A stretch of 64,000 nt of DNA from a bacterium (GTDB lineage Bacteria; Zhuqueibacterota; Zhuqueibacteria; Residuimicrobiales; Krinioviventaceae): positions 3,520,001 to 3,584,000 of the forward strand of contig OY843751.1 of assembly GCA_963693055.1 (NCBI GenBank), in the 5' to 3' direction. This document shows, piece after piece, positions 1 through 64,000 of the stretch (positions are counted from its first letter, which is position 1; each line of letters starts with the position of its first letter). Under the pieces are notes generated by a model. That model saw only the letters and a program-made list of their open reading frames with translations, was not told where the DNA came from and did no database searches. Position numbers and translations under genes: made by a program.

Positions 1-36
1 CAAGTGATAACGGAATATTTTTTCCTTTAATCTGCA

Positions 37-1008
37 TCAAACTCGCCCTGTTTGGATTCTGGGGTCAACCATAGCACTGATCAAATCCGCAATCAACGTA
101 CCCAGCACAACAAATAATGACATTAAAAATGTACATGCAATGATTACCGGATAATCACGCGCAAAGGCTGAATTGATCATCAAACGGCCCATACCCGGCC
201 ATGAAAAAACCAGCTCTATAATCACAGAACTGGAAAGCAATGCCGGTATATGCTGCCCGGTAATTGTGATTACAGGTACAAGTGTATTTTTGAGTGCATG
301 ACGCATAACAATATCTTTATGACCAAAGCCCTGAGCACGGGCAGCCATGATAAAAGTTTGATCCATAATTCCTGCTAGACCATTACGGATATACCTGCTG
401 GTTATTCCCAAAGAAGCCAAAACCATGGTTGAAACCGGTAACAAAGCATGACAGAGACGATCTCCTAATTGAGACCAGAATGGTAAATCCTGAGCAGCAA
501 AAGAAATCATTTGTGACGACGGCAGCAAACCGAGTTTTTGTGAAAACAGCATAATCAACAAAATACCAATCCAAAAGGATGGTACCGCATATAATACAAG
601 TGTCGTTATACTGGTAAGCCGATCGATCCAGCTGTTCATATTTAAAATTTGCGTAACACCCAAAGCAATACCAAAGAGCAATTGAAAAAACAGGGCCGGC
701 AAAGTCAGAGCCAGTGTATTGGGTACAGTTTCTTTTAATATTGATACAACAGTACGATGATTAGCGTACGAAACACCCAAATCTCCATGAAAAATGCTTG
801 AAATCCATGCACCAAATTGAACCAGTAACGGCTTGTCTAATCCCCAGGCATTTTCCAGCCTGCTCATTGCATCAACAGATCGGGTAGGATCAAAAGCAAT
901 AGCAGCAGGATTACCAGGACTGAGACGAACCAGAAAAAAAGTTACAATCACCAATCCTACGACAAGCAAAAGCCCGGATATAATTCGCTTTAGTGCATAC
1001 TTAATCAT
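37..1008 (-). CDS. oppB: Oligopeptide/dipeptide ABC transporter permease (OppB/DppB family)
   Basis: N-terminal TM then PGNPA, GLDKPL..Q, GDLGVSY; EAA-loop-like ARAQGF....RHALKN; C-terminal VFSWPGMG/RDYPVI/DPRI. Confidence 0.92.
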   Translation of the reverse strand: MIKYALKRIISGLLLVVGLVIVTFFLVRLSPGNPAAIAFDPTRSVDAMSRLENAWGLDKPLLVQFGAWISSIFHGDLGVSYANHRTVVSILKETVPNTLALTLPALFFQLLFGIALGVTQILNMNSWIDRLTSITTLVLYAVPSFWIGILLIMLFSQKLGLLPSSQMISFAAQDLPFWSQLGDRLCHALLPVSTMVLASLGITSRYIRNGLAGIMDQTFIMAARAQGFGHKDIVMRHALKNTLVPVITITGQHIPALLSSSVIIELVFSWPGMGRLMINSAFARDYPVIIACTFLMSLFVVLGTLIADLISAMVDPRIQTGRV

Positions 1009-1781
1009 AAGTTCCTGTTTAATAATGTATTTTTAACCAACTCTTTTGTAAAAGGCTTGGTCGGATTTCTAAATACCTGGTTAACCGTTCCGGTCTCTAT
1101 CATTTCACCATGATGCATAATACCAATCTTGTCTGCCAGCGCAGGCAACAAGTATAAATTATGGGTCATAAACAAAACACTAAGATTATGCTGGGTTTGC
1201 ATTTGCCTGATGAGGTTAATGATCTCCCATTCGGTTGAAACATCCAGACCGGAGGTAGGCTCATCACAAATTAAAAACTCGGGCTTGCGCATCAATGCAC
1301 GTATAATGCAAACACGCTGCGCTTCCCCCCCGCTCAATTGCCGGGGATAACGATCAAGTATTGAGTCTTTTAGTTTTACTTTTTTTAACCAGTTTAAAAT
1401 ATGTTTCTCATAATCAATAAAATCTATTTCCGGCATTAAAGACAAAGGTTCTCTCAAGAGTTCACGGACTGTCATTTTGGGACTAAGTGAAGCCTTGGGA
1501 TCTTGAAAGATAGCCTGACACTGACCACGATACCAGCCCCTTCTATTTCGGATCACTTCATCCAGCGCTTGATTCTGGTAATAAACTTGGCCAGAATCCG
1601 GAGCAAGCAAGCCCAACAATAACTTGCCGATTGTTGATTTTCCGGAACCCGAAGAACCTATCAAACCAAAAATCTCACCGGATTGAATATCAAAACTGAC
1701 ATTTCGGAGCGCGTTAAAAGATCGCTCTGAACCTACATGATTATTATTAAATTTTTTATTTATTTTTTCCAGTCGTACCAT
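1005..1781 (-). CDS. Oligopeptide ABC transporter ATP-binding subunit (OppF/DppF-like)
   Basis: Walker A GSSGSGKST, FQDP Q-loop, LSGGEAQR signature, ICDEPTS Walker B, P..PFTKELV tail; 4-bp overlap with the permease. Confidence 0.92.
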   Translation of the reverse strand: MVRLEKINKKFNNNHVGSERSFNALRNVSFDIQSGEIFGLIGSSGSGKSTIGKLLLGLLAPDSGQVYYQNQALDEVIRNRRGWYRGQCQAIFQDPKASLSPKMTVRELLREPLSLMPEIDFIDYEKHILNWLKKVKLKDSILDRYPRQLSGGEAQRVCIIRALMRKPEFLICDEPTSGLDVSTEWEIINLIRQMQTQHNLSVLFMTHNLYLLPALADKIGIMHHGEMIETGTVNQVFRNPTKPFTKELVKNTLLNRNL

Positions 1782-1790
1782 ATCTGATTC

Positions 1791-2582
1791 TTAATTATAA
1801 TATCCGCTTTCAAATTGCTGCATAGACATTTTGAAGCGAGAGACTAACAGTTGAGTATATTTATGGCCGGGATTGCGTATGATTTCCGCGGTCTTGCCGG
1901 ATTCTACAATTGAACCCTTTTGCATTACATAAATATAATCAGAAAAATGTGATGCAATTGCAATATCATGTGTTATTAGCAGCAAGGACTTTTTTTGTTT
2001 TACCAGCCCTGTCAATAAAGACATGATATCATATTTCAATACGGCATCAATTCCAGATGTGGGTTCATCCGCAATGATTAGTTCAGGATTTGCTGCAAGC
2101 GCAATAGCTATCATTACACGCTGACGCATACCTCCACTCAACTGATGGGGATATAATTTACAAACACGTTTACCTCCAAGCCCAACTTGCTCTAACCAAG
2201 AATGGGCAGCGGCTTGGGGATTTTTGACATGATAATATTTTAAAACCTTGACAATTTGCTGACCAATAGTATAAACAGGATTTAACGCCAACAATGGCTC
2301 CTGAAAGATATATCCAAATTGACTACCACGGTATCCTGCATAATCAGGTTCATCTACCGGTAGAACTCTGTCATCATAACAGATTTTTCCGGATTGGAAC
2401 GCACCTTCCTTAAACTGCAACAAGCCCATTATAGCATAACCCAATGTAGATTTCCCACTACCGGATTCACCAACAAGGGCGGTTACACATGCCTTACCAA
2501 TTTCCAAATTTACATGATCAACAACATACTGATCAGAATCTGCATACCATACCGAGAAATCATTTACCTCGAGTAAATTCAA
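1791..2582 (-). CDS. Oligopeptide ABC transporter ATP-binding subunit (OppD/DppD-like)
   Basis: GESGSGKST, FQEP..ALNP, YPHQLSGGMRQRVMIA, IADEPT; TTG start after AGGAG. Confidence 0.92.
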   Translation of the reverse strand: MNLLEVNDFSVWYADSDQYVVDHVNLEIGKACVTALVGESGSGKSTLGYAIMGLLQFKEGAFQSGKICYDDRVLPVDEPDYAGYRGSQFGYIFQEPLLALNPVYTIGQQIVKVLKYYHVKNPQAAAHSWLEQVGLGGKRVCKLYPHQLSGGMRQRVMIAIALAANPELIIADEPTSGIDAVLKYDIMSLLTGLVKQKKSLLLITHDIAIASHFSDYIYVMQKGSIVESGKTAEIIRNPGHKYTQLLVSRFKMSMQQFESGYYN

Positions 2583-2896
2583 TTTGGAAACTCCTAAACT
2601 GTCGAAAAATACGGCACACTCTTCAGACGAAGAACCGAAAAAAGGACATAATTCGCAAAAACATCAATACAAATAGGCAAAAACTACTCACCACACCTAA
2701 ATCTATACAAACATGCTGTATTATGCAAGTACTTTTTTGTATTTTTATGCACCTTTTTCCCGCCTACAAAATCAAATACGCAACTCATTACTATATTTTC
2801 GAAAAAATTATAGCAACTATATATATTGATATATATAGCATTATAATCTAAACAAAAATTATACCGAAAAAAAAGGGAGAATAGAAATTTTGAAGA

Positions 2897-4222
2897 TTAT
2901 TCGTGATTTAATAATTGCTCATTTTCAGCAACAGCGTATGTACAAACAATATCCCCGGTAACATTATTGGCGGTTTCAAACATATCAAGGATTGGATTTA
3001 TCCCCAGAGCTATAGCAACAATAACTGCTGTCTGATCAGCTCCTAATCCCATGGTTTGTAAAATAATAAACAACAACATCAGACTTCCGCCGGGAACACC
3101 ACCTGCCCCAATTGATGCGAGAACAGTCGTCACAACCAACACGAACAAATCTGACAATGTATGAGGTATTCCAAACATATTTGCAGCCAACATGGCAAAC
3201 ATGGGCAGATGTACACAAACACCATCCATGTTTATTGTTGCACCCAGGGGCAGCGAAAAGCTCGCCAGTTCGTTTTTAATTTTCAAATCTTCTTCGGCAA
3301 CCCGAATAGAAACTGGCAAAGTAGCTGCACTACTTCTTGTAATAAATGCAGTGATAATTGCTTCCTGAATACGGCGGAAAACCGGATAAGGATTTTTACG
3401 GGTGACAATTAAAATCAACAGAGCATATACCACAAACATCATGCACAAAATACCAACAACAATACCCACAGTAACCTTGACATACGGGCCAACTATATTG
3501 GGACCATACAGACTGAAATTTACAACCGATAATGCAAAAACACCAATAGGCGAGTACTCTAGAATCCAGTCCACCAATTTAAACATCACATCCCGTACTG
3601 ATGTAAACATGTCGACAAGCGCATTCAATCGACGTTCAAGCTCTTCACTTGGATCAGCCTCCAATGAAACCCTGATACCCAATCCAAACATTATAGAGAA
3701 AACAATAATGGATAAAAAATTACCCTCACTCAATGCCTGAAATGGATTTTGAAACATGCTCAGCAAAATACCGGTAAATCCTTGCGATGTATTGGATCTT
3801 TGTTCAAGTTCTCCAGCCTGACTTGCCAGACTGGAGGCCATTTTTTCCCAACCGCCCAGGTCTGCTCCCCCACCGGGATTAATGACAATAGCCAGCACAA
3901 CCCCAACCAATGCAGCCAAAAGAGAACATAGCAAATACCAGGAAATAACTTTAACACCAATCCTTCCAAAACGTTTGATTGGTAGACTGGCAGCACCCAC
4001 AACAAGAGAAAAGAATATGACAGGTATAACAATCATTTTCAGCATATTTACCAATATCGTTCCAAAGGGTGCAATATAAGTAATAACGCTATCCGTTATA
4101 TTTGAACCACTTGCATTCGTAAAAAACCAAAGTGCAGCTCCAACCAGCGCGCCAAATACAAACCCAACAAATATTCTTAAAACCAACGATGTGTTCAAAT
4201 ATGCACGAATCAGAGTCTTCAT
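2897..4222 (-). CDS. Dicarboxylate/amino acid:cation symporter (DAACS/GltP family)
   Basis: LKMIVIPVIF, TRSSAATLP (HP1), PLGATINMDG (NMDG motif), SIGAGGVPG, DMFETANNVTGD; ATG at 4222 preferred over TTG at 4234. Confidence 0.93.
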   Translation of the reverse strand: MKTLIRAYLNTSLVLRIFVGFVFGALVGAALWFFTNASGSNITDSVITYIAPFGTILVNMLKMIVIPVIFFSLVVGAASLPIKRFGRIGVKVISWYLLCSLLAALVGVVLAIVINPGGGADLGGWEKMASSLASQAGELEQRSNTSQGFTGILLSMFQNPFQALSEGNFLSIIVFSIMFGLGIRVSLEADPSEELERRLNALVDMFTSVRDVMFKLVDWILEYSPIGVFALSVVNFSLYGPNIVGPYVKVTVGIVVGILCMMFVVYALLILIVTRKNPYPVFRRIQEAIITAFITRSSAATLPVSIRVAEEDLKIKNELASFSLPLGATINMDGVCVHLPMFAMLAANMFGIPHTLSDLFVLVVTTVLASIGAGGVPGGSLMLLFIILQTMGLGADQTAVIVAIALGINPILDMFETANNVTGDIVCTYAVAENEQLLNHE

Positions 4223-4236
4223 TTCGCTTCCCAAGG

Positions 4237-4878
4237 CTAGAGTGTTATACCTGCAAATAGTTTAGTAAAAAAGCCAACAAAAGGCCAGATTATTCTACCG
4301 AGAATAGATACGTTTGTACTGTGCCCCAGTATAATCAAACCCAAAAGAACCAAAGGGCCGTATCTTTCAAGAGGAATCACCCAATGTTCATATTGACGGG
4401 GCAAGACCCCAAACAAGATTTTTGATCCATCCAGTGGGGCAATGGGTAATATATTAAAGATGGCTAATGCCAGATTGATTTGCAAAGAAAAAAACAACAT
4501 CATGTACACGATGCGTATCCAGGGCACTTGTGCGGCGTCTACACCCAAAGATACCAATACGCGCATTAATAGTCCGCTCAACAATGCAAGCATCATATTA
4601 GAGACAGGGCCCGCCAGGCTGATCCACAGCATATCTCGCTTGGGATTTTGAAGATTCATACCATTAACCGGTACGGGTTTGGCCCAGCCAAAATGTACCA
4701 AAAAAATCATAACCGTTCCCACCAGATCCAAGTGCCTGAGGGGATTCAAAGACAATCGTCCCATTTGCTTGGCTGTATCATCTCCCAATCGGAACGCAGC
4801 AAAAGCATGTGAAAACTCGTGCAAGGTTAATGCAAGTAAAATAGGTGGCGCTATTAATATCAGTGTATTTAGATCCAT
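4237..4878 (-). CDS. Site-2 protease family (peptidase M50) membrane metalloprotease
   Basis: HEFSH zinc motif, GRLSLNPLRHLD, FGWAKPVP, AGPVSN, FNILPIAPLDG. Confidence 0.93.
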   Translation of the reverse strand: MDLNTLILIAPPILLALTLHEFSHAFAAFRLGDDTAKQMGRLSLNPLRHLDLVGTVMIFLVHFGWAKPVPVNGMNLQNPKRDMLWISLAGPVSNMMLALLSGLLMRVLVSLGVDAAQVPWIRIVYMMLFFSLQINLALAIFNILPIAPLDGSKILFGVLPRQYEHWVIPLERYGPLVLLGLIILGHSTNVSILGRIIWPFVGFFTKLFAGITL

Positions 4879-5033
4879 CAATAATCCTGTTTATTATCAA
4901 AAAAATTTTTATACATTTGCTAATATACAATATATTTTTGTAACATGTAAAATATTTTAGCGTATACAATTTGTTAATGGTATTTCGGCGCATGATATAC
5001 ACGAACGACCACGCTAACCTGGAGGGTTTTCCC

Positions 5034-7268
5034 TTGAATGCAAAACGCTACCTTTCAATTACCTTTCTATCTATTACTCTCATTTCACTTGAGATCATCT
5101 GGACGCGAATTTTTTCCGCAGAATTCTTTTACACTTTTGCGTTCCTGATTATTTCACTCACTATCCTGGGTATGGGACTGGGATCTCTGACCCTGAGATT
5201 GTTTCAAAAACTGAGTAATGCTGATCGGCTTTGGTTGTACCTTTCATTAACAGGACTTTTTGCCATGACCGGTCCCCCCGCTGCTGTAAAACTGGGGATG
5301 GAATACTCGCAGTTGTTCAGCAATCCACTCATGATTTTAAAATTTGTAGCAACCGTCATCATCCTGGGTCTTCCCTTTTTCTTTGGGGGAATGGTTTTGG
5401 GAGTATTTTTCAAATCCGGCCATAAAGAAATGCCCAAGCTCTATATGGCAGACCTTATCGGGGCCGGGGCCGGTGTTGTCATTTCCGTATTACTCATGAA
5501 TACCGCAGGAACCTTGAATGCTGTCTTTTTAGCAGCTTTACCCGCTCTGCTGGCAGCACTGCTCATGGGTAAAAGATTAAATCGTTTGGTTCCTATAGTG
5601 CTGATCACGTTACCCTTTATTGCGCTGCCCTTTTCATCTCAATTATTAGAGAAACAACGCGAAGAACGGGCCCCCGTAATTTATACTCACTGGGATGCCA
5701 TGGCCAAAATCAAGCTCTATGAATACAGCGAACTGTATCGCGGAATCAACATTGACAATGCGGCCAACAGTCCGGTTTACAAATTTGATGGGGATTGGAA
5801 CAAGCCCGACTCGCTCAAATTTGAATTTGGGATCAGCGTAGAAAACCTGATCAAACGTTTTGACAACTGTACCTTTATGTCACTCGGCGCTGGTGGCGGT
5901 GTAGATGTTGTTCAGGCCCTACAGTATGGAGCAGCAAAAGTACATGCAGTTGAGGTGAATCCGCATATCAATAAATTGTTAAAAACAGGAATGCTGGCTG
6001 ATTATTCGGGACAAATTTACAATGATCCCCGTGTCATAGTTGCGACCGAAGATGCCCGTACCTATGTTCGCCGGCACAAGAATACCTTTGATGTTATTTT
6101 TTCACTCAGTTCCAACACCTTTGCCGCACTGGCATCCGGGTCATTTGCGCTGGCTGAAAACTATCTCTTTACCGTAGAAGCCTTTGAGGATTATTACAAC
6201 GCTCTGTCTGACAGCGGATTTATGATGATGGAACACCAGTTTTACATGCCCCGCATGACAAGTGAAGTGATGCTGGCGTTACAAAACCTGGGTATTAAAA
6301 ATCCTCAAGACTATTTCTGTATTTATGACCTGCCGCAAATGCGACGTAACGTATTACTGTTGAGCAAAAAACCGCTTTCAGAGAATATACGTCAAAACGC
6401 TTTGGGTCCATTGACGGCAGAAAATTATCCATACATCCACCTGTTATATCCTGCACCGGATTCAACAGCAGATAATCTGGTAAACCGGGTTGTACAGGAA
6501 GGATGGAAGTCCGTACAACCGGATGCAAACATAAATCTTTCACCTTGTACAGATAACCGACCCTTTACCGCACAACTGGGTATGTGGAAAAATCTGGACC
6601 ATGAGAATCTGGATACCGTACAGCCCTGGGAGTTTAAAGGCTTTCCTTTGTCTAAAATGCTGATTGTGATCATTCTTGCAGTGATTACTATTCTTGTCAT
6701 CCCCCTGAATCTGTTGCCCTTTATAAAACGCGGCAGCAAAATGGGATTTTCAGGTTGGCTCTACTTTTTTGCCATCGGTGTTGCTTTTATGGTGGTAGAG
6801 ATTGTACTGATACAGCGTTATACTCTGCTCATTGGTCCATCATCCTATACCTTTGTGACCATTCTGTTCACCATCTTGATTGGCTCTGGTATTGGCAGCC
6901 GATACTCGATTAAATTCAACTCTAAAACTCCGTTTATCGCCATTCTGTTGTTAATCGCATTTGAGATTTTAATAGCACCATTCATTACCGGCAATCTTGC
7001 AGGCTTGAGCATGAATGCCAGAATGTTGTTCACAGCAATTCTGATACTTCCCCTCTCCTTTTTTATGGGCATGCCTTTTCCCAAAGGCGGTATCAAAGCC
7101 GGTGAGTCTATTGATTGGGGATTCGCGGTTAATGGCGCGGCATCGGTATTGGGATCAACCGCTATTATGCTGATTTCCTTTAGTTACGGGTTTATTGCGT
7201 CCATGTGCATTGGAGCAGCATTCTATTTACTTGCAATGGGAATGTTGAATCTGAAAAAAGGATGGTAA
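5034..7268 (+). CDS. Membrane protein with central spermidine-synthase-like class I SAM-dependent domain
   Basis: About 7 N-terminal and about 7 C-terminal TM helices flank SLGAGGGVDV, AVEVNP, EDARTY, ENYLFTVEAF, TDNRPF; probable TTG start at 5034 after GGAGGG (ORF track starts 4971). Confidence 0.8.
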   Translation: MNAKRYLSITFLSITLISLEIIWTRIFSAEFFYTFAFLIISLTILGMGLGSLTLRLFQKLSNADRLWLYLSLTGLFAMTGPPAAVKLGMEYSQLFSNPLMILKFVATVIILGLPFFFGGMVLGVFFKSGHKEMPKLYMADLIGAGAGVVISVLLMNTAGTLNAVFLAALPALLAALLMGKRLNRLVPIVLITLPFIALPFSSQLLEKQREERAPVIYTHWDAMAKIKLYEYSELYRGINIDNAANSPVYKFDGDWNKPDSLKFEFGISVENLIKRFDNCTFMSLGAGGGVDVVQALQYGAAKVHAVEVNPHINKLLKTGMLADYSGQIYNDPRVIVATEDARTYVRRHKNTFDVIFSLSSNTFAALASGSFALAENYLFTVEAFEDYYNALSDSGFMMMEHQFYMPRMTSEVMLALQNLGIKNPQDYFCIYDLPQMRRNVLLLSKKPLSENIRQNALGPLTAENYPYIHLLYPAPDSTADNLVNRVVQEGWKSVQPDANINLSPCTDNRPFTAQLGMWKNLDHENLDTVQPWEFKGFPLSKMLIVIILAVITILVIPLNLLPFIKRGSKMGFSGWLYFFAIGVAFMVVEIVLIQRYTLLIGPSSYTFVTILFTILIGSGIGSRYSIKFNSKTPFIAILLLIAFEILIAPFITGNLAGLSMNARMLFTAILILPLSFFMGMPFPKGGIKAGESIDWGFAVNGAASVLGSTAIMLISFSYGFIASMCIGAAFYLLAMGMLNLKKGW

Positions 7269-7293
7269 AACGTCAGATGTGAAACGTGATTAT

Positions 7294-7327
7294 ATAAACG
7301 CAGGGCAACGATTTGTTCTGCGTTTAT
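7294..7327 (+). terminator. Hairpin after the spermidine-synthase-like gene
   Basis: ATAAACGCAG(7294-7303)...CTGCGTTTAT(7318-7327) perfect 10-bp stem, extended by G-U pairs. Confidence 0.55.
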
Positions 7328-7333
7328 CATTTC

Positions 7334-7355
7334 GATGCAGATACCTGCATCACGG
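7334..7355. repeat. Palindromic REP-like element, copy 1
   Basis: GATGCAGATACCTGCATCACGG; 20/22 identical to 7746-7767. Confidence 0.7.
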
Positions 7356-7541
7356 AATTTCAATTCGGGACATTCGTTCCGTAAAGCCTGGCCTGTGCAA
7401 ATTTTCCAGTCAAGAAAAGAGAATACAGGAAAAGTGCCCTGAAAATATCCCACCCGTTATAAAGATTCCAGGCGGTCATGTTTCTGTAACTCAAAATTGA
7501 ATAACACTTGAAAATGATCATTAATTTTCGTATACATTAAT

Positions 7542-7730
7542 ATGAAAATGGATCGCAAAAAAATCGTTATCAAGAATTCAAAAGAAACCCATGAAGAACG
7601 GCTCAATCTTTTACCAGAAGAGTGCGTTTTGTTGGTGTGGGAGTTGACAAAAGAAGTGTACGGACTGACAGGGAAACATGATGTTGAACAAAGATTACAA
7701 AGAAATGTTGTCAATATTATTAAAAAATAA
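7542..7730 (+). CDS. Small hypothetical protein (62 aa), resembling the small partners encoded upstream of nucleotidyltransferase genes in putative toxin-antitoxin pairs
   Basis: L.PEE...VWELTKEVY....EQRLQRNVVNII pattern recognised from memory; TTGAAA at 7508 and an AT-rich -10-like region directly before the ATG suggest a leaderless transcript. Confidence 0.55.
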   Translation: MKMDRKKIVIKNSKETHEERLNLLPEECVLLVWELTKEVYGLTGKHDVEQRLQRNVVNIIKK

Positions 7731-7742
7731 GCTAAAACTGAT

Positions 7743-7767
7743 CGTGATGCAGATGTCTGCATCACGG
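7743..7767. repeat. Palindromic REP-like element, copy 2
   Basis: CGTGATGCAGA-TG-TCTGCATCACG perfect 11-bp inverted repeat; direct repeat of 7334-7355. Confidence 0.75.
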
Positions 7768-7974
7768 CATATTAACTCGGTACATTTATCCTGAAAAATA
7801 TTTACATTTTTAAATTAAATTATGCTGATAGGATAAGACTTTAAGGACAAATAATCTGAACAAAATTCTACACAACATTAAATTGCATGGCTTTATTGAT
7901 AATTTATTATAATTTAGGGAAAGTATTATTCAAAACAATTTAAAACTCAAAATATTTAATAAAGGGGAATTTAT

Positions 7975-9729
7975 ATGGGGATTTTAATCAAAGTAGCGCG
8001 AGTCCAAGGATTTCGAGGTTTAAAAAATATTGAAGTAGAACTTAATAAAACTACTATATTAACAGGAATGAATAATAGTGGAAAAACAACTTTTCTGAAA
8101 GCCTTGCAATTAGCATTAGGGAATCGTCAATTTATATCACAGGACGATTTTTTTATACATGAAAATACAATATCTGAAAAAATAATAATCGATTTATTAA
8201 TTATTCCTTTAGATAATGATAACAAACAATGTGAAAATTTTTCGGAAAATTGGGAAATTCTGTTTACTACAGAAAGAATAAGGTTTAATACGGCAGGCCA
8301 GGCATTTGTTCCACTTAGAACCATTATTACATTCGATGCAATAAAAAATAATTACAGGACCGAACAATTCATTCAACAAGAATGGCCAGAATTTATCAAG
8401 GGGGACACAAATTGGTTTGATATTGATAATGGTAAAAAAACTAACTTTCATTTTGACGAAATCCCCTTCCACTACATGGATGCACAACGTGATATTTTGG
8501 AGGATACAAAATTAAGGAATTCATATCTTGGTAGAATGTTATCCAAAATTGAATACTCACCTGATGATATCAAGGATATCGAAGCACAAATCAAAACATT
8601 GAATGAAAGAGCAGTTAACAGTAGTGAGATTTTAACTAACATCAAAAAAACATTAATAGAGTTAGATACTGCAATGGATAGTAAGAGTGATGGTATCGAA
8701 ATCACACCTTTTACAAAAAAAATTCGTGATTTAAATAAAGGGTTAACTATTTATTATTCCGATAATGAAGATAGTTTTTCAATGGAATATCATGGTATGG
8801 GAACAAGAAGCTGGTCTTCGCTATTAACGCTTAAGTCATTTATTTCTTTGCTAACACAATATGCTAAAAAAGAAGACACTGTATTCTTCCCTATTCTTGC
8901 TATAGAAGAACCTGAAGCTCATTTACACCCCAATGCACAGAAGAAACTCTTCAAACAGATAGATACTATGACTGGTCAAAAAATAATTTCAACACATTCA
9001 CCCTATATAGCTGCAGTTGCGGAAATAGCACAGATTCGAAACTTTTACAAAGATATTAATGTTTCTTGTGGAAAAATAGAAATCGAAAATTTAACAGATG
9101 AAGATATCAGAAAAATTAAAAGACAGGTAATCAATACAAAAGGTGAGATTTTTTTCTCTAAAGTTATTGTTTTTTTTGAAGGAGAGACAGAAGAACAAGC
9201 TTTACCCATTTTAGCACTAAAATATTTTAATAAAACACATGTTGAAATGGGTTTAGACTTTGTAGGTGTATGTGGTTTTGGAAATTACCTCCCTTTCTTA
9301 AGATTTGCTGAAAATTTAAGAATTCCATGGTTAATTTTCAGTGATGCTGAAAGCGACATTAAAACTAAAGTCCAAAAACAATTTGCTGATTGTAGAACAT
9401 CAAAAAATGCAAGTGATTGTATTATTTTTGTTGAAGATGGGAATGATTTTGAAAGGCAACTTATTGCGGATGGTTATAGTGACGAAATCAGACAGGCAAT
9501 CGCTTATTTTGATAATTATTGCAATGATCATCACAAAGCAGCAAGAGAAAAGGAAATAAAAGGGTACAATGATAGTAAATTATACGAAATTATCACAAGT
9601 AAAAAAACTCAATTCGCTCCTGTTATAGCAGAACAAATTATTGAAAGTGATAAAGAGTTATCCCCAAAATTAATAGAACTTTTTGATAAAATTTCTGTTA
9701 TATTAAAATTAAAAGAGGAAGAAGCGTGA
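7975..9729 (+). CDS. gajA: OLD-family ATP-dependent nuclease (ABC ATPase + TOPRIM), GajA-like
   Basis: Walker A GMNNSGKT, signature HGMGTRS, Walker B AIEEPEAHLHP, H-loop ISTHSP, TOPRIM FFEGETE and FSDAE; coupled to a UvrD gene. Confidence 0.85.
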   Translation: MGILIKVARVQGFRGLKNIEVELNKTTILTGMNNSGKTTFLKALQLALGNRQFISQDDFFIHENTISEKIIIDLLIIPLDNDNKQCENFSENWEILFTTERIRFNTAGQAFVPLRTIITFDAIKNNYRTEQFIQQEWPEFIKGDTNWFDIDNGKKTNFHFDEIPFHYMDAQRDILEDTKLRNSYLGRMLSKIEYSPDDIKDIEAQIKTLNERAVNSSEILTNIKKTLIELDTAMDSKSDGIEITPFTKKIRDLNKGLTIYYSDNEDSFSMEYHGMGTRSWSSLLTLKSFISLLTQYAKKEDTVFFPILAIEEPEAHLHPNAQKKLFKQIDTMTGQKIISTHSPYIAAVAEIAQIRNFYKDINVSCGKIEIENLTDEDIRKIKRQVINTKGEIFFSKVIVFFEGETEEQALPILALKYFNKTHVEMGLDFVGVCGFGNYLPFLRFAENLRIPWLIFSDAESDIKTKVQKQFADCRTSKNASDCIIFVEDGNDFERQLIADGYSDEIRQAIAYFDNYCNDHHKAAREKEIKGYNDSKLYEIITSKKTQFAPVIAEQIIESDKELSPKLIELFDKISVILKLKEEEA

Positions 9730-11564
9730 TTGTCACTATAGAATTATCTGAAAAACAAAAAAAAATAGTTTATGCTGAAAACGGACCAATCTATGTTAAA
9801 GCAAGTGCTGGAAGCGGCAAAACACGTGTTTTAACGGAAAGAGTACGCTATTTACTTGGTAAAACTAACAAAAAAGTTCTTGCTCTAACCTTCACAAACA
9901 AAGCAGGAAAAGAAATAAAAGAAAGATTAAGTAGTATTCAAGACTTAGAAAAACGTGTTTTCGTAGGAACATTTCATAGCTTTTGTCAATCTGTCCTTGA
10001 GAACCATGGTGGTTTGATTGGATTAGAACAAATGCCTCATATTTTCGAAGACGATATTGATAGAATTGAGCTAATAGAAAAGGTTATAAAACAAACACCA
10101 TCGTATGCTAATAAATATTATAAACAAGATAAAAATGAACAAAAAAAATTTCTGTATCGTGCTTTAAATTTTATTTCTAAAATGAAACAAAAATTAATTG
10201 CAGACAATGAAATTGGTGAACATACTGATAATGAAGATATTATTTTATTATATCAAAACTATCAGGAAATTTTACGATCTCAAAATGCAATAGATTTTGA
10301 TGACTTGCTTTTACTTGCTTATAACTTACTAATTAATTTCACCCAAATAGCATCATTATATAGACGAAACTTTTTTGCTATTTGTATTGATGAAGCACAA
10401 GACTTGAATAATGCTCAATACCAACTTTTAAGAGCTTTAACAAATAATGAATTTAACAATGTAATGTTGGTAGGTGACCCTAATCAATCAATCTATCACT
10501 TTAATGGTTCATCACCAGATTTTATGGATAAGCAGTTTGTAAATGACTATAATCCCTTCATAGTTGAACTTGTTGAAAATTATCGTTCATCAAAAAAAGT
10601 ATTAGAAGCAGCAGGTAAAATCATTACTGACGCGGAATATATAATAGGAACGATCAAAGAAGGGCATTTTGAAATAAACAGTTTGGAGGATGAAGAATTA
10701 GAAGCTCAGTGGGTTGTTGACAAGATTAAAGAATTAATTTCATTAAAAGCACATAAAGATATTGAAGGTAAAATTACATATGAAAAAATCGCAGTACTTG
10801 CACGGAATAAATATATATTCAATCAACTAGAAGCTCAATTATACAAAGCTAATTTACAGTTCTACTATAAAATGACACCCGGTGCTTTACAATTTGAATC
10901 TGAATTAATGAAGATATTTGACCTTGCATTTAGGGTAAAGTTAAATCCTCAAGATCTTTTACATAAACAAAGATTATTAAATCTTATAGAAATTGATACA
11001 ACTACAAATACAGAAATAAATAATTTCATTCCAATGGTCAAAGATGAATTAGTTAAAAATTTAATCAAACTGGTAATAGAATTATATGATGATGGGAGTA
11101 ATATTATCAAGATGTTGGAAAATTTTAGGGACAGTTTAAATGTAAAAGATGAAAATGAAAAGAATATGATCTATAAAGACATAGATGAATTCCTCAAACA
11201 CTGGAAAAATTACGCTAAAAATACAGATAACAAATCCTTGCATCAATTTAAAAATTCAATGGCATTAGGGCAAACCCATTCATTGTCACAACACTCAGGT
11301 ATAACACTGAGTACAGTTCACACCATGAAAGGACAAGAATTTGATATTGTATTTGTCATTGGAATGGATAATGAGACTTTCCCTGATTATAGAGCATTAC
11401 GTAACGGGGGGATAGAGCTAATACAAGAAAAAAACAATCTTTATGTTGCTTTTACCCGCGCAAAACGTTTTTTATATATTACCTGGCCACAAAAAAGGAT
11501 GATGCCTTGGGGTGAATACAAAACACGAAAAATTTCAGATTTTTTAAAAGTATTCAATACCTAA
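9726..11564 (+). CDS. gajB: UvrD/PcrA-like SF1A helicase, GajB-like
   Basis: ASAGSGKT, LTFTNKA, GTFHSF, IDEAQD, VGDPNQSIY, ENYRSS, AVLARN, STVHTMKGQEFD, LYVAFTRAK; GTGA overlap with the OLD nuclease. Confidence 0.85.
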   Translation: MIVTIELSEKQKKIVYAENGPIYVKASAGSGKTRVLTERVRYLLGKTNKKVLALTFTNKAGKEIKERLSSIQDLEKRVFVGTFHSFCQSVLENHGGLIGLEQMPHIFEDDIDRIELIEKVIKQTPSYANKYYKQDKNEQKKFLYRALNFISKMKQKLIADNEIGEHTDNEDIILLYQNYQEILRSQNAIDFDDLLLLAYNLLINFTQIASLYRRNFFAICIDEAQDLNNAQYQLLRALTNNEFNNVMLVGDPNQSIYHFNGSSPDFMDKQFVNDYNPFIVELVENYRSSKKVLEAAGKIITDAEYIIGTIKEGHFEINSLEDEELEAQWVVDKIKELISLKAHKDIEGKITYEKIAVLARNKYIFNQLEAQLYKANLQFYYKMTPGALQFESELMKIFDLAFRVKLNPQDLLHKQRLLNLIEIDTTTNTEINNFIPMVKDELVKNLIKLVIELYDDGSNIIKMLENFRDSLNVKDENEKNMIYKDIDEFLKHWKNYAKNTDNKSLHQFKNSMALGQTHSLSQHSGITLSTVHTMKGQEFDIVFVIGMDNETFPDYRALRNGGIELIQEKNNLYVAFTRAKRFLYITWPQKRMMPWGEYKTRKISDFLKVFNT

Positions 11565-11617
11565 AGAAGTTTCTTCTGGAAATAAAATTGTAAATTCGGT
11601 AATTACCCTCTAACGTC

Positions 11618-12937
11618 CTACATTTCCCACAAATACTCTTTAAATCCCTCAAAATCCTTGCCCATTTTTTCTGACAGCTTGGTCAGGCCCTTCAATTTCT
11701 CGAGAGCATCGGGGAGTTGATACTCGGTATCTAGCGCGCGATTGACAATTTCCTGAAACTTGCCGGGATGCGCGGTAGAGAGTACAATAGATGGTGAATC
11801 CACATTTCCGGATACAGTCTTGCGGTACCTCTGCAATGCCTGAACACCCACAGCCGTATGCGGATCAATGACGTAATCAAACTGATCTTGGATTTCCTTC
11901 ATTGTTGCAAGAGTGGTTTCGTCATCAACCGTGGTGGTCCACAATTTATTTGTAATCGTATCATAATCATCTTTGTAGAGCGCACGAATGCGTTCCCAAT
12001 TACTGGGATTCCCCACATCCATGGCATTGGACAAGGTGGATACTGATGGACGTGGACGGTATTTATGGGTCTCAAAATATTCGGGGATCACACTGTTATT
12101 GTTAACGGCAGCAATATATTGTTTCACCGCCAAGCCCATCTCCCAACCAAATAATCCGGCTGTTAAATTGCCAAAATTACCGCTTGGCACACAAACCACA
12201 ACATCCGATTTACGTTGGGCATATACCTGGAGTACACTCCAGAAATAATAAAAAGACTGCGGTATCAATCTTCCAATATTGATAGAATTTGCAGAACTGA
12301 GAGTCATCTTGTTACGGAGATCCTTGTCCGCAAAAGCTTTTTTCACCAATGCCTGACAATCGTCAAAGGTACCGTCTATTTCAAGTGCCTGAATATTATC
12401 ACCCAGCGTGGTGAATTGTTTTTCCTGCAAGGGACTCACTTTACCGGAAGGATAAAGCAATACAATCTGTACACCCGGAACATTATGATATGCATGTGCT
12501 ACCGCACTGCCGGTATCACCGGAGGTTGCAACCAGAATTGTTATCTCGCGGTGTTCATGCTGTACAAAATATGACATGGAGCGTGCCATAAACTGGGCAC
12601 CAAAATCCTTGAACGACAAGGTAGGTCCATGAAACAACTCGAGTATTTGCGTGTGCTCGTCAAGCGTATAAAGTTCAGGTGCAAAATGATAAGCATTATT
12701 GATAATCTCTTCCAGTCCGCTTTGAGGAATTTCATCCAGCAGATATTTGCCTGCTACAGCAAGGGCAAGTTCTTTATAGCTATAGGAAGACCATGATAAC
12801 AACTCGTCACGCGATACCGATGGCAATTGCACCGGCATATAGAGTCCGCGGTCTTTGGCCTGTCCCTGAAACAGGGCATCATGAAAACTGACAATATGTG
12901 AAGAATCTTGAGTACTGTATAATTTCATTTGTTTCAA
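11618..12937 (-). CDS. thrC: Threonine synthase
   Basis: ELFHGPTLSFKDFG (PLP lysine), ATSGDTGSA, SANSINIGR, PSGNFGN, STAHPGKF. Confidence 0.96.
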   Translation of the reverse strand: MKQMKLYSTQDSSHIVSFHDALFQGQAKDRGLYMPVQLPSVSRDELLSWSSYSYKELALAVAGKYLLDEIPQSGLEEIINNAYHFAPELYTLDEHTQILELFHGPTLSFKDFGAQFMARSMSYFVQHEHREITILVATSGDTGSAVAHAYHNVPGVQIVLLYPSGKVSPLQEKQFTTLGDNIQALEIDGTFDDCQALVKKAFADKDLRNKMTLSSANSINIGRLIPQSFYYFWSVLQVYAQRKSDVVVCVPSGNFGNLTAGLFGWEMGLAVKQYIAAVNNNSVIPEYFETHKYRPRPSVSTLSNAMDVGNPSNWERIRALYKDDYDTITNKLWTTTVDDETTLATMKEIQDQFDYVIDPHTAVGVQALQRYRKTVSGNVDSPSIVLSTAHPGKFQEIVNRALDTEYQLPDALEKLKGLTKLSEKMGKDFEGFKEYLWEM

Positions 12938-12945
12938 ATTCCGTT

Positions 12946-15384
12946 TTATGATAAATGAAAAGCAAGGCTTATTATATCTGCAAACACACCACCGGCGGTC
13001 ACTTCACGGCCGGCTCCGGGGCCCTGCACAATGAGCGGATTCTCATTATACCGCTCAGTTGTGATCTGTATAATATTATCCGTAGCTCCGGATTGGGCAA
13101 GAGCACTGCTCAAAGGTACCTCTTCAACAGCTACGCGACAGCCGTCTTTATCCAGTTTTGCAATATAGCGCAAAGCCATACCAATTTTCTCAGCTTCCAG
13201 GCGGCGTTGTTCAAAGGGTTCATCTATTGATGGCAGTTTTTCCCAAAATTCAGGCAAAGAAATATCTGTAAAATCTTCATCAAGTAAAGATTGCACCTCT
13301 ACATTATCCAGCTCCATTTTCAAACCAATCTCGCGTCCCAGAATTAGTAATTTACGTCCTACGTCCATGCCTGAAAGATCATCACGTGGATCCGGTTCGG
13401 TAAATCCTTTTTCATGCGCTTCCTTGACCACCTCACTAAAAGAACGATCTTTGGAAATGGTATTGAACAAATAGCTCATAGTTCCGGATAGGATACCTTC
13501 AATTTTATATATTTTATCACCGCTGTTGAGCAGGTTTTTAATGGTACCAATCAATGGCAAACCTGCCCCCACCGTTGTTTCGTAATAATAATGCAAGCGA
13601 TGGTCTTTAACAAGATCCATGATCTGGTCGTAATAATCCTGCTCCATGGTATTGGCTTTTTTATTAGGAGTTACAATATGAATACCGGAAGAAATAATGG
13701 TTTCATAGTAACTGGCAATAGTTGTGCTTGCGGTTACATCTACCAGAATTGAATTTGCAAGCTCAAGACTATGGATCTGTTCAAGCAATTGCTTGAGAGA
13801 AAAAGCATCATTGGAATTGTCCAATTGTTCACGCCAATTATCAAGATTGATGCCTTTTTCATTAAAGATCATTCGCTTGCTGTTGGTAATACCACAAATA
13901 TTTAAATGCAGATTATTTTCGGAAACGAGTTGCGCTTGTTTTTCACGGATTTGCTCAATCAGGGTTGTGCCAATGGATCCGGCGCCAATAATAAATACAT
14001 TAGAAATACGATGGGACAGATAAAAAGCACTGTGCATAACATTTACTGCTTTTTCTGCCTCTCCCTTGTTGACCACAAGCGATACATTTCTCTCACTCGA
14101 ACCCTGTGCAATTGCGCGAACATTGACAGAGTTTCTTCCCAATGCGCCAAATAACTTGCCGGAAATACCCGGAGTACCGGCCATATTTTCACCAACAGCA
14201 GCAATGATTGACAAATCATCGGTGCGGTCAATCTTGTCGATTTTACCGGAAAATAATTCAGCTTCAAATTCCAGCTCAAGTGTTTTGCAGGCATCCTGGG
14301 CCTGTGAAGAAAGAATAGCAAAACTGATACTATGTTCAGAAGAAGCCTGGGTAATCATTACAACATTAATTTTCTGTCTTGCAAGTGCGCCGAACAGTCT
14401 GCCGGCAATACCGGGAACGCCTACCATTCCACCACCCTGCAAGTTGATGAGAGAAATGCCGTTAAATGAAGCAATACCCTTGACCGGATGCTCAAAATCA
14501 CCCTTGTCCGGTGAGATAACAGTTCCGGGATTATCAGGAGCAAAGCTGTTCTTGATCAATACAGGAATATCTTTTTTGATAGCAGGCACCATAGTTTGTG
14601 GATGGATCACTTTGGCACCAAAATAAGACAATTCCATAGCCTCTTCATAACTCACTCGCGGTAATACAAAAGCTTCTTTTACCATACGGGGATCAGCGCT
14701 CATAAATCCATCAACATCTGTCCAAATTTCAATCTGGTCAACTTGAAGAGCTGCACCAAAAAGAGATGCGGTATAATCAGAGCCGCCACGTCCCAAAGTT
14801 GTGGTAATGCCCTCACCGGTTGAACCTATAAATCCTGTGACTATATATATTTTATTTTCAGTAATACGATTTTTAATGGCCTTGTAAGATTCTTGAAATA
14901 AAACACGGGCACCGCCATGTACATTATTTGTAAATAAAACCTCTCGTGAATCGAGATATTCTGCATCAAACCCTCTATCAGTCAGCAATTGAGTCATGAG
15001 CTGACAATTAAAACGCTCTCCAAAACTAACTGTATAATCCATGGTGCGCAATGAACACTCGTGTACAAGGCTAACTCCTTTTAACAAGTCATGCAGTTCG
15101 GTAAACATAGAATCCACAATTCCATCAATCGCTTTGTTTTTCAACTCGTTGGGGTAAACCTGCTGATGTTTCTCCCGAATCTGTTGAAGATATTCTCTGC
15201 CTTTATTTCCATCTTTTTCAGCGGTTTGTGCTGCCTGGATGAGCATATCGGTAACACCTCCGATTGCAGATAGCACCACAACCAGTGGACCATTATTGAA
15301 ATTGGATGTCACAATATCTGCGACATTGTTTACTCGTTCACGTGTAGCCAGGGACGATCCACCAAATTTCATAACTTTTAACAT
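12946..15384 (-). CDS. thrA: Bifunctional aspartate kinase/homoserine dehydrogenase
   Basis: KFGGSS, TTLGRGGSDYTA, WTDVDG, two ACT domains, GAGSIG Rossmann fold, YETTVGAGLP, GFTEPDPRDDLSG, GPGAG. Confidence 0.96.
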   Translation of the reverse strand: MLKVMKFGGSSLATRERVNNVADIVTSNFNNGPLVVVLSAIGGVTDMLIQAAQTAEKDGNKGREYLQQIREKHQQVYPNELKNKAIDGIVDSMFTELHDLLKGVSLVHECSLRTMDYTVSFGERFNCQLMTQLLTDRGFDAEYLDSREVLFTNNVHGGARVLFQESYKAIKNRITENKIYIVTGFIGSTGEGITTTLGRGGSDYTASLFGAALQVDQIEIWTDVDGFMSADPRMVKEAFVLPRVSYEEAMELSYFGAKVIHPQTMVPAIKKDIPVLIKNSFAPDNPGTVISPDKGDFEHPVKGIASFNGISLINLQGGGMVGVPGIAGRLFGALARQKINVVMITQASSEHSISFAILSSQAQDACKTLELEFEAELFSGKIDKIDRTDDLSIIAAVGENMAGTPGISGKLFGALGRNSVNVRAIAQGSSERNVSLVVNKGEAEKAVNVMHSAFYLSHRISNVFIIGAGSIGTTLIEQIREKQAQLVSENNLHLNICGITNSKRMIFNEKGINLDNWREQLDNSNDAFSLKQLLEQIHSLELANSILVDVTASTTIASYYETIISSGIHIVTPNKKANTMEQDYYDQIMDLVKDHRLHYYYETTVGAGLPLIGTIKNLLNSGDKIYKIEGILSGTMSYLFNTISKDRSFSEVVKEAHEKGFTEPDPRDDLSGMDVGRKLLILGREIGLKMELDNVEVQSLLDEDFTDISLPEFWEKLPSIDEPFEQRRLEAEKIGMALRYIAKLDKDGCRVAVEEVPLSSALAQSGATDNIIQITTERYNENPLIVQGPGAGREVTAGGVFADIISLAFHLS

Positions 15385-15475
15385 ATGCTTATTCCTTTAT
15401 ATCCAGACAGTAAAACTTGTTTTTTAAAACATTCTATTACTGAATTTAAATTCCGGTTAATTAAAAAATAATAAA

Positions 15476-15557
15476 CCCTGATAAAATCGTATACTGTGTC
15501 GGTTATCCACACTTGGGTATGAAAAAGGCACAAAACTTGTGCCTCAAATTTTCAGGG
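15476..15557 (-). promoter_or_regulatory. Structured 5' leader of thrA (candidate cis-regulatory RNA)
   Basis: Outer stem CCCTGA/TCAGGG encloses AGGCACAA/TTGTGCCT and a second imperfect stem, followed by a U-rich tract on the minus strand. Confidence 0.45.
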
Positions 15558-15584
15558 GAGTTGGAACATAAAATTTTGACTTTT

Positions 15585-15613
15585 AATTTAGTTCGAATCT
15601 GTAAAAATGTCAA
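15585..15613 (-). promoter_or_regulatory. Sigma70-type promoter for thrA-thrC
   Basis: Minus strand TTGACA(15613-15608)-17 nt-TAAATT(15590-15585). Confidence 0.7.
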
Positions 15614-15660
15614 GTAAAAAAATAAAAACTTGATTGAAGAAAATTGAGGAAAGATATATA

Positions 15661-15680
15661 GCCCGGAAAAATTTCCGGGC
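15661..15680 (-). terminator. Hairpin after the acyl-CoA dehydrogenase gene
   Basis: GCCCGGAAA-AA-TTTCCGGGC inverted repeat 10 bp past the stop codon. Confidence 0.65.
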
Positions 15681-15690
15681 CATTTAAAAA

Positions 15691-16851
15691 TTATTTACCA
15701 GCCTTGGCAGCTTCGCGAATAAGCTTTGCTGCAACCACACCACGCTGGATCTGGTTTGTGCCTTCATAGATTTGGGTAATCTTGGCATCACGCATATATT
15801 TTTCAATAGGATAATCTTTCATATATCCATATCCACCAAAGATCTGAACAGCATCGGTGGTAACTTTCATGGCTACATCTCCGGCAAAGAGTTTAGCCAT
15901 TGCAGATTCTTTACCAAAATCTTTGATACCCGCATCTACCATCTTTGCGGTACCGTAAACCAAAGCACGTGCGGCTTCTACCTGGGTTGCCATATCGGCA
16001 AGCATAAACTGAATTGCCTGGAATGAAGAAATACTCTGACCAAATTGCTTACGTTCTCTTGAATAACGCACAGCATGGTCTAACGCGCCTGCAGCAATAC
16101 CAACAGCCTGTGCTGCAACACCGGGACGGGATTTATCAAGAGTTTTCATAGCAACCATAAAACCTTGGCCCTCTTTGCCAATCAAATTTTCTTTGGGAAT
16201 TCTACAGTCCTGAAATACAACTTCGCAAGTTGCTGAAGCACGGATACCCATCTTGTCTTCTTTTTTACCGAATTCAAGTCCAGGGGTACCTTCTTCTACT
16301 ATAAACGCAGAAGCACCACGAGAGCCTTTTGTAGGATCGGTCTGGGCAATTACCGTATAATATTTAGCAACACCACCATTGGTAATAAAATGTTTGGTGC
16401 CATTTAGTACATAATAATCACCATCTTTTTTAGCAGTGGTCTGAATGCCACCGGCATCTGAACCAGCTTCAGGCTCAGTTAAACAAAAAGCGGCTAAAGC
16501 TTCGCCGCTGGCAAGATCCGGTAAATATTTTTTTCTTTGCTCATCATTACCGGAAATCAGTATGGGAAACGTCCCAAGGGCGGTACCTGCCAGCGCTAGT
16601 GCAATACCTCCGCAAGCTTTGGAAAATTCTTCGGTAACCAGCGCCATCTCGGTTATACCACCACCGAGTCCTTCATATTCTTCAGGAATCCATAAACGAA
16701 AGAAATCCATACGAGCCATTTCTTTTACAACCGGCCATGGGAATTCAGCTTTTGCATCATATTCGGCGGCAACCGGCGCAATTTTGCCCTGGGCAAATTC
16801 ACGCGCAAGCTCTTGAAAGGCTTCCTGCTCTTCTGTTAAAAAATAATTCAT
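15691..16851 (-). CDS. Acyl-CoA dehydrogenase (short/branched-chain, butyryl-CoA dehydrogenase-like)
   Basis: FCLTEPEAGSD, GTKHFITNG, KMGIRAS, RKQFG, QIFGGYGY, IYEGTNQIQR (catalytic Glu). Confidence 0.95.
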   Translation of the reverse strand: MNYFLTEEQEAFQELAREFAQGKIAPVAAEYDAKAEFPWPVVKEMARMDFFRLWIPEEYEGLGGGITEMALVTEEFSKACGGIALALAGTALGTFPILISGNDEQRKKYLPDLASGEALAAFCLTEPEAGSDAGGIQTTAKKDGDYYVLNGTKHFITNGGVAKYYTVIAQTDPTKGSRGASAFIVEEGTPGLEFGKKEDKMGIRASATCEVVFQDCRIPKENLIGKEGQGFMVAMKTLDKSRPGVAAQAVGIAAGALDHAVRYSRERKQFGQSISSFQAIQFMLADMATQVEAARALVYGTAKMVDAGIKDFGKESAMAKLFAGDVAMKVTTDAVQIFGGYGYMKDYPIEKYMRDAKITQIYEGTNQIQRGVVAAKLIREAAKAGK

Positions 16852-16863
16852 AACCCAATCCTC

Positions 16864-17619
16864 TTAGATAACATTCATAGATAATAAAGATTCTTTTGCG
16901 GCCTGTTGTTCTGCATCCTTTTTAGAATGTCCCTTACCTACTCCTTGTTTTTTACCATCAATTACAGCAGCAACAGTAAAAACCTTGAGATGATCAGGAC
17001 CGTTTTCTTCTTCTATTACGTATCTCGGACCTTTAAGGTTAAAGCTCTGGCAATATTCCTGAAGGATACTTTTGTAATTTTTGTGCTGTCCCTTTTTTAA
17101 TATTTCATCCAGCCGAACCGCAATATGTTTCAAAACAAATCGTTTCGCGTTTTCCAAGCCACCATCAAGATAAATAGCACCAATAATGGCTTCAACCGCA
17201 TCCGAAAGAATGGATTCACGTTTTCTGCCGCCGGAACGTTCTTCCGCTTCGTTCAACAGCATATATTTGCCTAATCCAAAATCCTTACCTACCCGAGACA
17301 ATACCTTGCGATTAACCAACAAAGACTTGTAATTGGTAAGAATTCCTTCTTCCTCATGGGGATATTTGTGGTAAAGATATTCAGTGATAATGAGGCCAAG
17401 CACAGAATCTCCGAGCAATTCTAACCGTTCATTCGATTCGATTCGCTCTTCACCTGTACAGGTTAAATACGATCTGTGCTTAAGCGCTTGGGTCAAAATG
17501 TCGATATTACTAAAATTATGATTTAAACGTACGCAAAGCTCTGATAATGAAACCTGGGAATGTTTTTCAAAACGCTTAATTCTTAGCAGTCTGAAAAACG
17601 ACAAAAAATTACTATTCAT
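16864..17619 (-). CDS. rnc: Ribonuclease III
   Basis: NERLELLGDSVL signature, DAVEAIIGAIYLDGG, C-terminal dsRBD (KSILQE...SKKDAEQ); ATG 17619 preferred. Confidence 0.96.
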   Translation of the reverse strand: MNSNFLSFFRLLRIKRFEKHSQVSLSELCVRLNHNFSNIDILTQALKHRSYLTCTGEERIESNERLELLGDSVLGLIITEYLYHKYPHEEEGILTNYKSLLVNRKVLSRVGKDFGLGKYMLLNEAEERSGGRKRESILSDAVEAIIGAIYLDGGLENAKRFVLKHIAVRLDEILKKGQHKNYKSILQEYCQSFNLKGPRYVIEEENGPDHLKVFTVAAVIDGKKQGVGKGHSKKDAEQQAAKESLLSMNVI

Positions 17620-17624
17620 AGAAA

Positions 17625-18869
17625 CTATTCTGCATACTTTTTGAACGCCAGACACACATTATGTCCGCCAAAGCCCAAAGAATTTGACAAAGCAACGTTC
17701 ACTTGTTTTTCCAAAGGTTTATTGGGAACATAGTTTAAATCACAATCGGGGTCCGGAGTTGTATAGTTAATTGTTGGATGTATTATACTGTTTTGTATAG
17801 TCAACAAGGTTGCAATGGCTTCACACGCGCCAGACGCACCCAGTAAATGTCCTATCATAGATTTAGTAGAGCTGACATGCATCTTGTACGCATGTTCACC
17901 AAAACAACTTTTTAATGCAGCTGTTTCAGTTTTGTCGTTCAGTGGTGTAGATGTACCATGAGCATTATAGTAATCTACGGTTTCCGGTTCAATACCACCA
18001 TCGGCCATGGCCAATTTCATGGCACGAACAGAACCTTCACCTCCTGGTGCAGGTTGAGTAATATGATAAGCATCTGCAGTAAAACCAGTACCTGCAATTT
18101 CACCATAAATTTTTGCACCGCGGGCTTTGGCATGTTCCAGTTCTTCAAGTAAAAGAATTGCGCCACCTTCACCCATTACAAAACCATCTCGTTCAAGATC
18201 GAAAGGACGGCTTGCAATTTCTGGTGCCTCATTTCTTGTTGAAATCGCTTTTGCGGAATTGAATCCTGCAATTCCCATCTTGTTTATGGGTGCCTCACTA
18301 CCACCAGCCAATACCGCATCCGCTTTTCCATAACGAATGTGATGAAAAGCTTCACCTATCGCGTGTGAAGAAGATGCACACGCAGAAATTGTAGAATAAT
18401 TTACTCCTTTAAGACCATACAACATGGATATGTAACCAGGGGCTATATCTGCTATCAGCATGGGAATAAATAAGGGACTAACCTTACGGGGGCCGCCTTC
18501 TAACAATTTTTTGCATTCCTGTTCATAAGTGATCATACCTCCAATACCTGAAGATACAATAACACCAATGCGTTCTCTGTCCGTTGATTCAAAATCAATA
18601 CCGGAATCTTTGACTGCATCAATTGCAGAAGCCATGGCAAAATGGGTAAAACGGTCCATTCTGCGCGCTTCTCTTTTCTCAATATAATTGGTTATATCAA
18701 AATCTTTAACTTCAGCGGCAAATTTTGTTTTAAAATCTGTTGCGTCAAAAAGAGTAATAGGGCCGACTCCACTTTTTCCTGCTATCAGATTTTTCCAATA
18801 CTCTTCGAGGTTTTGCCCTAAGGGATTAATCGTACCCATTCCGGTTACGACTACTCTTTTTAATTCCAT
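17625..18869 (-). CDS. fabF: 3-oxoacyl-ACP synthase II
   Basis: SACASS, NAHGTST, KSMIGHLLG, NSLGFGGHN. Confidence 0.97.
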   Translation of the reverse strand: MELKRVVVTGMGTINPLGQNLEEYWKNLIAGKSGVGPITLFDATDFKTKFAAEVKDFDITNYIEKREARRMDRFTHFAMASAIDAVKDSGIDFESTDRERIGVIVSSGIGGMITYEQECKKLLEGGPRKVSPLFIPMLIADIAPGYISMLYGLKGVNYSTISACASSSHAIGEAFHHIRYGKADAVLAGGSEAPINKMGIAGFNSAKAISTRNEAPEIASRPFDLERDGFVMGEGGAILLLEELEHAKARGAKIYGEIAGTGFTADAYHITQPAPGGEGSVRAMKLAMADGGIEPETVDYYNAHGTSTPLNDKTETAALKSCFGEHAYKMHVSSTKSMIGHLLGASGACEAIATLLTIQNSIIHPTINYTTPDPDCDLNYVPNKPLEKQVNVALSNSLGFGGHNVCLAFKKYAE

Positions 18870-18967
18870 ATTTTCCTCACTAATTGTGTTACTTTAAGTA
18901 ACTATTGAGATAATGATTGACAACAACGGGGTATAAATATACCACCGTTGTTGTTAAATAATCATCT

Positions 18968-19204
18968 CTAACTTTCCAGATTTGCTTTAAGGTATTTGAG
19001 TGCATCACCAACGCTGGTCAGTTTTTCAGCTTCTTCATCGGGGATTTCAAGGCCAAATTCTTCTTCAAATGCCATAACTAATTCTACAGTATCCAAAGAA
19101 TCTGCACCCAAATCATCAATAAAAGATGCTTCCGGGGTAACTTCACTTGCGTCAACACCCAACTGCTCAACGATGATTTCTTTTACCTTATCTTCTACAG
19201 CCAT
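18968..19204 (-). CDS. acpP: Acyl carrier protein
   Basis: [14 protein letters not shown] phosphopantetheine site. Confidence 0.98.
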
Positions 19205-19244
19205 TTTTTCCTCCTGAATTAGGGTTTATTTCGTATTAACTTGT

Positions 19245-19988
19245 TTACATGACCATGCCGCCATCAACATTGATCACCTGCCCGGTTACATAATCTGACA
19301 TTGGGCTGGATAAAAACAATGTGATGTTGGCAACATCTTCCGGGGTTCCCGGTCTTTTTAAAGGGATTACGTTTAAAAATGCTTCTTTTGCTGCATCTGA
19401 AAGCACATGGGTCATTTCGGTTTCAATATAACCCGGTGCAATGGCATTCACTTGAATATTTCTTGAACCAAATTCTTTTGCAACAGATTTGGTTAATCCA
19501 ATAACACCAGCTTTTGATGCTGAATAGTTTGCCTGTCCGGCATTACCTATAACACCTACAACTGATGCCATGTTTATAATCTTTCCGGATCTCTGTTTCA
19601 TCAAAGGTTTGGTAGCAGCCTTGATGCAGTTAAAAGTACCTTTAAGGTTTACCTCAATTACAGAATCCCATGAGGCTTCATCCATACGCATTATGAGATT
19701 ATCACGAGTAATTCCGGCGTTGTTTACCAGAATATCAAATTTACCAAAAGCATCGATAGATTGTTTTACAAGTTCTTCTGCATCTTCCAAATTTGCGACA
19801 TTGGTTTTTACAGCTATTGCTTTTTGTCCCGTTGCTTCTATCTCTTTTACACAGGCTTTAGCGCCATCCAAATCAATATCAGACACGACAATATCGCAGC
19901 CTTCAGATGCAAGCTTGAGACATATAGATTTTCCTATACCTCTTGCACCACCTGTAACAATGGCTACTTTATTTTCCAATTGTTTCAC
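19245..19988 (-). CDS. fabG: 3-oxoacyl-ACP reductase
   Basis: TGGARGIG, NNAGITRD, YSASK. Confidence 0.97.
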   Translation of the reverse strand: MKQLENKVAIVTGGARGIGKSICLKLASEGCDIVVSDIDLDGAKACVKEIEATGQKAIAVKTNVANLEDAEELVKQSIDAFGKFDILVNNAGITRDNLIMRMDEASWDSVIEVNLKGTFNCIKAATKPLMKQRSGKIINMASVVGVIGNAGQANYSASKAGVIGLTKSVAKEFGSRNIQVNAIAPGYIETEMTHVLSDAAKEAFLNVIPLKRPGTPEDVANITLFLSSPMSDYVTGQVINVDGGMVM

Positions 19989-19991
19989 GAT

Positions 19992-20915
19992 TTATTCCTC
20001 TTGTGCTTGTATTTGTTCTAAACTGCTTATAGTAACGGTTGATAGTTTACGATCAATTCGTCTGTTCAAACCGGTTAATACATTACCAGGGCCAACTTCA
20101 TAAAAGGTTTCAGCACCATTTAAGGCCATTGCCTGAATGGTTTGGGTCCATAACACCGGACTAGACAGTTGGCTGGCTAATAATTTTCTAATTTCAGTTA
20201 CATCGCTGGCTTTTTTTGCAGTGACATTCGAGTAAAGATCAATCTGAGGTTCTCTCAAGTCCACAGCATCCAGTTTCTGATTAAATTCAGCCAGAGCCGG
20301 TTCCATTAGTGGTGAATGAAACGCACCACTTACCTTAAGTTCAATAGCTCGTTTGGCGCCATTTTCCTGAGAGAGCTGTATAGCTGCCTGCACACCTTCA
20401 ATTGTACCGGAAATAACAACCTGCCCCGGAGAATTGTAATTCGCTACTCCAACAACACCTTTATCGGATGCATGTTTACAAACAGATTCAACCTGTTTAG
20501 TATCCATACCTATTATGGCAGCCATTGTACCTTTTTGATAATTAGATGCGTCTTGCATCAATGTGCCACGTTTTTGAACAATTTCCAAACCACTTTTAAA
20601 ATCAAGTGAACCTGCAGCAGCCAGTGCCGAGAACTCACCCAAACTGTGTCCCGCAACCATACTGGGTTTAACATTTCGTTCAGCTAAAAGCTCAAACATA
20701 ATAAAACTATTAACAAAAATTGCCGGTTGCGTAAAGCTGGTGGTATTTAATTGATCTTCCGGCCCATTGAAACACAATTCAGCCAGATCATAACCTAAAA
20801 TATCGTTTGCCTGTTGAAAGCGTGTACGAACGGATTCGAATGTATTATACACATCCTGTCCCATTCCAACAAACTGGGAACCTTGTCCCGGAAATATAAA
20901 AGCTAAATTACTCAA
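19992..20915 (-). CDS. fabD: Malonyl-CoA:ACP transacylase
   Basis: FPGQGSQ, GHSLGE, VSGAFHS. Confidence 0.97.
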   Translation of the reverse strand: MSNLAFIFPGQGSQFVGMGQDVYNTFESVRTRFQQANDILGYDLAELCFNGPEDQLNTTSFTQPAIFVNSFIMFELLAERNVKPSMVAGHSLGEFSALAAAGSLDFKSGLEIVQKRGTLMQDASNYQKGTMAAIIGMDTKQVESVCKHASDKGVVGVANYNSPGQVVISGTIEGVQAAIQLSQENGAKRAIELKVSGAFHSPLMEPALAEFNQKLDAVDLREPQIDLYSNVTAKKASDVTEIRKLLASQLSSPVLWTQTIQAMALNGAETFYEVGPGNVLTGLNRRIDRKLSTVTISSLEQIQAQEE

Positions 20916-21934
20916 AGAGAACCACCTACCTGTTGTCTAAGCTTTTCTCGCTCTAACCGAAGTTCTTTGATATGTGCCAAGGCTTGAAAATACAAGTTTT
21001 TATTTTTCAATGCAATTGCTTTTTGAAACTCTTTTTCAGCGCTATCAAAATCGCCAACTACCTGAAATGCAAGCCCTAAATTGTAATGCGCTTTGGGGTC
21101 TTGAGGAGTTTGTTTCACTGCTGCTTTAAAAGCATCAAGCGCCTCATCCCATAATCCATTTTTAGCATATTGCACACCTACTTTGACCATGCCTTTACCA
21201 TCTTCAAGCTGATGTTTTTCCTGAACCAGGTGGGGTGCAATCTGGTGAGCAAATTCTTTAACCATTTCTGACATTAGATCATTTAAAATAGCATCACGGG
21301 CTTTTAAATCTCCACGACCGTTAACAATTTTACCGCTGTTAAAAGATTCACTTTTAGCATTAGAAGCTAATAGTTCTCCGGTTTCGACATTTACCATTCG
21401 AAAGGTAACTGCTGCGGTACCGCGTCTTATCTTGTATTCCTGATCAACCAGAACAGTTTTTGTAATTTCTTCTCTTACTTTTTTATTATTTTTAGTAACC
21501 ACACGGTATTTTCCGGTGCCTACTTTTTTCTGTACTTTTTCTCTACCAACCTCATCGGGTTCTACACGGTATGTTACAATATCTCCAAAGATCAATCCAT
21601 CTACACCCAACAACTGACCAACCTGACGTGCTGTAGATTCGTCTATCACACCGGTCATGGCAAGTTCATGTTCTTTTAATATTTGATCTACTTTGCTCCG
21701 TTCAAATATTTGAAAAAACTTGCTGTTCAACAACTCTGATGTAAGCATGCTGGAAGCAAGAGTGCCTGAATTTTCAGGGCCTGAGAAATCGAGAATTGCT
21801 ATTTTTTTAATTCCCTTGATATCAATTTCTGCGGGTTTATAAACAGGCAGGTTTACAACGGTTGGAGCACAGCCGGTGAGAAACAATAAAATTGAAAAAA
21901 ATAAAATAAAAACAGATTTTACCTTCATAATCAT
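20912..21934 (-). CDS. Lipoprotein with CsgG/HfaB-like domain and C-terminal TPR repeats
   Basis: Lipobox LTGC; IAILDF..FQIFERSKVDQILKE..GQLLGVDGLIFG..RMVNVETGE (CsgG/TolB_N-like); AHYNLGLAF..GDFDSAEKEFQKAI TPR. Confidence 0.8.
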   Translation of the reverse strand: MIMKVKSVFILFFSILLFLTGCAPTVVNLPVYKPAEIDIKGIKKIAILDFSGPENSGTLASSMLTSELLNSKFFQIFERSKVDQILKEHELAMTGVIDESTARQVGQLLGVDGLIFGDIVTYRVEPDEVGREKVQKKVGTGKYRVVTKNNKKVREEITKTVLVDQEYKIRRGTAAVTFRMVNVETGELLASNAKSESFNSGKIVNGRGDLKARDAILNDLMSEMVKEFAHQIAPHLVQEKHQLEDGKGMVKVGVQYAKNGLWDEALDAFKAAVKQTPQDPKAHYNLGLAFQVVGDFDSAEKEFQKAIALKNKNLYFQALAHIKELRLEREKLRQQVGGSL

Positions 21935-21947
21935 ATTCCTGAATTCA

Positions 21948-22934
21948 TTACAGAATTAATGCAGCAGAGCCCCATGTAAATCCGGCGCCAAATGCTACAA
22001 GAACAACAGTTTCGTTTTCTTTTAAACGGCCGGTTTTGACTGCTTCATCCAGTGCAAGAGGAATAGATGCTGCGGATGTGTTACCGTAATTGTTCACATT
22101 CACAAAAACTTTTTCAGAAGGTAGATTGATCCGTTTGGCTGTTGCGTCTATAATACGCAGGTTTGCCTGGTGAGAAATTAGTAAATGTACATCATCGGAT
22201 GTAATACCGGATTCTTTGATAACCTTGACAGCGGCGTCACCCATGGATGTCACTGCATATTTAAAAACTTCTCTGCCAGCCATCTGAACATAAAACATTT
22301 TATCATCAATATTCTTTTGGGTGGGTAAATTTTTAGTCCCAAAACCGGGAATGTGCAGCAAATTATGCAAGCTACCATCGCTATATGTCAAAGTTTTTAG
22401 CAAACCGCGTTCACCATCAGAAGGTCTCAGGATAGCAGCACCGGCACCATCACCAAAAAGAACGCAGGTTGTACGGTCAGTATAATCTGTAACACGAGAA
22501 AGCAATTCCGCGCCAATGACCAAAATATTTTCAGCTTTTTCAGCCCGAATCAAAGTATCAGCAAGTTCCAATGCATAAATAAATCCGGTACATGCTGCTG
22601 ATATATCAAAAGCAGTAGCATTTACAGCATTTATTTTCTGCTGAACAAAACAGGCAGTAGATGGAAAACCAACATCACCTGTAATGGAAGCCATAATGAT
22701 ATAATCTAATTCACTTGCATCCATGCCTGCACTTTTTAAAGCATTTTGTGCAGCTTCGGCAGCCAGATCAGATGTATTTTGTCCGTCTGCTGCTATATGC
22801 CTCTTTTCTATTCCGGTACGAGTGCGAATCCACTCATCCGTAGTATCAACAATCTTCTCAAGATCAAAATTTGTAAGCACTTTTTCAGGAACGGCTGAAC
22901 CTGTTCCAACAATCATTGATTTTGGTTGTACCAA
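21948..22934 (-). CDS. fabH: 3-oxoacyl-ACP synthase III
   Basis: DISAACTGF, HQANLRI, YGNTSAAS, FGAGFTWG. Confidence 0.97.
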   Translation of the reverse strand: MVQPKSMIVGTGSAVPEKVLTNFDLEKIVDTTDEWIRTRTGIEKRHIAADGQNTSDLAAEAAQNALKSAGMDASELDYIIMASITGDVGFPSTACFVQQKINAVNATAFDISAACTGFIYALELADTLIRAEKAENILVIGAELLSRVTDYTDRTTCVLFGDGAGAAILRPSDGERGLLKTLTYSDGSLHNLLHIPGFGTKNLPTQKNIDDKMFYVQMAGREVFKYAVTSMGDAAVKVIKESGITSDDVHLLISHQANLRIIDATAKRINLPSEKVFVNVNNYGNTSAASIPLALDEAVKTGRLKENETVVLVAFGAGFTWGSAALIL

Positions 22935-22971
22935 TTATTAACTCCGTTCATAGTTAGCTGACCGATTTACA

Positions 22972-24015
22972 TCAATTTTCTACAGTACTGCTGTCAAGTG
23001 ATTCCATCTTTTGCTTAATATGATAGTTTACGTTTTCCACAACCATCTTGTTTGCCGCAATTATCGCGTTTTTTATGGCATGCGGTGTAGATTTTCCATG
23101 AGCAATAATACAGCACCCGTCAACACCAAGTAATGGGGCGCCGCCGTATTCCTGATAATCAAATGCTTTTTTAATTCCATCAAATGTGGGCTTCATCAAC
23201 AAAGCACCAATTTGAGAAAAAAAGTATTTTCTCACAAAGCGTTTAATACTCACTTTGAACAATCCGAACAAGCTTTCCGCAACTTTGAGAATTACATTTC
23301 CAACAAAACCATCACAAACGACGACATTTGTTTTACCGCGAAAAATATCACCGCCTTCAACATTGCCAACAAAATTAAGAGAGCTTTGCTGAAACAGTTC
23401 ATTGGCTTTAATTACAGCCTCATTGCCCTTGGAATTTTCATGACCGACACTTAACAATCCTACAGTAGTATCTTCTTTGGCAAAGATATGAGAATAATAA
23501 ACTTCACCCATAATACCAAATTGTAAAAGGTCAAGTGGACGGCAATCTACATTTGCACCCATATCGGTCAACATTACCGGGCCTTTTTCAGAAGGCAGTA
23601 AAGTTCCAATTGCCGGACGCCGTATACCTTTTATTCGTTTCAATCCAAACAAAGCCGAAGCCATAACAGCACCGGTATTACCAGCACTTACAAACGCATC
23701 AACCTCACCTTCTTTCAGCATCTTGATACCGACCGCTATGGATGAATCTTTTTTTCTTAAAGCGCTAGAAGGTTGTTCATCCATTAAAACAGTTTCGGAA
23801 GCATGCACAATTTCCAGAGGCAAGTTCTGTGTATGAAAATGATGAGAGATTTCCTCTTCAATCTTTTCTTTATCACCCACCAGAACTACGGTATACTGTC
23901 CCTTTGAAGCACGAGCAGCCTCTATACCACCATGAACAACATCATGGGGAGCATTGTCACCTCCCATTGCATCAAGGACGATTTTATTCAAATCAAACTC
24001 CAATTGTTTTTCCAA
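22972..24015 (-). CDS. plsX: Phosphate acyltransferase PlsX
   Basis: LDAMGGDNAP, SAGNTGA, DMGANVD, DGFVGN, GGAPLLG, HGKS; start may be a few codons later. Confidence 0.96.
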   Translation of the reverse strand: MEKQLEFDLNKIVLDAMGGDNAPHDVVHGGIEAARASKGQYTVVLVGDKEKIEEEISHHFHTQNLPLEIVHASETVLMDEQPSSALRKKDSSIAVGIKMLKEGEVDAFVSAGNTGAVMASALFGLKRIKGIRRPAIGTLLPSEKGPVMLTDMGANVDCRPLDLLQFGIMGEVYYSHIFAKEDTTVGLLSVGHENSKGNEAVIKANELFQQSSLNFVGNVEGGDIFRGKTNVVVCDGFVGNVILKVAESLFGLFKVSIKRFVRKYFFSQIGALLMKPTFDGIKKAFDYQEYGGAPLLGVDGCCIIAHGKSTPHAIKNAIIAANKMVVENVNYHIKQKMESLDSSTVEN

Positions 24016-24073
24016 AAAACATTTAAATGCAATAAAATAATGTCAATTGTACATATACTGAAAGGGTTGATCA

Positions 24074-24256
24074 TTATGATTCTCTTGGAAGAAATATCGA
24101 ACGGCCTTTGTAAAAACCACAATTAGGACACGCACGATGCGGCAGCTTGGGCTGGTGACAATTTGAACATTCTGTAACGGTAGGAGCTGCAGATTTCCAG
24201 TTTGCTCTGCGTTTATCACGACGTGATTTCGACTGTCTTCTTTTAGGTAATGCCAT
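24074..24256 (-). CDS. rpmF: 50S ribosomal protein L32
   Basis: MALPKRRQSKSRRDKRR, CxxC...HRACxxCG.Y. Confidence 0.97.
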   Translation of the reverse strand: MALPKRRQSKSRRDKRRANWKSAAPTVTECSNCHQPKLPHRACPNCGFYKGRSIFLPRES

Positions 24257-24273
24257 TTTATCCTCGTTAATGT

Positions 24274-24780
24274 TTAAGAGTTAAATTTAATATTTTTCAG
24301 GGCTTCCCAACGCGGATCAATTGTATCTGATTTACAATCACAAGTTCCTGCATTGAGATTCTTGCCGCACTTGCTGCACAGCCCTTTACAACTTTCATCA
24401 CAAACATGTTTATACGGAACCGCTATCAACAATGCCTGCCTTACAGATTCCGAAACATCTATAATATTTGAAGAATCAACAATAGGATAGACATCATCTT
24501 CACTCTCATTGTAAATATCCGCATTGGGAGTAAAGATAATATCAATCTCTTCATCAACATCATATTGAAAAGGTTCTAAACAGCGGTCACATTCCAACAT
24601 GGCATTGGTTACAAGGTGTGTTTTTAAAAAATACTCTGTTCCAACCTTGTTGATATTAAATTCAATATTAATATCTTTGCTAAACTCTTTATTTTCTTCA
24701 AGACCTAATTCTTCGGCCGTGACTGTCCTTTTATCAGAAGTAATATTATCTGAAAAAACGGATATATCTAACTTTAACAC
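24274..24780 (-). CDS. yceD: DUF177/YceD family protein
   Basis: CDRCL, C.ESCKGLCSKCGKNLN, DPRWEALK; upstream of rpmF. Confidence 0.92.
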   Translation of the reverse strand: MLKLDISVFSDNITSDKRTVTAEELGLEENKEFSKDINIEFNINKVGTEYFLKTHLVTNAMLECDRCLEPFQYDVDEEIDIIFTPNADIYNESEDDVYPIVDSSNIIDVSESVRQALLIAVPYKHVCDESCKGLCSKCGKNLNAGTCDCKSDTIDPRWEALKNIKFNS

Positions 24781-24807
24781 GAGCTTAAATTCTCCAAATC
24801 AGTCACA

Positions 24808-24836
24808 AATTTAGCAAAACAAGTTCTAATAGTCAA
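24808..24836 (-). promoter_or_regulatory. Sigma70-type promoter for the yceD-rpmF-plsX-fab operon
   Basis: Minus strand TTGACT(24836-24831)-17 nt-TAAATT(24813-24808). Confidence 0.6.
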
Positions 24837-24869
24837 GGTAAAATTTTTAAATCTGAATTTAATTCACAA

Positions 24870-25283
24870 TCACAAAACTTCAGATGTACTGAAAAAGAAA
24901 GATATCTCTTTTTCTGCATTTTCAGGCGAGTCTGAACCGTGAACAACATTGCGTCTTGTATTTTCGGCAAATTCCTTACGAATAGTACCCTCGGCAGCTT
25001 TATCAGGATCCGTGCTTCCCATGAGTTTGCGGTAATCTTGCACCGCGTCATCTTTTTCCAGCACAAGTAATATACTGGGCCCTTCTGTCATAAAATCAAT
25101 CAATGGTTCATAAAAAGGACGCCCTTTATGAACACTATAGAACGCTTCAGCTACAGCTTTGGTCATTTTTGTCATTTTACAGGCAATCACTTTAAAACCT
25201 GCCGCCTCAATTTTGGCGATAATTTTTCCACTATGTCCCTGCTCTACTCCATCCGGCTTTAAAATAGCTAATGTACGCTCCAT
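24870..25283 (-). CDS. ndk: Nucleoside diphosphate kinase
   Basis: ERTLAILKPD, GTIR, NVVHGSDS. Confidence 0.97.
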   Translation of the reverse strand: MERTLAILKPDGVEQGHSGKIIAKIEAAGFKVIACKMTKMTKAVAEAFYSVHKGRPFYEPLIDFMTEGPSILLVLEKDDAVQDYRKLMGSTDPDKAAEGTIRKEFAENTRRNVVHGSDSPENAEKEISFFFSTSEVL

Positions 25284-25315
25284 AATATGGTTCTCCTTTT
25301 ATAACAAGTACGGGT

Positions 25316-25864
25316 TTACAGTTTTTCTCCTTCTTCAAGACCAACTTGAAAAGCTTTAAAATTAAGCTCTTCAGTGCCTTTGGGCACTCTGGCTTCTATT
25401 GCCTGTCGAAGGGCATCCTGTGAAACAATCTTGGATACATTTGCAATAATCCCCAACGCAACAATATTTGCAACAAGGGAACGCCCCACTTTTTCAGTAG
25501 CTAAACGAATGATTGGCGCCTTGATCACTTTGAATCCAGGTTTTTCACCGGGATTCACAGCATCCTGATCAATTATTACAACACCCTCCTTTTTAACATC
25601 ATGACTGTATTTATCAAAAGATTCCTGCGTTAATGCCAGCAGCAAATCAATATTTACAGCCTTGGGGTAATCAATATCGCCATCAGAAATAATAACTTCT
25701 GAACGACTTGCGCCGCCACGGGCCTCGGGACCATAAGATTGACTTTGTGTAGCATTCAACTCATCATAAATGGCTGCTGCTTCTGCAAGAATCTTACCGG
25801 CCAATACCAATCCTTGGCCTCCCTCACCACTTAAACGGACCTCATAGCGAAAACTCATAACCAT
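25316..25864 (-). CDS. 2-oxoacid:ferredoxin oxidoreductase gamma subunit (Kor/Oor type)
   Basis: SGEGGQG, QSYGPEARGGAS, NIVALG. Confidence 0.93.
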   Translation of the reverse strand: MVMSFRYEVRLSGEGGQGLVLAGKILAEAAAIYDELNATQSQSYGPEARGGASRSEVIISDGDIDYPKAVNIDLLLALTQESFDKYSHDVKKEGVVIIDQDAVNPGEKPGFKVIKAPIIRLATEKVGRSLVANIVALGIIANVSKIVSQDALRQAIEARVPKGTEELNFKAFQVGLEEGEKL

Positions 25865-25882
25865 TGCTCCAAATATTTAATA

Positions 25883-26692
25883 CTATTTATTGTATTGATC
25901 AATAATTTTTTGATATTCTTCACGAAATTCGGGTTTTTCTTCATCAACAAAAATACCCGTAACAATTTTTTCAGCAAGTTCAGCGGGCAACAACTTTTCA
26001 GCCTTTAAAACCGGAATACTGTCAACCTTTTGTTTTTTGAGCATTTCCACGCCATTACCCATCTTGTTTCTGCGTCCATATGTGGTTGGGCAAGGTGTCA
26101 TAACTTCTACAACAGAAAATCCTTTTGTATCAATAGCTTTGGATATATACTTTTCAACCTGCACAGGATTTGCCACCGTTGTTCTTGCAACAAATGAAGC
26201 GCCGGCAGCTTTGGCCAATCCACTAATATTAAAATTATTCTCAGTATTGCCCAATGGTGCAGTACTCGCTTTTCTTCCTGCCGGGGTAGTTGGTGATACC
26301 TGACCACCTGTCATGCCATAAATCTGGTTATTGAACAAAACTACAGTCAAATCTATATTTCTGCGTGCCGCATGGATGTAATGATTTCCACCAATAGAGG
26401 TTGCATCACCATCACCAGTAACAACGATCACATGCAAATGCGGTTTTGCCAGTTTTATACCCGTAGCATAAGTTAATGCACGACCATGGGTTGTGTGCAG
26501 CGTATTAAAATCTACATAACCGGTTAAACGGCTTGAACAACCAATTCCGGAAACCATCACCACTTCATCTTTGTCAAAACCACTTTTATGAACCGCCCGT
26601 ATCAATGATTTGAGTACAATACCATCGCCACACCCAGGACACCAGATTAACGGCAATTTTGATGAACGTAAATAATAATCATAATCAAACAC
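25883..26692 (-). CDS. 2-oxoacid:ferredoxin oxidoreductase beta subunit
   Basis: WCPGCG, SGIGCSSR, TTHGRA, GDGD...NNQIYGMTGGQ TPP motif, PCPT; GTG start at 26692 preferred. Confidence 0.94.
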   Translation of the reverse strand: MFDYDYYLRSSKLPLIWCPGCGDGIVLKSLIRAVHKSGFDKDEVVMVSGIGCSSRLTGYVDFNTLHTTHGRALTYATGIKLAKPHLHVIVVTGDGDATSIGGNHYIHAARRNIDLTVVLFNNQIYGMTGGQVSPTTPAGRKASTAPLGNTENNFNISGLAKAAGASFVARTTVANPVQVEKYISKAIDTKGFSVVEVMTPCPTTYGRRNKMGNGVEMLKKQKVDSIPVLKAEKLLPAELAEKIVTGIFVDEEKPEFREEYQKIIDQYNK

Positions 26693-27818
26693 GGCTTTTT
26701 TCCTTAATAAATTCAAGTATTTCGTAGGGATTAATGGGTTCACCATTATATTTATTGAATGGAGATACCGGAACTTTACCTCTAACAGCCCATTCTACTT
26801 CATGAAACATCTGCCCCATATTTAATTCAGGAACAATCCACTGGTTCACTTTTTCCGTAAACTCTTGAATCACCTCATGCGCAAAAGGCCACAATGTTTT
26901 AAGGCGTAACATTCCAACTTTAATCCCTTCTTCACGTGCCATTTGCAGGGCTTGACGGGCCGAACGGGAAGCGGAACCATACGCCAATATTCCGATCTCA
27001 GCATCATCCATATCTATTAATTCGTAACTAATAATTTCATCTTTACGTTTGGAAATTTTTCGATCTAACCGGTCCATCAAAGCTTTAATTTTAACCGTAT
27101 CATTTGTAGGGAACCCGGTTTCATCATGCGCAAGACCGGTTACATGATACCGGTAACCTGAGCCAAAATCAGCCATGGGTGGTACATCAGACTCTGTCAT
27201 TTTATACGGCAGATAATCATCATGTCCACCTACAGGTCGCTCACGATCAAACACCTCTACATTTTTCAAATCAGGAATACTGACTTTTTCATTCACATGC
27301 CCAATAATCTCATCCAACAATAGTACAACCGGGGTACGAAATCTCTCTGCAAGATTAAATGCACGAATGGTCTCGTCGTAAATCTCTCGTACACTGTTGG
27401 GTGCCAGGGCAATAATTTGATGATCTCCATGGGTACCCCATCTTGCCTGCATAACATCACCCTGAGATGGTAATGTTGGCAATCCGGTGCTTGGGCCACC
27501 ACGCATTACATTTACAATAACACATGGAATTTCTGACATAATTGCGTATCCCAAATTCTCCTGCATAAGAGAAAAACCGGGGCCACTTGTTGCAGTCATA
27601 GTCTTAGTACCGGTTAGCGACGCACCTATAATTGCACCAATAGAAGCAATTTCATCTTCCATTTGAACAAAAACGCCCTTGTGTTTTGGGAGCTCAACTG
27701 CCAGGACTTCGGCAATTTCAGAAGAAGGTGTAATGGGATACCCGGCAAAAAACCGCAATCCGGCTGCAAGAGCAGCTTCTGCACATGCTTCATTCCCTGA
27801 AATAATTTTTGTTTCCAT
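26685..27818 (-). CDS. 2-oxoacid:ferredoxin oxidoreductase alpha subunit (2-oxoglutarate-type)
   Basis: GYPITPSSE, QMEDEIAS, ATSGPGFSL, RGGPSTGLPT, ELNMGQ. Confidence 0.94.
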   Translation of the reverse strand: METKIISGNEACAEAALAAGLRFFAGYPITPSSEIAEVLAVELPKHKGVFVQMEDEIASIGAIIGASLTGTKTMTATSGPGFSLMQENLGYAIMSEIPCVIVNVMRGGPSTGLPTLPSQGDVMQARWGTHGDHQIIALAPNSVREIYDETIRAFNLAERFRTPVVLLLDEIIGHVNEKVSIPDLKNVEVFDRERPVGGHDDYLPYKMTESDVPPMADFGSGYRYHVTGLAHDETGFPTNDTVKIKALMDRLDRKISKRKDEIISYELIDMDDAEIGILAYGSASRSARQALQMAREEGIKVGMLRLKTLWPFAHEVIQEFTEKVNQWIVPELNMGQMFHEVEWAVRGKVPVSPFNKYNGEPINPYEILEFIKEKSRV

Positions 27819-28042
27819 TATTTTTTACCCTCCCCAGCTTCCGGTTCGGCTGTAACATCAATAGCAAAATCCGGACAATACAATTCACACAAGCCACATG
27901 CAGTACATGCGCTTAGATTTTTGACATGTGCAATTCCATCCCGCATTTCTAAAACATCATGCGGGCAAAATTCTACACAAATCTCACATCCCTTACACCA
28001 GGATGGTTTGACCCTGACGTCAATATTTTTGTATTTAGCCAT
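27818..28042 (-). CDS. 2-oxoacid:ferredoxin oxidoreductase delta (2x[4Fe-4S] ferredoxin) subunit
   Basis: CKGCEICVEFCP and CTACGLCELYCPDFAI; ATG 28042 overlaps the arcC stop region. Confidence 0.92.
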   Translation of the reverse strand: MAKYKNIDVRVKPSWCKGCEICVEFCPHDVLEMRDGIAHVKNLSACTACGLCELYCPDFAIDVTAEPEAGEGKK

Positions 28043-29015
28043 GATGACTTTCCATTTGATTATGAGCAATCACAGTGCCTGTTTTCCCTTCTAATGCGTC
28101 TGCAAGTTTTTCTACTGAACAAATACAGACCTTAAGGCCTCCATTCTCTAAAAACTGAATTGCGGCCTTGATTTTGGGTCCCATGCTTCCCATGGGAAAC
28201 TGTCCTTCTTTAAGATAATGTCGAGCTGTATTAATATCAAGGTAATCGAGGAACTTTTGTTCTGCTTGCCTATAATTTACGGCGACTTTTTCCACTGCGG
28301 TGAGTATATAAAGCTCCGTTGCACCAATATCATGGGCCAAAACTGCAGAAGCCAGGTCTTTATCTATTACAGCATCCACACCTTCCAAAGAGCCGTCCTT
28401 TTCACGATAAACCGGAATACCACCTCCACCAGCAGCAATGACAAGTACACCCTGATGCACAAGCTGCCTGATTATTTCCGCTTCTACAATTGCCAGAGGA
28501 TGCGGGGATGGCACCACCCTGCGATATCCTCTGCCGGAATCTTCTTTTAAAGTATAACCACGTTCATCCTGAAGAGATTCCACTTGATTTTCTTTATAAA
28601 AAGGACCAACAAACTTGGCAGGGTCATGAATTGAAGGATCATCTTTTGAAACAAGCACCTGGGTCAATATTGTAGCTACTTTACGTTCAATATTTCGATC
28701 CAAAAGCTTGTTTTGCAGGGTCTGTTCAATCATGTAACCCATACCACCTTCAAGATCAGCAACAATCACACCAAGGGGTACCGGCGGCACCATGTGACGT
28801 GCCGCCTCTACCCGTATCAATGCATTGCCAACCTGAGGGCCATTACCATGTGTTATTGCCAATTTATATCCGCGTTCAACCAGTTCAACCACTCCAAACA
28901 ATGCTTTACGCGTATTGGCAAACTGTTGATAAATGTTGCCCTCTTCAAATTCGCGAGTAATCGCATTGCCGCCCAAAGCAACAACAGCAATGCGGTTTTT
29001 ATCTTGCTTTGCCAT
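28035..29015 (-). CDS. arcC: Carbamate kinase
   Basis: ALGGNA, THGNGPQVG, RRVVPSP, GGGGIPV, AVIDKD, GSMGPK. Confidence 0.96.
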   Translation of the reverse strand: MAKQDKNRIAVVALGGNAITREFEEGNIYQQFANTRKALFGVVELVERGYKLAITHGNGPQVGNALIRVEAARHMVPPVPLGVIVADLEGGMGYMIEQTLQNKLLDRNIERKVATILTQVLVSKDDPSIHDPAKFVGPFYKENQVESLQDERGYTLKEDSGRGYRRVVPSPHPLAIVEAEIIRQLVHQGVLVIAAGGGGIPVYREKDGSLEGVDAVIDKDLASAVLAHDIGATELYILTAVEKVAVNYRQAEQKFLDYLDINTARHYLKEGQFPMGSMGPKIKAAIQFLENGGLKVCICSVEKLADALEGKTGTVIAHNQMESHHG

Positions 29016-29017
29016 TT

Positions 29018-30328
29018 CTAGATATTCTTTAATGCGTCATGCAGGGTTAATGCACCTATTTCCTGTAAATCATAATAAACCCGTACAGACGGCTTTTTAA
29101 TATTAATCACACGGTTCAGATCTATTGGTGTGCCTATAATTACTGTGTCACAATCTGTTGCATTGATTGTAGCTTCAAGGTCACGCAATTGTTCTTCACC
29201 ATAACCCATTGCTGGCAATAATTGACCAATTCCGGGATAAATGTCAAAAGTTTCCTGCAACCTGCCTTTGAGATACGGACGCGGATCAACCAAACGTTCA
29301 GCACCCCAGCGCTCTGCAGCTACTACACCCGCGCCATAGGTCATTTCTCCATGCGTCAATGTGGGGCCATCTTCAACAACAAGTACCCGTTTGCCACGAA
29401 TCAACTCAGGATCATCAACTCGAATTGGTGATGCGGCATCTATGATCTGCGCTTTGGGATTAAAGGTACGAACATTATCACGCACATCTTCAATATCTTC
29501 AAATTCTGCTTCAACAACTTTGTTGATTATTACATAATCCGCCATTCTAAGATTAGTTTCACCAGGATGATAAGAAATTTCGTGCCCTGATCTTAATGGA
29601 TCCGCAACCACAATATGAACATCTGGTTTATAAAATGGAGTATCATTATTACCACCATCCCACAAGATCACATCAGCTTCTTTTTCCGCTTCAGCAAGGA
29701 TAGCACCATAATCTACACCTGCATAAATAACAGAACCACTGGCAATATGGGGTTCATATTCTTCCATTTCTTCAATGGTACAATTGTGTTTTTTCAAATC
29801 ATCCAGAGTTGCAAACCGTTGCACTTTTTGCGCGGCTAGATCACCATACGGCATAGGGTGACGGATAGCTACAACTTTTTTACCTTTTTCTTTCAAGATT
29901 TCTGCAACCCTGCGTGTGGTTTGACTTTTACCGCAACCTGTCCGTACTGCGCAAATAGATACAACTGGTACTTTGGATTTAAGCATGGTGTATTTGGGTC
30001 CCAGCAAATTAAAGCTGGCGCCCAGCGCATTTACTTCTGATGCTTTGTTCATAACATACTCGTGCGGTACATCGCTGTATGAAAAGAACACTTCATCAAT
30101 ATCATGATCACGGACCAATTTTGACAGGTCTTCTTCAGGATGTATGGGAATACCATTTGGGTACAAGGGACCTGCCAGCTCCGCGGGGTATTTCCTCCCC
30201 TCAATATCCGGAATCTGGGTAGCTGTAAAAGCTACTACCTCGTACTCTTGGTGTTCGCGAAAGTAAGTGTTAAAGTTGTGAAAATCGCGTCCTGCTGCTC
30301 CCATGATCAATGCTTTACGCTTTGCCAT
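29018..30328 (-). CDS. arcE: Arginine synthetase-like P-loop protein (ArcE; family commonly annotated as cyclic 2,3-diphosphoglycerate synthetase-like GTPase)
   Basis: MGAAGRDFHNFN, AFTATQIP, AVRTGCGKSQT P-loop, RHPMPYGDL, TIEE.EEYEP, WDGGNND, EDGPTLTHG, PAMGY; 2 bp from carbamate kinase. Confidence 0.82.
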   Translation of the reverse strand: MAKRKALIMGAAGRDFHNFNTYFREHQEYEVVAFTATQIPDIEGRKYPAELAGPLYPNGIPIHPEEDLSKLVRDHDIDEVFFSYSDVPHEYVMNKASEVNALGASFNLLGPKYTMLKSKVPVVSICAVRTGCGKSQTTRRVAEILKEKGKKVVAIRHPMPYGDLAAQKVQRFATLDDLKKHNCTIEEMEEYEPHIASGSVIYAGVDYGAILAEAEKEADVILWDGGNNDTPFYKPDVHIVVADPLRSGHEISYHPGETNLRMADYVIINKVVEAEFEDIEDVRDNVRTFNPKAQIIDAASPIRVDDPELIRGKRVLVVEDGPTLTHGEMTYGAGVVAAERWGAERLVDPRPYLKGRLQETFDIYPGIGQLLPAMGYGEEQLRDLEATINATDCDTVIIGTPIDLNRVINIKKPSVRVYYDLQEIGALTLHDALKNI

Positions 30329-30353
30329 AACTTACTCCTTTTGGTTTTAGCAT

Positions 30354-30387
30354 AAAAAAAAGGCAGGTGTAGTTTTCACCTGCCTTT
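30354..30387 (-). terminator. Intrinsic terminator after dusB
   Basis: AAAGGCAGGTG...CACCTGCCTTT stem with an 8-U run on the minus strand. Confidence 0.75.
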
Positions 30388-30392
30388 GGTAA

Positions 30393-31337
30393 TTAGTTAA
30401 AATCTTCAGAATGTAAAAAACCGCTCAATGTCTCGTGGACATCTTTATAATTTTTTTGAGTAAATATCCTTTTTCGAATATCTGCGGCTTTTGGCAAGCC
30501 TTTCAGATACGTTGCTATGTGTTTTCGCATAATCAATACGGCCCGATCAGCACCGTACAATTCTTTTGCATATTCCATATGTTTTAGACATCCCGTTAGT
30601 TTCTCCTGCGGAGAAGGCATTACGGGTTCTTTATTTTCATGAATCAGCATTTTAATCTGCTGAAATATCCAGGGATTTCCTCTGGCCGCACGACCGATCA
30701 TAATTCCATCACAACCGGTTTCGTCGTACATGCGCTTGGCATCAAAAGCGGTTTTAATATCACCATTTCCTATTACAGGAATAGATACAGCCTGCTTTAC
30801 CTGGCGTATGATGTCCCAGTCAGATTTACCTTTGAACATCATTTTCTGAGTTCGAGGATGCACCGCAATCATGGCAATGCCAGCATCTTCAAGTATTTTA
30901 GATGCATCCAGCGCAACATTACTGTCCCAACCACTACGAATTTTGGCTGTAACGGGTATATCCGTTACTTTGGTAACAGCATATGCTATGGATTTCATCA
31001 ACTCGAGATCACGCATAATTGCTGAGCCGGCACCACGTTTAACAATCTTTCTTGCCGGACACCCGAAATTTATATCAATGAACGCTGGTTTATAACCGGC
31101 AATAATCTCTACAGCTTTTGCCAGCGTATCTGCCTCGGCCCCAAATACCTGAATACCTACCGGTTGTTCAAATTCCTTAAACACAGCAAGTTCCAAAGTC
31201 TTTTCCTGATACCGGATAATACCATCAGCACTTGCCATTTCCGTGTAAACAATATCGGCGCCATTCTCTTTGCAGAGGCGCCTGAGGGCCAAGTCCGACC
31301 ATCCTGCTAATGGAGCCAAAGCGGATGGTTTGTCCAT
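30393..31337 (-). CDS. dusB: tRNA-dihydrouridine synthase (DusB-like)
   Basis: LAPLAG, YTEM, DINFGCP, KIRSGWD, VHPRT, GNGDI, MIGRA.RGNPW; ATG 31337 preferred. Confidence 0.93.
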   Translation of the reverse strand: MDKPSALAPLAGWSDLALRRLCKENGADIVYTEMASADGIIRYQEKTLELAVFKEFEQPVGIQVFGAEADTLAKAVEIIAGYKPAFIDINFGCPARKIVKRGAGSAIMRDLELMKSIAYAVTKVTDIPVTAKIRSGWDSNVALDASKILEDAGIAMIAVHPRTQKMMFKGKSDWDIIRQVKQAVSIPVIGNGDIKTAFDAKRMYDETGCDGIMIGRAARGNPWIFQQIKMLIHENKEPVMPSPQEKLTGCLKHMEYAKELYGADRAVLIMRKHIATYLKGLPKAADIRKRIFTQKNYKDVHETLSGFLHSEDFN

Positions 31338-31423
31338 ATTCAAATCTTTTATCAACACGCGCCGAATATACAGCTTTAAACCCCAAAAGGCAAGCATAAA
31401 TTATCCGGCACGTTAAAAAAGCT

Positions 31424-34400
31424 CTATTTTGCGAACAACATTTTAAATGTATTTTGGAAATCACCAGCCTGCATCTTGACAAAATAAATTCCGGATGCTG
31501 CCAGTGTACCACTATTGGATGTACCATCCCATACTAAACGATGTGAACCTGCCGATTGTTCCGAATTGCACAATTCTTTAACCAGCTCACCTCGGGTATT
31601 AAATATAGTCAACTTTACATTACTTGCACGTGGTACATCATATTCAATGGTTGTATGCGCGTTAAAAGGATTGGGATAATTCTGTCGTAACGCAAATTTT
31701 TTGGGTACAGTTGCATCATCAACCTCAATGGATATAGGACCAAATGAGGTCATGGCACCATCTGTATCAATCTGTTCAATCTTGTAATAAACTGTACCGG
31801 TTTCATGATTACTATTATCAATATACTCGTAATTGTGTTCATTGGTAGATGTTCCGGCACCCGCAATCAATGCTGAATTGATTTTTGTCCAGGGACCCTC
31901 TGCAGTTATAGCACGCATAACATTAAATCCCAGATTGCGGATCTCGGATTTGGTTTGCCATTTCAATACTGCGCCTGTTTCTGCATCATAACTCGCGGAC
32001 AATGAAGCCAGAGTCACAGGTACAATAGAACCCGCACCCGCGGTAACAACCGGTCTGATAATAAAATCATGAGAAGTAATACCGCTCAACCAACCTGAAC
32101 TGGTAAAAATACAAGACCGGTTATCCGGTGTACCATTATTTGATTCACTAAAAATAACCAATTTATCAGCGCTATTTGGAATAGAAAGTACAATATGATA
32201 ATCCTGCCCAGCTTGCACCATAGCGTGCGCATCAAGAAGATTAAAATAATGCATAGAATACTGAGAAACCTGGTCAGAAGCTATTGAAACGGTATGTGTA
32301 CCAGACAACTTGGTGCCGGGCTTACTGTCAGAATTTGTCCAGATCTCAACATCCAGAGTACTAGTAAGAGGATGAACATCATAGTTTGATTGTAACATAT
32401 ATGTATGCACATAAAACCCAGTCACTTGTCCGGTAATAGATGGTGTGAACCTTACAGAAACTTTGGGATATTCGTTCGTGCCATACCCCATACTGACAAC
32501 ACCATCATAATCATCTTGCTCATCATAAACCAGCACTTCAGTTTCTGCAGAACTATTTGATTGTGCATCACCCATGGCTTTAAATACATTCAGTTTACCA
32601 TAGCCCCATGATGGATCCCAGACAGTTGAACCGGTATAATCATCCAGGTCTGCATTTTCTGTAATGAGTGATAATAACTGGCTGTGGTCTAAATTGGGAT
32701 TCTGTTCAAATAAAAGCGCAACAGCACCGGTAACAACCGGGCACGCCATACTGGTGCCCTGCATTAATATATGTTGTTGACCAGGCATTATTCTGCTTGT
32801 TGAAGGAGAACTCCATTGTGACATTGCAGAAGCAATTTTATCACCGGGAGCTGCAATATCCGGTTTTTCACGATTATCTCTGGTAGGTCCAACACTGCTA
32901 AAATCAGAAATTTCGCCTAAATACTGAGCAGAGCCTCCCCAATACATGTCACTGTTATAATTCAACCAATACCAGCGGTGTGTAGATGAAGCCACCGAAA
33001 TCACTTCTGCAGCGGTAGCGGTGTTGGTATATTCTGAATCAGAGCCGGTTAAATCAACTGAAGCATAATCGGTACCAATAACAGCATCAGTAAACCACAT
33101 ATGGTAGCCTAGATTCATACCATAGGTACTGGTTAATGTAAGTGTCCAGGTTCCAACCGCAGGATTGACATTTGTTACTCCATCATAAATTCTCACCGTA
33201 ACATAACGATCACCATTATTTCCATCCATATAATTCAACATTTTGACAGAACCGTCAGACCGGTCCGCATCACGGTCATCTCCAATAGTAGTTGTTACCA
33301 AATCACCATTGGGCGACTTTAACATTGCAGTAATATTCGCATTATCATCAAACCATACCTCAAACCTTAGATCATCATTATTGGTACTGCTTTCTGGTGT
33401 GTAAGAGGGAATGGTGAATGTTATGGTTGTTGAACTGTTTGCAGGTACGGTACCTGCTTTATGTATAAGATCGTTACCTTCATTACCCGCTGATTTTACA
33501 ACAGCCCTTCCCGCGTCAACAAACGAATTAATTGCCACACTGCTGTTATCTGTACCATCATGCGGACCACTTTGTGATCCCGCACTGTAATTCACAACAA
33601 CAGGTTTACCTAGAGACGCAGCTTTTTCTCTGCAATACGTCAGACCATCAATAAAATCCGAAGTGTAAAAACTTCCATCGCCTCCCTTAATAACGATGAT
33701 ATCCGCTTTGGGCGCCATACCTGCATAATTGATTGTTGCCAAAGAAGAGCCATTTCCTGCGGCAGTACCGGCAACATGGGTACCATGGCCATCAATATCT
33801 TTTTGGCGAACAAATCCGGATGTAACACCATTCATATCATCTTCAATTTGTGCCTGGTTATATTCCACTCCAAAATTACAACCGGATTCTGAAGGAGCAG
33901 TTTCACTGCCGGTAGCATTCAGCGTTTGGTCCCAAATGTAAAGGATACGGCTTTTTGTAGGATCGTCAGGATCACGAAAATCTCCATGTTCGTAATCGAT
34001 ACCCGTATCATAAATACAAACAATAACATCCTCACCTTGGTATTCTGTATTATTCAGAAATCCGGAATGCAGCATATCTGCACCAATCAACCCTCTGGTA
34101 ACGTCGTTATTGATTTTGTCAATTCGGTCTGCTCTCAGAGATTTAACACTGTTTAATGTTGCTGCAGATAACAATTGATCAATTGTAGCGTGGACCGTAA
34201 CAAAATTGGGTAAAATAGAATTAACCTGTATTCCTTTTGTTACCAGTTCTCCCGGATTTTGGGTATAAATAATTGCTCTGATTTGATCACTGTTTGCAAG
34301 ACGGGCATTTACATATGCCTGTGGAACAGATGTTTTATTTTCTGATTTATCAATCATAACACTTTTTAACTGCGGTTCAAATTTATCAACCTGCTCTGAA

Positions 34401-34492
34401 CTCAAAATATCGAACAATGGATTTTGTGCCGCATAAAGAAACATTGGCAGAATAATTAAAATACGCATACATCTTGCCACAAATGGAACCAT
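31424..34492 (-). CDS. Secreted S8 (subtilisin-like) serine peptidase with inserted beta-domain and C-terminal FlgD-Ig/T9SS-like sorting domain
   Basis: Signal peptide; catalytic triad YDTGID, GHGTHVAG, GTSMACP; oxyanion SAGNEG; C-terminal QNYPNPFN...WDG...ASGIYF. Confidence 0.92.
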   Translation of the reverse strand: MVPFVARCMRILIILPMFLYAAQNPLFDILSSEQVDKFEPQLKSVMIDKSENKTSVPQAYVNARLANSDQIRAIIYTQNPGELVTKGIQVNSILPNFVTVHATIDQLLSAATLNSVKSLRADRIDKINNDVTRGLIGADMLHSGFLNNTEYQGEDVIVCIYDTGIDYEHGDFRDPDDPTKSRILYIWDQTLNATGSETAPSESGCNFGVEYNQAQIEDDMNGVTSGFVRQKDIDGHGTHVAGTAAGNGSSLATINYAGMAPKADIIVIKGGDGSFYTSDFIDGLTYCREKAASLGKPVVVNYSAGSQSGPHDGTDNSSVAINSFVDAGRAVVKSAGNEGNDLIHKAGTVPANSSTTITFTIPSYTPESSTNNDDLRFEVWFDDNANITAMLKSPNGDLVTTTIGDDRDADRSDGSVKMLNYMDGNNGDRYVTVRIYDGVTNVNPAVGTWTLTLTSTYGMNLGYHMWFTDAVIGTDYASVDLTGSDSEYTNTATAAEVISVASSTHRWYWLNYNSDMYWGGSAQYLGEISDFSSVGPTRDNREKPDIAAPGDKIASAMSQWSSPSTSRIMPGQQHILMQGTSMACPVVTGAVALLFEQNPNLDHSQLLSLITENADLDDYTGSTVWDPSWGYGKLNVFKAMGDAQSNSSAETEVLVYDEQDDYDGVVSMGYGTNEYPKVSVRFTPSITGQVTGFYVHTYMLQSNYDVHPLTSTLDVEIWTNSDSKPGTKLSGTHTVSIASDQVSQYSMHYFNLLDAHAMVQAGQDYHIVLSIPNSADKLVIFSESNNGTPDNRSCIFTSSGWLSGITSHDFIIRPVVTAGAGSIVPVTLASLSASYDAETGAVLKWQTKSEIRNLGFNVMRAITAEGPWTKINSALIAGAGTSTNEHNYEYIDNSNHETGTVYYKIEQIDTDGAMTSFGPISIEVDDATVPKKFALRQNYPNPFNAHTTIEYDVPRASNVKLTIFNTRGELVKELCNSEQSAGSHRLVWDGTSNSGTLAASGIYFVKMQAGDFQNTFKMLFAK

Positions 34493-34531
34493 CTTTGCCT
34501 CCCGAATTCGTTAATTATAATAGTATGAAAT

Positions 34532-34570
34532 AAAAAAAGCACATTGGAAAAATTTTTTTCTCCAATGTGC
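34532..34570 (-). terminator. Intrinsic terminator after the LamG-domain gene
   Basis: GCACATTGGA...TCCAATGTGC stem with a 7-U run on the minus strand. Confidence 0.7.
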
Positions 34571-34619
34571 AAAAACTTAAAACCCCCAAATTGCTAAAAA
34601 CAATGTTAACCCCTGAATA

Positions 34620-35963
34620 TTATTTTAATAGTGAAACTTTTGTATATTTTGAATATCCACCAGTTTTCAACTTTACCAGATAAACACCACTTGCGGCATT
34701 GATTCCGCTACTTGTTTTCCCATCCCATTTAATTTCATGACGACCGGCAAACATACCATTATTCAAAAGGGTTTTTATTAATCGGCCCTGAATATCATAT
34801 ACCTGTAGCGAAACATTTCCATCCTGAGCTAGATCAAAAGTAATAGTAGTTTCTGGATTAAAAGGATTGGGGTATGCCGGATATAATTGATGGGTATCAA
34901 TCACTGATACCAGAGTAACATCTACAACCTGGCTATATTCTTTGTCACCATTTACGGCAACGTTAACAATACAATACTGATATGTATTATCACTTTTAAC
35001 TGATTCATCAGTATAGGTATATTGAGTGGTGTGGGATACAGTTCCCTGTCCGATTAATTCAGAATTATATGTATAGCTATCAATAGTCTGCCATTCAGCA
35101 CCAACACCCTGACGACGCATGATCTCAAAACCCAGATTGTCAGTCTCACTTGCAGTAATCCATTGCAATTCTACCGCTTTACCGTCTTTAACAGGATTGG
35201 CCTCAAACAGGGCCATCTCTACGGGTAAAGAAAGATCTCCATTGACAAACCAGGACCAACCTGGTCCTGTTATTGTACCATCATTGCTGCCATAACTATC
35301 AGTAGCACTGCTTCCGGAGCCATCATCAAATTTATAATAAGAAACCATATTGGCATAGTTGGGGTGTGAAGCCGTCACAGGGGCATTCTTCCAGGTACTG
35401 ATAGTTGATTGGATTAAAGCTGTATTCCATATTCTTACTTCATCAATATCACCAATAAAACCTCTGGCAGTATCAGATGGACGTTCAGCAATCAATAGAT
35501 TATTTGCGGTTGATGTAATCGTAGTTGCTGTAAATGTGCTATTCCCAGCACTCACTCCATTAATATAAATATAAATAGCAGTACCATTAAATGTAACAGC
35601 AACATGGCTCCAAACCAAAGGAGTTAGAGGTGAAGTACTGTAAACCACTTTTGGGCCAGCTTCGGTATTTATAACAACTAATACTGTTTGTTCAACTTCA
35701 TTATAAGTTACAAGGCTAACATTCACTCCTGTAGAAGCCTCATCACCATCAGAAATAATTACTCCTGCACCACCTACAAGAAAATAATTTGTTTCATTGG
35801 GACGTACCCAGGCTTCAACTGTCAAGCTTGAAGTTGGTAAAAAGGTTGCACCACAATCGACATAATCATTTCCCGCAAAATCAATTGCCCATCCAGCACC
35901 CTGAGCATATAAACCGGATGACCACAATAGTAAAAGGATAAATACAGTAATCCTTGTTTTCAT
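34620..35963 (-). CDS. Secreted LamG/concanavalin A-like domain protein with C-terminal FlgD-Ig/T9SS-like sorting domain
   Basis: Signal peptide MKTRIT..YAQ after GGAGG; TVEAWV, WSHVAVT, YINGV, GDIDEVRIWN; AYPNPFNP...WDG...ASGVY. Confidence 0.85.
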   Translation of the reverse strand: MKTRITVFILLLLWSSGLYAQGAGWAIDFAGNDYVDCGATFLPTSSLTVEAWVRPNETNYFLVGGAGVIISDGDEASTGVNVSLVTYNEVEQTVLVVINTEAGPKVVYSTSPLTPLVWSHVAVTFNGTAIYIYINGVSAGNSTFTATTITSTANNLLIAERPSDTARGFIGDIDEVRIWNTALIQSTISTWKNAPVTASHPNYANMVSYYKFDDGSGSSATDSYGSNDGTITGPGWSWFVNGDLSLPVEMALFEANPVKDGKAVELQWITASETDNLGFEIMRRQGVGAEWQTIDSYTYNSELIGQGTVSHTTQYTYTDESVKSDNTYQYCIVNVAVNGDKEYSQVVDVTLVSVIDTHQLYPAYPNPFNPETTITFDLAQDGNVSLQVYDIQGRLIKTLLNNGMFAGRHEIKWDGKTSSGINAASGVYLVKLKTGGYSKYTKVSLLK

Positions 35964-36145
35964 AACGTCCTCCGAAAAAAATCTACAAATTGTATGCACA
36001 TGCATAAAAAAATCAATATATTGAAATTACTAATTTTTAATTCAACAGTCAACAAATAAAATTGAACCACCATAAAAACACATTCAACTCACTAAATATA
36101 TTGAATATACATATTATTGCAATCCATTGCGGATCTGTTTCAAAT

Positions 36146-36185
36146 AAAAAAAAGCACATTACTGCAAATTGCAGATGTGCTTTTT
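36146..36185. terminator. Terminator after thiI (symmetric A/T tails)
   Basis: AAAAAGCACAT...ATGTGCTTTTT. Confidence 0.7.
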
Positions 36186-36199
36186 CCAGGTCATACAAT

Positions 36200-37414
36200 C
36201 TATTTTTCAGGGAAATATAGAATTTCCAAATCTGCTTCTTTTACTGCATTTTTCAACAATTCTTCTATATTTTCAATATTGCTTTCTGCTTCATGCACCT
36301 CGTCCAGTTTTGCATGCGTTTCGGGACTTTTAGGGAGTAAGTAGCTGCAGCAATCATCATAAGGTTCAATCGAGGTTTCAAAAGTATCCAGTTTTTGTGC
36401 CTGCTCTATAATATCTTCTTTATCCGAACCAATTAACGGTCTTAGAATAGGTAAATTTACCACTTCGGAAATGGCTATAATATTATCCAATGTCTGGCTG
36501 GCAACCTGCCCAACGCTTTCACCGGTAACAAGCGCTTTTGCTCCTTCTTTATAGGCAATCATTTCCGCGAGTCGATACATCATTCTCCGGTACATAATAA
36601 TGCGCAGTTTGGGTGGCGTGTTGAGAATAATAGCTTCCTGGATTTTTGCAAGAGGCACAAAATAGATCACACTCTTGTACTGATACTGTGTCAATTTTTC
36701 CGCAAGTATGCGGGTATTATACCAGGATGATTTTTCCGTAAAGGGGAAACTGTGAAAATGTACAAACACCACTTTGCAACCACGTGTCATCATTCTGTAA
36801 GCGGCAACCGGAGAATCTATACCGGAGGATAACAAACTAACCACCTTACCGCTGCTTCCTACTGCAAGCCCCCGAATACCTTTAATCCGCTCAAAAGAAT
36901 AATATATTTTATGGTTAAATATTTCTATTGTACAAGTAAGTTCGGCATTTTTCAGGTCTACTTTTTTATGCATGCCCTCTACTACTCTGGCACCAACGAT
37001 CTGATTTACTTGAACAGAACTGATAGGATAATCTTTATCTGCTCTTCTTGTATTAATACGAAAACTCTCAAAGTCCAGATCTTTGATTTTTTCATAAACC
37101 TGCTCCTTTAGCACATCTACATCCCAATCACCCCGATATGCAATATTAAAATGAGCAATACCAATCACTTTGGACAACCGTTCGCTTACCTTGTTTAAAG
37201 TAGATTCATCATCCATAAAGATAAACATACGTCCATAATCATTTCGCACACGAATCCCCGGTACATCACTCACCGCCTTTTTCATACTTTCCTTGAGTCT
37301 TTTTTCAAAAAAGTTGCGGTTCTTTCCTTTTAGCCCCACTTCACTATAGTGCACCAGAATACATAAAGATTCTGTATTTTGTATTTCTGTCATAAATCTT
37401 TCCAAATTTAACAT
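36200..37414 (-). CDS. thiI: tRNA 4-thiouridine(8) synthase ThiI (short form, no rhodanese domain)
   Basis: YSEVGLKGKNR, THUMP domain, PP-loop SSGIDSPVA, TGESVGQVASQT, RPLIG.DK, PYDDCC. Confidence 0.94.
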   Translation of the reverse strand: MLNLERFMTEIQNTESLCILVHYSEVGLKGKNRNFFEKRLKESMKKAVSDVPGIRVRNDYGRMFIFMDDESTLNKVSERLSKVIGIAHFNIAYRGDWDVDVLKEQVYEKIKDLDFESFRINTRRADKDYPISSVQVNQIVGARVVEGMHKKVDLKNAELTCTIEIFNHKIYYSFERIKGIRGLAVGSSGKVVSLLSSGIDSPVAAYRMMTRGCKVVFVHFHSFPFTEKSSWYNTRILAEKLTQYQYKSVIYFVPLAKIQEAIILNTPPKLRIIMYRRMMYRLAEMIAYKEGAKALVTGESVGQVASQTLDNIIAISEVVNLPILRPLIGSDKEDIIEQAQKLDTFETSIEPYDDCCSYLLPKSPETHAKLDEVHEAESNIENIEELLKNAVKEADLEILYFPEK

Positions 37415-37488
37415 TCATAAAAAAATCCCTCCTGCGGATTCTATCCATAGAAAGGATTTTTTAATAACAACATTACTATTAAAAATAT

Positions 37489-39477
37489 CTAGTCAATGGA
37501 TTCTGCAACAATCTGCGCAATATCCTTAACTGTAAGTTTTTCTTCCAGTCCGGTTTCATTGATACCGTCTGCAAACATGCTCATACAAAATGGACAAGCA
37601 ACACCTACAGTAGAAGCGCCACAGCTTTCAGCATCTTTGACACGAATATGGTTAATACGCTGTCCTTCTGTTTCTTCCATAAACATGCGTCCACCACCTG
37701 CACCACAGCAAAAGCTCTTGTTGTGCGAGCGTTCCATTTCTACAAAGCCATCTTTGCTGGCAGCTTTTAGCACGTTACGGGGTTCATCATAAATCTGATT
37801 ATATCGCCCAATATAGCAAGAATCATGGAAGGTTATTTTCCCATGTCCATTTGCATTGATTTTGATTTTGCCCGAGCTGACCAGTTCATTGATCAATTGT
37901 GTATGATGAATCACTTCATAATGGCCTTCAAATTGAAGATATTCATTTTTGATCATATGAAACCCATGCGGGCAGCATGTAACAATCTTTTTGAATTTAT
38001 ATTGTTTAAATACTTCAACATTCTGTTCAGCATTCATCTGGAATAGGTACTCATTACCTGCACGGCGAGCAGGATCGCCACAGCATCCTTCTTCCATGCC
38101 CAGAATGGCATAATCAACACCAGCGGCATTTAATATTTTTGCAAATGCTTTTGATATTTCTTTACCACGATCATCAAATGAACCGGAACAGCCTACAAAC
38201 CAGAGATATTCTGCTTCCTGCTTTTCAGACATTAGCGGTACATCTAGCCCTTCAGTCCAATCTGCACGGGTACTGCTTCCCATATTCCAAGGATTCATAT
38301 TGGTTTCCAGACCTTTAAAAGCAGCATTCAATTCCTGTGGAAAATTATTTTCCATCATCATTTGCGCGCGACGCATTTCCAGAATGGTTGGAATATGTTC
38401 GTTAGATACAGGACACGTTTCCATACATGCACCACAAGTGGTACAAGCCCAAATTTCATCCTGGGTTATCCATTTTTCCATAATCGGTTCGGAAATTTCT
38501 TTGCCGCCCAAAATATTATCGCTTTCATGCATCATGTGTTTACGGAGACTCATCATAACAACTTTGGGAGATAAAGCTTTATCGCTTTGAAAAGCAGGGC
38601 AAACATCCTGGCAGCGGCCGCAATCTACACAGGAAAAAAAGTCGAGATTGTTTTTCCACTGAAACTGGTTAATATTAGTTGCGCCAAATTCTTCTACCTG
38701 CTCAAAATCAATCTTTTGCAAAGTGCCAATAGGTTCATGGGTACGCAAAAAGATATTAATGGGTCCGGCAATGAGGTGAAAATGTTTGGAATGAGGTATA
38801 AAAACCAAAAATCCCAAAACCATTAAAATATGTGCCCACCAGAACACTGCATTGGCAACCTCTAAAGAGTTATGAGACATACCCTGCAACAAAGGTACAG
38901 TAGCACGTGTAAATGGCATCCATGCGGCAAAAGACTGGCCATCATGTAATATAATTTCAGCAGCCTGGTTGAGTAAATAGGTAACCATCAAACCAAAAAT
39001 AAATGACAGCACAATTGCGCTTTGAGGAGATTTGGAGATCTCGACAGGTTTTGTAATACCATCGGGTTTGAAAGCAAAACGACGAATGCCCATATATACA
39101 GAACCAACAATACACAAAATAGCTACTATATCTACACCCAGAAACCATATATCATTAACAACATTCTTTCCAAACAGAGAGAATCCCGGTATCCATGCAC
39201 CCACAACATGGTTTATGGTTGCAACAGAAAAAAAGGCAAATCCATAAAAGATAAAAGCATGCATAATACCTGCAACCGGTCTGTCTTTGATTGAACAAAG
39301 CTGAGACATTACTTTGCCAACCACATAGGTTAAACGACCAACCGGATTGTCCAAACGGTTTACGTCTTTTAAACCCGATTTTACAAGACGATAACGCTTA
39401 CGCACCTCTAGTGAAAAGAAAGCAACTGCCGCAGCAATACACAAAAGCAAAACGATTTGACCAACTATTCCCAACAA
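37489..39477 (-). CDS. Membrane Fe-S oxidoreductase (FadF/DUF224; ETF:menaquinone oxidoreductase-like)
   Basis: N-terminal TM region with conserved His residues (MHAFIFYGF, WWAH, SKHFH); CVDCGRCQDVCP and CTTCGACMETCP; two CCG domains (CCGDPARRAG, HDSCY..CCGAGGG..CPFC); downstream of etfBA. Confidence 0.88.
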   Translation of the reverse strand: MLGIVGQIVLLLCIAAAVAFFSLEVRKRYRLVKSGLKDVNRLDNPVGRLTYVVGKVMSQLCSIKDRPVAGIMHAFIFYGFAFFSVATINHVVGAWIPGFSLFGKNVVNDIWFLGVDIVAILCIVGSVYMGIRRFAFKPDGITKPVEISKSPQSAIVLSFIFGLMVTYLLNQAAEIILHDGQSFAAWMPFTRATVPLLQGMSHNSLEVANAVFWWAHILMVLGFLVFIPHSKHFHLIAGPINIFLRTHEPIGTLQKIDFEQVEEFGATNINQFQWKNNLDFFSCVDCGRCQDVCPAFQSDKALSPKVVMMSLRKHMMHESDNILGGKEISEPIMEKWITQDEIWACTTCGACMETCPVSNEHIPTILEMRRAQMMMENNFPQELNAAFKGLETNMNPWNMGSSTRADWTEGLDVPLMSEKQEAEYLWFVGCSGSFDDRGKEISKAFAKILNAAGVDYAILGMEEGCCGDPARRAGNEYLFQMNAEQNVEVFKQYKFKKIVTCCPHGFHMIKNEYLQFEGHYEVIHHTQLINELVSSGKIKINANGHGKITFHDSCYIGRYNQIYDEPRNVLKAASKDGFVEMERSHNKSFCCGAGGGRMFMEETEGQRINHIRVKDAESCGASTVGVACPFCMSMFADGINETGLEEKLTVKDIAQIVAESID

Positions 39478-39517
39478 AACACTCTCCTTAAATAATATTG
39501 ATAATAACGAAATACTG

Positions 39518-40483
39518 TTATTTCAACTTTTTCATTTCTTCTGTGACAGCAGGAAGCACTTGAAACAGATCACCAACAATACTGTAATCCGCACGTTTTA
39601 CAATAGGTGCTTCAGGATCTTTATTGATAGCCACAATGCATTTTGAACCAGACATTCCCGCCCAATGCTGAATTGAGCCGGATGCACCAATCATAAAATA
39701 CAATGAAGGAGAAACCACTTTACCGGTTTGACCAACCTGTTCATCATGGGGACGCCATTCAGCATCAACAACCGCACGTGTGGCACCCACTGCACCACCC
39801 AGCGTACTGGCAAGTTCTTCAACGAGATTAAAATTTTCAGCAGAACGTAATCCGCGTCCACCGGTTACAATAATATCAGCATCAGCAACATCCAGCTTGT
39901 CACCACCGGTCTTTTTCACTTCTTTAACGGTTATTTTTGATTCAACGGCAGGTACATCCATAGATTCCACAGCACCGGCTTTGGCATCTTTGACCGCTTC
40001 AAACATACCCGGGCGTAAAGAGATAACTTTGACATCACCTGCAACCTGAGCATTGGTAAACACTTTGCCCGCGTATAGTGAACGTTCAACAACAATATCG
40101 CTGCCATTCACACTAATGCCAACACAATCAGAGGCTACCGTTACACCCAATGCTGCTGCAACACGTGGAGCAAGATCGCGTGTTTGCGCAGTTGCAGAGA
40201 ACAAAACAATATCTAAAGATGAATCCTGAGCGGCTTTAACAACAGTTGATTTATATACATCAGGATTATATTGTTCAAGAGCAGCATTTTCAGCAGTAAT
40301 AACAACATCAGCACCATATTCGCCCAATACAACAGCTTTATCAGCAACGGACGCGCCCATAACCAGCGCTTTTACATCAGCACCTGAACTATTGGCAATT
40401 TTACGGGCCTGAGAAACCGCCTCAAGTGATGCTTTTTTCAACTCACCATTTTGAATTTCTGTTACAACAAGTATAGTAGACAT
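39518..40483 (-). CDS. etfA: Electron transfer flavoprotein alpha subunit
   Basis: TGGRGL, GATRAVVD, QVGQTGK, GASGSIQH, AINKDPEAP. Confidence 0.96.
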   Translation of the reverse strand: MSTILVVTEIQNGELKKASLEAVSQARKIANSSGADVKALVMGASVADKAVVLGEYGADVVITAENAALEQYNPDVYKSTVVKAAQDSSLDIVLFSATAQTRDLAPRVAAALGVTVASDCVGISVNGSDIVVERSLYAGKVFTNAQVAGDVKVISLRPGMFEAVKDAKAGAVESMDVPAVESKITVKEVKKTGGDKLDVADADIIVTGGRGLRSAENFNLVEELASTLGGAVGATRAVVDAEWRPHDEQVGQTGKVVSPSLYFMIGASGSIQHWAGMSGSKCIVAINKDPEAPIVKRADYSIVGDLFQVLPAVTEEMKKLK

Positions 40484-40512
40484 TTATCTAGACCTCCGGA
40501 TTTCTGAAATAA

Positions 40513-41265
40513 TTATATCACTTTGGCTTCTTCACGAAGCAGTCTTACGAGTTCTGCTGCGGCATCTGCACCTTCACCAACAACTTTGCCATCCTGACGG
40601 GCAGGTGGATAACTCATAGTATCAATTTTAATGGTGTCATCATCTACACTAGCAGCTTCTTCTGCAATCTGTTTTTTCTTTGCCATCATAACACCACGGA
40701 TAGAGGGATATCTCGGTTCGTTTAAACCTTTTTGGCAGGTTACAATACAAGGTAAAGACACTTGCACAACTTCAGTTCCGCCTTCAATCTCACGCTCGGC
40801 TGTAATAGAGCCGTCTTCAACATCCAATTTAGTCACAACCGTAACACAGGGAATGCCGAGCAATTCACCCAACATGGGTCCCAGTACCATATTGCCATCA
40901 TCAATGGTTTCTTTACCCATCAAAATGAGATCATAATCCAGAGTTTTAACTTTTTCTGCAAGCAGCTTGGCGGCTGACAGGCCGTCAATGGAATAAGCAT
41001 CATATTTCAAATGCAATACATCATCAACACCCATTGCAACAGCGGTCCGTAATGCTTCCTTGACCCGTTCGGGCCCCCAACTGATTGCGGTAACATTTTC
41101 AGCTTTGCCGGCTTCTTTAATTTTTATAGATTCTTCAAGGGCAAATTCACAAAACGGATTTACAATAAATTTAATACCAGCTTCGGCAATGCTTTTTTCA
41201 TCGGAACCGATCTTGATATTTGCTTCAGTATCAGGAACTTGTTTAATACACGCTAAAATTTTCAC
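40513..41265 (-). CDS. etfB: Electron transfer flavoprotein beta subunit
   Basis: CIKQVPD, NPF.EFALEE, AMGVD, NEPRYP; GTG start at 41265 after GGAGG. Confidence 0.96.
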   Translation of the reverse strand: MKILACIKQVPDTEANIKIGSDEKSIAEAGIKFIVNPFCEFALEESIKIKEAGKAENVTAISWGPERVKEALRTAVAMGVDDVLHLKYDAYSIDGLSAAKLLAEKVKTLDYDLILMGKETIDDGNMVLGPMLGELLGIPCVTVVTKLDVEDGSITAEREIEGGTEVVQVSLPCIVTCQKGLNEPRYPSIRGVMMAKKKQIAEEAASVDDDTIKIDTMSYPPARQDGKVVGEGADAAAELVRLLREEAKVI

Positions 41266-41316
41266 ACAAACCTCCAGTTCATTTTTCACTGTTCTACAGC
41301 TAACCTGTAAAGGAAT

Positions 41317-41367
41317 AATATATAAAGCCATGACAGGAAAGTCAAATAATAATTGAATGAAATTCAG
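41317..41367 (-). promoter_or_regulatory. etfB promoter plus candidate TetR operator
   Basis: TTGACT(41345-41340)-17 nt-TATATT(41322-41317); TGAA-N5-TTCA at 41354-41366. Confidence 0.6.
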
Positions 41368-41379
41368 GCAATTACCCGA

Positions 41380-41958
41380 TCAGGCGGCTATGCCATCCAG
41401 AATAACTTTGATTATCTGATCTGCAGAATCTTCAAGGTCAATCTTTCTGGATTTTGACAGGGTCCAGTTCATAGAAATCTGATCAAGAGCGCCAAATAAA
41501 ATCTGCTTAAATATTGTAGGATGAATTTCTTTTTTAAACTCGCCATTGGTTTGACCCAATATAAAAGCTTCGGAAATAATGTTCAAATATTCTTTATACT
41601 TTGTACCATTATAACCATGAATAAACTTGCTGCTCTGGCGCAATTCAAGTTCAAGCAACTGTGCCATATCCGGTTTTTCACGCACCATGGTCAAATGCCC
41701 CGTAATAAAGGCCTCAAGCTTTTCCCGTGCAGTCTTTTTTCGCAGCAGATTGTTCTTCATATTATCTATAATAGGTACCATTTCTTCTTCAAATATAGAA
41801 ATCAAAATATCGTCTTTATTTGTAAAATATAAATAAGTTGTACCCGTAGCAACGCCAGCTTGTCTGGCAATTTCTTCCACTTTGGCGTTAAAAAAACCGT
41901 CACGTGCAAAAACTTTAATTGCAGCCTGTAAGATTTTGGTACGTTTCACTGTGTCCAT
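41380..41958 (-). CDS. TetR-family regulator, FadR(YsiA)-like
   Basis: ILQAAIKVFARDGF..IARQAGVATGTTYLYF HTH; LELRQS motif; sits between etfBA and fadL. Confidence 0.9.
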   Translation of the reverse strand: MDTVKRTKILQAAIKVFARDGFFNAKVEEIARQAGVATGTTYLYFTNKDDILISIFEEEMVPIIDNMKNNLLRKKTAREKLEAFITGHLTMVREKPDMAQLLELELRQSSKFIHGYNGTKYKEYLNIISEAFILGQTNGEFKKEIHPTIFKQILFGALDQISMNWTLSKSRKIDLEDSADQIIKVILDGIAA

Positions 41959-42008
41959 GAATTTCTCCGGATTAGAAGTAATAGGTGTTTGTATAAATTA
42001 CAAAAATT

Positions 42009-42149
42009 ATGAGTGACATTCAAATACAAAATTAATGAAGCGGCTTCATTTAGACTCATAAAGTAACCGAGATTTTCCACTTTGTCAATATTTAATATTG
42101 ACAAAGCCATATTTTTTTGTTAACATTACAAAATATGAAGCAAATTCAT
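42009..42149. promoter_or_regulatory. Back-to-back divergent promoters with three candidate TetR operators
   Basis: Plus TTGACA(42098)-17-TAACAT(42121); minus TTGACA(42088)-17-TACTTT(42065); operators ATGAAGCGGCTTCAT 42035-42049, ATGAAGCAAATTCAT 42135-42149, ATGAGTGACATTCAA 42009-42023. Confidence 0.75.
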
Positions 42150-42208
42150 GAAATAAAACCAACCGGAAAATGTTTTCCGAAATAACTAACCTAATTAAGG
42201 GAGGGAGT

Positions 42209-43699
42209 ATGCGTCGTTTAACAGCGATAGTAACCCTGACATTAACAATCTTGTTCTTATCATCCCAAATATTTGCCACAGGCCTTGATCTGACTGGTGT
42301 TGGCGCACGCGCACAAGCATTGGGTGGCAATTACCGAGCAGTCTCTGATGACTGGAGCGCAATGCATTGGAATCCAGCCGGGATGGCTTTTACCCAGGGT
42401 TTTACAGCAGGATTCAGTTCAGAACTGATCAAAGTTAACGTTGGTTACACCCCGGCACAGATAGCAGGCATGCAGTTTAGTACAATAAATACTAGTGAAA
42501 CTAATAATGAACCCAAAACCTTTTTTGTTCCTTCCGGTGGCCTCTATTACAGCGATGGCAAAAAAGCCTTTGGTTTGGGTATTTGGGCTCCCTTTGGTCT
42601 TGGCGCAAAATGGGATGTAATGAACACTATGGATTATAACTCTAATTATCCCGAATTTGACTATGATGATGACTTGATGGTTATCAACATTCAACCTACA
42701 TTTGCTTACAAATTAAACGATAAACTTTCTCTCGGTTTGGGTGTTGGTTTTGTAATGGCTGATATTATGATCCAAAAACCTAATTTCACTCCTAATCCAT
42801 ATATTTTCAACGAAACTCTAAACGCAACAGTAACTGGTAATGCTATACTTTACAATGGATTAAACAATGCAGGTGCTTTTAATCCTGCTTACAATCATTT
42901 GATTACAGATACCAACCTGAATGGTAGTGGTTTTGGATACAGCATTAATGCCGGTTTGATGTTTAAACCCTCCGAAACCTTATCAATTGGCGCATCTGTA
43001 CAATACTATTCTACAATAACTTTGGATGGAACTGTTGACGCAACTGCGTATTTTGCTGACAACGAAGCAGTTCATACAATTGTTGATTATTGGATTGCGC
43101 CACAAATTGCTCAAGATCCTTCTTTATCTGCTACAGAAAAATTGGTTATTTCCAATTTCTATTCCGGTGGAAGCATAGCTAAAGCAAACGAAAATGATGT
43201 AACTGCTGAAATGCCATTACCTCTCAAATTAGGTTTGGGCATTTCCTGGACTGGTATTCCAAACTTGCTTCTTTGTGCCGATGTAGCACTTACACAATGG
43301 TCAGTATGGGACAGAATTGAAATTAAAGATGAAGACGGTAACTTGTTCAGTGAACTGGTTGAAGAGTGGGAAAACACTATTCGCTTTGGATTAGGCGGAG
43401 AATACAATTTTGGTATGCTGGTAGCACGGGGAGCATGGTACACTGAACCCAATGCTGCAGTTGATGAAACCATGACACTGAGTATTCCTGACTTTAACAA
43501 ACGTAATGTTTTAATGGGAGGTATTGGATTGCCTTTGGGTCCTGTTACTTTGCATGCTAGTTATGAAAAAATTATGGTTGGTGACAAAGAGGTTTCTGAC
43601 TGGAATTATGATGCTGCATCAAGCGGTTATCATAACCTTGCTGGTAGTTTTAATATGAACATTGATATAATCATGTTTGGCCTGGATTACAATTTTTAG
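42209..43699 (+). CDS. fadL: FadL/OmpP1-family outer-membrane long-chain fatty acid transporter
   Basis: Signal peptide; GARAQALGG..A..DDWSAMHWNPAG (NPA motif), APFGLG, amphipathic beta-strands, C-terminal Phe; ATG 42209 after GGAGGGAG. Confidence 0.88.
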   Translation: MRRLTAIVTLTLTILFLSSQIFATGLDLTGVGARAQALGGNYRAVSDDWSAMHWNPAGMAFTQGFTAGFSSELIKVNVGYTPAQIAGMQFSTINTSETNNEPKTFFVPSGGLYYSDGKKAFGLGIWAPFGLGAKWDVMNTMDYNSNYPEFDYDDDLMVINIQPTFAYKLNDKLSLGLGVGFVMADIMIQKPNFTPNPYIFNETLNATVTGNAILYNGLNNAGAFNPAYNHLITDTNLNGSGFGYSINAGLMFKPSETLSIGASVQYYSTITLDGTVDATAYFADNEAVHTIVDYWIAPQIAQDPSLSATEKLVISNFYSGGSIAKANENDVTAEMPLPLKLGLGISWTGIPNLLLCADVALTQWSVWDRIEIKDEDGNLFSELVEEWENTIRFGLGGEYNFGMLVARGAWYTEPNAAVDETMTLSIPDFNKRNVLMGGIGLPLGPVTLHASYEKIMVGDKEVSDWNYDAASSGYHNLAGSFNMNIDIIMFGLDYNF

Positions 43700-43740
43700 T
43701 TTTTTTATTTGGAATAATGTAGTATATTTATAAGTTTTTA

Positions 43741-43778
43741 TCATCAGGGTTCCCAACCAAAAAATGGGACCCTGATGA
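43741..43778 (+). terminator. Hairpin between fadL and the downstream lipoprotein
   Basis: TCATCAGGG.TCCCA...TGGGA.CCCTGATGA; lacks a clear U-tail, so may be a stabilising or processing stem. Confidence 0.45.
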
Positions 43779-43801
43779 ATAATAATAAATTCCGAATAAA
43801 A

Positions 43802-44617
43802 ATGATTTGTAAAAAAACTGTATTACTCTTATCAATATTACTACTCTTCTTTTGGTTCTCTTGCGATACGGATCCCGGCCTTGAACCCACTGCCAGCGGT
43901 ATACATGGAACCGTTTTTTTTGAAAATGACTGGCCTGAAAATACAGACGAAATCATTGTTGTAGCTTCTCTTAAATTTCCACCAACTTCTATTACTGATA
44001 TTATTCTTAGCGATCCGCTTCCTTTAAATGTGGATTCGGCAGAATATACTATTTATACGGATCCTATGGATTTTGCTGCTATTGGTGTGGTTTGGAAAGA
44101 AAAAGACCAACCCTGGGATGTTACCAATATCATTGGCATCTATTTTCCCACTGAAAACAAATTTTCTCCCGGTACAGTAACAATCCCTAATAAAAACACA
44201 ATTCTGGATTCCATAGATATCAATGCAGATTTATCAAAAGCCAAGCCAGCAGTAGAAAGTGAAATTCGGGGAACGTTGAGAGTAACAGGTGATTGGCCGC
44301 AAGGTGCTACATCAGCACTGGTAGTTGCGTCGGTCCCTCTCCTCCCCTCAGGTTTGATGGATATTACCCTGGGCATTCCCATTGAAGCGGGATTCGATTC
44401 CACAGCATACTCTTTTTCAGTACAACCCGGTACGTATAGGCTTTTGGGAGTGTTGGTTTTGGTTAAAGGAGAGCAAGTAGGTATTAACAGTATCCGTGGA
44501 CTGTATTACCAAAATCCGGGTGATGCTTTTCCCGGTTCTGTTCGAATTGCATCCGAAACATCCGTCATTGAAAACATTGATATAGATGTTAACTTTAACG
44601 AACCTGTATTTCCATAA
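43802..44617 (+). CDS. Hypothetical lipoprotein with two tandem homologous beta-rich domains
   Basis: Hydrophobic N-terminus with WFSC lipobox; I.GT....DWP.....VVAS...P....DI....P.....DS..Y repeated twice. Confidence 0.75.
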   Translation: MICKKTVLLLSILLLFFWFSCDTDPGLEPTASGIHGTVFFENDWPENTDEIIVVASLKFPPTSITDIILSDPLPLNVDSAEYTIYTDPMDFAAIGVVWKEKDQPWDVTNIIGIYFPTENKFSPGTVTIPNKNTILDSIDINADLSKAKPAVESEIRGTLRVTGDWPQGATSALVVASVPLLPSGLMDITLGIPIEAGFDSTAYSFSVQPGTYRLLGVLVLVKGEQVGINSIRGLYYQNPGDAFPGSVRIASETSVIENIDIDVNFNEPVFP

Positions 44618-44618
44618 T

Positions 44619-46766
44619 ATGAAGAATATTATAAAAAATATAATCCTGACAGTTCTGATACCGGTTATGATATACGCCCAAACATCCGGCAGCATTACAG
44701 GACAAGTCACAGATAAAACGAACGGTGGTCCCTTGCCAGCGGTTAACCTGATGTTAATGGGCACGGTATTGGGCACATCTACTGATGTTAATGGCAACTT
44801 TGAAATGGGAAAAATCCCACCCGGTTCATATCAGATTCGGGTTACCATGATGGGATACAAGCGCATCGATCAGAAAAATGTTATCGTCAAAGCCAACCAG
44901 ACGACCTCAATCAATTTCGAACTTGAAGAAACCATAATCGAGACTCCCGAAGTACTTATAACCGCGAATAAACGCCGTCAAAGCATTCAGGACGCCACCA
45001 ACAGTGTTGGAGTTATGACCGCCCGTGAGATGAAGCAAAAAAATGAAATCTATCTCGACAAAGTATTAGAAAATGTATCTGGTGTAAATTTTATAGGTTC
45101 GCAGATCAATATTCGCGGATCGTCAGGCTACAATTACGGTGCCGGCAGCCGGGTTTTGTTTTTGGTAGACGGTGTTCCGGTAATGCCCGGAGACAGCGGA
45201 GATATAAAATGGGACCTTATACCGGTTACTCAGATTGAACAGGTAGAGATCATCAAAGGTGCAGGTTCGGCATTATATGGTGCAAGTGCAATGGGTGGGG
45301 TTATCAATATTATCACCAAAAAAGGGACTGTCAAACCGGTCACCAACTTGCGCATGTCCAGTGGTATTTATGATCAGCCTCGTTTTGAAGAATGGAAATG
45401 GACAGACAGAACTTTACACTTTGACGATATCAATATTGACCACAGTCGCAGAGTAGGTAAATCTGACGTTTCCTTTTCTGTTGGACGTCAACAGAGTACC
45501 GGATATCGCCAAAACGGAGATTATCAACGCATTAACGCTTCTGCCAAAGTCCACACCATAATAAACGGGCAACACAATTTCACTATATCTTCAAATTTTG
45601 AAGGCGGAAAACGCGGCGCTGGTCTCATGTGGCGTAGTCAACGCCAGGCACTTGAAGTAGCACCGGAAGCTGTGGGTGACCTGATCCGCTCAGATAAATT
45701 TGGTCTCAATGCATTCCACAACTGGATTGCCAACAAGAATTTTAAACTAAAGACCCGTTTATCATACTTTCAGAATTTCTGGAAAAATTATTTTCACGAC
45801 AGTGATAACGCTTCTACTTCAAAACGATCAGGATTTGAAGTCCAGGGAGATTACCAGTTTAGCGACAACAACTCGATCACTTTTGGAACGGAAGAGTCCT
45901 GGGACCATGTGAATTCTGGTCTGGTAGGCGACCATGATCAATATGCCATTGCTTTTTATGTCCAAAATGAACGCAATTTGCTTCCAACTGTGATCTTGAC
46001 GCTGGGACTTCGATACGATTACCAGGACGTTGATATAGGTTTTACCGATTCTGAACTCAGTCCCAAAATTGGCATGGTATGGCATGCACAGCCTTTTGTT
46101 ACATTTCGGGGATCATCAGGAAGAGGCTTCAGGGCAGCCAGCATGTCTGAAAGATTTTCCGATTCCATCTATTCGGGTATAAGACTGGTACCAAACGAAA
46201 GCCTGAAATCCGAAACCGCATGGTCGCACGAGCTTGCAATGAATTTACATCCCTCCCCTTTTATCTTTATTGATATTGCGGGTTTCTGGAGCGACTATTG
46301 GGACCTGATAGAACCTGAACCGGATGAAACGCAAACCGTTCAGTTTATTAATGTGACCCGTGCAAGAATCAAAGGTATTGAAACTCATATCAAGTATATG
46401 CCCTGGTTTATCAAGGGATTAAACTTTGATATAGGTTATACCTATATGGATCCGCAGGACCTGGATATAAATGATGTTCTGGCTTATCGCTCAAGACATA
46501 TCGTAAATACATCAATCCTTTGGCAGCTTGGCTTTATGGAAGCCGGACTGGATTATATTTTTGTAGACAGGCTTGAGAATGTCAAAGTCTACCCCAATGA
46601 TGAACGGGTATCTCAAAAAACAATGAATGCGAGAATTGGGTTTCGTTATGGCAATTACTCGATATTTTTAAACGGTAACAATATATTGAACCATAACCAT
46701 ACTCAAATGGAAAGGACTTTATTACCAATCAGAAACTATGTTGTTGCCGTATCTACAAGTTTTTAA
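44619..46766 (+). CDS. TonB-dependent receptor with N-terminal carboxypeptidase-regulatory-like domain
   Basis: GSITGQVTD..G.STD.NG.F, plug INIRGS..LVDGVP..IEQVEIIKGAGSALYG.SAMGGVINIIT, barrel ending in Phe. Confidence 0.93.
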   Translation: MKNIIKNIILTVLIPVMIYAQTSGSITGQVTDKTNGGPLPAVNLMLMGTVLGTSTDVNGNFEMGKIPPGSYQIRVTMMGYKRIDQKNVIVKANQTTSINFELEETIIETPEVLITANKRRQSIQDATNSVGVMTAREMKQKNEIYLDKVLENVSGVNFIGSQINIRGSSGYNYGAGSRVLFLVDGVPVMPGDSGDIKWDLIPVTQIEQVEIIKGAGSALYGASAMGGVINIITKKGTVKPVTNLRMSSGIYDQPRFEEWKWTDRTLHFDDINIDHSRRVGKSDVSFSVGRQQSTGYRQNGDYQRINASAKVHTIINGQHNFTISSNFEGGKRGAGLMWRSQRQALEVAPEAVGDLIRSDKFGLNAFHNWIANKNFKLKTRLSYFQNFWKNYFHDSDNASTSKRSGFEVQGDYQFSDNNSITFGTEESWDHVNSGLVGDHDQYAIAFYVQNERNLLPTVILTLGLRYDYQDVDIGFTDSELSPKIGMVWHAQPFVTFRGSSGRGFRAASMSERFSDSIYSGIRLVPNESLKSETAWSHELAMNLHPSPFIFIDIAGFWSDYWDLIEPEPDETQTVQFINVTRARIKGIETHIKYMPWFIKGLNFDIGYTYMDPQDLDINDVLAYRSRHIVNTSILWQLGFMEAGLDYIFVDRLENVKVYPNDERVSQKTMNARIGFRYGNYSIFLNGNNILNHNHTQMERTLLPIRNYVVAVSTSF

Positions 46767-46867
46767 TTCATTTATTATGAAACAAGTGTAACATTTTATC
46801 GTATAATATATCTTGTACTCGGAAAAATCACAATTCCTATAAAGCTTTCACAAAGAAAGGAGCAATA

Positions 46868-48535
46868 ATGCGTAACCTATTAATTACAGGAGTAATCGTA
46901 GTGATGGGTTTAACTCTAGTTGGTTGCAGTAATGGTGTACCGGGAAAAGCCGATACAGCCCTGGTTGAAAAAGAACTGGCTAAACTGGCACCGGTAGATC
47001 TTGAATGCGATTTATCATCTCTATCTCAAAACGACAAAAAAGCCCTGGCAAAGTTGGTTGAAGCTGCTAAAGTTATGGACCAGCTATTTTTAATCCAGGT
47101 ATCACCCGAAAATCCTGAATTAAGAGCAGAACTGGTTAAAGATCCTTCTGCGCAAAAACATCTTGAACTGTTTGACATTATGTTTGGTCCCTGGAACCGA
47201 TTGGTAGAAGACGAACCCTTTATTGGTACCGAAGAAAAACCGGAAGGTGCTGGTTTTTATCCCGTGGATATGACCAAAGAAGATTTTGATGCAGCCGTTC
47301 AGGCAAACCCGGAATTAGCAGATGCATTTAAAAGCGAATTCACAATTATTGAAAAACAAAATGGTGAATTGGTACCTGTCCCCTATCATCAACATTATAA
47401 ACAACTGGTAGACAAGGCAAGTGCACTGTTAAAAGAAGCAGCAACTCTTACAGATGACGAAACATTAAAAACATTCCTCAATCTTCGTGCAGATGCATTA
47501 CTGACTGATGATTATTTCAAAAGTGACATGGCCTGGATGGACCTTGCCGGTGATCTTGAAATTGTAATCGGTCCGTATGAAGTGTATGAAGACGGAATTT
47601 TTAATTACAAAGCAGCTTACGAAGCATTCCTGTGTATTGTGGACCATGATGAAAGTGAAAAACTTGCCCATGTTGCCCAATATCTGAATGATATGGAAGC
47701 GTATTTACCTATCCCCAAAAAGTATAAAAACTTTGAGCGAGGTTCTTCTTCACCCATCAAGGTTGTGCAGGAAGTTTTCTCAGCGGGCGATACCAAAGCC
47801 GGCATTCAAACTACTGCTTTCAACCTGCCCAATGATGAACGTGTACGTGAAGCGAAAGGCTCTAAAAAAGTGATGTTGAAAAACATTGCTCGCGCAAAAT
47901 ATGACAAATGCTGGATCCCCATTGCAAATACAATTATTGCACCGGAAGCTCTGGAAAATGTATCTTTTGATGCCTATTTCAACCACGTTCTGATGCATGA
48001 AGTAAGTCATGGCCTGGGACCCGGAAACATTACACTTGCAGATGGCACAGAAACCTCTGTAGGTAAAGAACTCAAAGAACTGTATTCTACTATTGAAGAA
48101 TGTAAAGCAGATATCTTGGGTGTTTATTTTGTAAAATTCATGATCGACAAGGGTGTATTCACCAGCGATCTTGAAGATAGCATGTTCGCTACCTATCTGG
48201 GTGGAATGTTCCGTTCTATCCGTTTTGGTATTGACGAAGCCCATGGTGGTGGTGTAGCAATTCAATTTAACTATATGATTGAACAAGGTGCATTTTTTGA
48301 AGATGCAAACGGTAAATTAAATGTAGATGAAACCAAAGTAATTCCTGCTATTAAAAAACTGGCTACCCGTATTCTCACGCTCCAGGGTGAAGGCGATTAT
48401 GATGCAGCTAAAGCTTTGATCGATGAATACCGCAAAGTTACTCCACTTATGCAGCGTTTGATTGATGAATTAAAGGATGTACCGGTAGATATACGTCCGG
48501 CTTATCCGGTTTTGACTGAATTGGAAACAATGTAA
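46868..48535 (+). CDS. Lipoprotein dipeptidyl-peptidase III-like (M49) with pentapeptide HEXXH motif
   Basis: LVGC lipobox; IGPYEVYED, AFNLPND, GSKKV.LKN, MHEVSHGLG, EECKAD. Confidence 0.88.
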   Translation: MRNLLITGVIVVMGLTLVGCSNGVPGKADTALVEKELAKLAPVDLECDLSSLSQNDKKALAKLVEAAKVMDQLFLIQVSPENPELRAELVKDPSAQKHLELFDIMFGPWNRLVEDEPFIGTEEKPEGAGFYPVDMTKEDFDAAVQANPELADAFKSEFTIIEKQNGELVPVPYHQHYKQLVDKASALLKEAATLTDDETLKTFLNLRADALLTDDYFKSDMAWMDLAGDLEIVIGPYEVYEDGIFNYKAAYEAFLCIVDHDESEKLAHVAQYLNDMEAYLPIPKKYKNFERGSSSPIKVVQEVFSAGDTKAGIQTTAFNLPNDERVREAKGSKKVMLKNIARAKYDKCWIPIANTIIAPEALENVSFDAYFNHVLMHEVSHGLGPGNITLADGTETSVGKELKELYSTIEECKADILGVYFVKFMIDKGVFTSDLEDSMFATYLGGMFRSIRFGIDEAHGGGVAIQFNYMIEQGAFFEDANGKLNVDETKVIPAIKKLATRILTLQGEGDYDAAKALIDEYRKVTPLMQRLIDELKDVPVDIRPAYPVLTELETM

Positions 48536-48552
48536 GTATGAAAGGGACAGAT

Positions 48553-50439
48553 ATGAAAAAAATCATAGGGGTTCTTATGATCGCGATATCAATGCTGTTT
48601 GCAACAGCTACAGAAAACAAAGCCCAAACACGTGAACGTTCTGAAATTGAAGATAGTTTCAAGTGGCAACTGGAAGACATGTACGCATCAGTTGCGGATT
48701 GGAACAAAACCAAAGATGAGTTGGCTCAGGAAATTGATGTTCTGGCTTCTAAAAAAGGAACTTTGGCCAATTCCGCCAAAGACCTGGCTGACGCGTTAAA
48801 ATTATCAACAGACATTACCAAAGAGTTTTACAAACTCTATAGCTATGCCAGTATGAGTTATGATGAAGACACTGGTAATTCAGAAACCATGGCCTTGCGT
48901 CAGCAAATGCAACAACTGGGAACCCAGTTTGGCGCAAAAACATCATGGATTGAACCTGAAATTCTGTCGATGGATCCTGAAAAGGTCAAAAGTTTTATTG
49001 ACTCTGAAAAAGGACTAGAGACTTATAAATTCTATCTAAATGACTTGTTACGTCGTCAAAAGCATACACTTTCTGAAAAAGAAGAAACCATTCTGGCACA
49101 ATCTTCAATGATGGCTTCAACCCCGAACGATATTTATGGTGTATTCAGCAACTCTGAATTACCTTATCCTGAAGTTACTTTGAGCGATGGTACTACCGTA
49201 ACACTGAACAAATCCAACTATTCACTGTACCGTGCTTCTACAAACCGTGAAGATCGTGAAATAGTATTTGATGCTTTTTTTGGCGCATTGTCAAAATTCA
49301 AAAATACCTTTGGTACACAATTATATGGTGAAGTAAAAACCAACTTGTTCTATGCTCGTACTCGTGGATACAATTCCAGTCTTGAACGTGCATTGGACGC
49401 AAACAATATTCCTACAGATGTTTATCTGAAACTGATTGAAAATGTAAACAATAATCTGGACTCTTTTCACAGATACCTGAAACTGAAACAACGCATGCTG
49501 GGTGTAGACACCTTGAAATATTGTGATATTTATGCACCGGTAGTTGAAGGTTTGGATCTCAATTTTGATTACAACCAGGCACAGGACATGGTTTTGGCAT
49601 CTCTTGAACCCTTGGGTGATGAATACAAGAATGTTGTACGTAAGGCGTTTGATGAACGCTGGATCGATGTTTATCCTACTCCGGGAAAACGTTCAGGTGC
49701 ATATTCCAATGGTTCTGCATATGACATACATCCCTACATTTTACTCAACTATAACGGTAAATATGATGATGTCAGCACACTGATCCATGAACTGGGTCAT
49801 ACCATGCACAGCTATTATTCAAACCATGCACAACCTTTCGAAACCTCAGATTACTCTATCTTTGTTGCCGAAGTTGCTTCTACTTTTAACGAAGCGCTGT
49901 TGATTCATGATCAGCTTGAAAAGATCAAAGACGACAAAGTTAGATTGACCTTGTTAATGAACTACCTTGACGGTCTCAAAGGTACTGTTTTCCGTCAGGC
50001 TCAGTTTGCTGAATTTGAATTAAAAATCCATGAAGCGGTTGAAAACAATCAACCCCTTACTGGTGACACATTGACCAAAATGTATGCGGATATTGTTCGC
50101 AGATATTACGGACACGACAAGGGTGTTTGTATTGTAGATGATACATGGACTTCTGAATGGGCATATATTCCCCATTTCTATTACAATTTCTATGTATATC
50201 AGTACTCTACATCTTTTACTGCATCCACAGCATTGTCTGAAAAAGTTATCAATGGTGAAAAAGGTGCGGTTGAAAAATACCTTAAATTCATTTCTTCCGG
50301 TGGCAGCGATTATCCCATCAACCAACTCAAAGATGCGGGTGTAGACATGACCACATCCGATCCTTTTAACAAGACAATGGAAAAAATGAACAAAGTAATT
50401 GATGAGATTGAAGACATTTTGGCAAAAAATGTATTATAG
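48553..50439 (+). CDS. pepF: Oligoendopeptidase F (M3B) with N-terminal signal peptide
   Basis: WQLEDMY, GKRSGAY, HPYILLNY, HELGHTMH, VAEVAST, IPHFY..FYVYQY. Confidence 0.93.
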   Translation: MKKIIGVLMIAISMLFATATENKAQTRERSEIEDSFKWQLEDMYASVADWNKTKDELAQEIDVLASKKGTLANSAKDLADALKLSTDITKEFYKLYSYASMSYDEDTGNSETMALRQQMQQLGTQFGAKTSWIEPEILSMDPEKVKSFIDSEKGLETYKFYLNDLLRRQKHTLSEKEETILAQSSMMASTPNDIYGVFSNSELPYPEVTLSDGTTVTLNKSNYSLYRASTNREDREIVFDAFFGALSKFKNTFGTQLYGEVKTNLFYARTRGYNSSLERALDANNIPTDVYLKLIENVNNNLDSFHRYLKLKQRMLGVDTLKYCDIYAPVVEGLDLNFDYNQAQDMVLASLEPLGDEYKNVVRKAFDERWIDVYPTPGKRSGAYSNGSAYDIHPYILLNYNGKYDDVSTLIHELGHTMHSYYSNHAQPFETSDYSIFVAEVASTFNEALLIHDQLEKIKDDKVRLTLLMNYLDGLKGTVFRQAQFAEFELKIHEAVENNQPLTGDTLTKMYADIVRRYYGHDKGVCIVDDTWTSEWAYIPHFYYNFYVYQYSTSFTASTALSEKVINGEKGAVEKYLKFISSGGSDYPINQLKDAGVDMTTSDPFNKTMEKMNKVIDEIEDILAKNVL

Positions 50440-50444
50440 ATAAC

Positions 50445-50477
50445 AAAAAAGCCGGTTCATTCAGAACCGGCTTTTTT
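50445..50477. terminator. Bidirectional terminator between convergent pepF and rlmL-like genes
   Basis: AAAAAAGCCGGTTC-ATTCA-GAACCGGCTTTTTT, overlapping the last codons of the minus-strand gene. Confidence 0.85.
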
Positions 50478-51614
50478 TATTTTCCGTGTACCCGAGTACA
50501 ATTCATATTCCAACAAACGACATTCTATAGGCCCATTATAAAAGATTTTTTTACTTTTTGTTTTAAGACCTACCTTTTTACCAAGATCCAGATTCCCTGT
50601 AAAAACATACCCCATATAACCGTGGCAGCTCTGTTTAAAAAAATCGCCAATTCCCTGGTAAACCGGTTCTAAACGCTTTTCTTCATTCAAACGTACACCA
50701 TATTCGGGATTTAGAATAACTATACCTTCATCACCGGGAACCTTGGTTTCACTATAATCGCAAACATCAAAAGTAAGCAAACGATGCACACCCGCAGTTT
50801 CAGCATTTCTTTGAGCAGCAAATATAGCATCTTTAGAAATATCACTGGCTATTATGGGAACATCCACTCCTTTTGATTGTTTTCTGCACGCAAGTCTTAC
50901 CTCTTTATAGATGTTTGCGTCATACGGTTTCAAGTGCATGAAACCAAAATTGGTGCGCAATAATCCGGGTGCCTTGTCAGCAGCTATCAAAGCCGCTTCA
51001 ATGGCAAGGGTACCGCTACCACACATGGGATTAACAAACGCACTCTCTCCTCTCCATCCTGTTGAAAGAATAAGCGCGGCTGCCAGACATTCCTGCATAG
51101 GCGCTTTGTAGGGCATTTTTCGATATCCACGTTTTGCCAGCGGTTCTCCGGAAGTATCCAAATAAATTGCGCCTTCATTTTCCCGCCAGTATAAAAACAA
51201 AACAGCTTTACTGCGGTCAGAACCCGAATCCGGGCGGCGGCCAAATTTTTCCTGCATGCGGTCTACTACTGCATCTTTGCATTTTAAATTGGCAAAACGT
51301 GTATCTCGTATATTTTCATTGCTCACCGATGATGTGATGCTGAAATATCCATGTTCAGACAAATAGTCTTCCCAGGGGACCTGTCTTATATGTTTATACA
51401 TGTCATCAGGAGTACGTGCATTGAAATCTTTTAAATGGTACAAGACACGCAATCCAGTTCGTAAATGAAAATTTAATTTTATCGTATCGTTGAATGTACC
51501 TTCGGTAAATACACCGAGCTGTTTTTCATCCAAAACCGGAAAACCGAGTTCTCTTATTTCTTCAGCTAGTACGCCGGAAATTCCTTTGGCACATGTTACC
51601 AGTATTTTTGCCAT
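50457..51614 (-). CDS. rlmL: THUMP-domain rRNA methyltransferase (RlmL-like, N-terminal half of RlmKL)
   Basis: KDAVVD, DTSGEPLAKRGYR, AP..E.LAAA, NPMCGSGT, NPEYG.RL, YNGPIEC. Confidence 0.88.
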   Translation of the reverse strand: MAKILVTCAKGISGVLAEEIRELGFPVLDEKQLGVFTEGTFNDTIKLNFHLRTGLRVLYHLKDFNARTPDDMYKHIRQVPWEDYLSEHGYFSITSSVSNENIRDTRFANLKCKDAVVDRMQEKFGRRPDSGSDRSKAVLFLYWRENEGAIYLDTSGEPLAKRGYRKMPYKAPMQECLAAALILSTGWRGESAFVNPMCGSGTLAIEAALIAADKAPGLLRTNFGFMHLKPYDANIYKEVRLACRKQSKGVDVPIIASDISKDAIFAAQRNAETAGVHRLLTFDVCDYSETKVPGDEGIVILNPEYGVRLNEEKRLEPVYQGIGDFFKQSCHGYMGYVFTGNLDLGKKVGLKTKSKKIFYNGPIECRLLEYELYSGTRKIKKAGSE

Positions 51615-51700
51615 ATTCTAAATAAATTCCTGTTTTATAATTCTCGAATATGAATATACTCTTTTTATGTCAATTAATCACGGATTAATTAAGAATACAT

Positions 51701-51727
51701 AAAAAAAGCCCGGTTTATACGGGCTTT
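51701..51727 (-). terminator. Intrinsic terminator ending the apiose/pectate lyase operon
   Basis: AAAGCCCG...CGGGCTTT with a 7-U run on the minus strand. Confidence 0.75.
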
Positions 51728-51805
51728 AATCAAATATGTTTTGATCAAAAAAACGAACCAGCGCAATAATGAATAACCAGCTAATTTAATCAGAAATTAA
51801 ACATT

Positions 51806-53200
51806 TCAATCAACAATACTATTCAAGTATTTCTCCAACATGGTATAACCGTCTTTAGCTATGATATTTCTATCATTGGGATCGTCTTTATTTAGATGAT
51901 TCTCAATCTCCCAAACATCAGGCATGCCATCATTATCAGAATCTGTGGGGGCCGGAGCACTTTTAAGTATTGGCCAGCCACCAACATCATTTTGGGTGTC
52001 AATAATGCCACATATTTTTGATGGATCAGCAACCTGGTGCTCATTTTTATAACTGAGCCCTTCAAAGGTTGCATTGCCTGTACGTACTTCGTTAATAATT
52101 CTTTTATCAATGGCATCTCTTTTGGGCACAATTGCGCCCGCATTGTTTAGAACAGTTTGGTAAGCTTTTTGGGCAGTTTGTTGTTTAATAGACATGGATG
52201 GCCAGGGTTCATCAAGTTTGATTTTTTCTACAGATATATCCGTTTGTACTCCTCCATCCCAATTATGGGCTGAAACCTCATCATTACCCTCAACAACATT
52301 ATCTGCGATGTACCATTTTCCATGATCTGTTTCGCTTCTAAAAGAGGGACTGGCAATTCGGTACGATACATTACCGGGCTTTGTAGCCGGACCCGGTTTA
52401 TAATAATTGGCAACAATATTAAAACTGGAAAAATTAAATCGATCATCACCGGTTTGAAACTTTTCACCACCGTAAAGGCTTTGATACCCCCAGTTATAGA
52501 TCACATTATTTCTATAATCCGTATATCCGGAACCCGAAGCCATTCTCGGATTTCTACTGCTATGATGCGCCAGCAGATTATGATGATAGGAACTATAATT
52601 ACTTCCCCAAATACCACCAAAACCGTGAGAACCTTTGATATGATTAGATTTACTCATACTTTCTGAAATAATGCACCATTGAACCGTCACACTATCGCAA
52701 TGATAGATCGACATACACTCATCAACACTCCAGCTTGCTGATATATGGTCAAGAATAATATTTTTAGTAAATCGGCTCGATATGGCATCATAATCATTAC
52801 CCGATTCATCCCCCAGTCTTACCCGAAGGTATCTGATGATGACATGGTCCGCATCAATACTAATGGGATGTCTTTTAATACAAATACCATCACCCGGTGC
52901 TGTTTGGCCAGCTATGGTAATATACGGTTTCTTGATTTTTAATGGACTTTCAAGATCTATTGTACCAGACACCTCAAAAACAACTGTTCGTGGACCTGAG
53001 GCCTCAATCGCAGCTCTTAGACTTCCTTCTCCGCTATCATTCAAATTGGTAACTTTGTATACAACACCACCCCGACCGCCTGATGTATATTTCCCATAAC
53101 CCTCGGCTCCGGGAAAAGCGAGTTGTTGAGAATGTAGCTGTCCAAATATTATTAAGATTATAAACAATACTACTGATTTAAAAATGTAAAAATACTTCAT
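51806..53200 (-). CDS. Secreted pectate lyase (PL1, Bacteroidota-type)
   Basis: AFPGAEGYG..GGRGG.VY.VTNLNDSGEGSLR, TIAGQTAPG, DHISASWSVDE, RNPR, C-terminal DSDNDGMPD.WE. Confidence 0.92.
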   Translation of the reverse strand: MKYFYIFKSVVLFIILIIFGQLHSQQLAFPGAEGYGKYTSGGRGGVVYKVTNLNDSGEGSLRAAIEASGPRTVVFEVSGTIDLESPLKIKKPYITIAGQTAPGDGICIKRHPISIDADHVIIRYLRVRLGDESGNDYDAISSRFTKNIILDHISASWSVDECMSIYHCDSVTVQWCIISESMSKSNHIKGSHGFGGIWGSNYSSYHHNLLAHHSSRNPRMASGSGYTDYRNNVIYNWGYQSLYGGEKFQTGDDRFNFSSFNIVANYYKPGPATKPGNVSYRIASPSFRSETDHGKWYIADNVVEGNDEVSAHNWDGGVQTDISVEKIKLDEPWPSMSIKQQTAQKAYQTVLNNAGAIVPKRDAIDKRIINEVRTGNATFEGLSYKNEHQVADPSKICGIIDTQNDVGGWPILKSAPAPTDSDNDGMPDVWEIENHLNKDDPNDRNIIAKDGYTMLEKYLNSIVD

Positions 53201-53219
53201 AGTTTACTCTCGTCTTAAA

Positions 53220-54662
53220 TTATTCAACGGTAACAACTATCCGTTGATATCTCGTTAATTGCGGTGTTCCTGAATCTTTTACCTCGCAAATGACATGAAG
53301 GGTTTCACCTTTAGCAGCATCTTTAGGAATAATAAAGGATGCCTGTTCCTGCCCTGCATCTTTAATATCAATGATTCCATCATAGGTATCCGCTTCTTTA
53401 TATTGCCACCATTGATATGTAAGATCATCTCCATCCGGATCGGTTGTGCCCTTGGCGTTTAAATTCACCAAATCACCCGGTTTAGCCTGCAAATCATTTG
53501 CATGTGCCAGCCTAACGATTGGCGGATGATTGGCCTCATCATACGAATTCACACACCAGTCGGCACGGGCAGCAAAATCATTTTGAAACGCATCGGACCA
53601 TCTCCAAATGGGTTTAAAATATTCAGCATGGTCATTACTGTTTGATACAGTTGCGCCTTTTTTAGAACTCGTTCTTCCCCATGCCGATGAGCCATACCAC
53701 CGACCTTTAGGATATTCATAACCTTTTTCTGGTACCGGATCAAGCCAGGTGTTCTCTCGAATGCGTACATAGCGACCACCCCAGCCTCCCCAGTCCGGAG
53801 ATTCAAGGTTTCGCAAACCGGTAACAATCGCGTGCATAAATGAGGGCGAATCGCCTTCGGAACGGAAATCCCCGTCATCAAATCCTTTATCGCCTGCTTT
53901 GTGTGCTTTGTAAAGCGAGCACAAAGGACCATGATTATCTAATATATTGCTTTTCATCCACTCGCCAACATAATATGGATGCATATCCTGGGGCTGACAG
54001 GTCTTCCATCGATAGGCAATGGCCTCAAACTGGTCAGAAATAATGGTTAGGATATTATATTTGCCCCAATGCGGACGAATATATGCCTGATAGGTTGAAT
54101 CCTGTTCCCAGATAAAAAAGAAGCGGATTTTGTTGGCCACCTCTTGCATACGATCAGGATGATCTTCTTCAATTGTCCTGAGCGCTCGCGCTATAGTATT
54201 GGTTCCACCCCAGGCCTGCAGCCAAACCGGACGATCATCAGATTTGTCCAATAATACTTTGACAATCAACTCTGAACCGGCAGTTATTTTATCCATTTCA
54301 CCTTCAGTTTCAACATTTCCAAGTGCTGTACGTGCTTTAAGGTAATCCGGAGTAGGATATTCAGGATCATGCTTGACCAGGTTGGGATAAACCTGCGTGT
54401 ACGCATCAAGATAGGGATCAAGCCAGTCATCACCGGCCCACCGGTGTCCGTGCCAGTGATATTGCGAACTGGAGGTTACAATCGCTTCAATGTCCCAGTC
54501 ATTGGTATAAAGCAGACAACGCACCATGGAACACTCGTCATCAATCTCTCCATCACTGGTAATAATAACGCGTGGTTTTTCTGAATCTTGAGACTGGTTT
54601 ACGGCAAACACATATAATGATGTTAACAAAATAATTAATAGTATAAAATTTATGATTTTCAT
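53220..54662 (-). CDS. Secreted DUF1593 (nucleoside-hydrolase-like) protein with C-terminal Ig-like domain
   Basis: Signal peptide; PRVIITSDGEIDDECSMVR.LLY.N, WGGTNT, EGDSPSF, WGGWGGR, NDFAARADW, ANHPP, DPDGD, TRYQR. Confidence 0.87.
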   Translation of the reverse strand: MKIINFILLIILLTSLYVFAVNQSQDSEKPRVIITSDGEIDDECSMVRCLLYTNDWDIEAIVTSSSQYHWHGHRWAGDDWLDPYLDAYTQVYPNLVKHDPEYPTPDYLKARTALGNVETEGEMDKITAGSELIVKVLLDKSDDRPVWLQAWGGTNTIARALRTIEEDHPDRMQEVANKIRFFFIWEQDSTYQAYIRPHWGKYNILTIISDQFEAIAYRWKTCQPQDMHPYYVGEWMKSNILDNHGPLCSLYKAHKAGDKGFDDGDFRSEGDSPSFMHAIVTGLRNLESPDWGGWGGRYVRIRENTWLDPVPEKGYEYPKGRWYGSSAWGRTSSKKGATVSNSNDHAEYFKPIWRWSDAFQNDFAARADWCVNSYDEANHPPIVRLAHANDLQAKPGDLVNLNAKGTTDPDGDDLTYQWWQYKEADTYDGIIDIKDAGQEQASFIIPKDAAKGETLHVICEVKDSGTPQLTRYQRIVVTVE

Positions 54663-54673
54663 TAAACAAATCC

Positions 54674-56161
54674 TCAATTTAATAATGCCACAGCAGACTG
54701 CCATCCCTTGTAATCATTCATCACATCAGGATTCTCCAGGGGATAATACACAATATGATCATATTTCAATTGTTTCAAATCATTCAGGTCTTTATACATA
54801 CCTGAACCCAATCCAGCCATTAATCCAGCACCCAGTGCAGAAATATCGGCTATACCTATATTATTTACATTAACACGCAAAAGGTCAGAGATAAACTGCA
54901 TTACAAATTTATTATTGGTAATACCACCATCGGCCATCAGTTCCTTTAAGGAAATGCCGGCATCTGCTTCCATAGCAGTGATCACGTCTTTTATCTGGTA
55001 AGGAATGGATTCCAATGCAGCCCGAACAATATGACGCTTGTCCGCACCAAAGGTCAAACCGCTGATCACAGCCCTTGCATCCATCTGCCAATGCGGCGCA
55101 CCTAATCCGCTGAATGCAGGTACCAAGTACACGCCTTCATTGCCATCCAAAGCAGTGGCCATAGCTTCTGTTTCTGACGAATCCGAAAATAGTCCCAACT
55201 GGTTCTTGAGCCAATTGATACTTGCTCCCGCAGTAACAATAATGCCTTCCAAGGCATAATCCGTTCTGTCAGCAGTGCTCCAGCAAATCGTTGCAACCAT
55301 ACCATTCTTAGATTCTACCCTTTTGCTGCCGGTATTCATCAAAATGGAGGAACCCGTACCCAAGGTAACTTTGGCATCTCCGGGAGCAAAGCATCCTTCG
55401 CCGAAAGCAGCCGCGTGCGAGTCTCCAATCATGCCGGTTATGGGAATAGGAGCTTCAAACACACCTTCAAAATCAGATGAACCATAATTATAAGCAGAGG
55501 GTTTGGGTTCGGGAAGGTTTAGTTTCTCCACACCAAACAATTTCAGCATTTCACTGTCCCATTTCAGCTCATTTATATTGAAAAACAGGGTTCGTGATGC
55601 ATTGGTATAATCCGTATAATAACTTTTTGCCTGTGTCAATTTATATAAAAGCCAGGAATCCACAGTACCGCCAAAAGCTTTGCCTGAATCAATTGCTGAT
55701 TTTACTATATCACTGTTCTCATTCAACCACATGACTTTAGTACCGGAAAAATAAGGATCAATGATTAAACCGGTGCGGGCTGTGATTTCTTTTTCAACAT
55801 CCTGCGTTTTGAGTCGGTTACAGATTTCTACCGAACGTTTGCACTGCCAAACTACCGCATTATGTAACGGATTGCCTGTTTCATCCCATAGTAAATAGGT
55901 TTCACGCTGGTTCGAGATTCCGCATGTGTTAATATTGTTCAAATCACCGCCCTGTTGTTTATACTGATCTACACACTGGTGAACGGATTCAATAACCGTT
56001 TGATAAATTTCTTCAGGGTTCTGTTCTACAAAACCGGGTTTGGGATAACTTGAAGCCAGTTCCACAGTTGCTTTAACAATCAGCTTTCCATTTTCGTCAA
56101 ATAAAACAGTTTTTGTTCCACTGGTGCCCTGATCAATCGCCAGGATTAATTTCTGCTGCAT
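54674..56161 (-). CDS. aplK: FGGY-family kinase, probable D-apulose kinase (glycerol kinase-like)
   Basis: DQGTSGTK, ISNQRET, PYFSGTK, TNASRT, GDSHAA, PAFSGLGAP; GlpK glycerol-binding WQ.RR/DQQ replaced by WQCKR/DSH; operon context. Confidence 0.75.
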   Translation of the reverse strand: MQQKLILAIDQGTSGTKTVLFDENGKLIVKATVELASSYPKPGFVEQNPEEIYQTVIESVHQCVDQYKQQGGDLNNINTCGISNQRETYLLWDETGNPLHNAVVWQCKRSVEICNRLKTQDVEKEITARTGLIIDPYFSGTKVMWLNENSDIVKSAIDSGKAFGGTVDSWLLYKLTQAKSYYTDYTNASRTLFFNINELKWDSEMLKLFGVEKLNLPEPKPSAYNYGSSDFEGVFEAPIPITGMIGDSHAAAFGEGCFAPGDAKVTLGTGSSILMNTGSKRVESKNGMVATICWSTADRTDYALEGIIVTAGASINWLKNQLGLFSDSSETEAMATALDGNEGVYLVPAFSGLGAPHWQMDARAVISGLTFGADKRHIVRAALESIPYQIKDVITAMEADAGISLKELMADGGITNNKFVMQFISDLLRVNVNNIGIADISALGAGLMAGLGSGMYKDLNDLKQLKYDHIVYYPLENPDVMNDYKGWQSAVALLN

Positions 56162-56170
56162 GAAAAATCC

Positions 56171-57115
56171 TTACTTTAATAATTGCTTTGCGGTTTCTGC
56201 CAATCCTTGTGCAGAAATACCATAATGACCAAATATTTCCAATTGACTACCAGTAACCGTATATTCATCAGGAATGCCTACACGCTTGAACGCGGTAGAT
56301 ATACCAGCTTCCAGAATTAGTGCGGCAACGGCCTCTCCCAGACCACCATTAACCAGATGTTCTTCTACTGTTATTACTGCATTACAGGATTGGGCCGCTG
56401 ATAAAATCGCTTCATTGTCCAGAGGTTTTATGGTATGCATACTTATCACTCTTGCAAATATTCCATAATCTGCCAGTTCCTCAGCAGCTGCAAGTGCATG
56501 ATAGACCGTTTCTCCTGTAGCAATTAAGGCAACATCATCACCTTTGCGCAAGGTTATGGCTTTGCCCGGTTCAAACACTGTATTTTCCGAGTGCAGATCA
56601 TACATGGGGCGTTTTCCAAACCGAACATAAACGGGATGCGGCATTTCAGCCGCAGCCATAATAGCATGACGGGTTTCAAAATTATCAGCAGGTACCATTA
56701 TCATTATATTATTAATAGCTCGCAATACAGCCAGATCGTGCAGTGAGTGGTGTGTAGAACCCAGGGCACCATAACTGACACCCGAGCTAATACCCACCAA
56801 CGTTACGGGATTATCAGAATAACAGACATCATTTTTGATCTGATCTAACGCACGGGCAGATAAAAAACAGCCCGGTGATACGGCAAAAACTTTTTTACCT
56901 GTAGATGCAAGTCCGGCAGATATGCCTACCAGATTCTGTTCAGCAATACCAACTTCAACAATCTGGTTTGGATATTTTTCTCCAAAAGGTACCAGTTTCC
57001 CTGACCCGCGGGAATCACTGGTTACTGCAAATATCGATTTATCTGTCTCTGCCAGTTCCATTAAGGTATTGGCAAAGACCTCAAGATTGGGTTTTCCTAA
57101 TACAAGGGAATTCAT
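56171..57115 (-). CDS. aptB: Transketolase C-terminal subunit (apulose-4-phosphate transketolase B-like)
   Basis: GIAEQNLVG, DQIKND, LGSTHHS, YVRFGK, TIKPLD, EEH...GGLG. Confidence 0.8.
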   Translation of the reverse strand: MNSLVLGKPNLEVFANTLMELAETDKSIFAVTSDSRGSGKLVPFGEKYPNQIVEVGIAEQNLVGISAGLASTGKKVFAVSPGCFLSARALDQIKNDVCYSDNPVTLVGISSGVSYGALGSTHHSLHDLAVLRAINNIMIMVPADNFETRHAIMAAAEMPHPVYVRFGKRPMYDLHSENTVFEPGKAITLRKGDDVALIATGETVYHALAAAEELADYGIFARVISMHTIKPLDNEAILSAAQSCNAVITVEEHLVNGGLGEAVAALILEAGISTAFKRVGIPDEYTVTGSQLEIFGHYGISAQGLAETAKQLLK

Positions 57116-57213
57116 TACGAATACCAGCCTTTCAAATTATATAAACTTGCCTGCCTGTATAACAAGCCAGGCAATGCATTTTATCTATATACCGCCACAA
57201 GCGGTGAATCTAA

Positions 57214-58038
57214 TTATAATGCGGACAACTGGCTATCCAGCTCCTGCATAGCAGTTTCATATTGTTCATCCGAAGGAACACCGTGGTGCCACTTTTTCAC
57301 ATTTTCCATAAAAGAAACACCTTTGCCTTTAGTGGTACGGGCAATAATCATAGTGGGTTTGCCGGTTTCCAAAGGCGCATTGTTCAATGTTGTTTCCAAC
57401 TCGTCAAAATTATGGCCATCAACCGTTTTTACAGCCCAACCAAATGCAGAAAATTTTTCTTCTAAAGGATCGGTCTCACATACTTCCTTGGTTGGGCCGG
57501 TGATCTGTAATCCGTTATAATCCAGAATGGCTACAAGATTGTCCAGCTTGTAATGCGATGCAGACAGCATGGCCTCCCAGTTTGAGCCTTCTGCTAACTC
57601 GCCATCTCCCAGCAGAGTAAATACCCGATAAGGAAGCTTGTCTTTTTTAGCAGCCAGGGCCATTCCCACACAGATTGGCAGCCCATGTCCCAATCCTCCG
57701 GTATTCTGCTCAATCCCTTTTACCTTACGGGTAGGATGCCCCACATAATTAGACTGGTACTTGCATAATGTTTCAAGATCAGTTACAGGGAAAAATCCCT
57801 TGTCTGCCAGCACAACATATAATGCTTCAACCGAATGCCCTTTGCTTTGGATATAGCGGTCACGGTTGGGATCAGAAAAGTTATCCGGCGTTACATTCAA
57901 AACGCGGTTATAAAGAACATTTAATATATCTATACAGGAAAGATCTCCGCCGGTATGACCGGCATTGGCGATCTTTATATATTTCAATATATTTTTTCGA
58001 TACTCGATCGATTTTTTCAACAATTCAGTTTTATTCAT
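57214..58038 (-). CDS. aptA: Transketolase N-terminal subunit (apulose-4-phosphate transketolase A-like)
   Basis: GHTGGDLS, QSKGH, GHP, TGGLGHG, GDGE.AEGSNWE TPP motif, KGKG..WHH. Confidence 0.8.
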   Translation of the reverse strand: MNKTELLKKSIEYRKNILKYIKIANAGHTGGDLSCIDILNVLYNRVLNVTPDNFSDPNRDRYIQSKGHSVEALYVVLADKGFFPVTDLETLCKYQSNYVGHPTRKVKGIEQNTGGLGHGLPICVGMALAAKKDKLPYRVFTLLGDGELAEGSNWEAMLSASHYKLDNLVAILDYNGLQITGPTKEVCETDPLEEKFSAFGWAVKTVDGHNFDELETTLNNAPLETGKPTMIIARTTKGKGVSFMENVKKWHHGVPSDEQYETAMQELDSQLSAL

Positions 58039-58059
58039 TTTTACTCAACTATTTCATTA

Positions 58060-59466
58060 TTATTGATGATTATAAACTTCCCATCCCAGGTATTTACTGA
58101 ACGCTTCGTTTAAAACACCTGCGGTATGAGACAAATTCATGGCAACATGGTGTTCAAATCCATTTTCACAGATATGTCTCAAAAGCCCCTCCAGATTGGG
58201 AATATTTGCAACAGCTCGGCTGCCAAAGGTATCTAACGGATCATTGGTAAAATCGCCATGGCCTACATACGCATTAATTAATCCTATTGAATCATCGGTT
58301 GACAAGCGGGCATACGTCAATGGACCTGCAGGTGTACGCCCTTCCAGTGCACCATAGGTATTTTCTTCACCTAAAGTAGAGCCCAAAATGGGTGCAGTAC
58401 TGATTGCTATATCCGGTATAAAGGATTTTGCCCAGTTACCGCAATGGAACATGACGAGTTTATCAGGCTCGCCACCGTAATTATTGTTCCAATCAGCGAG
58501 TGCGCTGGGGCGTCCCGATGCCAACTGTAATGCATACATGGATAATGCACCCATTACATCTACTTCACAAGCACTGGGGATGAGTCTTTCACTCATCATG
58601 CTCATGCTGGTACAAACATTTATACCGAAATTCATCTGTAATGAATCCCAACATTGGATTGCGGTTGCGTTTAAACCATTTTCCTCTACGAAACGGTTGA
58701 TCACTGCATCCAGTTTGGCCATGGACATTAATTTTTCTTCCGGTACTTTATCATAGTTAGCAAACGCTTTAATGGTTTCCAAACTCTTTTTCGCTGCAGG
58801 ATCGCTGTTACTCAGGCGATCAAAATCACCCCAAATCTGGGACAAGTCAACGGTTACCACATTTATTCCATATTCCTGCAACAGTTTCTCACTATAACGT
58901 ACTGTATTAAAAGCACCAGGACGTGCGCCAATGGCACCAATACGTGCATTCTTTAAACCGTTTACAACACGGCAAACCGATACAAAATCAACGAGATCTT
59001 TATGGAACGCTTCATCCTTCAGACTCATCACATGTTTGCTGGTCAAAGAGTATGGAATACCTGCCTGACGCAGATTATTACATACAGAGATTTTACCGCA
59101 TAATCCATCACGACGGAGTGCAGGGTTCATTTTATTCAAATCATCCGGGCTTGCCTGGATTAAAACAGGCACATTTAATCCGGAAAGCTTAATCGTATCC
59201 AAAACTCCACGTTCATCGCCAAAGTTGGGTAAAACAACCAAAACACCCTCTATTTCGTCACGATGTTTTTTAAACAGTTCAGCACAAACTTTGGCATCCT
59301 GATATGCTTCAACACCGCCAAGTTTTGTTACAGATTCATCCAGCATGATGGGAACAATGTCTAATTTTTTAAAAAGTGCAAAGATATCTGCACGTGCTTC
59401 TGATACCAGATGGTCTGGAAAAAAGGCACGGTTACCAACAATAACACCCAACGTTGTTTTGCTCAT
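58060..59466 (-). CDS. L-fucose/L-arabinose isomerase-family protein (candidate apiose isomerase)
   Basis: NFGDE, RRD..CGK, IQCW, ACEVD, DWNN, FHCGN, GFEHH. Confidence 0.8.
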   Translation of the reverse strand: MSKTTLGVIVGNRAFFPDHLVSEARADIFALFKKLDIVPIMLDESVTKLGGVEAYQDAKVCAELFKKHRDEIEGVLVVLPNFGDERGVLDTIKLSGLNVPVLIQASPDDLNKMNPALRRDGLCGKISVCNNLRQAGIPYSLTSKHVMSLKDEAFHKDLVDFVSVCRVVNGLKNARIGAIGARPGAFNTVRYSEKLLQEYGINVVTVDLSQIWGDFDRLSNSDPAAKKSLETIKAFANYDKVPEEKLMSMAKLDAVINRFVEENGLNATAIQCWDSLQMNFGINVCTSMSMMSERLIPSACEVDVMGALSMYALQLASGRPSALADWNNNYGGEPDKLVMFHCGNWAKSFIPDIAISTAPILGSTLGEENTYGALEGRTPAGPLTYARLSTDDSIGLINAYVGHGDFTNDPLDTFGSRAVANIPNLEGLLRHICENGFEHHVAMNLSHTAGVLNEAFSKYLGWEVYNHQ

Positions 59467-59480
59467 TATTTTCTCCTCAA

Positions 59481-60461
59481 CTATATATTATTCTTAATCT
59501 CTCTACTCATTTTGTCAATTATGACTGCCAACAGAATTACCAGCCCTTTAATGACCTGCTGCCAAAATGGTGAAACGTTTAATAAAACCAGTCCGTTATT
59601 CAAAACACCAATGATCAGCGCTCCCTGCACGGTTCCAATAATAGAACCGCGTCCACCGGACAATGACGTCCCGCCTATAACAACAGCGGCAATAGAGTCC
59701 AGCTCAAAGCCCATACCCGCGTTTGGCTGCGCTGAATCAAGCCTTGAGGTAACCAACAATCCGCCTACAGCCGACATGGTGCCGGCAAGGGTATACACAA
59801 TCATTTTAACACGATCTACATTTAGACCTGACAGGCCGGATGCTTTTTCATTGCTTCCAACCGCGTAAATATAACGTCCTAATCTCTTTTTACGGGTAAG
59901 GACCACCATCAGCACAACAATCAAAGCTGTAATCCACACCGGTACAGGGATGCCCAAAAACCATCCGGTTCCCATAAAAGCAAAAGAATTTCCCAAACCG
60001 GTAATGGGAAATCCACCAGTCCATAACATGGTCAATCCGCGGGCCATGGTTAACATGGCAAGGGTGGCTACAAAGGGTGGAACTCGGAAACGGGTAATAG
60101 CCAATCCATTGACCCAGCCCAGGGCTGAGCCGGTCACCAGACCGGCAATAACTGCTCCCAGAAATGTGAATCCGATAAACAGGTTTAAACCCGGAATTTC
60201 AATACCATTTTTCAGTAATCCGGCTGCTACCGCACCACTAATAGCCAGTATGGACCCTACAGAAAGATCAATGCCTCCCGTTAAAATAACCAGGGTCATT
60301 CCCATGGATAAACAGACATTGACCGATATTTGTCGCATCACATTCCAGGAATTATCAACGGTTAAAAACTTTTCCGTAAAAATGGATAAAAAAACAATCA
60401 TGATCAGCAATGCAATCAATGACTGGAACCGTAATAATGTATTTTTCAAATTCTTGTTCAT
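59481..60461 (-). CDS. Monosaccharide ABC transporter permease (RbsC-like)
   Basis: GIDLSVGS, PPFVATL, GR.IYAVG.NE.A.LSG, ELDSIAAVVIGGTSL.GG.G. Confidence 0.94.
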   Translation of the reverse strand: MNKNLKNTLLRFQSLIALLIMIVFLSIFTEKFLTVDNSWNVMRQISVNVCLSMGMTLVILTGGIDLSVGSILAISGAVAAGLLKNGIEIPGLNLFIGFTFLGAVIAGLVTGSALGWVNGLAITRFRVPPFVATLAMLTMARGLTMLWTGGFPITGLGNSFAFMGTGWFLGIPVPVWITALIVVLMVVLTRKKRLGRYIYAVGSNEKASGLSGLNVDRVKMIVYTLAGTMSAVGGLLVTSRLDSAQPNAGMGFELDSIAAVVIGGTSLSGGRGSIIGTVQGALIIGVLNNGLVLLNVSPFWQQVIKGLVILLAVIIDKMSREIKNNI

Positions 60462-62011
60462 GCAATTTCCTGTTTCTGTGTTTCAATACTCTTGGGGATT
60501 GCCGCACATAGTAAATTTTCTTCTGTCGCCTGAGATGGGGTAAATTCACCGTTTAATTGTCCCTCAGACATGACTAAAATCCGGTCCGAGATAGCAAGTA
60601 CTTCGGGCAATTCAGAAGAGACCATAATGATGCCCAATCCTTTTCCCGCCAACTCGCTGATAAGTTTATAAATTTCATTTTTTGCGCCAACATCTACCCC
60701 GCGTGTGGGCTCGTCCAGGAATAATATACGGGGATGCGTAGCCAGCCATTTAGCAATAACAACTTTTTGCTGATTCCCCCCGCTCAATTTTTCAACCGCC
60801 TGTGTTGTTCCGGGCGTTTTAATCTTTAATTGTTGTATATAATCTTGTGCAAGGTTCTGTTCAGCCTGACAGCTTAAAAATCCACATTTTTCAATCTGTT
60901 GTATATCGGCAAGGCTGATATTCTCTGCAACACTCATCTCTATAATTAATCCCGCGGATTTGCGGTCTTCATGCACATAGCCAATTCCGGCATCTATGGC
61001 CTGTTGCGGATTTTCAATAGAGATTTTACTGCCATCAATATAAATAGAGCCGGTGTGCGCATTGCCATACACACCGAAAATACAATCAAACAATTCGGTA
61101 CGTCCCGCACCCATCAAGCCGAAAATACCCAGCACCTCACCTTTTTTCACATGAAAGGATATATCTTTTAATAAATAATCATTCTCTCTGGCAGGATGTT
61201 TCAGACTCAGGTTTTCAATTTGAAGAACCTCAGCACCAATACTCACTATATCCTTTACGAAAAAATCATCCATATCTCTGCCAACCATGGACCGGATGAT
61301 ATCTTCCTGAGTAAATTCTGAAGAGGGTCCGGAGGTTATATATTGTCCATCTCGAAAGATGGTTATTGCATCAGCAATTTTATCTAGTTCGTCCAGCTTG
61401 TGAGTAATATAAACAATAGCAACACCATCAGCTTTTAGGGATTTAATGAGACCAAACAAAATATCCACTTCATGTTCACTGATTGCCGAAGTTGGCTCAT
61501 CCATGATAATAATTCTGGCATTCAAAGAAAGTGACTTGGCAATTTCAACAATCTGCTGCTGACCTACACGCAGATTTTCGACAGCAGAGTGGGAATGAAT
61601 ATCTGAATTGAGTTTTTGCAACAGCGCCCGCGTATCATCAGCCATCTTTCGATAATCGATAAAACCCAGTCGGGTTAAAGGTTCGCGTCCCAGAAAAATG
61701 TTTTCAGCAACCGTCAGGTGAGGTATCAGATTCAATTCCTGATGGATGATGGCTATACCCAGATCCTGAGCATGCCGGGGGCCGGTAAAACGGACTGGCT
61801 CGCCATCTAGCAGCAGCGTACCCTCGTATTCCGTATATACACCGGACAAAATTTTCATCAAAGTGGATTTACCCGCTCCGTTCTCTCCCAGAATGGCATT
61901 AACCTGTCCCGCGTAAATATCCAGATCAACATTCTGCAATGCCAGAACACCGGGAAATCGTTTACTCACTGACCGTGCAGCGAGTACGGATTTTAATACT
62001 GCATTACTCAT
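60458..62011 (-). CDS. Monosaccharide ABC transporter ATP-binding protein (RbsA-like, fused double domain)
   Basis: GENGAGKSTL, MDEPT, GLMGAGRTE, LSGGNQQK, DEPTRGVDVGAK. Confidence 0.95.
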   Translation of the reverse strand: MSNAVLKSVLAARSVSKRFPGVLALQNVDLDIYAGQVNAILGENGAGKSTLMKILSGVYTEYEGTLLLDGEPVRFTGPRHAQDLGIAIIHQELNLIPHLTVAENIFLGREPLTRLGFIDYRKMADDTRALLQKLNSDIHSHSAVENLRVGQQQIVEIAKSLSLNARIIIMDEPTSAISEHEVDILFGLIKSLKADGVAIVYITHKLDELDKIADAITIFRDGQYITSGPSSEFTQEDIIRSMVGRDMDDFFVKDIVSIGAEVLQIENLSLKHPARENDYLLKDISFHVKKGEVLGIFGLMGAGRTELFDCIFGVYGNAHTGSIYIDGSKISIENPQQAIDAGIGYVHEDRKSAGLIIEMSVAENISLADIQQIEKCGFLSCQAEQNLAQDYIQQLKIKTPGTTQAVEKLSGGNQQKVVIAKWLATHPRILFLDEPTRGVDVGAKNEIYKLISELAGKGLGIIMVSSELPEVLAISDRILVMSEGQLNGEFTPSQATEENLLCAAIPKSIETQKQEIA

Positions 62012-62639
62012 GAGAACCTGAAATAATTTTTATCGGGATAATACCCAGGGGATCAATTTCGGGATCATCCTGACTCACTTCGGCAGCACCGATAAATGAA
62101 ACGGAGTGTCCCGTTTGCAACTGGCTTTTTGCAGGATTTACCACCAACTCTCTCACCCGTTTATTGATCTCTGAAGAAATGGCATTAAACTCCATGCTGT
62201 TGGGGAAATCACTCACATCCACCAATCCGGAAGCATCCCGGACAGCGTTGCCAAACAGATCCAGAGCAATCAGCAAGACATCCGGGTTTCCGTCTTTTGT
62301 TGTATCCAAATAAAATCCACTCGGTTCAATCTTGACCACAGTACCCTCACCTTTGATCAAATAAGCGTGTTTGGATGCAATACCCAGTGTTTTAGCATAT
62401 TTCGATACAGCTTTATCCATATCATTTTGAAATAATGGAAGCAGAACATTTGCATCCACAGCTTGGCCCAATACAGACGGAAGTTCTTTATCCCAAAAAT
62501 TCTGTACATATATTTGGGCATCAAAAACATCGGATTTAGCATTTTCTTTCATCTTGTCCAGTTTCTTGATATAAACAGACTGGGACAATATGACCAAACC
62601 CAACACCAGAAAGATAAAATATTTAATTTTTCTCTTCAT
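62004..62639 (-). CDS. DUF2291-family periplasmic/membrane-anchored protein
   Basis: N-terminal anchor; FW..L....AV, GEGTVV, GNAVRDA.G....DF.N..EFN.IS..IN, V.F.GA; located between the binding protein and the ATPase. Confidence 0.8.
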
Positions 62640-63585
62640 TTTTTCCATATGCAGTATATTTTTCAATATTTTCCTGATTCACCAGTTCAACAGCAATAGG
62701 CAACTTTTGCGGGAAATCGGTTTTGCCATTCAAATACTGGTCTGCCATTTCAGCAGCCGTACGGGCCATTACTTTGGGAAACTGCATGCCGGTTGCCATG
62801 ATTTTACCGTCACGGATAGAATCTACAACATCTTTGGCACCGTCAAACCCAAACACCATAACATTGTCCGCTTTACCGGCAGATGCCAGTGCCTGGTATG
62901 CACCCATAGCCATTGCATCGTTTCCACAAAATACCGCGTCAATATCGGGATTTGCCTGCAATATAGATTCCAATACTTCCATAGCCTTATTACGGTCAAA
63001 ATCCGCACTCTGTTGCGCAACCATTTTTATATCAGTGTAATTATCAACAACACTGTGGAAACCGCGTGAACGGTTCCAGGTATTATTGTCACCAACCAGG
63101 CCCAACAACTCTACATATTTACCTTTTCCGTCTAATTTCTTGACAAAATACTGTCCCAGGGCAACACAACCGGAATAATTATCAGAAAGAATTTGTGATA
63201 CAGCGTCGGTATTGGAATTGATCTCGCGGTCCATGCAGAATGTAGGTACCCCCGCTTCTTTGGCGCGCTTGACATTGGATATTGAACCCTCTGCATCAGT
63301 AGGATTAAACAAAATTGCCTGATAACCGGCGGCTATAATGTTTTCAAAATGGTCCGTTTCTTTTGCATTATCATTTTGAGAATCAAAAATGGTTACCTTG
63401 TAACCCAACTCACGAGCTCTCTCGCCAGCAGTTTCACCCAGTACAACAAACCAGGGATTGTTCAGTGTAGAGATAACAACTGCAATCTGTTTTTCTTTCT
63501 CCGCATTTTGACCGGCATCTTTGCTGCATGCGGTGAACAAGAAAACAGATATCACACTCAAAAGAATGATAATTTTTCTAGACAT
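62623..63585 (-). CDS. Sugar ABC transporter substrate-binding lipoprotein (RbsB-like; probable D-apiose-binding)
   Basis: FTAC lipobox; [34 protein letters not shown]. Confidence 0.88.
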
Positions 63586-63601
63586 TTTTTACTCCTGTTA
63601 T

Positions 63602-64000
63602 TTAGGCAATAATAAACTCTATACCATGCCTTGCAAATTCCTGACGATCCTGGTCGGTAATACCATCATCAGTAATTAGATAATTGATAAGCGACAATGC
63701 ACCCAAGCTGGCAAGTGATTGAACTCCAAGTTTTGAGGAATCTGCAACCAGATAGACTGTATTGGCCGCTTCGATCATGGCTTTTTTCACCGGCAAATCA
63801 CTCAGACTGGGGTATGTTAATCCGGCACGAAGGGTAATGCCTGCTGTTGCTAAAAACAATTTATCCACATGTACATTTTGAAAAAATTCCGCTGCCTTTT
63901 GCCCGGTAAGCGACAATGTAGGCGCCTTAAATTCACCGGCAGTAAGCAAAACCGTTATACCAGGCTGGCCACCAATGATGAGTGGAATATTGACTGCATT
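63602..64000 (-). CDS. DeoR/GlpR-family regulator, C-terminal part (truncated by the window edge)
   Basis: LTAGE, VDKLFL...GI, K.AMI.AA..V.LVADSSK, LITD; reading frame remains open to position 64000. Confidence 0.85.
   Translation of the reverse strand, partial: NAVNIPLIIGGQPGITVLLTAGEFKAPTLSLTGQKAAEFFQNVHVDKLFLATAGITLRAGLTYPSLSDLPVKKAMIEAANTVYLVADSSKLGVQSLASLGALSLINYLITDDGITDQDRQEFARHGIEFIIA

Follow-up and report, generated by a model that had tools for sequence, protein, structure and literature searches.

A likely operon joining arginine synthetase and carbamate kinase genes to 2-oxoacid:ferredoxin oxidoreductase and nucleoside-diphosphate kinase genes in KSB1 bacteria

The analysed window (64,000 nt of contig OY843751.1, assembly GCA_963693055.1, family Krinioviventaceae) carries seven contiguous genes on the minus strand, with overlaps or gaps of at most 32 bp, as originally predicted; contrary to the wording "fused" used there, the genes are merely adjacent and involve no protein fusion. 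The first, arcE (29018..30328, 436 aa), encodes an arginine synthetase family protein and is adjoined by arcC (28035..29015), encoding a carbamate kinase (326 aa; TIGR00746, 361.4 bits against a cut-off of 358.25). Four oxidoreductase subunit genes follow, namely korD/oorD (27818..28042; 2x[4Fe-4S] delta subunit of 74 aa with two CxxCxxCxxxC motifs; top model OorD, under its cut-off), korA/oorA (26685..27818; alpha subunit of 377 aa with YPITP at 27; NF006412, 584.6 bits against a cut-off of 411), korB/oorB (25883..26692; TPP-binding beta subunit of 269 aa), and korG/oorC (25316..25864; gamma subunit of 182 aa; PF01558; NF006323, 222.6 bits, under the cut-off of 235). For korB, an ATG start at 26746 was rejected in favour of the GTG at 26692, with residue 2 aligning to residue 3 of 8YS5_C. 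The block ends with ndk (24870..25283), encoding a nucleoside-diphosphate kinase (137 aa; NF001908, 193.3 bits against a cut-off of 155). From arcE to ndk, the junctions measure +2, -8, -1, -8, +18, and +32 nt, and the flanking gaps are +64 nt to the upstream dusB (30393..31337, minus strand; TIGR00737 above cut-off) and +89 nt to yceD and rpmF (24074..24780, minus strand; PF02620), the first genes of a plsX-fab-rnc string that lies downstream and anchors the block.

Based on these short gaps and the tight junction medians in relatives (0-43 nt within the block vs. 102 nt, minimum 58, for ndk-yceD and 120 nt for dusB-arcE), co-transcription of the seven genes, also part of the original prediction, is probable, and arcE to ndk likely form one operon. 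No terminator with an unbroken U-run was found inside the arcE-ndk block. A hairpin resembling an intrinsic terminator (30359..30387, minus strand; 11 pairs followed by a T run) lies between dusB and arcE and is the likely 5' boundary; the fold of 30320-30470 has a z-score of -3.25, and the hairpin sequence occurs at two sites in the genome and is thus not a genome repeat. It appears to be lineage-limited, as a crude hairpin test was positive in just 24 of 98 relatives. The 3' boundary is soft, since no terminator was found after ndk. Two observations count against the operon proposal: the promoter scan was at chance level (35 sites found, 26.2 ± 5.0 expected), with no site accounting for arcE, and the hairpin leaves only ~25 nt ahead of the arcE start. 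There is no room for a leader peptide in the dusB-arcE gap.

The assignment of the first gene to the ArcE family was borne out by its 65% identity to Thermococcus TK2200 orthologues and its placement in a phylogenetic tree. The protein shares 283 of 433 residues, without gaps and at 597 bits, with L008, a Thermococcus sp. orthologue and not TK2200 itself, which was found via the reverse primer of PMC11032458 and whose N-terminus agrees with the forward-primer translation. The reverse-primer scan yielded five Thermococcales orthologues, T. kodakarensis itself not being among them, and the forward-primer scan for TK2200 gave no match. Scored against L008, the protein falls within the thresholds for TK2200 likeness given in PMC11032458 (E < 1e-100, >380 aa), and it is 64-66% identical to the Thermococcales ArcE proteins over the full length. 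In a phylogeny of the kind called for by the original prediction, a quick IQ-TREE analysis of 41 rows with the Thermococcales cyclic 2,3-diphosphoglycerate synthetases (cDPGS) as outgroup, it fell within the ArcE clade, while the cDPGS grouped apart at the end of a very long branch (SH-aLRT 100 for the split). The expected motifs GAAGRDFHNFN, RTGCGKSQT, and RHPMPYG start at residues 10, 129, and 156. Neither Pfam nor NCBIfam holds a model for ArcE or matched the arcE product, and no structure of an ArcE protein came up in the PDB search.

The host genome is 100% complete, and it contains ArcE together with ArcC and ornithine carbamoyltransferase (OTC) but no arginine deiminase (ArcA), as anticipated. 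The single OTC gene, argF, likewise expected outside the block, follows hslU at 1855347, and its product is 55-56% identical to Thermococcales OTC. The proposed route from ornithine via P5C and glutamate to 2-oxoglutarate has a complete gene set, with ornithine aminotransferase (RocD), P5C dehydrogenase, glutamate dehydrogenase (GDH), and also SucCD encoded at or near curated cut-offs. ArgG, ArgH, and CarAB are encoded as well; the sole arginase-family gene is an agmatinase. With these enzymes present and arginine deiminase lacking, a catabolic use of ArcE is likely, in line with the argument of PMC11032458 that the presence of ArgG/ArgH and CarB makes ArcE catabolic, and arginine breakdown by ArcE likely yields ATP in this bacterium. 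The closest characterized counterpart is the ArcE-ArcB-ArcC pathway of T. kodakarensis (TK2200, TK0871, TK2158; PMC11032458, PMC13260591), which shares the 65%-identical ArcE, carbamate kinase, a related OTC, and the lack of arginine deiminase. In contrast to that archaeon, which lacks ArgG/ArgH and CarAB, the bacterial host has these enzymes, can channel ornithine to glutamate, and has arcE adjacent to arcC and followed by korDABG-ndk. Arginine deiminase operons (arcABC/arcD) likewise lead from arginine via citrulline to ornithine, carbamoyl phosphate, and ATP using carbamate kinase, but here ArcE takes the place of ArcA, with one ATP more, and none of the seven block genes encodes an OTC, an antiporter or other transporter, or a regulator.

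The gene order is an old inherited arrangement, one form of the string arcE-arcC-[sucCD]-[korDABG]-ndk-yceD-rpmF that is seen throughout the phylum KSB1. Among 100 arcE loci we found arcC in 80, ndk in 70, korA in 41, sucCD in 37, and both kor and sucCD in nine; five KSB1 families have the longer version arcE-arcC-sucCD-korDABG-ndk-yceD. This recalls the E. coli sucABCD cluster, where 2-oxoglutarate oxidation is combined with succinyl-CoA synthetase, as in the relatives with sucCD-korDABG; unlike in E. coli, a ferredoxin-linked Kor stands in for the dehydrogenase complex, ndk and arcE-arcC are attached, and sucCD is detached in the genome studied here. The original prediction had Kor serving the oxidation of the arginine skeleton and Ndk the balancing of NTPs. 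The genes for the two-ATP route and for ornithine conversion to 2-oxoglutarate are in place, but that Kor and Ndk were positioned for this purpose was not upheld: sucCD-korDABG-ndk-yceD persists without arcE, with sucD or korG in front of ndk in 15 of 16 ndk loci that have upstream DNA and no arcE nearby, and displaced kor clusters kept ndk in 13 of 20 cases and arcE in none. As sucCD and kor stay with ndk without arcE, Kor-Ndk appears to be a housekeeping TCA segment joined long ago by ArcE-ArcC.

On balance we favour, with some confidence, the interpretation that the seven genes constitute one ATP-supply operon joining the ArcE-ArcC pair to this housekeeping segment, an operon that probably serves general ATP supply and not a dedicated arginine pathway. 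Two older modules would have been combined, ArcE-ArcC with a predicted two ATP per arginine, and KorDABG plus Ndk, accompanied by SucCD in many relatives. By its similarity to the TK2200 orthologues, ArcE would convert arginine, ADP, and Pi to citrulline, NH3, and ATP, the reaction shown for TK2200. The OTC encoded elsewhere would then form ornithine and carbamoyl phosphate, from which ArcC would gain a second ATP, and RocD, P5C dehydrogenase, and GDH, all encoded in the genome, may carry the carbon skeleton to 2-oxoglutarate. KorDABG is predicted to oxidize 2-oxoglutarate, whatever its origin, with formation of succinyl-CoA, CO2, and reduced ferredoxin, replacing the missing 2-oxoglutarate dehydrogenase; SucCD could make a third ATP, and Ndk would transfer phosphate to other nucleoside diphosphates. 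The gene order is inherited, with sucCD located elsewhere in this lineage, leaving arcC overlapping korD.

A possible though distinctly less likely interpretation is a dedicated arginine-to-succinate operon, in which selection holds ArcE, ArcC, Kor, SucCD, and Ndk together so that arginine yields as many as three ATP by substrate-level phosphorylation, along with reduced ferredoxin. In 85 of 100 loci, arcE is accompanied by one or more of sucC, korA, and ndk, and junctions remain tight after gene losses (arcE-korD 12-63 nt in 5/5 cases; medians of 32 nt for arcC-korD and 65 nt for arcC-ndk). Furthermore, arcE-arcC-sucCD remain together where kor-ndk leave, and arcE-(arcC)-ndk in f20-f26 became detached from yceD and acquired malic enzyme or ackA as a neighbour. 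In seven of 80 metagenome loci, arcE is directly preceded by a P5C dehydrogenase gene, with two subfamilies represented, suggesting more arginine-specific selection than general ATP supply assumes; together with the tight junctions and the occurrence of this arrangement in Marinimicrobia, this makes real co-regulation of the block plausible. However, argF, rocD, and the P5C dehydrogenase, gdh, and sucCD genes are scattered and unlinked to the block in this genome, no match to ArgR was found, and the functionally unrelated dusB (upstream in 52/100 loci) and yceD-rpmF-plsX (downstream in 59/100) are conserved with the block too. The persistence of the TCA part without arcE also speaks against dedication, as do metagenome arcE loci with at least 4 kb downstream, 26 of 40 of which lack sucC, kor, and ndk and only one of which has kor. 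We regard it as similarly doubtful, if conceivable, that KSB1 shares with related FCB lineages such as Marinimicrobia an undescribed, selectively kept operon [P5C dehydrogenase]-arcE-arcC-sucCD-korDABG-ndk(-ackA) by which each arginine yields three ATP as well as reduced ferredoxin, with arginine as a main energy source of these uncultured phyla and the hairpin before arcE possibly gating expression by attenuation.

It is improbable that ArcE is mainly anabolic or a supplier of carbamoyl phosphate, with its position before Kor and Ndk irrelevant to energy metabolism. The TK2200 reaction can run in both directions (delta-G about -6.8 kJ/mol), and T. kodakarensis uses the enzyme to supply carbamoyl phosphate; within the order of the bacterial host, an arcC match is missing in eight of 43 genomes, all 43 of which have arcE. 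Yet with ArgG, ArgH, and CarAB present neither role is needed, argG occurs in 20 of 23 relatives tested, and arcC lies only 2 nt from arcE.

The oxidoreductase has the build of a four-subunit 2-oxoacid:ferredoxin oxidoreductase and most resembles H. pylori OorDABC (PDB 8YS5; PMC12307629), with 2-oxoglutarate as the likely substrate. Both have D, A, B, and C/G subunits and an Arg in the GCSxR motif, and 8YS5_C is the top PDB match of the beta subunit (E 3.3e-85); the neighbouring genes differ, and scores lie below the curated Oor cut-offs (OorA 470.5/579, OorB 336.5/364, OorC 126.5/216, OorD 51.4/93), although the best-scoring models for beta and delta are Oor models, as are the second-best for alpha and the third-best for gamma. 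These scores could indicate another 2-oxoacid, or a reductive direction (2-oxoglutarate synthesis), without a link to arginine downstream. Similarly, the top alpha match 1YD7 is labelled just "2-keto acid" (8YS5_A is second, E 7.1e-104), and beta Arg55, which corresponds to Lys49b of StOFOR and is also an Arg in 8YS5 and 6N2N, is not diagnostic, since StOFOR1 K49I lost 2-oxoglutarate activity and K49R preferred pyruvate. We nevertheless consider this very unlikely, given the shared D-A-B-G build and top beta match, sucCD immediately before kor in nine loci of five families, gdh in front in two of 20 displaced loci, and the separate PFOR and VorB-type enzymes in the genome. As no SucA above the cut-off was found in the genome, Kor probably has a general role in the TCA cycle. 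The genome also encodes a second 2-oxoacid oxidoreductase, of two subunits, which could fill the TCA role instead of Kor; this counts against the favoured explanation. The KSB1 paper names the CBB cycle, and its text does not contain "kor", "oxoglutarate", or "rTCA".

That the first gene encodes a cDPGS or GTPase, the names by which databases still list the family, as foreseen, can practically be dismissed despite a weak match of residues 205-322 to the cDPGS 9SXB (E 3e-4), a remotely related P-loop protein of about the same length: identity to the three Thermococcales cDPGS paralogues is just 22-26% over 91-264 aa, full-length orthology to archaeal cDPGS was not found, and the three paralogues lack all five ArcE motifs.

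All enzymes are of known kinds, and the layout is a variant assembled from known parts; in agreement with the original prediction, literature searches found no paper describing it, and the ArcE assays found in the literature concern one archaeon only. Should the association with Kor, SucCD, and Ndk prove to be regulatory, the block would show in compact form how these uncultured bacteria generate ATP without respiration, whereas a merely inherited order would make it a useful annotation correction and nothing beyond. Across the phylum, arcE is present in 152 of 167 genomes and nearly always replaces arginine deiminase, of which a near-full-length form occurs in one genome (12 of 13 PF02274 matches were partial, at 42-78 bits, and were not counted as deiminases), so that KSB1 reconstructions miss an ATP-yielding arginine route.

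On sequence grounds, the first gene of the block encodes the arginine synthetase ArcE, as originally predicted. It has no Pfam or NCBIfam matches, and its homologues carry the database names GTPase or cDPG synthase; the closest named ones mostly bear the label candidate division KSB1, a few Calditrichota or Actinomycetota, and on that basis the phylum is taken to be KSB1/Zhuqueibacterota. According to the accessible portion of PMC11032458, TK2200 of Thermococcus kodakarensis reversibly converts arginine, ADP and Pi to citrulline, NH3 and ATP, also takes CDP (38%), UDP and GDP, and is weakly similar to cDPG synthetase; ArcE is described there as widespread in bacteria, including Caldithrix. Five Thermococcales loci were retrieved with the reverse primer of that study, and the protein of one Thermococcus sp. 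locus (L008) was used in place of TK2200 because its N- and C-terminal residues are those encoded by the forward and reverse primers, respectively. The window protein is identical to it at 283 of 433 positions (65%) with zero gaps. The label cyclic 2,3-diphosphoglycerate synthetase (cDPGS) or GTPase was rejected: identity to three cDPGS paralogues of the same Thermococcales genomes is 22–26% across 91–264 residues, a quick tree of 41 rows separates these three from the 38 ArcE rows, among which the window protein falls, with a support of 100, and five motifs of the window protein occur in 4/4 Thermococcales ArcE and 0/3 cDPGS.

The seven ORFs (arcE, arcC, korDABG, ndk) run on the minus strand from 30328 to 24870 of the window, within one 6.54-Mb contig of a 100% complete genome. 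Their predicted contiguity holds, as all junctions overlap or span at most +32 nt: from arcE to ndk, they measure +2 (arcE-arcC), −8, −1, −8, +18 and +32 nt, with korB starting at a GTG (26692). The flanking gaps are +64 nt on the dusB side and +89 nt on the yceD side. A hairpin with 11 pairs and a T run lies between dusB and arcE (30387-30359, minus strand; fold z = −3.25). The arcE start follows the end of this strong terminator-like structure by only ~25 nt (30387-30328, minus strand), leaving scant room for an arcE promoter, and in families f1 and f4 comparable hairpins sit equally close to arcE in ~9 relatives. Terminator-like matches total 12, near the chance expectation of 8.1 ± 3.3; five others lie on the minus strand in the block, none with an unbroken U run. 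The terminator scan found none 3' of ndk, and the promoter scan identified no promoter for the block.

The oxidoreductase is a four-subunit enzyme (gene order D-A-B-G) whose alpha subunit scores above the NF006412 cut-off. OorDABC of H. pylori (8YS5; PMC12307629, consulted as an excerpt) is the best PDB match of beta (8YS5_C, E 3.3e-85; next match 4.5e-50) and the second of alpha (8YS5_A, after 1YD7), but no Kor subunit passes the 2-oxoglutarate-specific Oor cut-offs (beta scanned as an ORF 18 residues longer). Beta Arg55 is shared with 8YS5 and 6N2N and aligns to Lys49b of StOFOR, for which the mutant data in the available part of PMC5020499 point both ways on substrate. The genome also encodes a PFOR, a VorB-type and a two-subunit 2-oxoacid enzyme. 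The likely substrate of Kor is 2-oxoglutarate, mainly because sucCD neighbours kor in relatives.

The pathway genes that would link these activities are all distant from the block. As the original prediction would require, an ornithine carbamoyltransferase (OTC) is encoded elsewhere, by a single gene after hslU (above the TIGR00658 cut-off; 55–56% to Thermococcales OTC), and no arginine deiminase (ADI) was found in the genome. Ornithine aminotransferase (TIGR01885), P5C dehydrogenase (TIGR01237), three glutamate dehydrogenases, SucC, SucD, ArgG, ArgH, ArgC, ArgD and CarB are present; neither SucA above cut-off nor ArgR was found in this genome. ArcE has been argued to be catabolic where ArgG/ArgH are present (PMC11032458, in the portion available). 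The sole arginase-family gene is an agmatinase, which clusters with genes for a pyruvoyl arginine decarboxylase and a homospermidine-biosynthesis protein (L126 2775-5335; G000:C1:3008774-3011334); this cluster is a second arginine fate in the genome. A 1001-aa PPDK_N-domain protein is encoded between two glutamate dehydrogenase genes (L124, G000:C1:1009947-1015757), and a tRNA-SeC (G000:C1:2437525-2437620) indicates that the organism probably makes selenoproteins.

From the gene identities and neighbourhoods observed, we infer activities, direction and co-transcription, and consider it reasonably probable that the block is transcribed together as an operon for general ATP supply. With the distant OTC, ArcE and ArcC would yield two ATP per arginine; Kor would oxidize 2-oxoglutarate whatever its source, ornithine-derived glutamate included; SucCD, encoded elsewhere, would provide a third ATP, and Ndk would balance NTPs.

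Across the phylum, arcE is present in 152 of 167 genomes. Loci from 100 of these, picked for long contigs and spread (24/26 families), were fetched with 6 kb upstream and 12 kb downstream; counts are lower bounds, since many loci are cut by contig ends. Upstream, dusB occurs in at least 52; downstream, arcC occurs in at least 80, ndk in 70, yceD in 59, korA in 41, sucC and sucD in 37, and ackA and malic enzyme in nine each. The proposed synteny survey recovered the exact seven-gene order in at least 23 of the 100 loci, from five families. Within the window's own taxonomic order, korA is found in 29/37 loci and sucC in 0/37; a longer string, arcE-arcC-sucC-sucD-korDABG, occurs in at least nine loci, which represent five further families, and two of these families fall outside the window's class. 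The form arcE-arcC-sucCD-ndk is found in 13/13 loci of family f9. In families f20–f26, arcE-(arcC)-ndk is parted from yceD and has acquired ackA or malic enzyme. The simplest reading of these arrangements would be an ancestral dusB-arcE-arcC-sucCD-korDABG-ndk-yceD-rpmF-plsX string, trimmed lineage by lineage.

The longest form, sucCD-korDABG-ndk-hbd-ackA-nfnAB, is found in three f10 loci (L067, L068, L244) and adds 3-hydroxybutyryl-CoA dehydrogenase, acetate kinase and NfnAB-like genes. Most of the loci L216-L232 (families f11–f13; for example L219 4674-10155) carry, downstream of korDABG, a gene for a conserved ~990-aa protein whose sole domain match is a C-terminal GlnD_UR_UTase, and after it folE2, ndk and acetate kinase. 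Eight of 43 genomes of the window's order keep arcE with no arcC match in the genome (G077, G079, G103 and five more), some retaining arcE-korDABG-ndk; in L013 (G083), the two parts of a broken arcC lie in different frames, perhaps through an assembly error. A near-full-length ADI occurs in 1/167 phylum genomes (G076:C25:18070-19174, split across two frames, the genome also carrying arcE-arcC), with partial matches in 12 more. argG was found in 20/23 chosen relatives; the three with arcE and no argG match (G055, G123, G039; 97%, 96% and 89% complete) are candidates for ArcE as an arginine biosynthetic enzyme.

A dedicated arginine-catabolic operon, as first proposed, is a less probable reading, though it draws on a P5C dehydrogenase directly before arcE in 7/80 metagenome loci (best 80 of 580). 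These stand before arcE-(arcC)-sucCD (L141, L142, L189, L192, L195, L198, L203), several in Marinimicrobia; the four scanned all exceed curated cut-offs in two subfamilies (three TIGR01236, one TIGR01237). Among the 40 of these best 80 with at least 4 kb downstream, arcC occurs in 16, sucC in 13, ndk in 12 and korA in one, and 26 have none of sucC, kor or ndk; some proteins of the sucCD-ndk form are named Marinimicrobia. Against arginine specificity, ndk stays linked to sucCD or kor where no arcE is nearby. In 20 control genomes (13 without an arcE match, seven with arcE elsewhere; ndk found in 18), 16 ndk loci with upstream DNA and no adjoining arcE have sucD in front in 14, korG in one and neither in one; three retain arcC-sucCD-ndk with no arcE ahead. 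Several control contigs stop just upstream of this segment, and the same pattern is seen in 8/9 with ~9 kb upstream. Where a KorA orthologue (≥60% identity) lies away from arcE (20 chosen genomes), kor has ndk behind it, at most 8 kb away, in 13; gdh stands before it in two, sucCD in one and arcE in none. By these two controls, Kor and Ndk belong to a TCA segment independent of arcE.

Junction lengths, with starts estimated by alignment, have medians of 0–43 nt within the block and stay short after gene loss (arcE-korD 12–63 nt in 5/5; arcC-ndk median 65); ndk-yceD is never below 58 nt (median 102), and the dusB-arcE median is 120. These tight old and new junctions, the P5C dehydrogenase before arcE and the f20–f26 rearrangement favour a real coupling. 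The synteny and control counts carry no statistical test because kin are not independent. Overall, the gene block and the ArcE identity stand, and an arginine-specific link with Kor and Ndk is only partly supported: the genes adjoin tightly, but the Kor-Ndk segment persists without arcE.

As the original prediction stated, no published account of arcE with kor, sucCD or ndk was found, in a search thin on subscription journals. The experimental ArcE papers found, PMC11032458 and PMC13260591, both seen as partial texts, concern T. kodakarensis; the legend of Fig. S2B in the former, showing arcE clusters, names arc genes and antiporters only. The available part of the KSB1 paper PMC11683472 mentions neither kor nor oxoglutarate.

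The three control loci that retain arcC-sucC-sucD-ndk with no arcE in front are L238 (G147), L252 (G142) and L248 (G009); in G147 and G142, arcE has no match and PF02274 gives partial matches only. In the string downstream of ndk, a CsgG/TPR protein (20912-21934, minus strand) is inserted between fabH and fabD, as in 10/100 relative loci. Upstream of dusB lie genes for a secreted S8 protease (31424-34492) and a LamG protein (34620-36005), both on the minus strand and with FlgD-Ig/T9SS-like C-terminal domains; the closeness of a protease to an amino-acid-catabolic block may be due to chance.

Follow-up and report, generated by a model that had tools for sequence, protein, structure and literature searches.

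A DUF1593 protein and a PL1 lyase at the end of a probable apiose operon: a candidate apiofuranosidase for apiosylated pectin

Why should an operon for the use of a free sugar end with a DUF1593 protein and a pectate lyase? The question is raised by a 64,000-nucleotide window (the whole stretch of DNA analysed here), in which the ORF calls place all operon genes, kinase through lyase, on the minus strand. The operon is headed, on the same strand, by a DeoR regulator whose 3' part lies in the window (63602..64000; the whole gene, G000:C1:3583602-3584363, begins beyond it). Then come a ribose-type sugar-binding protein, probably an apiose-binding protein (62623..63585), a DUF2291 protein (PF10054; 62004..62666), whose family has a member in the E. 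coli apiose cluster too, a sugar ABC ATPase (60458..62011) and permease (59481..60461; 44% identical to the permease of the E. coli apiose cluster), an L-fucose-isomerase-family protein (PF02952; 58060..59466), the N-terminal (57214..58038) and C-terminal (56171..57115) subunits of a transketolase, probably AptA and AptB, and an FGGY kinase, probably the apulose kinase AplK (54674..56161). The last two genes encode a 480 amino acid DUF1593 protein of the subfamily that we call D4 (53220..54662) and a 464 amino acid lyase resembling PL1 subfamily 2 (51806..53200).

The DUF1593 gene begins at an ATG (54662) that lies 11 bp past the kinase stop with GAGGA just upstream, and its ORF ends at 53220. 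An alternative ATG at 54704, the first one taken by the ORF finder, overlaps the kinase and is therefore the less likely start. The lyase ATG (53200) stands 19 bp after DUF1593, the gene ends at 51806, and 79 bp past its stop there is an intrinsic terminator-like hairpin with a T-run (51705..51727, minus strand), whose fold of -15.1 kcal/mol (z -4.41) was equalled in 0 of 200 shuffles; the terminator scan is weak on its own, with 22 sites versus 15.1 +/- 3.6 expected. Coordinates and fold thus confirm the spacing and the terminator described in an earlier, sequence-only reading of this DNA, and DUF1593 and the PL1_2-like lyase probably close the apiose operon, with the terminator after them. 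The same reading gave both proteins signal peptides. Both N-termini are indeed strongly hydrophobic and have no lipobox cysteine; export is a prediction.

Is it an apiose operon? When AptA, AptB, AplK, the permease and the binding protein encoded by the E. coli SE15 apiose cluster are compared with this genome, each finds its best match among the genes of the window, and the gene set is held in common with that cluster at 32-51% identity. The kinase and the N- and C-terminal transketolase subunits (36%, 51% and 45% identity, respectively) are clustered, each being the top match in the genome. Strains with a cluster of the E. coli SE15 type are reported to grow on apiose (PMC13001218), so that the operon, previously named from its sequence, matches a growth-validated apiose cluster. 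The PF02952 protein occupies the isomerase slot; its putative role as apiose isomerase is assigned from position, and no solved relative of it was found.

What kind of protein is the DUF1593 product? A Pfam search finds the nucleoside-hydrolase-like domain PF07632 (E 7e-73, 245.9 bits) and the beta-sandwich PF21027 (E 4e-30, 104.6 bits), with a curated cut-off of about 27. An AlphaFold2 model (pLDDT 85.9) resembles 2YHG (Foldseek E 2e-38; Z 37.8, rmsd 2.7 A over 378 residues) and, more distantly, the nucleoside hydrolases (Z about 15, ranging over 13-15.5 for 39 entries of the fold; rmsd about 4 A, about 240 residues). A nucleoside hydrolase (NH) core fold is predicted from this model. The protein has no match to PF01156 at E 0.01 and none to PF13204, the GH140 catalytic domain; hhalign of 200 DUF1593 domains against RihA/RihC gave a probability under 3%, which is not significant. 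A PDB profile search returned 2YHG only and an ESM Atlas search PF07632 clusters only. No published work naming DUF1593 was found in the literature searched, which leaves out subscription journals.

The Asp-rich, nucleoside-hydrolase-like N-terminal motif that first drew attention to this protein is present as SDGEIDD (residues 36-42), and its aspartates are near-invariant among 200 DUF1593 domains (D37 200/200, D41 200/200, D42 198/200). The fingerprint stretch reads T-S-D-G-E-I-D-D, with T, L or S at position 35 across the 200 domains, which leaves DxDxxxDD incomplete. D37, D42 and D271 (198/200), the putative calcium-binding aspartates, stand at nucleoside-hydrolase-like spacing, the last some 230 residues downstream; because the hhalign mapping failed, the assignment of D271 as the last calcium aspartate rests on spacing and conservation. 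Other residues of note are W151 and E269, the latter kept in 103/103 D4 domains and replaced by Met in 35 of the 200. The residue before D271 is glycine (G270) in 200/200 domains, where nucleoside hydrolases carry the His, Trp or Cys that PMC8910321 describes as a feature of these enzymes just before the last calcium aspartate. As modelled, the fold and the acidic residues suit a furanosidase using calcium and a cis-diol.

Does DUF1593 accompany the apiose pathway in other genomes? In the phylum of the window genome, PF07632 occurs in 18 of 20 isomerase-positive genomes versus 28 of 147 others, a 46-genome count that leaves out seven genomes whose only PF07632 matches have E of 2.4e-5 or weaker. 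Among 25 genomes with strong GH140, at least three PF07632 matches are found in 10 of 13 isomerase-positive versus 0 of 12 negative ones. An even sample of 300 Bacteroidota genomes has PF07632 in 5/5 with a close apiose pathway versus 18/295 others; the count becomes 5/10 versus 18/290 when it takes in five PF07632-negative genomes whose isomerase relative is 50-52% identical, which we treated as having another pathway because no transketolase, kinase or DUF2291 gene was found in the 14-20 kb around these relatives. Fisher p-values overstate the co-occurrence, since related genomes are not independent. In three genomes (G472, a complete chromosome by its record title, G089 and G137) DUF1593 stands next to an apiose operon while the search for GH140 found none; a PF07632 profile search gave no match in our control, B. 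thetaiotaomicron, which is reported to degrade RG-II with GH140 as sole apiosidase (bioRxiv 10.64898/2026.03.13.711244). The co-occurrence of DUF1593 with apiose genes and GH140, proposed earlier as a check on this locus, thus holds in both directions and in two phylum-wide samples.

The association does not extend to the family as a whole. In the unbiased Bacteroidota sample, 2 of 23 PF07632-positive genomes have a copy about 10 kb or less from an apiose operon and 1 has D4, and most single-copy DUF1593 genes are not near apiose or PL1 genes. The sequence-only reading, in speaking of "a function for DUF1593", was too wide, and we rejected a family-wide apiose role after examining these loci. 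The apiose/PL1 link is specific to subfamily D4 and its frequent companions.

At the level of loci, we counted companions within 10 kb in 77 loci with DUF1593 relatives 64-87% identical. A PL1 lyase is present in 51/77 and a pectin-type enzyme in 61/77; two or more apiose genes occur in 17/77, spread over four phyla as judged by record titles, and GH140 in 9/77. Because apiose genes or GH140 are found in 24/77 loci versus PL1 in 51/77, DUF1593 is tied most tightly to the lyase and less so to apiose. Of the 103 D4 domains, 32 have PL1 directly downstream and 16 have it directly upstream (a few loci are counted twice). The reverse search, starting from the lyase, shows D4 immediately upstream in 9 of the 18 metagenome loci that have at least 1 kb of upstream DNA (some are near-duplicates). 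There are also fusions: two of DUF1593-PL1, one of GH105-DUF1593, and two of DUF1593 with a GDSL esterase. DUF1593 genes are found inside apiose operons, amid transketolase, kinase and transporter genes (e.g., L051, L092, L126, L176), and the same neighbourhood appears in differing gene orders in four phyla. Going by record titles, cultured carriers exist in Nibrella, Prolixibacter, Sunxiuqinia, Lacihabitans and Phocaeicola. GH127, GH143-like and PL11 genes are absent from the 10 kb flanks of all 77 loci, which we do not count as evidence because a flank of this size misses them in the window genome too.

Since it stands between apiose genes and a pectin lyase, recurrently in several phyla and sometimes fused to the lyase, DUF1593 likely clips apiose off pectin. 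In its specific form, to which we give about even credence, our proposal is that the D4 protein may be a periplasmic, calcium-dependent exo-beta-apiofuranosidase acting on terminal apiose of apiosylated galacturonan (apiogalacturonan-type) chains or fragments. The earlier suggestion of an apiofuranosidase or apiose-processing enzyme gains from the operon identity, the co-occurrence, and the predicted fold with its acidic residues; the enzymatic role remains that of a candidate. D37, D42 and D271 would hold a Ca2+ that would grip the 2,3-cis-diol common to beta-D-apiofuranoside and beta-D-ribofuranoside, and a calcium-bound water would act as the nucleophile at C1, inverting the anomer. Cleavage of an O-glycoside also needs a general acid, a role for which E269 is the strongest candidate. 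Cutting the backbone between branches would be the task of the PL1_2-like lyase, probably before DUF1593 acts or in turns with it, and the fragments would be broken down further by GH105/GH28 enzymes. Once released, apiose would be imported by the ABC transporter, and the isomerase, the kinase and the split transketolase would feed it into central metabolism.

The lyase itself has no Pfam match. Its closest solved relative is PfPL1 (9BUJ; E 4e-63, in an alignment of residues 25-344 only), and it matches the PelZ equivalog model at E 7e-45 with a score of 153.7, below the cut-off of 840. In the conserved R216-N-P-R219, R216 aligns with the catalytic Arg220 of PfPL1; R216 is kept in 53/55 and R219 in 49/55 aligned relatives, and D138, D160 and E161 are conserved as well. 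By homology to PfPL1 and PelZ and by the catalytic arginine, we classify it as PL1_2-like. No secretion tail was found on it, and near relatives also occur by themselves (e.g., L184, L195, L201). PfPL1, a PL1 subfamily 2 enzyme of the Pseudoalteromonas fuliginea PS47 pectin locus, is reported to be active on apiogalacturonan (PMC11229556). The order proposed earlier, in which DUF1593 debranches the polymer for the lyase, is unsupported because this PL1_2 relative already cuts apiogalacturonan.

Might DUF1593 perform some other step on pectin fragments with the same calcium site? It could hydrolyse an ester, cleave off a different sugar, convert one ring form of apiose into another, or free borate from the diols of apiose. 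We consider this unlikely, if the least so of the competing explanations. The tie of DUF1593 to PL1, GH105 and PL10 is stronger than that to apiose genes, as such a role would have it, and the GDSL esterase fusions point the same way, as does subfamily D14, which in 6 of 10 loci of the unbiased Bacteroidota sample lies among xylan/arabinan enzymes and esterases (CE15, SASA and others). At least eight subfamilies with different pocket motifs are moreover found together in loci. However, the copy number of DUF1593 tracks the apiose isomerase even among GH140-positive genomes, its genes lie inside apiose operons, and the known ligand of the fold is a furanose cis-diol.

Next in probability, and rather improbable, is a different substrate: DUF1593 could release apiose from RG-II-derived stubs or from small apiosyl glycosides (apiin, apiosyl-glucosides) rather than from apiogalacturonan. 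The operon ends a cluster of about 60 kb, reaching beyond the window edge, that contains GH138, GH143-like, GH140, GH127 and GH78 genes as well as another DUF1593 gene followed directly by another PL1 (GH138, E 1e-244 to BPa0997; GH143-like, 6e-120 to 5MQR; GH140, 1e-156 to 3KZS; GH127, a Pfam match). One GH140 gene of this genome stands some 28 kb upstream. Because this GH140-bearing RG-II cluster adjoins it, the operon has an RG-II source of apiose here also, and is explicable without a new apiosidase. For small glycosides, two single-copy DUF1593 genes are within two genes of a GH3 glucosidase. Yet the apiose of RG-II is internal, and in B. thetaiotaomicron GH140 alone is reported to free it (bioRxiv 10.64898/2026.03.13.711244); the PL1 and GH105 fusions, too, point to a galacturonan substrate. 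Among ten genomes with D4 loci (single-protein queries), at least one RG-II marker was found in five, both in two and neither in five. G169 and G171 have their GH143-like and GH140 genes grouped at a long distance from the DUF1593-PL1 locus. In genomes other than this one, the D4-PL1 cassette is not always accompanied by RG-II markers. Of the initial idea of an apiogalacturonan-degrading system at the operon end, the recurrent D4-PL1-apiose linkage stands, and the adjoining RG-II cluster with GH140 speaks against reading this one locus in that way only.

It is quite improbable that DUF1593 is a non-catalytic apiose- or furanose-binding protein capturing apiosylated fragments for the lyase or transporter, as proposed for Sde_0182. 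Sde_0182 is the only relative that has been studied. PMC8910321 describes it as having no activity on nucleosides, the only substrates named as tried, and as a proposed furanose-binding module. The absence of the leaving-group histidine and the tandem repeats of two or three DUF1593 domains in one chain would fit a binding role. Like catalytic domains, however, DUF1593 domains come with binding-type modules of their own (LamG, malectin, Ig; in Sde_0182, CBMs); four aspartates and one glutamate are near-invariant, and the operon already has a binding protein. That DUF1593 and the lyase are a mobile pectin cassette placed at the operon end by chance and unrelated to apiose is very improbable and largely refuted. 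In its favour, the cassette is 83.5% identical to that of a congener versus 89-93% for the flanks, its gene content differs between the two, and the lyase G+C of 0.39 is below the operon's 0.42-0.43. Against it, four phyla show this neighbourhood with varying gene order, and genome-level co-occurrence stands in the even sample.

If the D4 protein is an exo-apiofuranosidase, it is tempting to go further. Zostera and duckweeds contain apiogalacturonan as a major pectin, and the apiose on it is mainly terminal (PMC4483652). With somewhat less than even conviction, we suggest that DUF1593 may be a new glycoside hydrolase family and the first O-glycosidase on the NH fold, that its co-occurring subfamilies may split the apiose linkages (Api-1,3-GalA, Api-1,2-GalA, Api-1,3'-Api, apiosyl glycosides), and that D4-PL1 may represent a so far undescribed bacterial route for seagrass and duckweed apiogalacturonan. 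The exo-apiofuranosidase role by itself, if it holds, would give the DUF1593 family its first known activity and provide a substrate for the 2YHG-type structure, without function since 2011. It would also show that O-glycosides can be cleaved by a calcium-dependent N-ribosidase fold, and would make the D4-PL1 pair a marker for aquatic-plant pectin turnover.

How does this system compare with known ones? The C-terminal region of Sde_0182 of Saccharophagus degradans (2YHG) shares the PF07632 + PF21027 architecture and the acidic motifs (E 5e-59 by sequence); it is about 35% identical, belongs to a different subfamily and carries CBMs, which the window protein does not. Nucleoside hydrolases (PF01156; RihA, RihB/YeiK, IU-NH) share the predicted fold, DxxxDD from the fingerprint and, 229 residues on, an invariant Asp. 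In contrast to them, the DUF1593 protein (10-16% identity) has Thr for the first fingerprint Asp, Gly for the catalytic His, an extra beta-sandwich, a predicted export signal and a proposed O-glycosidic bond as its target. The GH140 apiosidase BT1012 (PF13204; 3KZS/5MSY) acts on the sugar proposed for DUF1593 and belongs to an unrelated family; its reported target is the Api-GalA bond inside RG-II, cleaved while the rhamnose is still in place, whereas DUF1593 is proposed for terminal apiose, for which no title on a bacterial enzyme was found in the literature searched (subscription journals are left out). For the lyase, the nearest system is PfPL1, itself reported active on apiogalacturonan. 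Finally, the D-apiose transketolase pathway (AplK, AptA, AptB, ABC transporter, DUF2291; MetaCyc PWY-8089) has the same gene set as the window operon, which carries a fucose-isomerase-family gene where Pectobacterium has apsI and E. coli two oxidoreductases; the E. coli apiose cluster is without exported enzymes, while the window operon has two predicted exported ones.

The DUF1593 gene of the apiose operon (53220-54662) begins 11 bp beyond the kinase gene (54674-56161) and is followed after 19 bp by the PL1 lyase gene (51806-53200); all lie on the minus strand, where a hairpin with a T-run comes after the lyase gene (51727-51705; z -4.41; none of 200 shuffles folds as well). ORF coordinates and hairpin thus confirm the layout of kinase, DUF1593, lyase and terminator described in the sequence-only reading. 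The DUF1593 protein matches the Pfam profiles PF07632 and PF21027, both far over the cut-offs, and is by sequence a member of the DUF1593 family; its sole solved relative in a sequence and profile search of the PDB is Sde_0182 (2YHG). The best solved relative of the lyase is PfPL1 (9BUJ), reported as the first structure of PL1 subfamily 2 (PMC11229556). Both proteins are predicted to be periplasmic, because their N-terminal stretches are hydrophobic, neither has a lipobox cysteine, and a Pfam profile search found no secretion tail on either; such a tail is present on a lyase paralogue elsewhere in the genome. The best reading, on which we regard the odds as even, is that the DUF1593 subfamily of the window protein (here D4) is a Ca2+-dependent exo-apiofuranosidase for apiosylated galacturonan. 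It would act together with the lyase, and the released apiose would enter the operon's pathway.

Is the operon one for apiose? The E. coli SE15 apiose cluster was chosen as reference because strains that have it are reported to grow on apiose (PMC13001218). SE15 AptA (51% identity), AptB (45%), kinase (36%), permease (44%) and binding protein (32%) each have a window gene as best match in the host genome, while for the SE15 ATPase the window ATPase comes second (41.6 vs. 42.5%). The SE15 DUF2291 protein has no BLAST match at 1E-10; it and the window DUF2291 protein belong to a common Pfam family. The window isomerase is of the fucose-isomerase family, and from its gene position we infer that it is the apiose isomerase. 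Since the nearest solved relatives of the window binding protein carry the label ribose-binding, apiose is the probable, not the proven, substrate. Loci L159-L163 represent a more distant fucose-isomerase-like clade (50-52%), accompanied by neither transketolase nor DUF1593 but frequently by LacI and a sodium symporter. In several Bacteroidales apiose operons, a transporter of the PF07168 ureide-permease family, a candidate apiose permease, takes the place that the ABC system has in the window (L053, L056, L057, L065, L068, L099, L116).

A genome scan confirmed 193 relatives of the window DUF1593 protein, and the best 80 gave 77 loci (64-87% identity). Within the fetched DNA, which extends to 20 kb in 45 of the 77, we find PL1 in 51 loci, GH105/GH88 in 16, PL10 in 11, GH28 in 9 and GH140 in 9; at least one pectin-type enzyme is present in 61 and at least two apiose-pathway genes in 17. 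Apiose-linked DUF1593 loci occur in KSB1, Bacteroidota, Planctomycetota and Verrucomicrobiota with differing gene orders, and multiple paralogues per locus are usual. Two unassigned exported-type families also lie repeatedly beside DUF1593/PL1, one with DUF5060 and a collagen-binding-like domain (about 630 amino acids, e.g., L075:8020-9897; 7/77 loci) and one DUF6298-like (L108:6952-8460; 3/77); both are candidates for further apiose or pectin steps. The 200 collected DUF1593 domains form at least eight subfamilies with mutual identity of about 30-55%. D4 is a single clade (support 0.78) of 103 domains, a set that was seeded by the window query and in which a few loci count double. PL1 is the gene immediately downstream for 32 of these domains and the gene immediately upstream for 16. 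Fusions join DUF1593 to PL1 (L102:8682-11459; L087:9530-12745), to GH105 (L102:5729-8560) and to a GDSL esterase (L128, L093); others join DUF1593 domains to each other, along with LamG or malectin modules. Conversely, a search with the lyase as query gave 35 metagenome loci, 32 at 60% identity or more; DUF1593 is seen in 13 of these 32, D4 lies directly upstream of the lyase in 9 of the 18 loci whose upstream DNA extends to 1 kb or more, and lone lyases occur (e.g., L184, L195, L201). Such varied pectin partners would also fit some other catalytic step on pectin fragments, a minor possibility; on the other side stands the association with apiose genes at the genome level.

Within the host's own phylum (167 genomes; seven with only marginal PF07632 matches dropped), the isomerase occurs in 20, and PF07632 in 18 of these 20 vs. 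28 of the 147 others; related genomes not being independent, the significance of all our genome-level counts is overstated. Among 300 Bacteroidota genomes drawn evenly, with the centre excluded, PF07632 occurs in 23, including all five that have a close AptA (at least 66%) and a close isomerase (at least 61%). The co-occurrence that the sequence-only reading proposed to quantify is therefore positive. As a control for general pectin richness, the comparison in the host's phylum was narrowed to the 25 genomes in which PF13204 (GH140, an apiosidase family) matches at E 1E-100 or better. PF07632 then gives at least three matches, fragments included, in 10 of 13 isomerase-positive vs. 0 of 12 isomerase-negative genomes.

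The association does not reach across the family. When DUF1593 loci were fetched from all 23 PF07632-positive Bacteroidota genomes, only G172 and G386 had one in the vicinity (about 10 kb or less) of the apiose operon, so the function once suggested for DUF1593 as a whole is too wide. D4 occurs only in G386, flanked by PL1 genes and beside GH140. Loci with a single member of another subfamily, D14, were scanned for neighbours within two genes (n = 10, L139-L148; 75 of 80 neighbours selected): in six, D14 stands amid genes for GH43, GH51, GH54, GH127, GH29-CBM6, CE15 or esterases; an apiosidase-like gene is close by in one, and the remaining three have no carbohydrate enzyme nearby. This mostly xylan/arabinan-type setting suggests that the family has a second substrate. 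D14 also follows apiose operons (L127, L132, L176), so its role may be the uncapping of small apiosyl glycosides, or a different one.

The apiose operon forms the end of a cluster of genes that share one strand over about 60 kb. Directly past the end of the window (G000:C1:3520001-3584000), on the same strand, lies an RG-II-type cluster (G000:C1:3584486-3633151; L001-L003, L008) with PL11, GH78, GH127, two GH28, GH43 and a TonB receptor, beside which no SusD was found; a GH143-like protein (E 6E-120 to 5MQR), GH140 (E 1E-156 to 3KZS/5MSY), GH138 (E 1E-244 to BPa0997), and a second DUF1593 gene immediately ahead of a second PL1 gene. Judged by its gene content, the ~60 kb cluster adjoining the operon is an RG-II locus, and a case outside Bacteroidota; it was out of sight for the sequence-only reading. 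It includes a PL1-BNR (sialidase-like) fusion of 840 amino acids, and genes for a DUF1537-type kinase, PdxA2, a DHDPS-family aldolase, an iron alcohol dehydrogenase and a sodium symporter (L001:8323-12637), which may together catabolise an acid sugar of RG-II. Three cluster proteins have no Pfam match (L002:14873-17002, 709 amino acids; L001:17466-18902, 478; L009:356-2533, 725), the first no PDB match either. This setting would suit an apiosidase that acts on stubs of RG-II or on small glycosides, a reading that we think unlikely. In three genomes (G472, G089, G137) the apiose operon adjoins DUF1593 and a GH140 protein query finds no match; with the PF13204 profile, G472 has no match at 1E-20, and the matches in G089 and G137 are all remote (near 1E-38). 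Ten genomes with D4 loci matched neither RG-II marker tried (GH143-like, GH138) in five cases, one in three and both in two, so D4 is often present without them; in G169 and G171 a GH143-like gene stands with GH140, distant from the DUF1593-PL1 locus. B. thetaiotaomicron, our control genome, has PF13204 and no PF07632, and is reported to rely on BT1012 as the only apiosidase for RG-II (bioRxiv 10.64898/2026.03.13.711244); RG-II breakdown thus does not need DUF1593.

That DUF1593 is a binding protein we hold to be quite unlikely. In its favour, Sde_0182 is described in print as a furanose-binding module that is inactive on nucleosides (PMC8910321); against it, D37, D41, D42 and D271 are conserved in 198-200 of the 200 domains. 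The host genome has four DUF1593 genes; directly downstream of GH95 and one paralogue, a BNR_4 protein is apparently split into two ORFs (L005:5498-6877; G000:C1:43497-44876). At the corresponding site of the congener (G085), the order is kinase, DUF5060-type protein, DUF1593, PL1, DUF1593. Comparing the two genomes, identity is 83.5% for the DUF1593-PL1 cassette vs. 89-93% for the flanks, as might be expected of a hitch-hiker on the apiose operon, a very improbable reading beside apiose-linked loci in four phyla. Window 7975-11564 holds an OLD-family-like ATP-dependent nuclease gene and then a UvrD-like helicase, resembling the Gabija defence pair (translations judged by eye).

We found no literature naming DUF1593 (subscription journals lay outside coverage), one relevant review on PF07632, Sde_0182 and 2YHG, and no title giving DUF1593 an apiose-releasing activity (subscription journals and bioRxiv supplements lay outside coverage). 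The analysis put to the test the tie of D4 to PL1, fusions among the evidence, with an even sample as control and with genomes lacking GH140, and how far the claim extends.

How would an exo-apiofuranosidase of this kind work? The model of the window protein (pLDDT 85.9) gives Z 37.8 to 2YHG and Z 13-15.5 to nucleoside hydrolases; by the membership tests the protein does not belong to the nucleoside-hydrolase family. Natural beta-D-apiofuranoside has a 2,3-cis-diol in common with beta-D-ribofuranoside, its hydroxymethyl being shifted from C4 to C3, and because of this diol the predicted Ca2+ site would suit it. A deep pocket of the nucleoside-hydrolase kind would accept terminal apiose in preference to the apiose of RG-II, which is internal. 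Terminal apiose is described as the dominant form in Zostera apiogalacturonan, and apiosylated oligogalacturonides as remaining after pectinase (PMC4483652). The sequence-only reading had DUF1593 debranch the polymer for the lyase, an order that finds no support: the PL1_2 relative PfPL1 is reported active on apiogalacturonan (PMC11229556) and pectinase leaves apiosylated oligogalacturonides, so the lyase need not await debranching. In nucleoside hydrolases, three aspartates are reported to bind a Ca2+ that contacts the attacking water as well as ribose O2' and O3', and the leaving group to be protonated by a His ahead of the last Asp (PMC8910321). In DUF1593, D42 and D271 are 229 residues apart, and E269 is invariant in D4, D14 and a third subfamily, D15, and Met in 35 of the 200 domains. 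The window protein is a candidate enzyme that probably works like a nucleoside hydrolase. The predicted fold is similar and the conserved acidic residues may hold Ca2+ in the same way; the position of the nucleoside-hydrolase His is Gly in all 200 DUF1593 domains.
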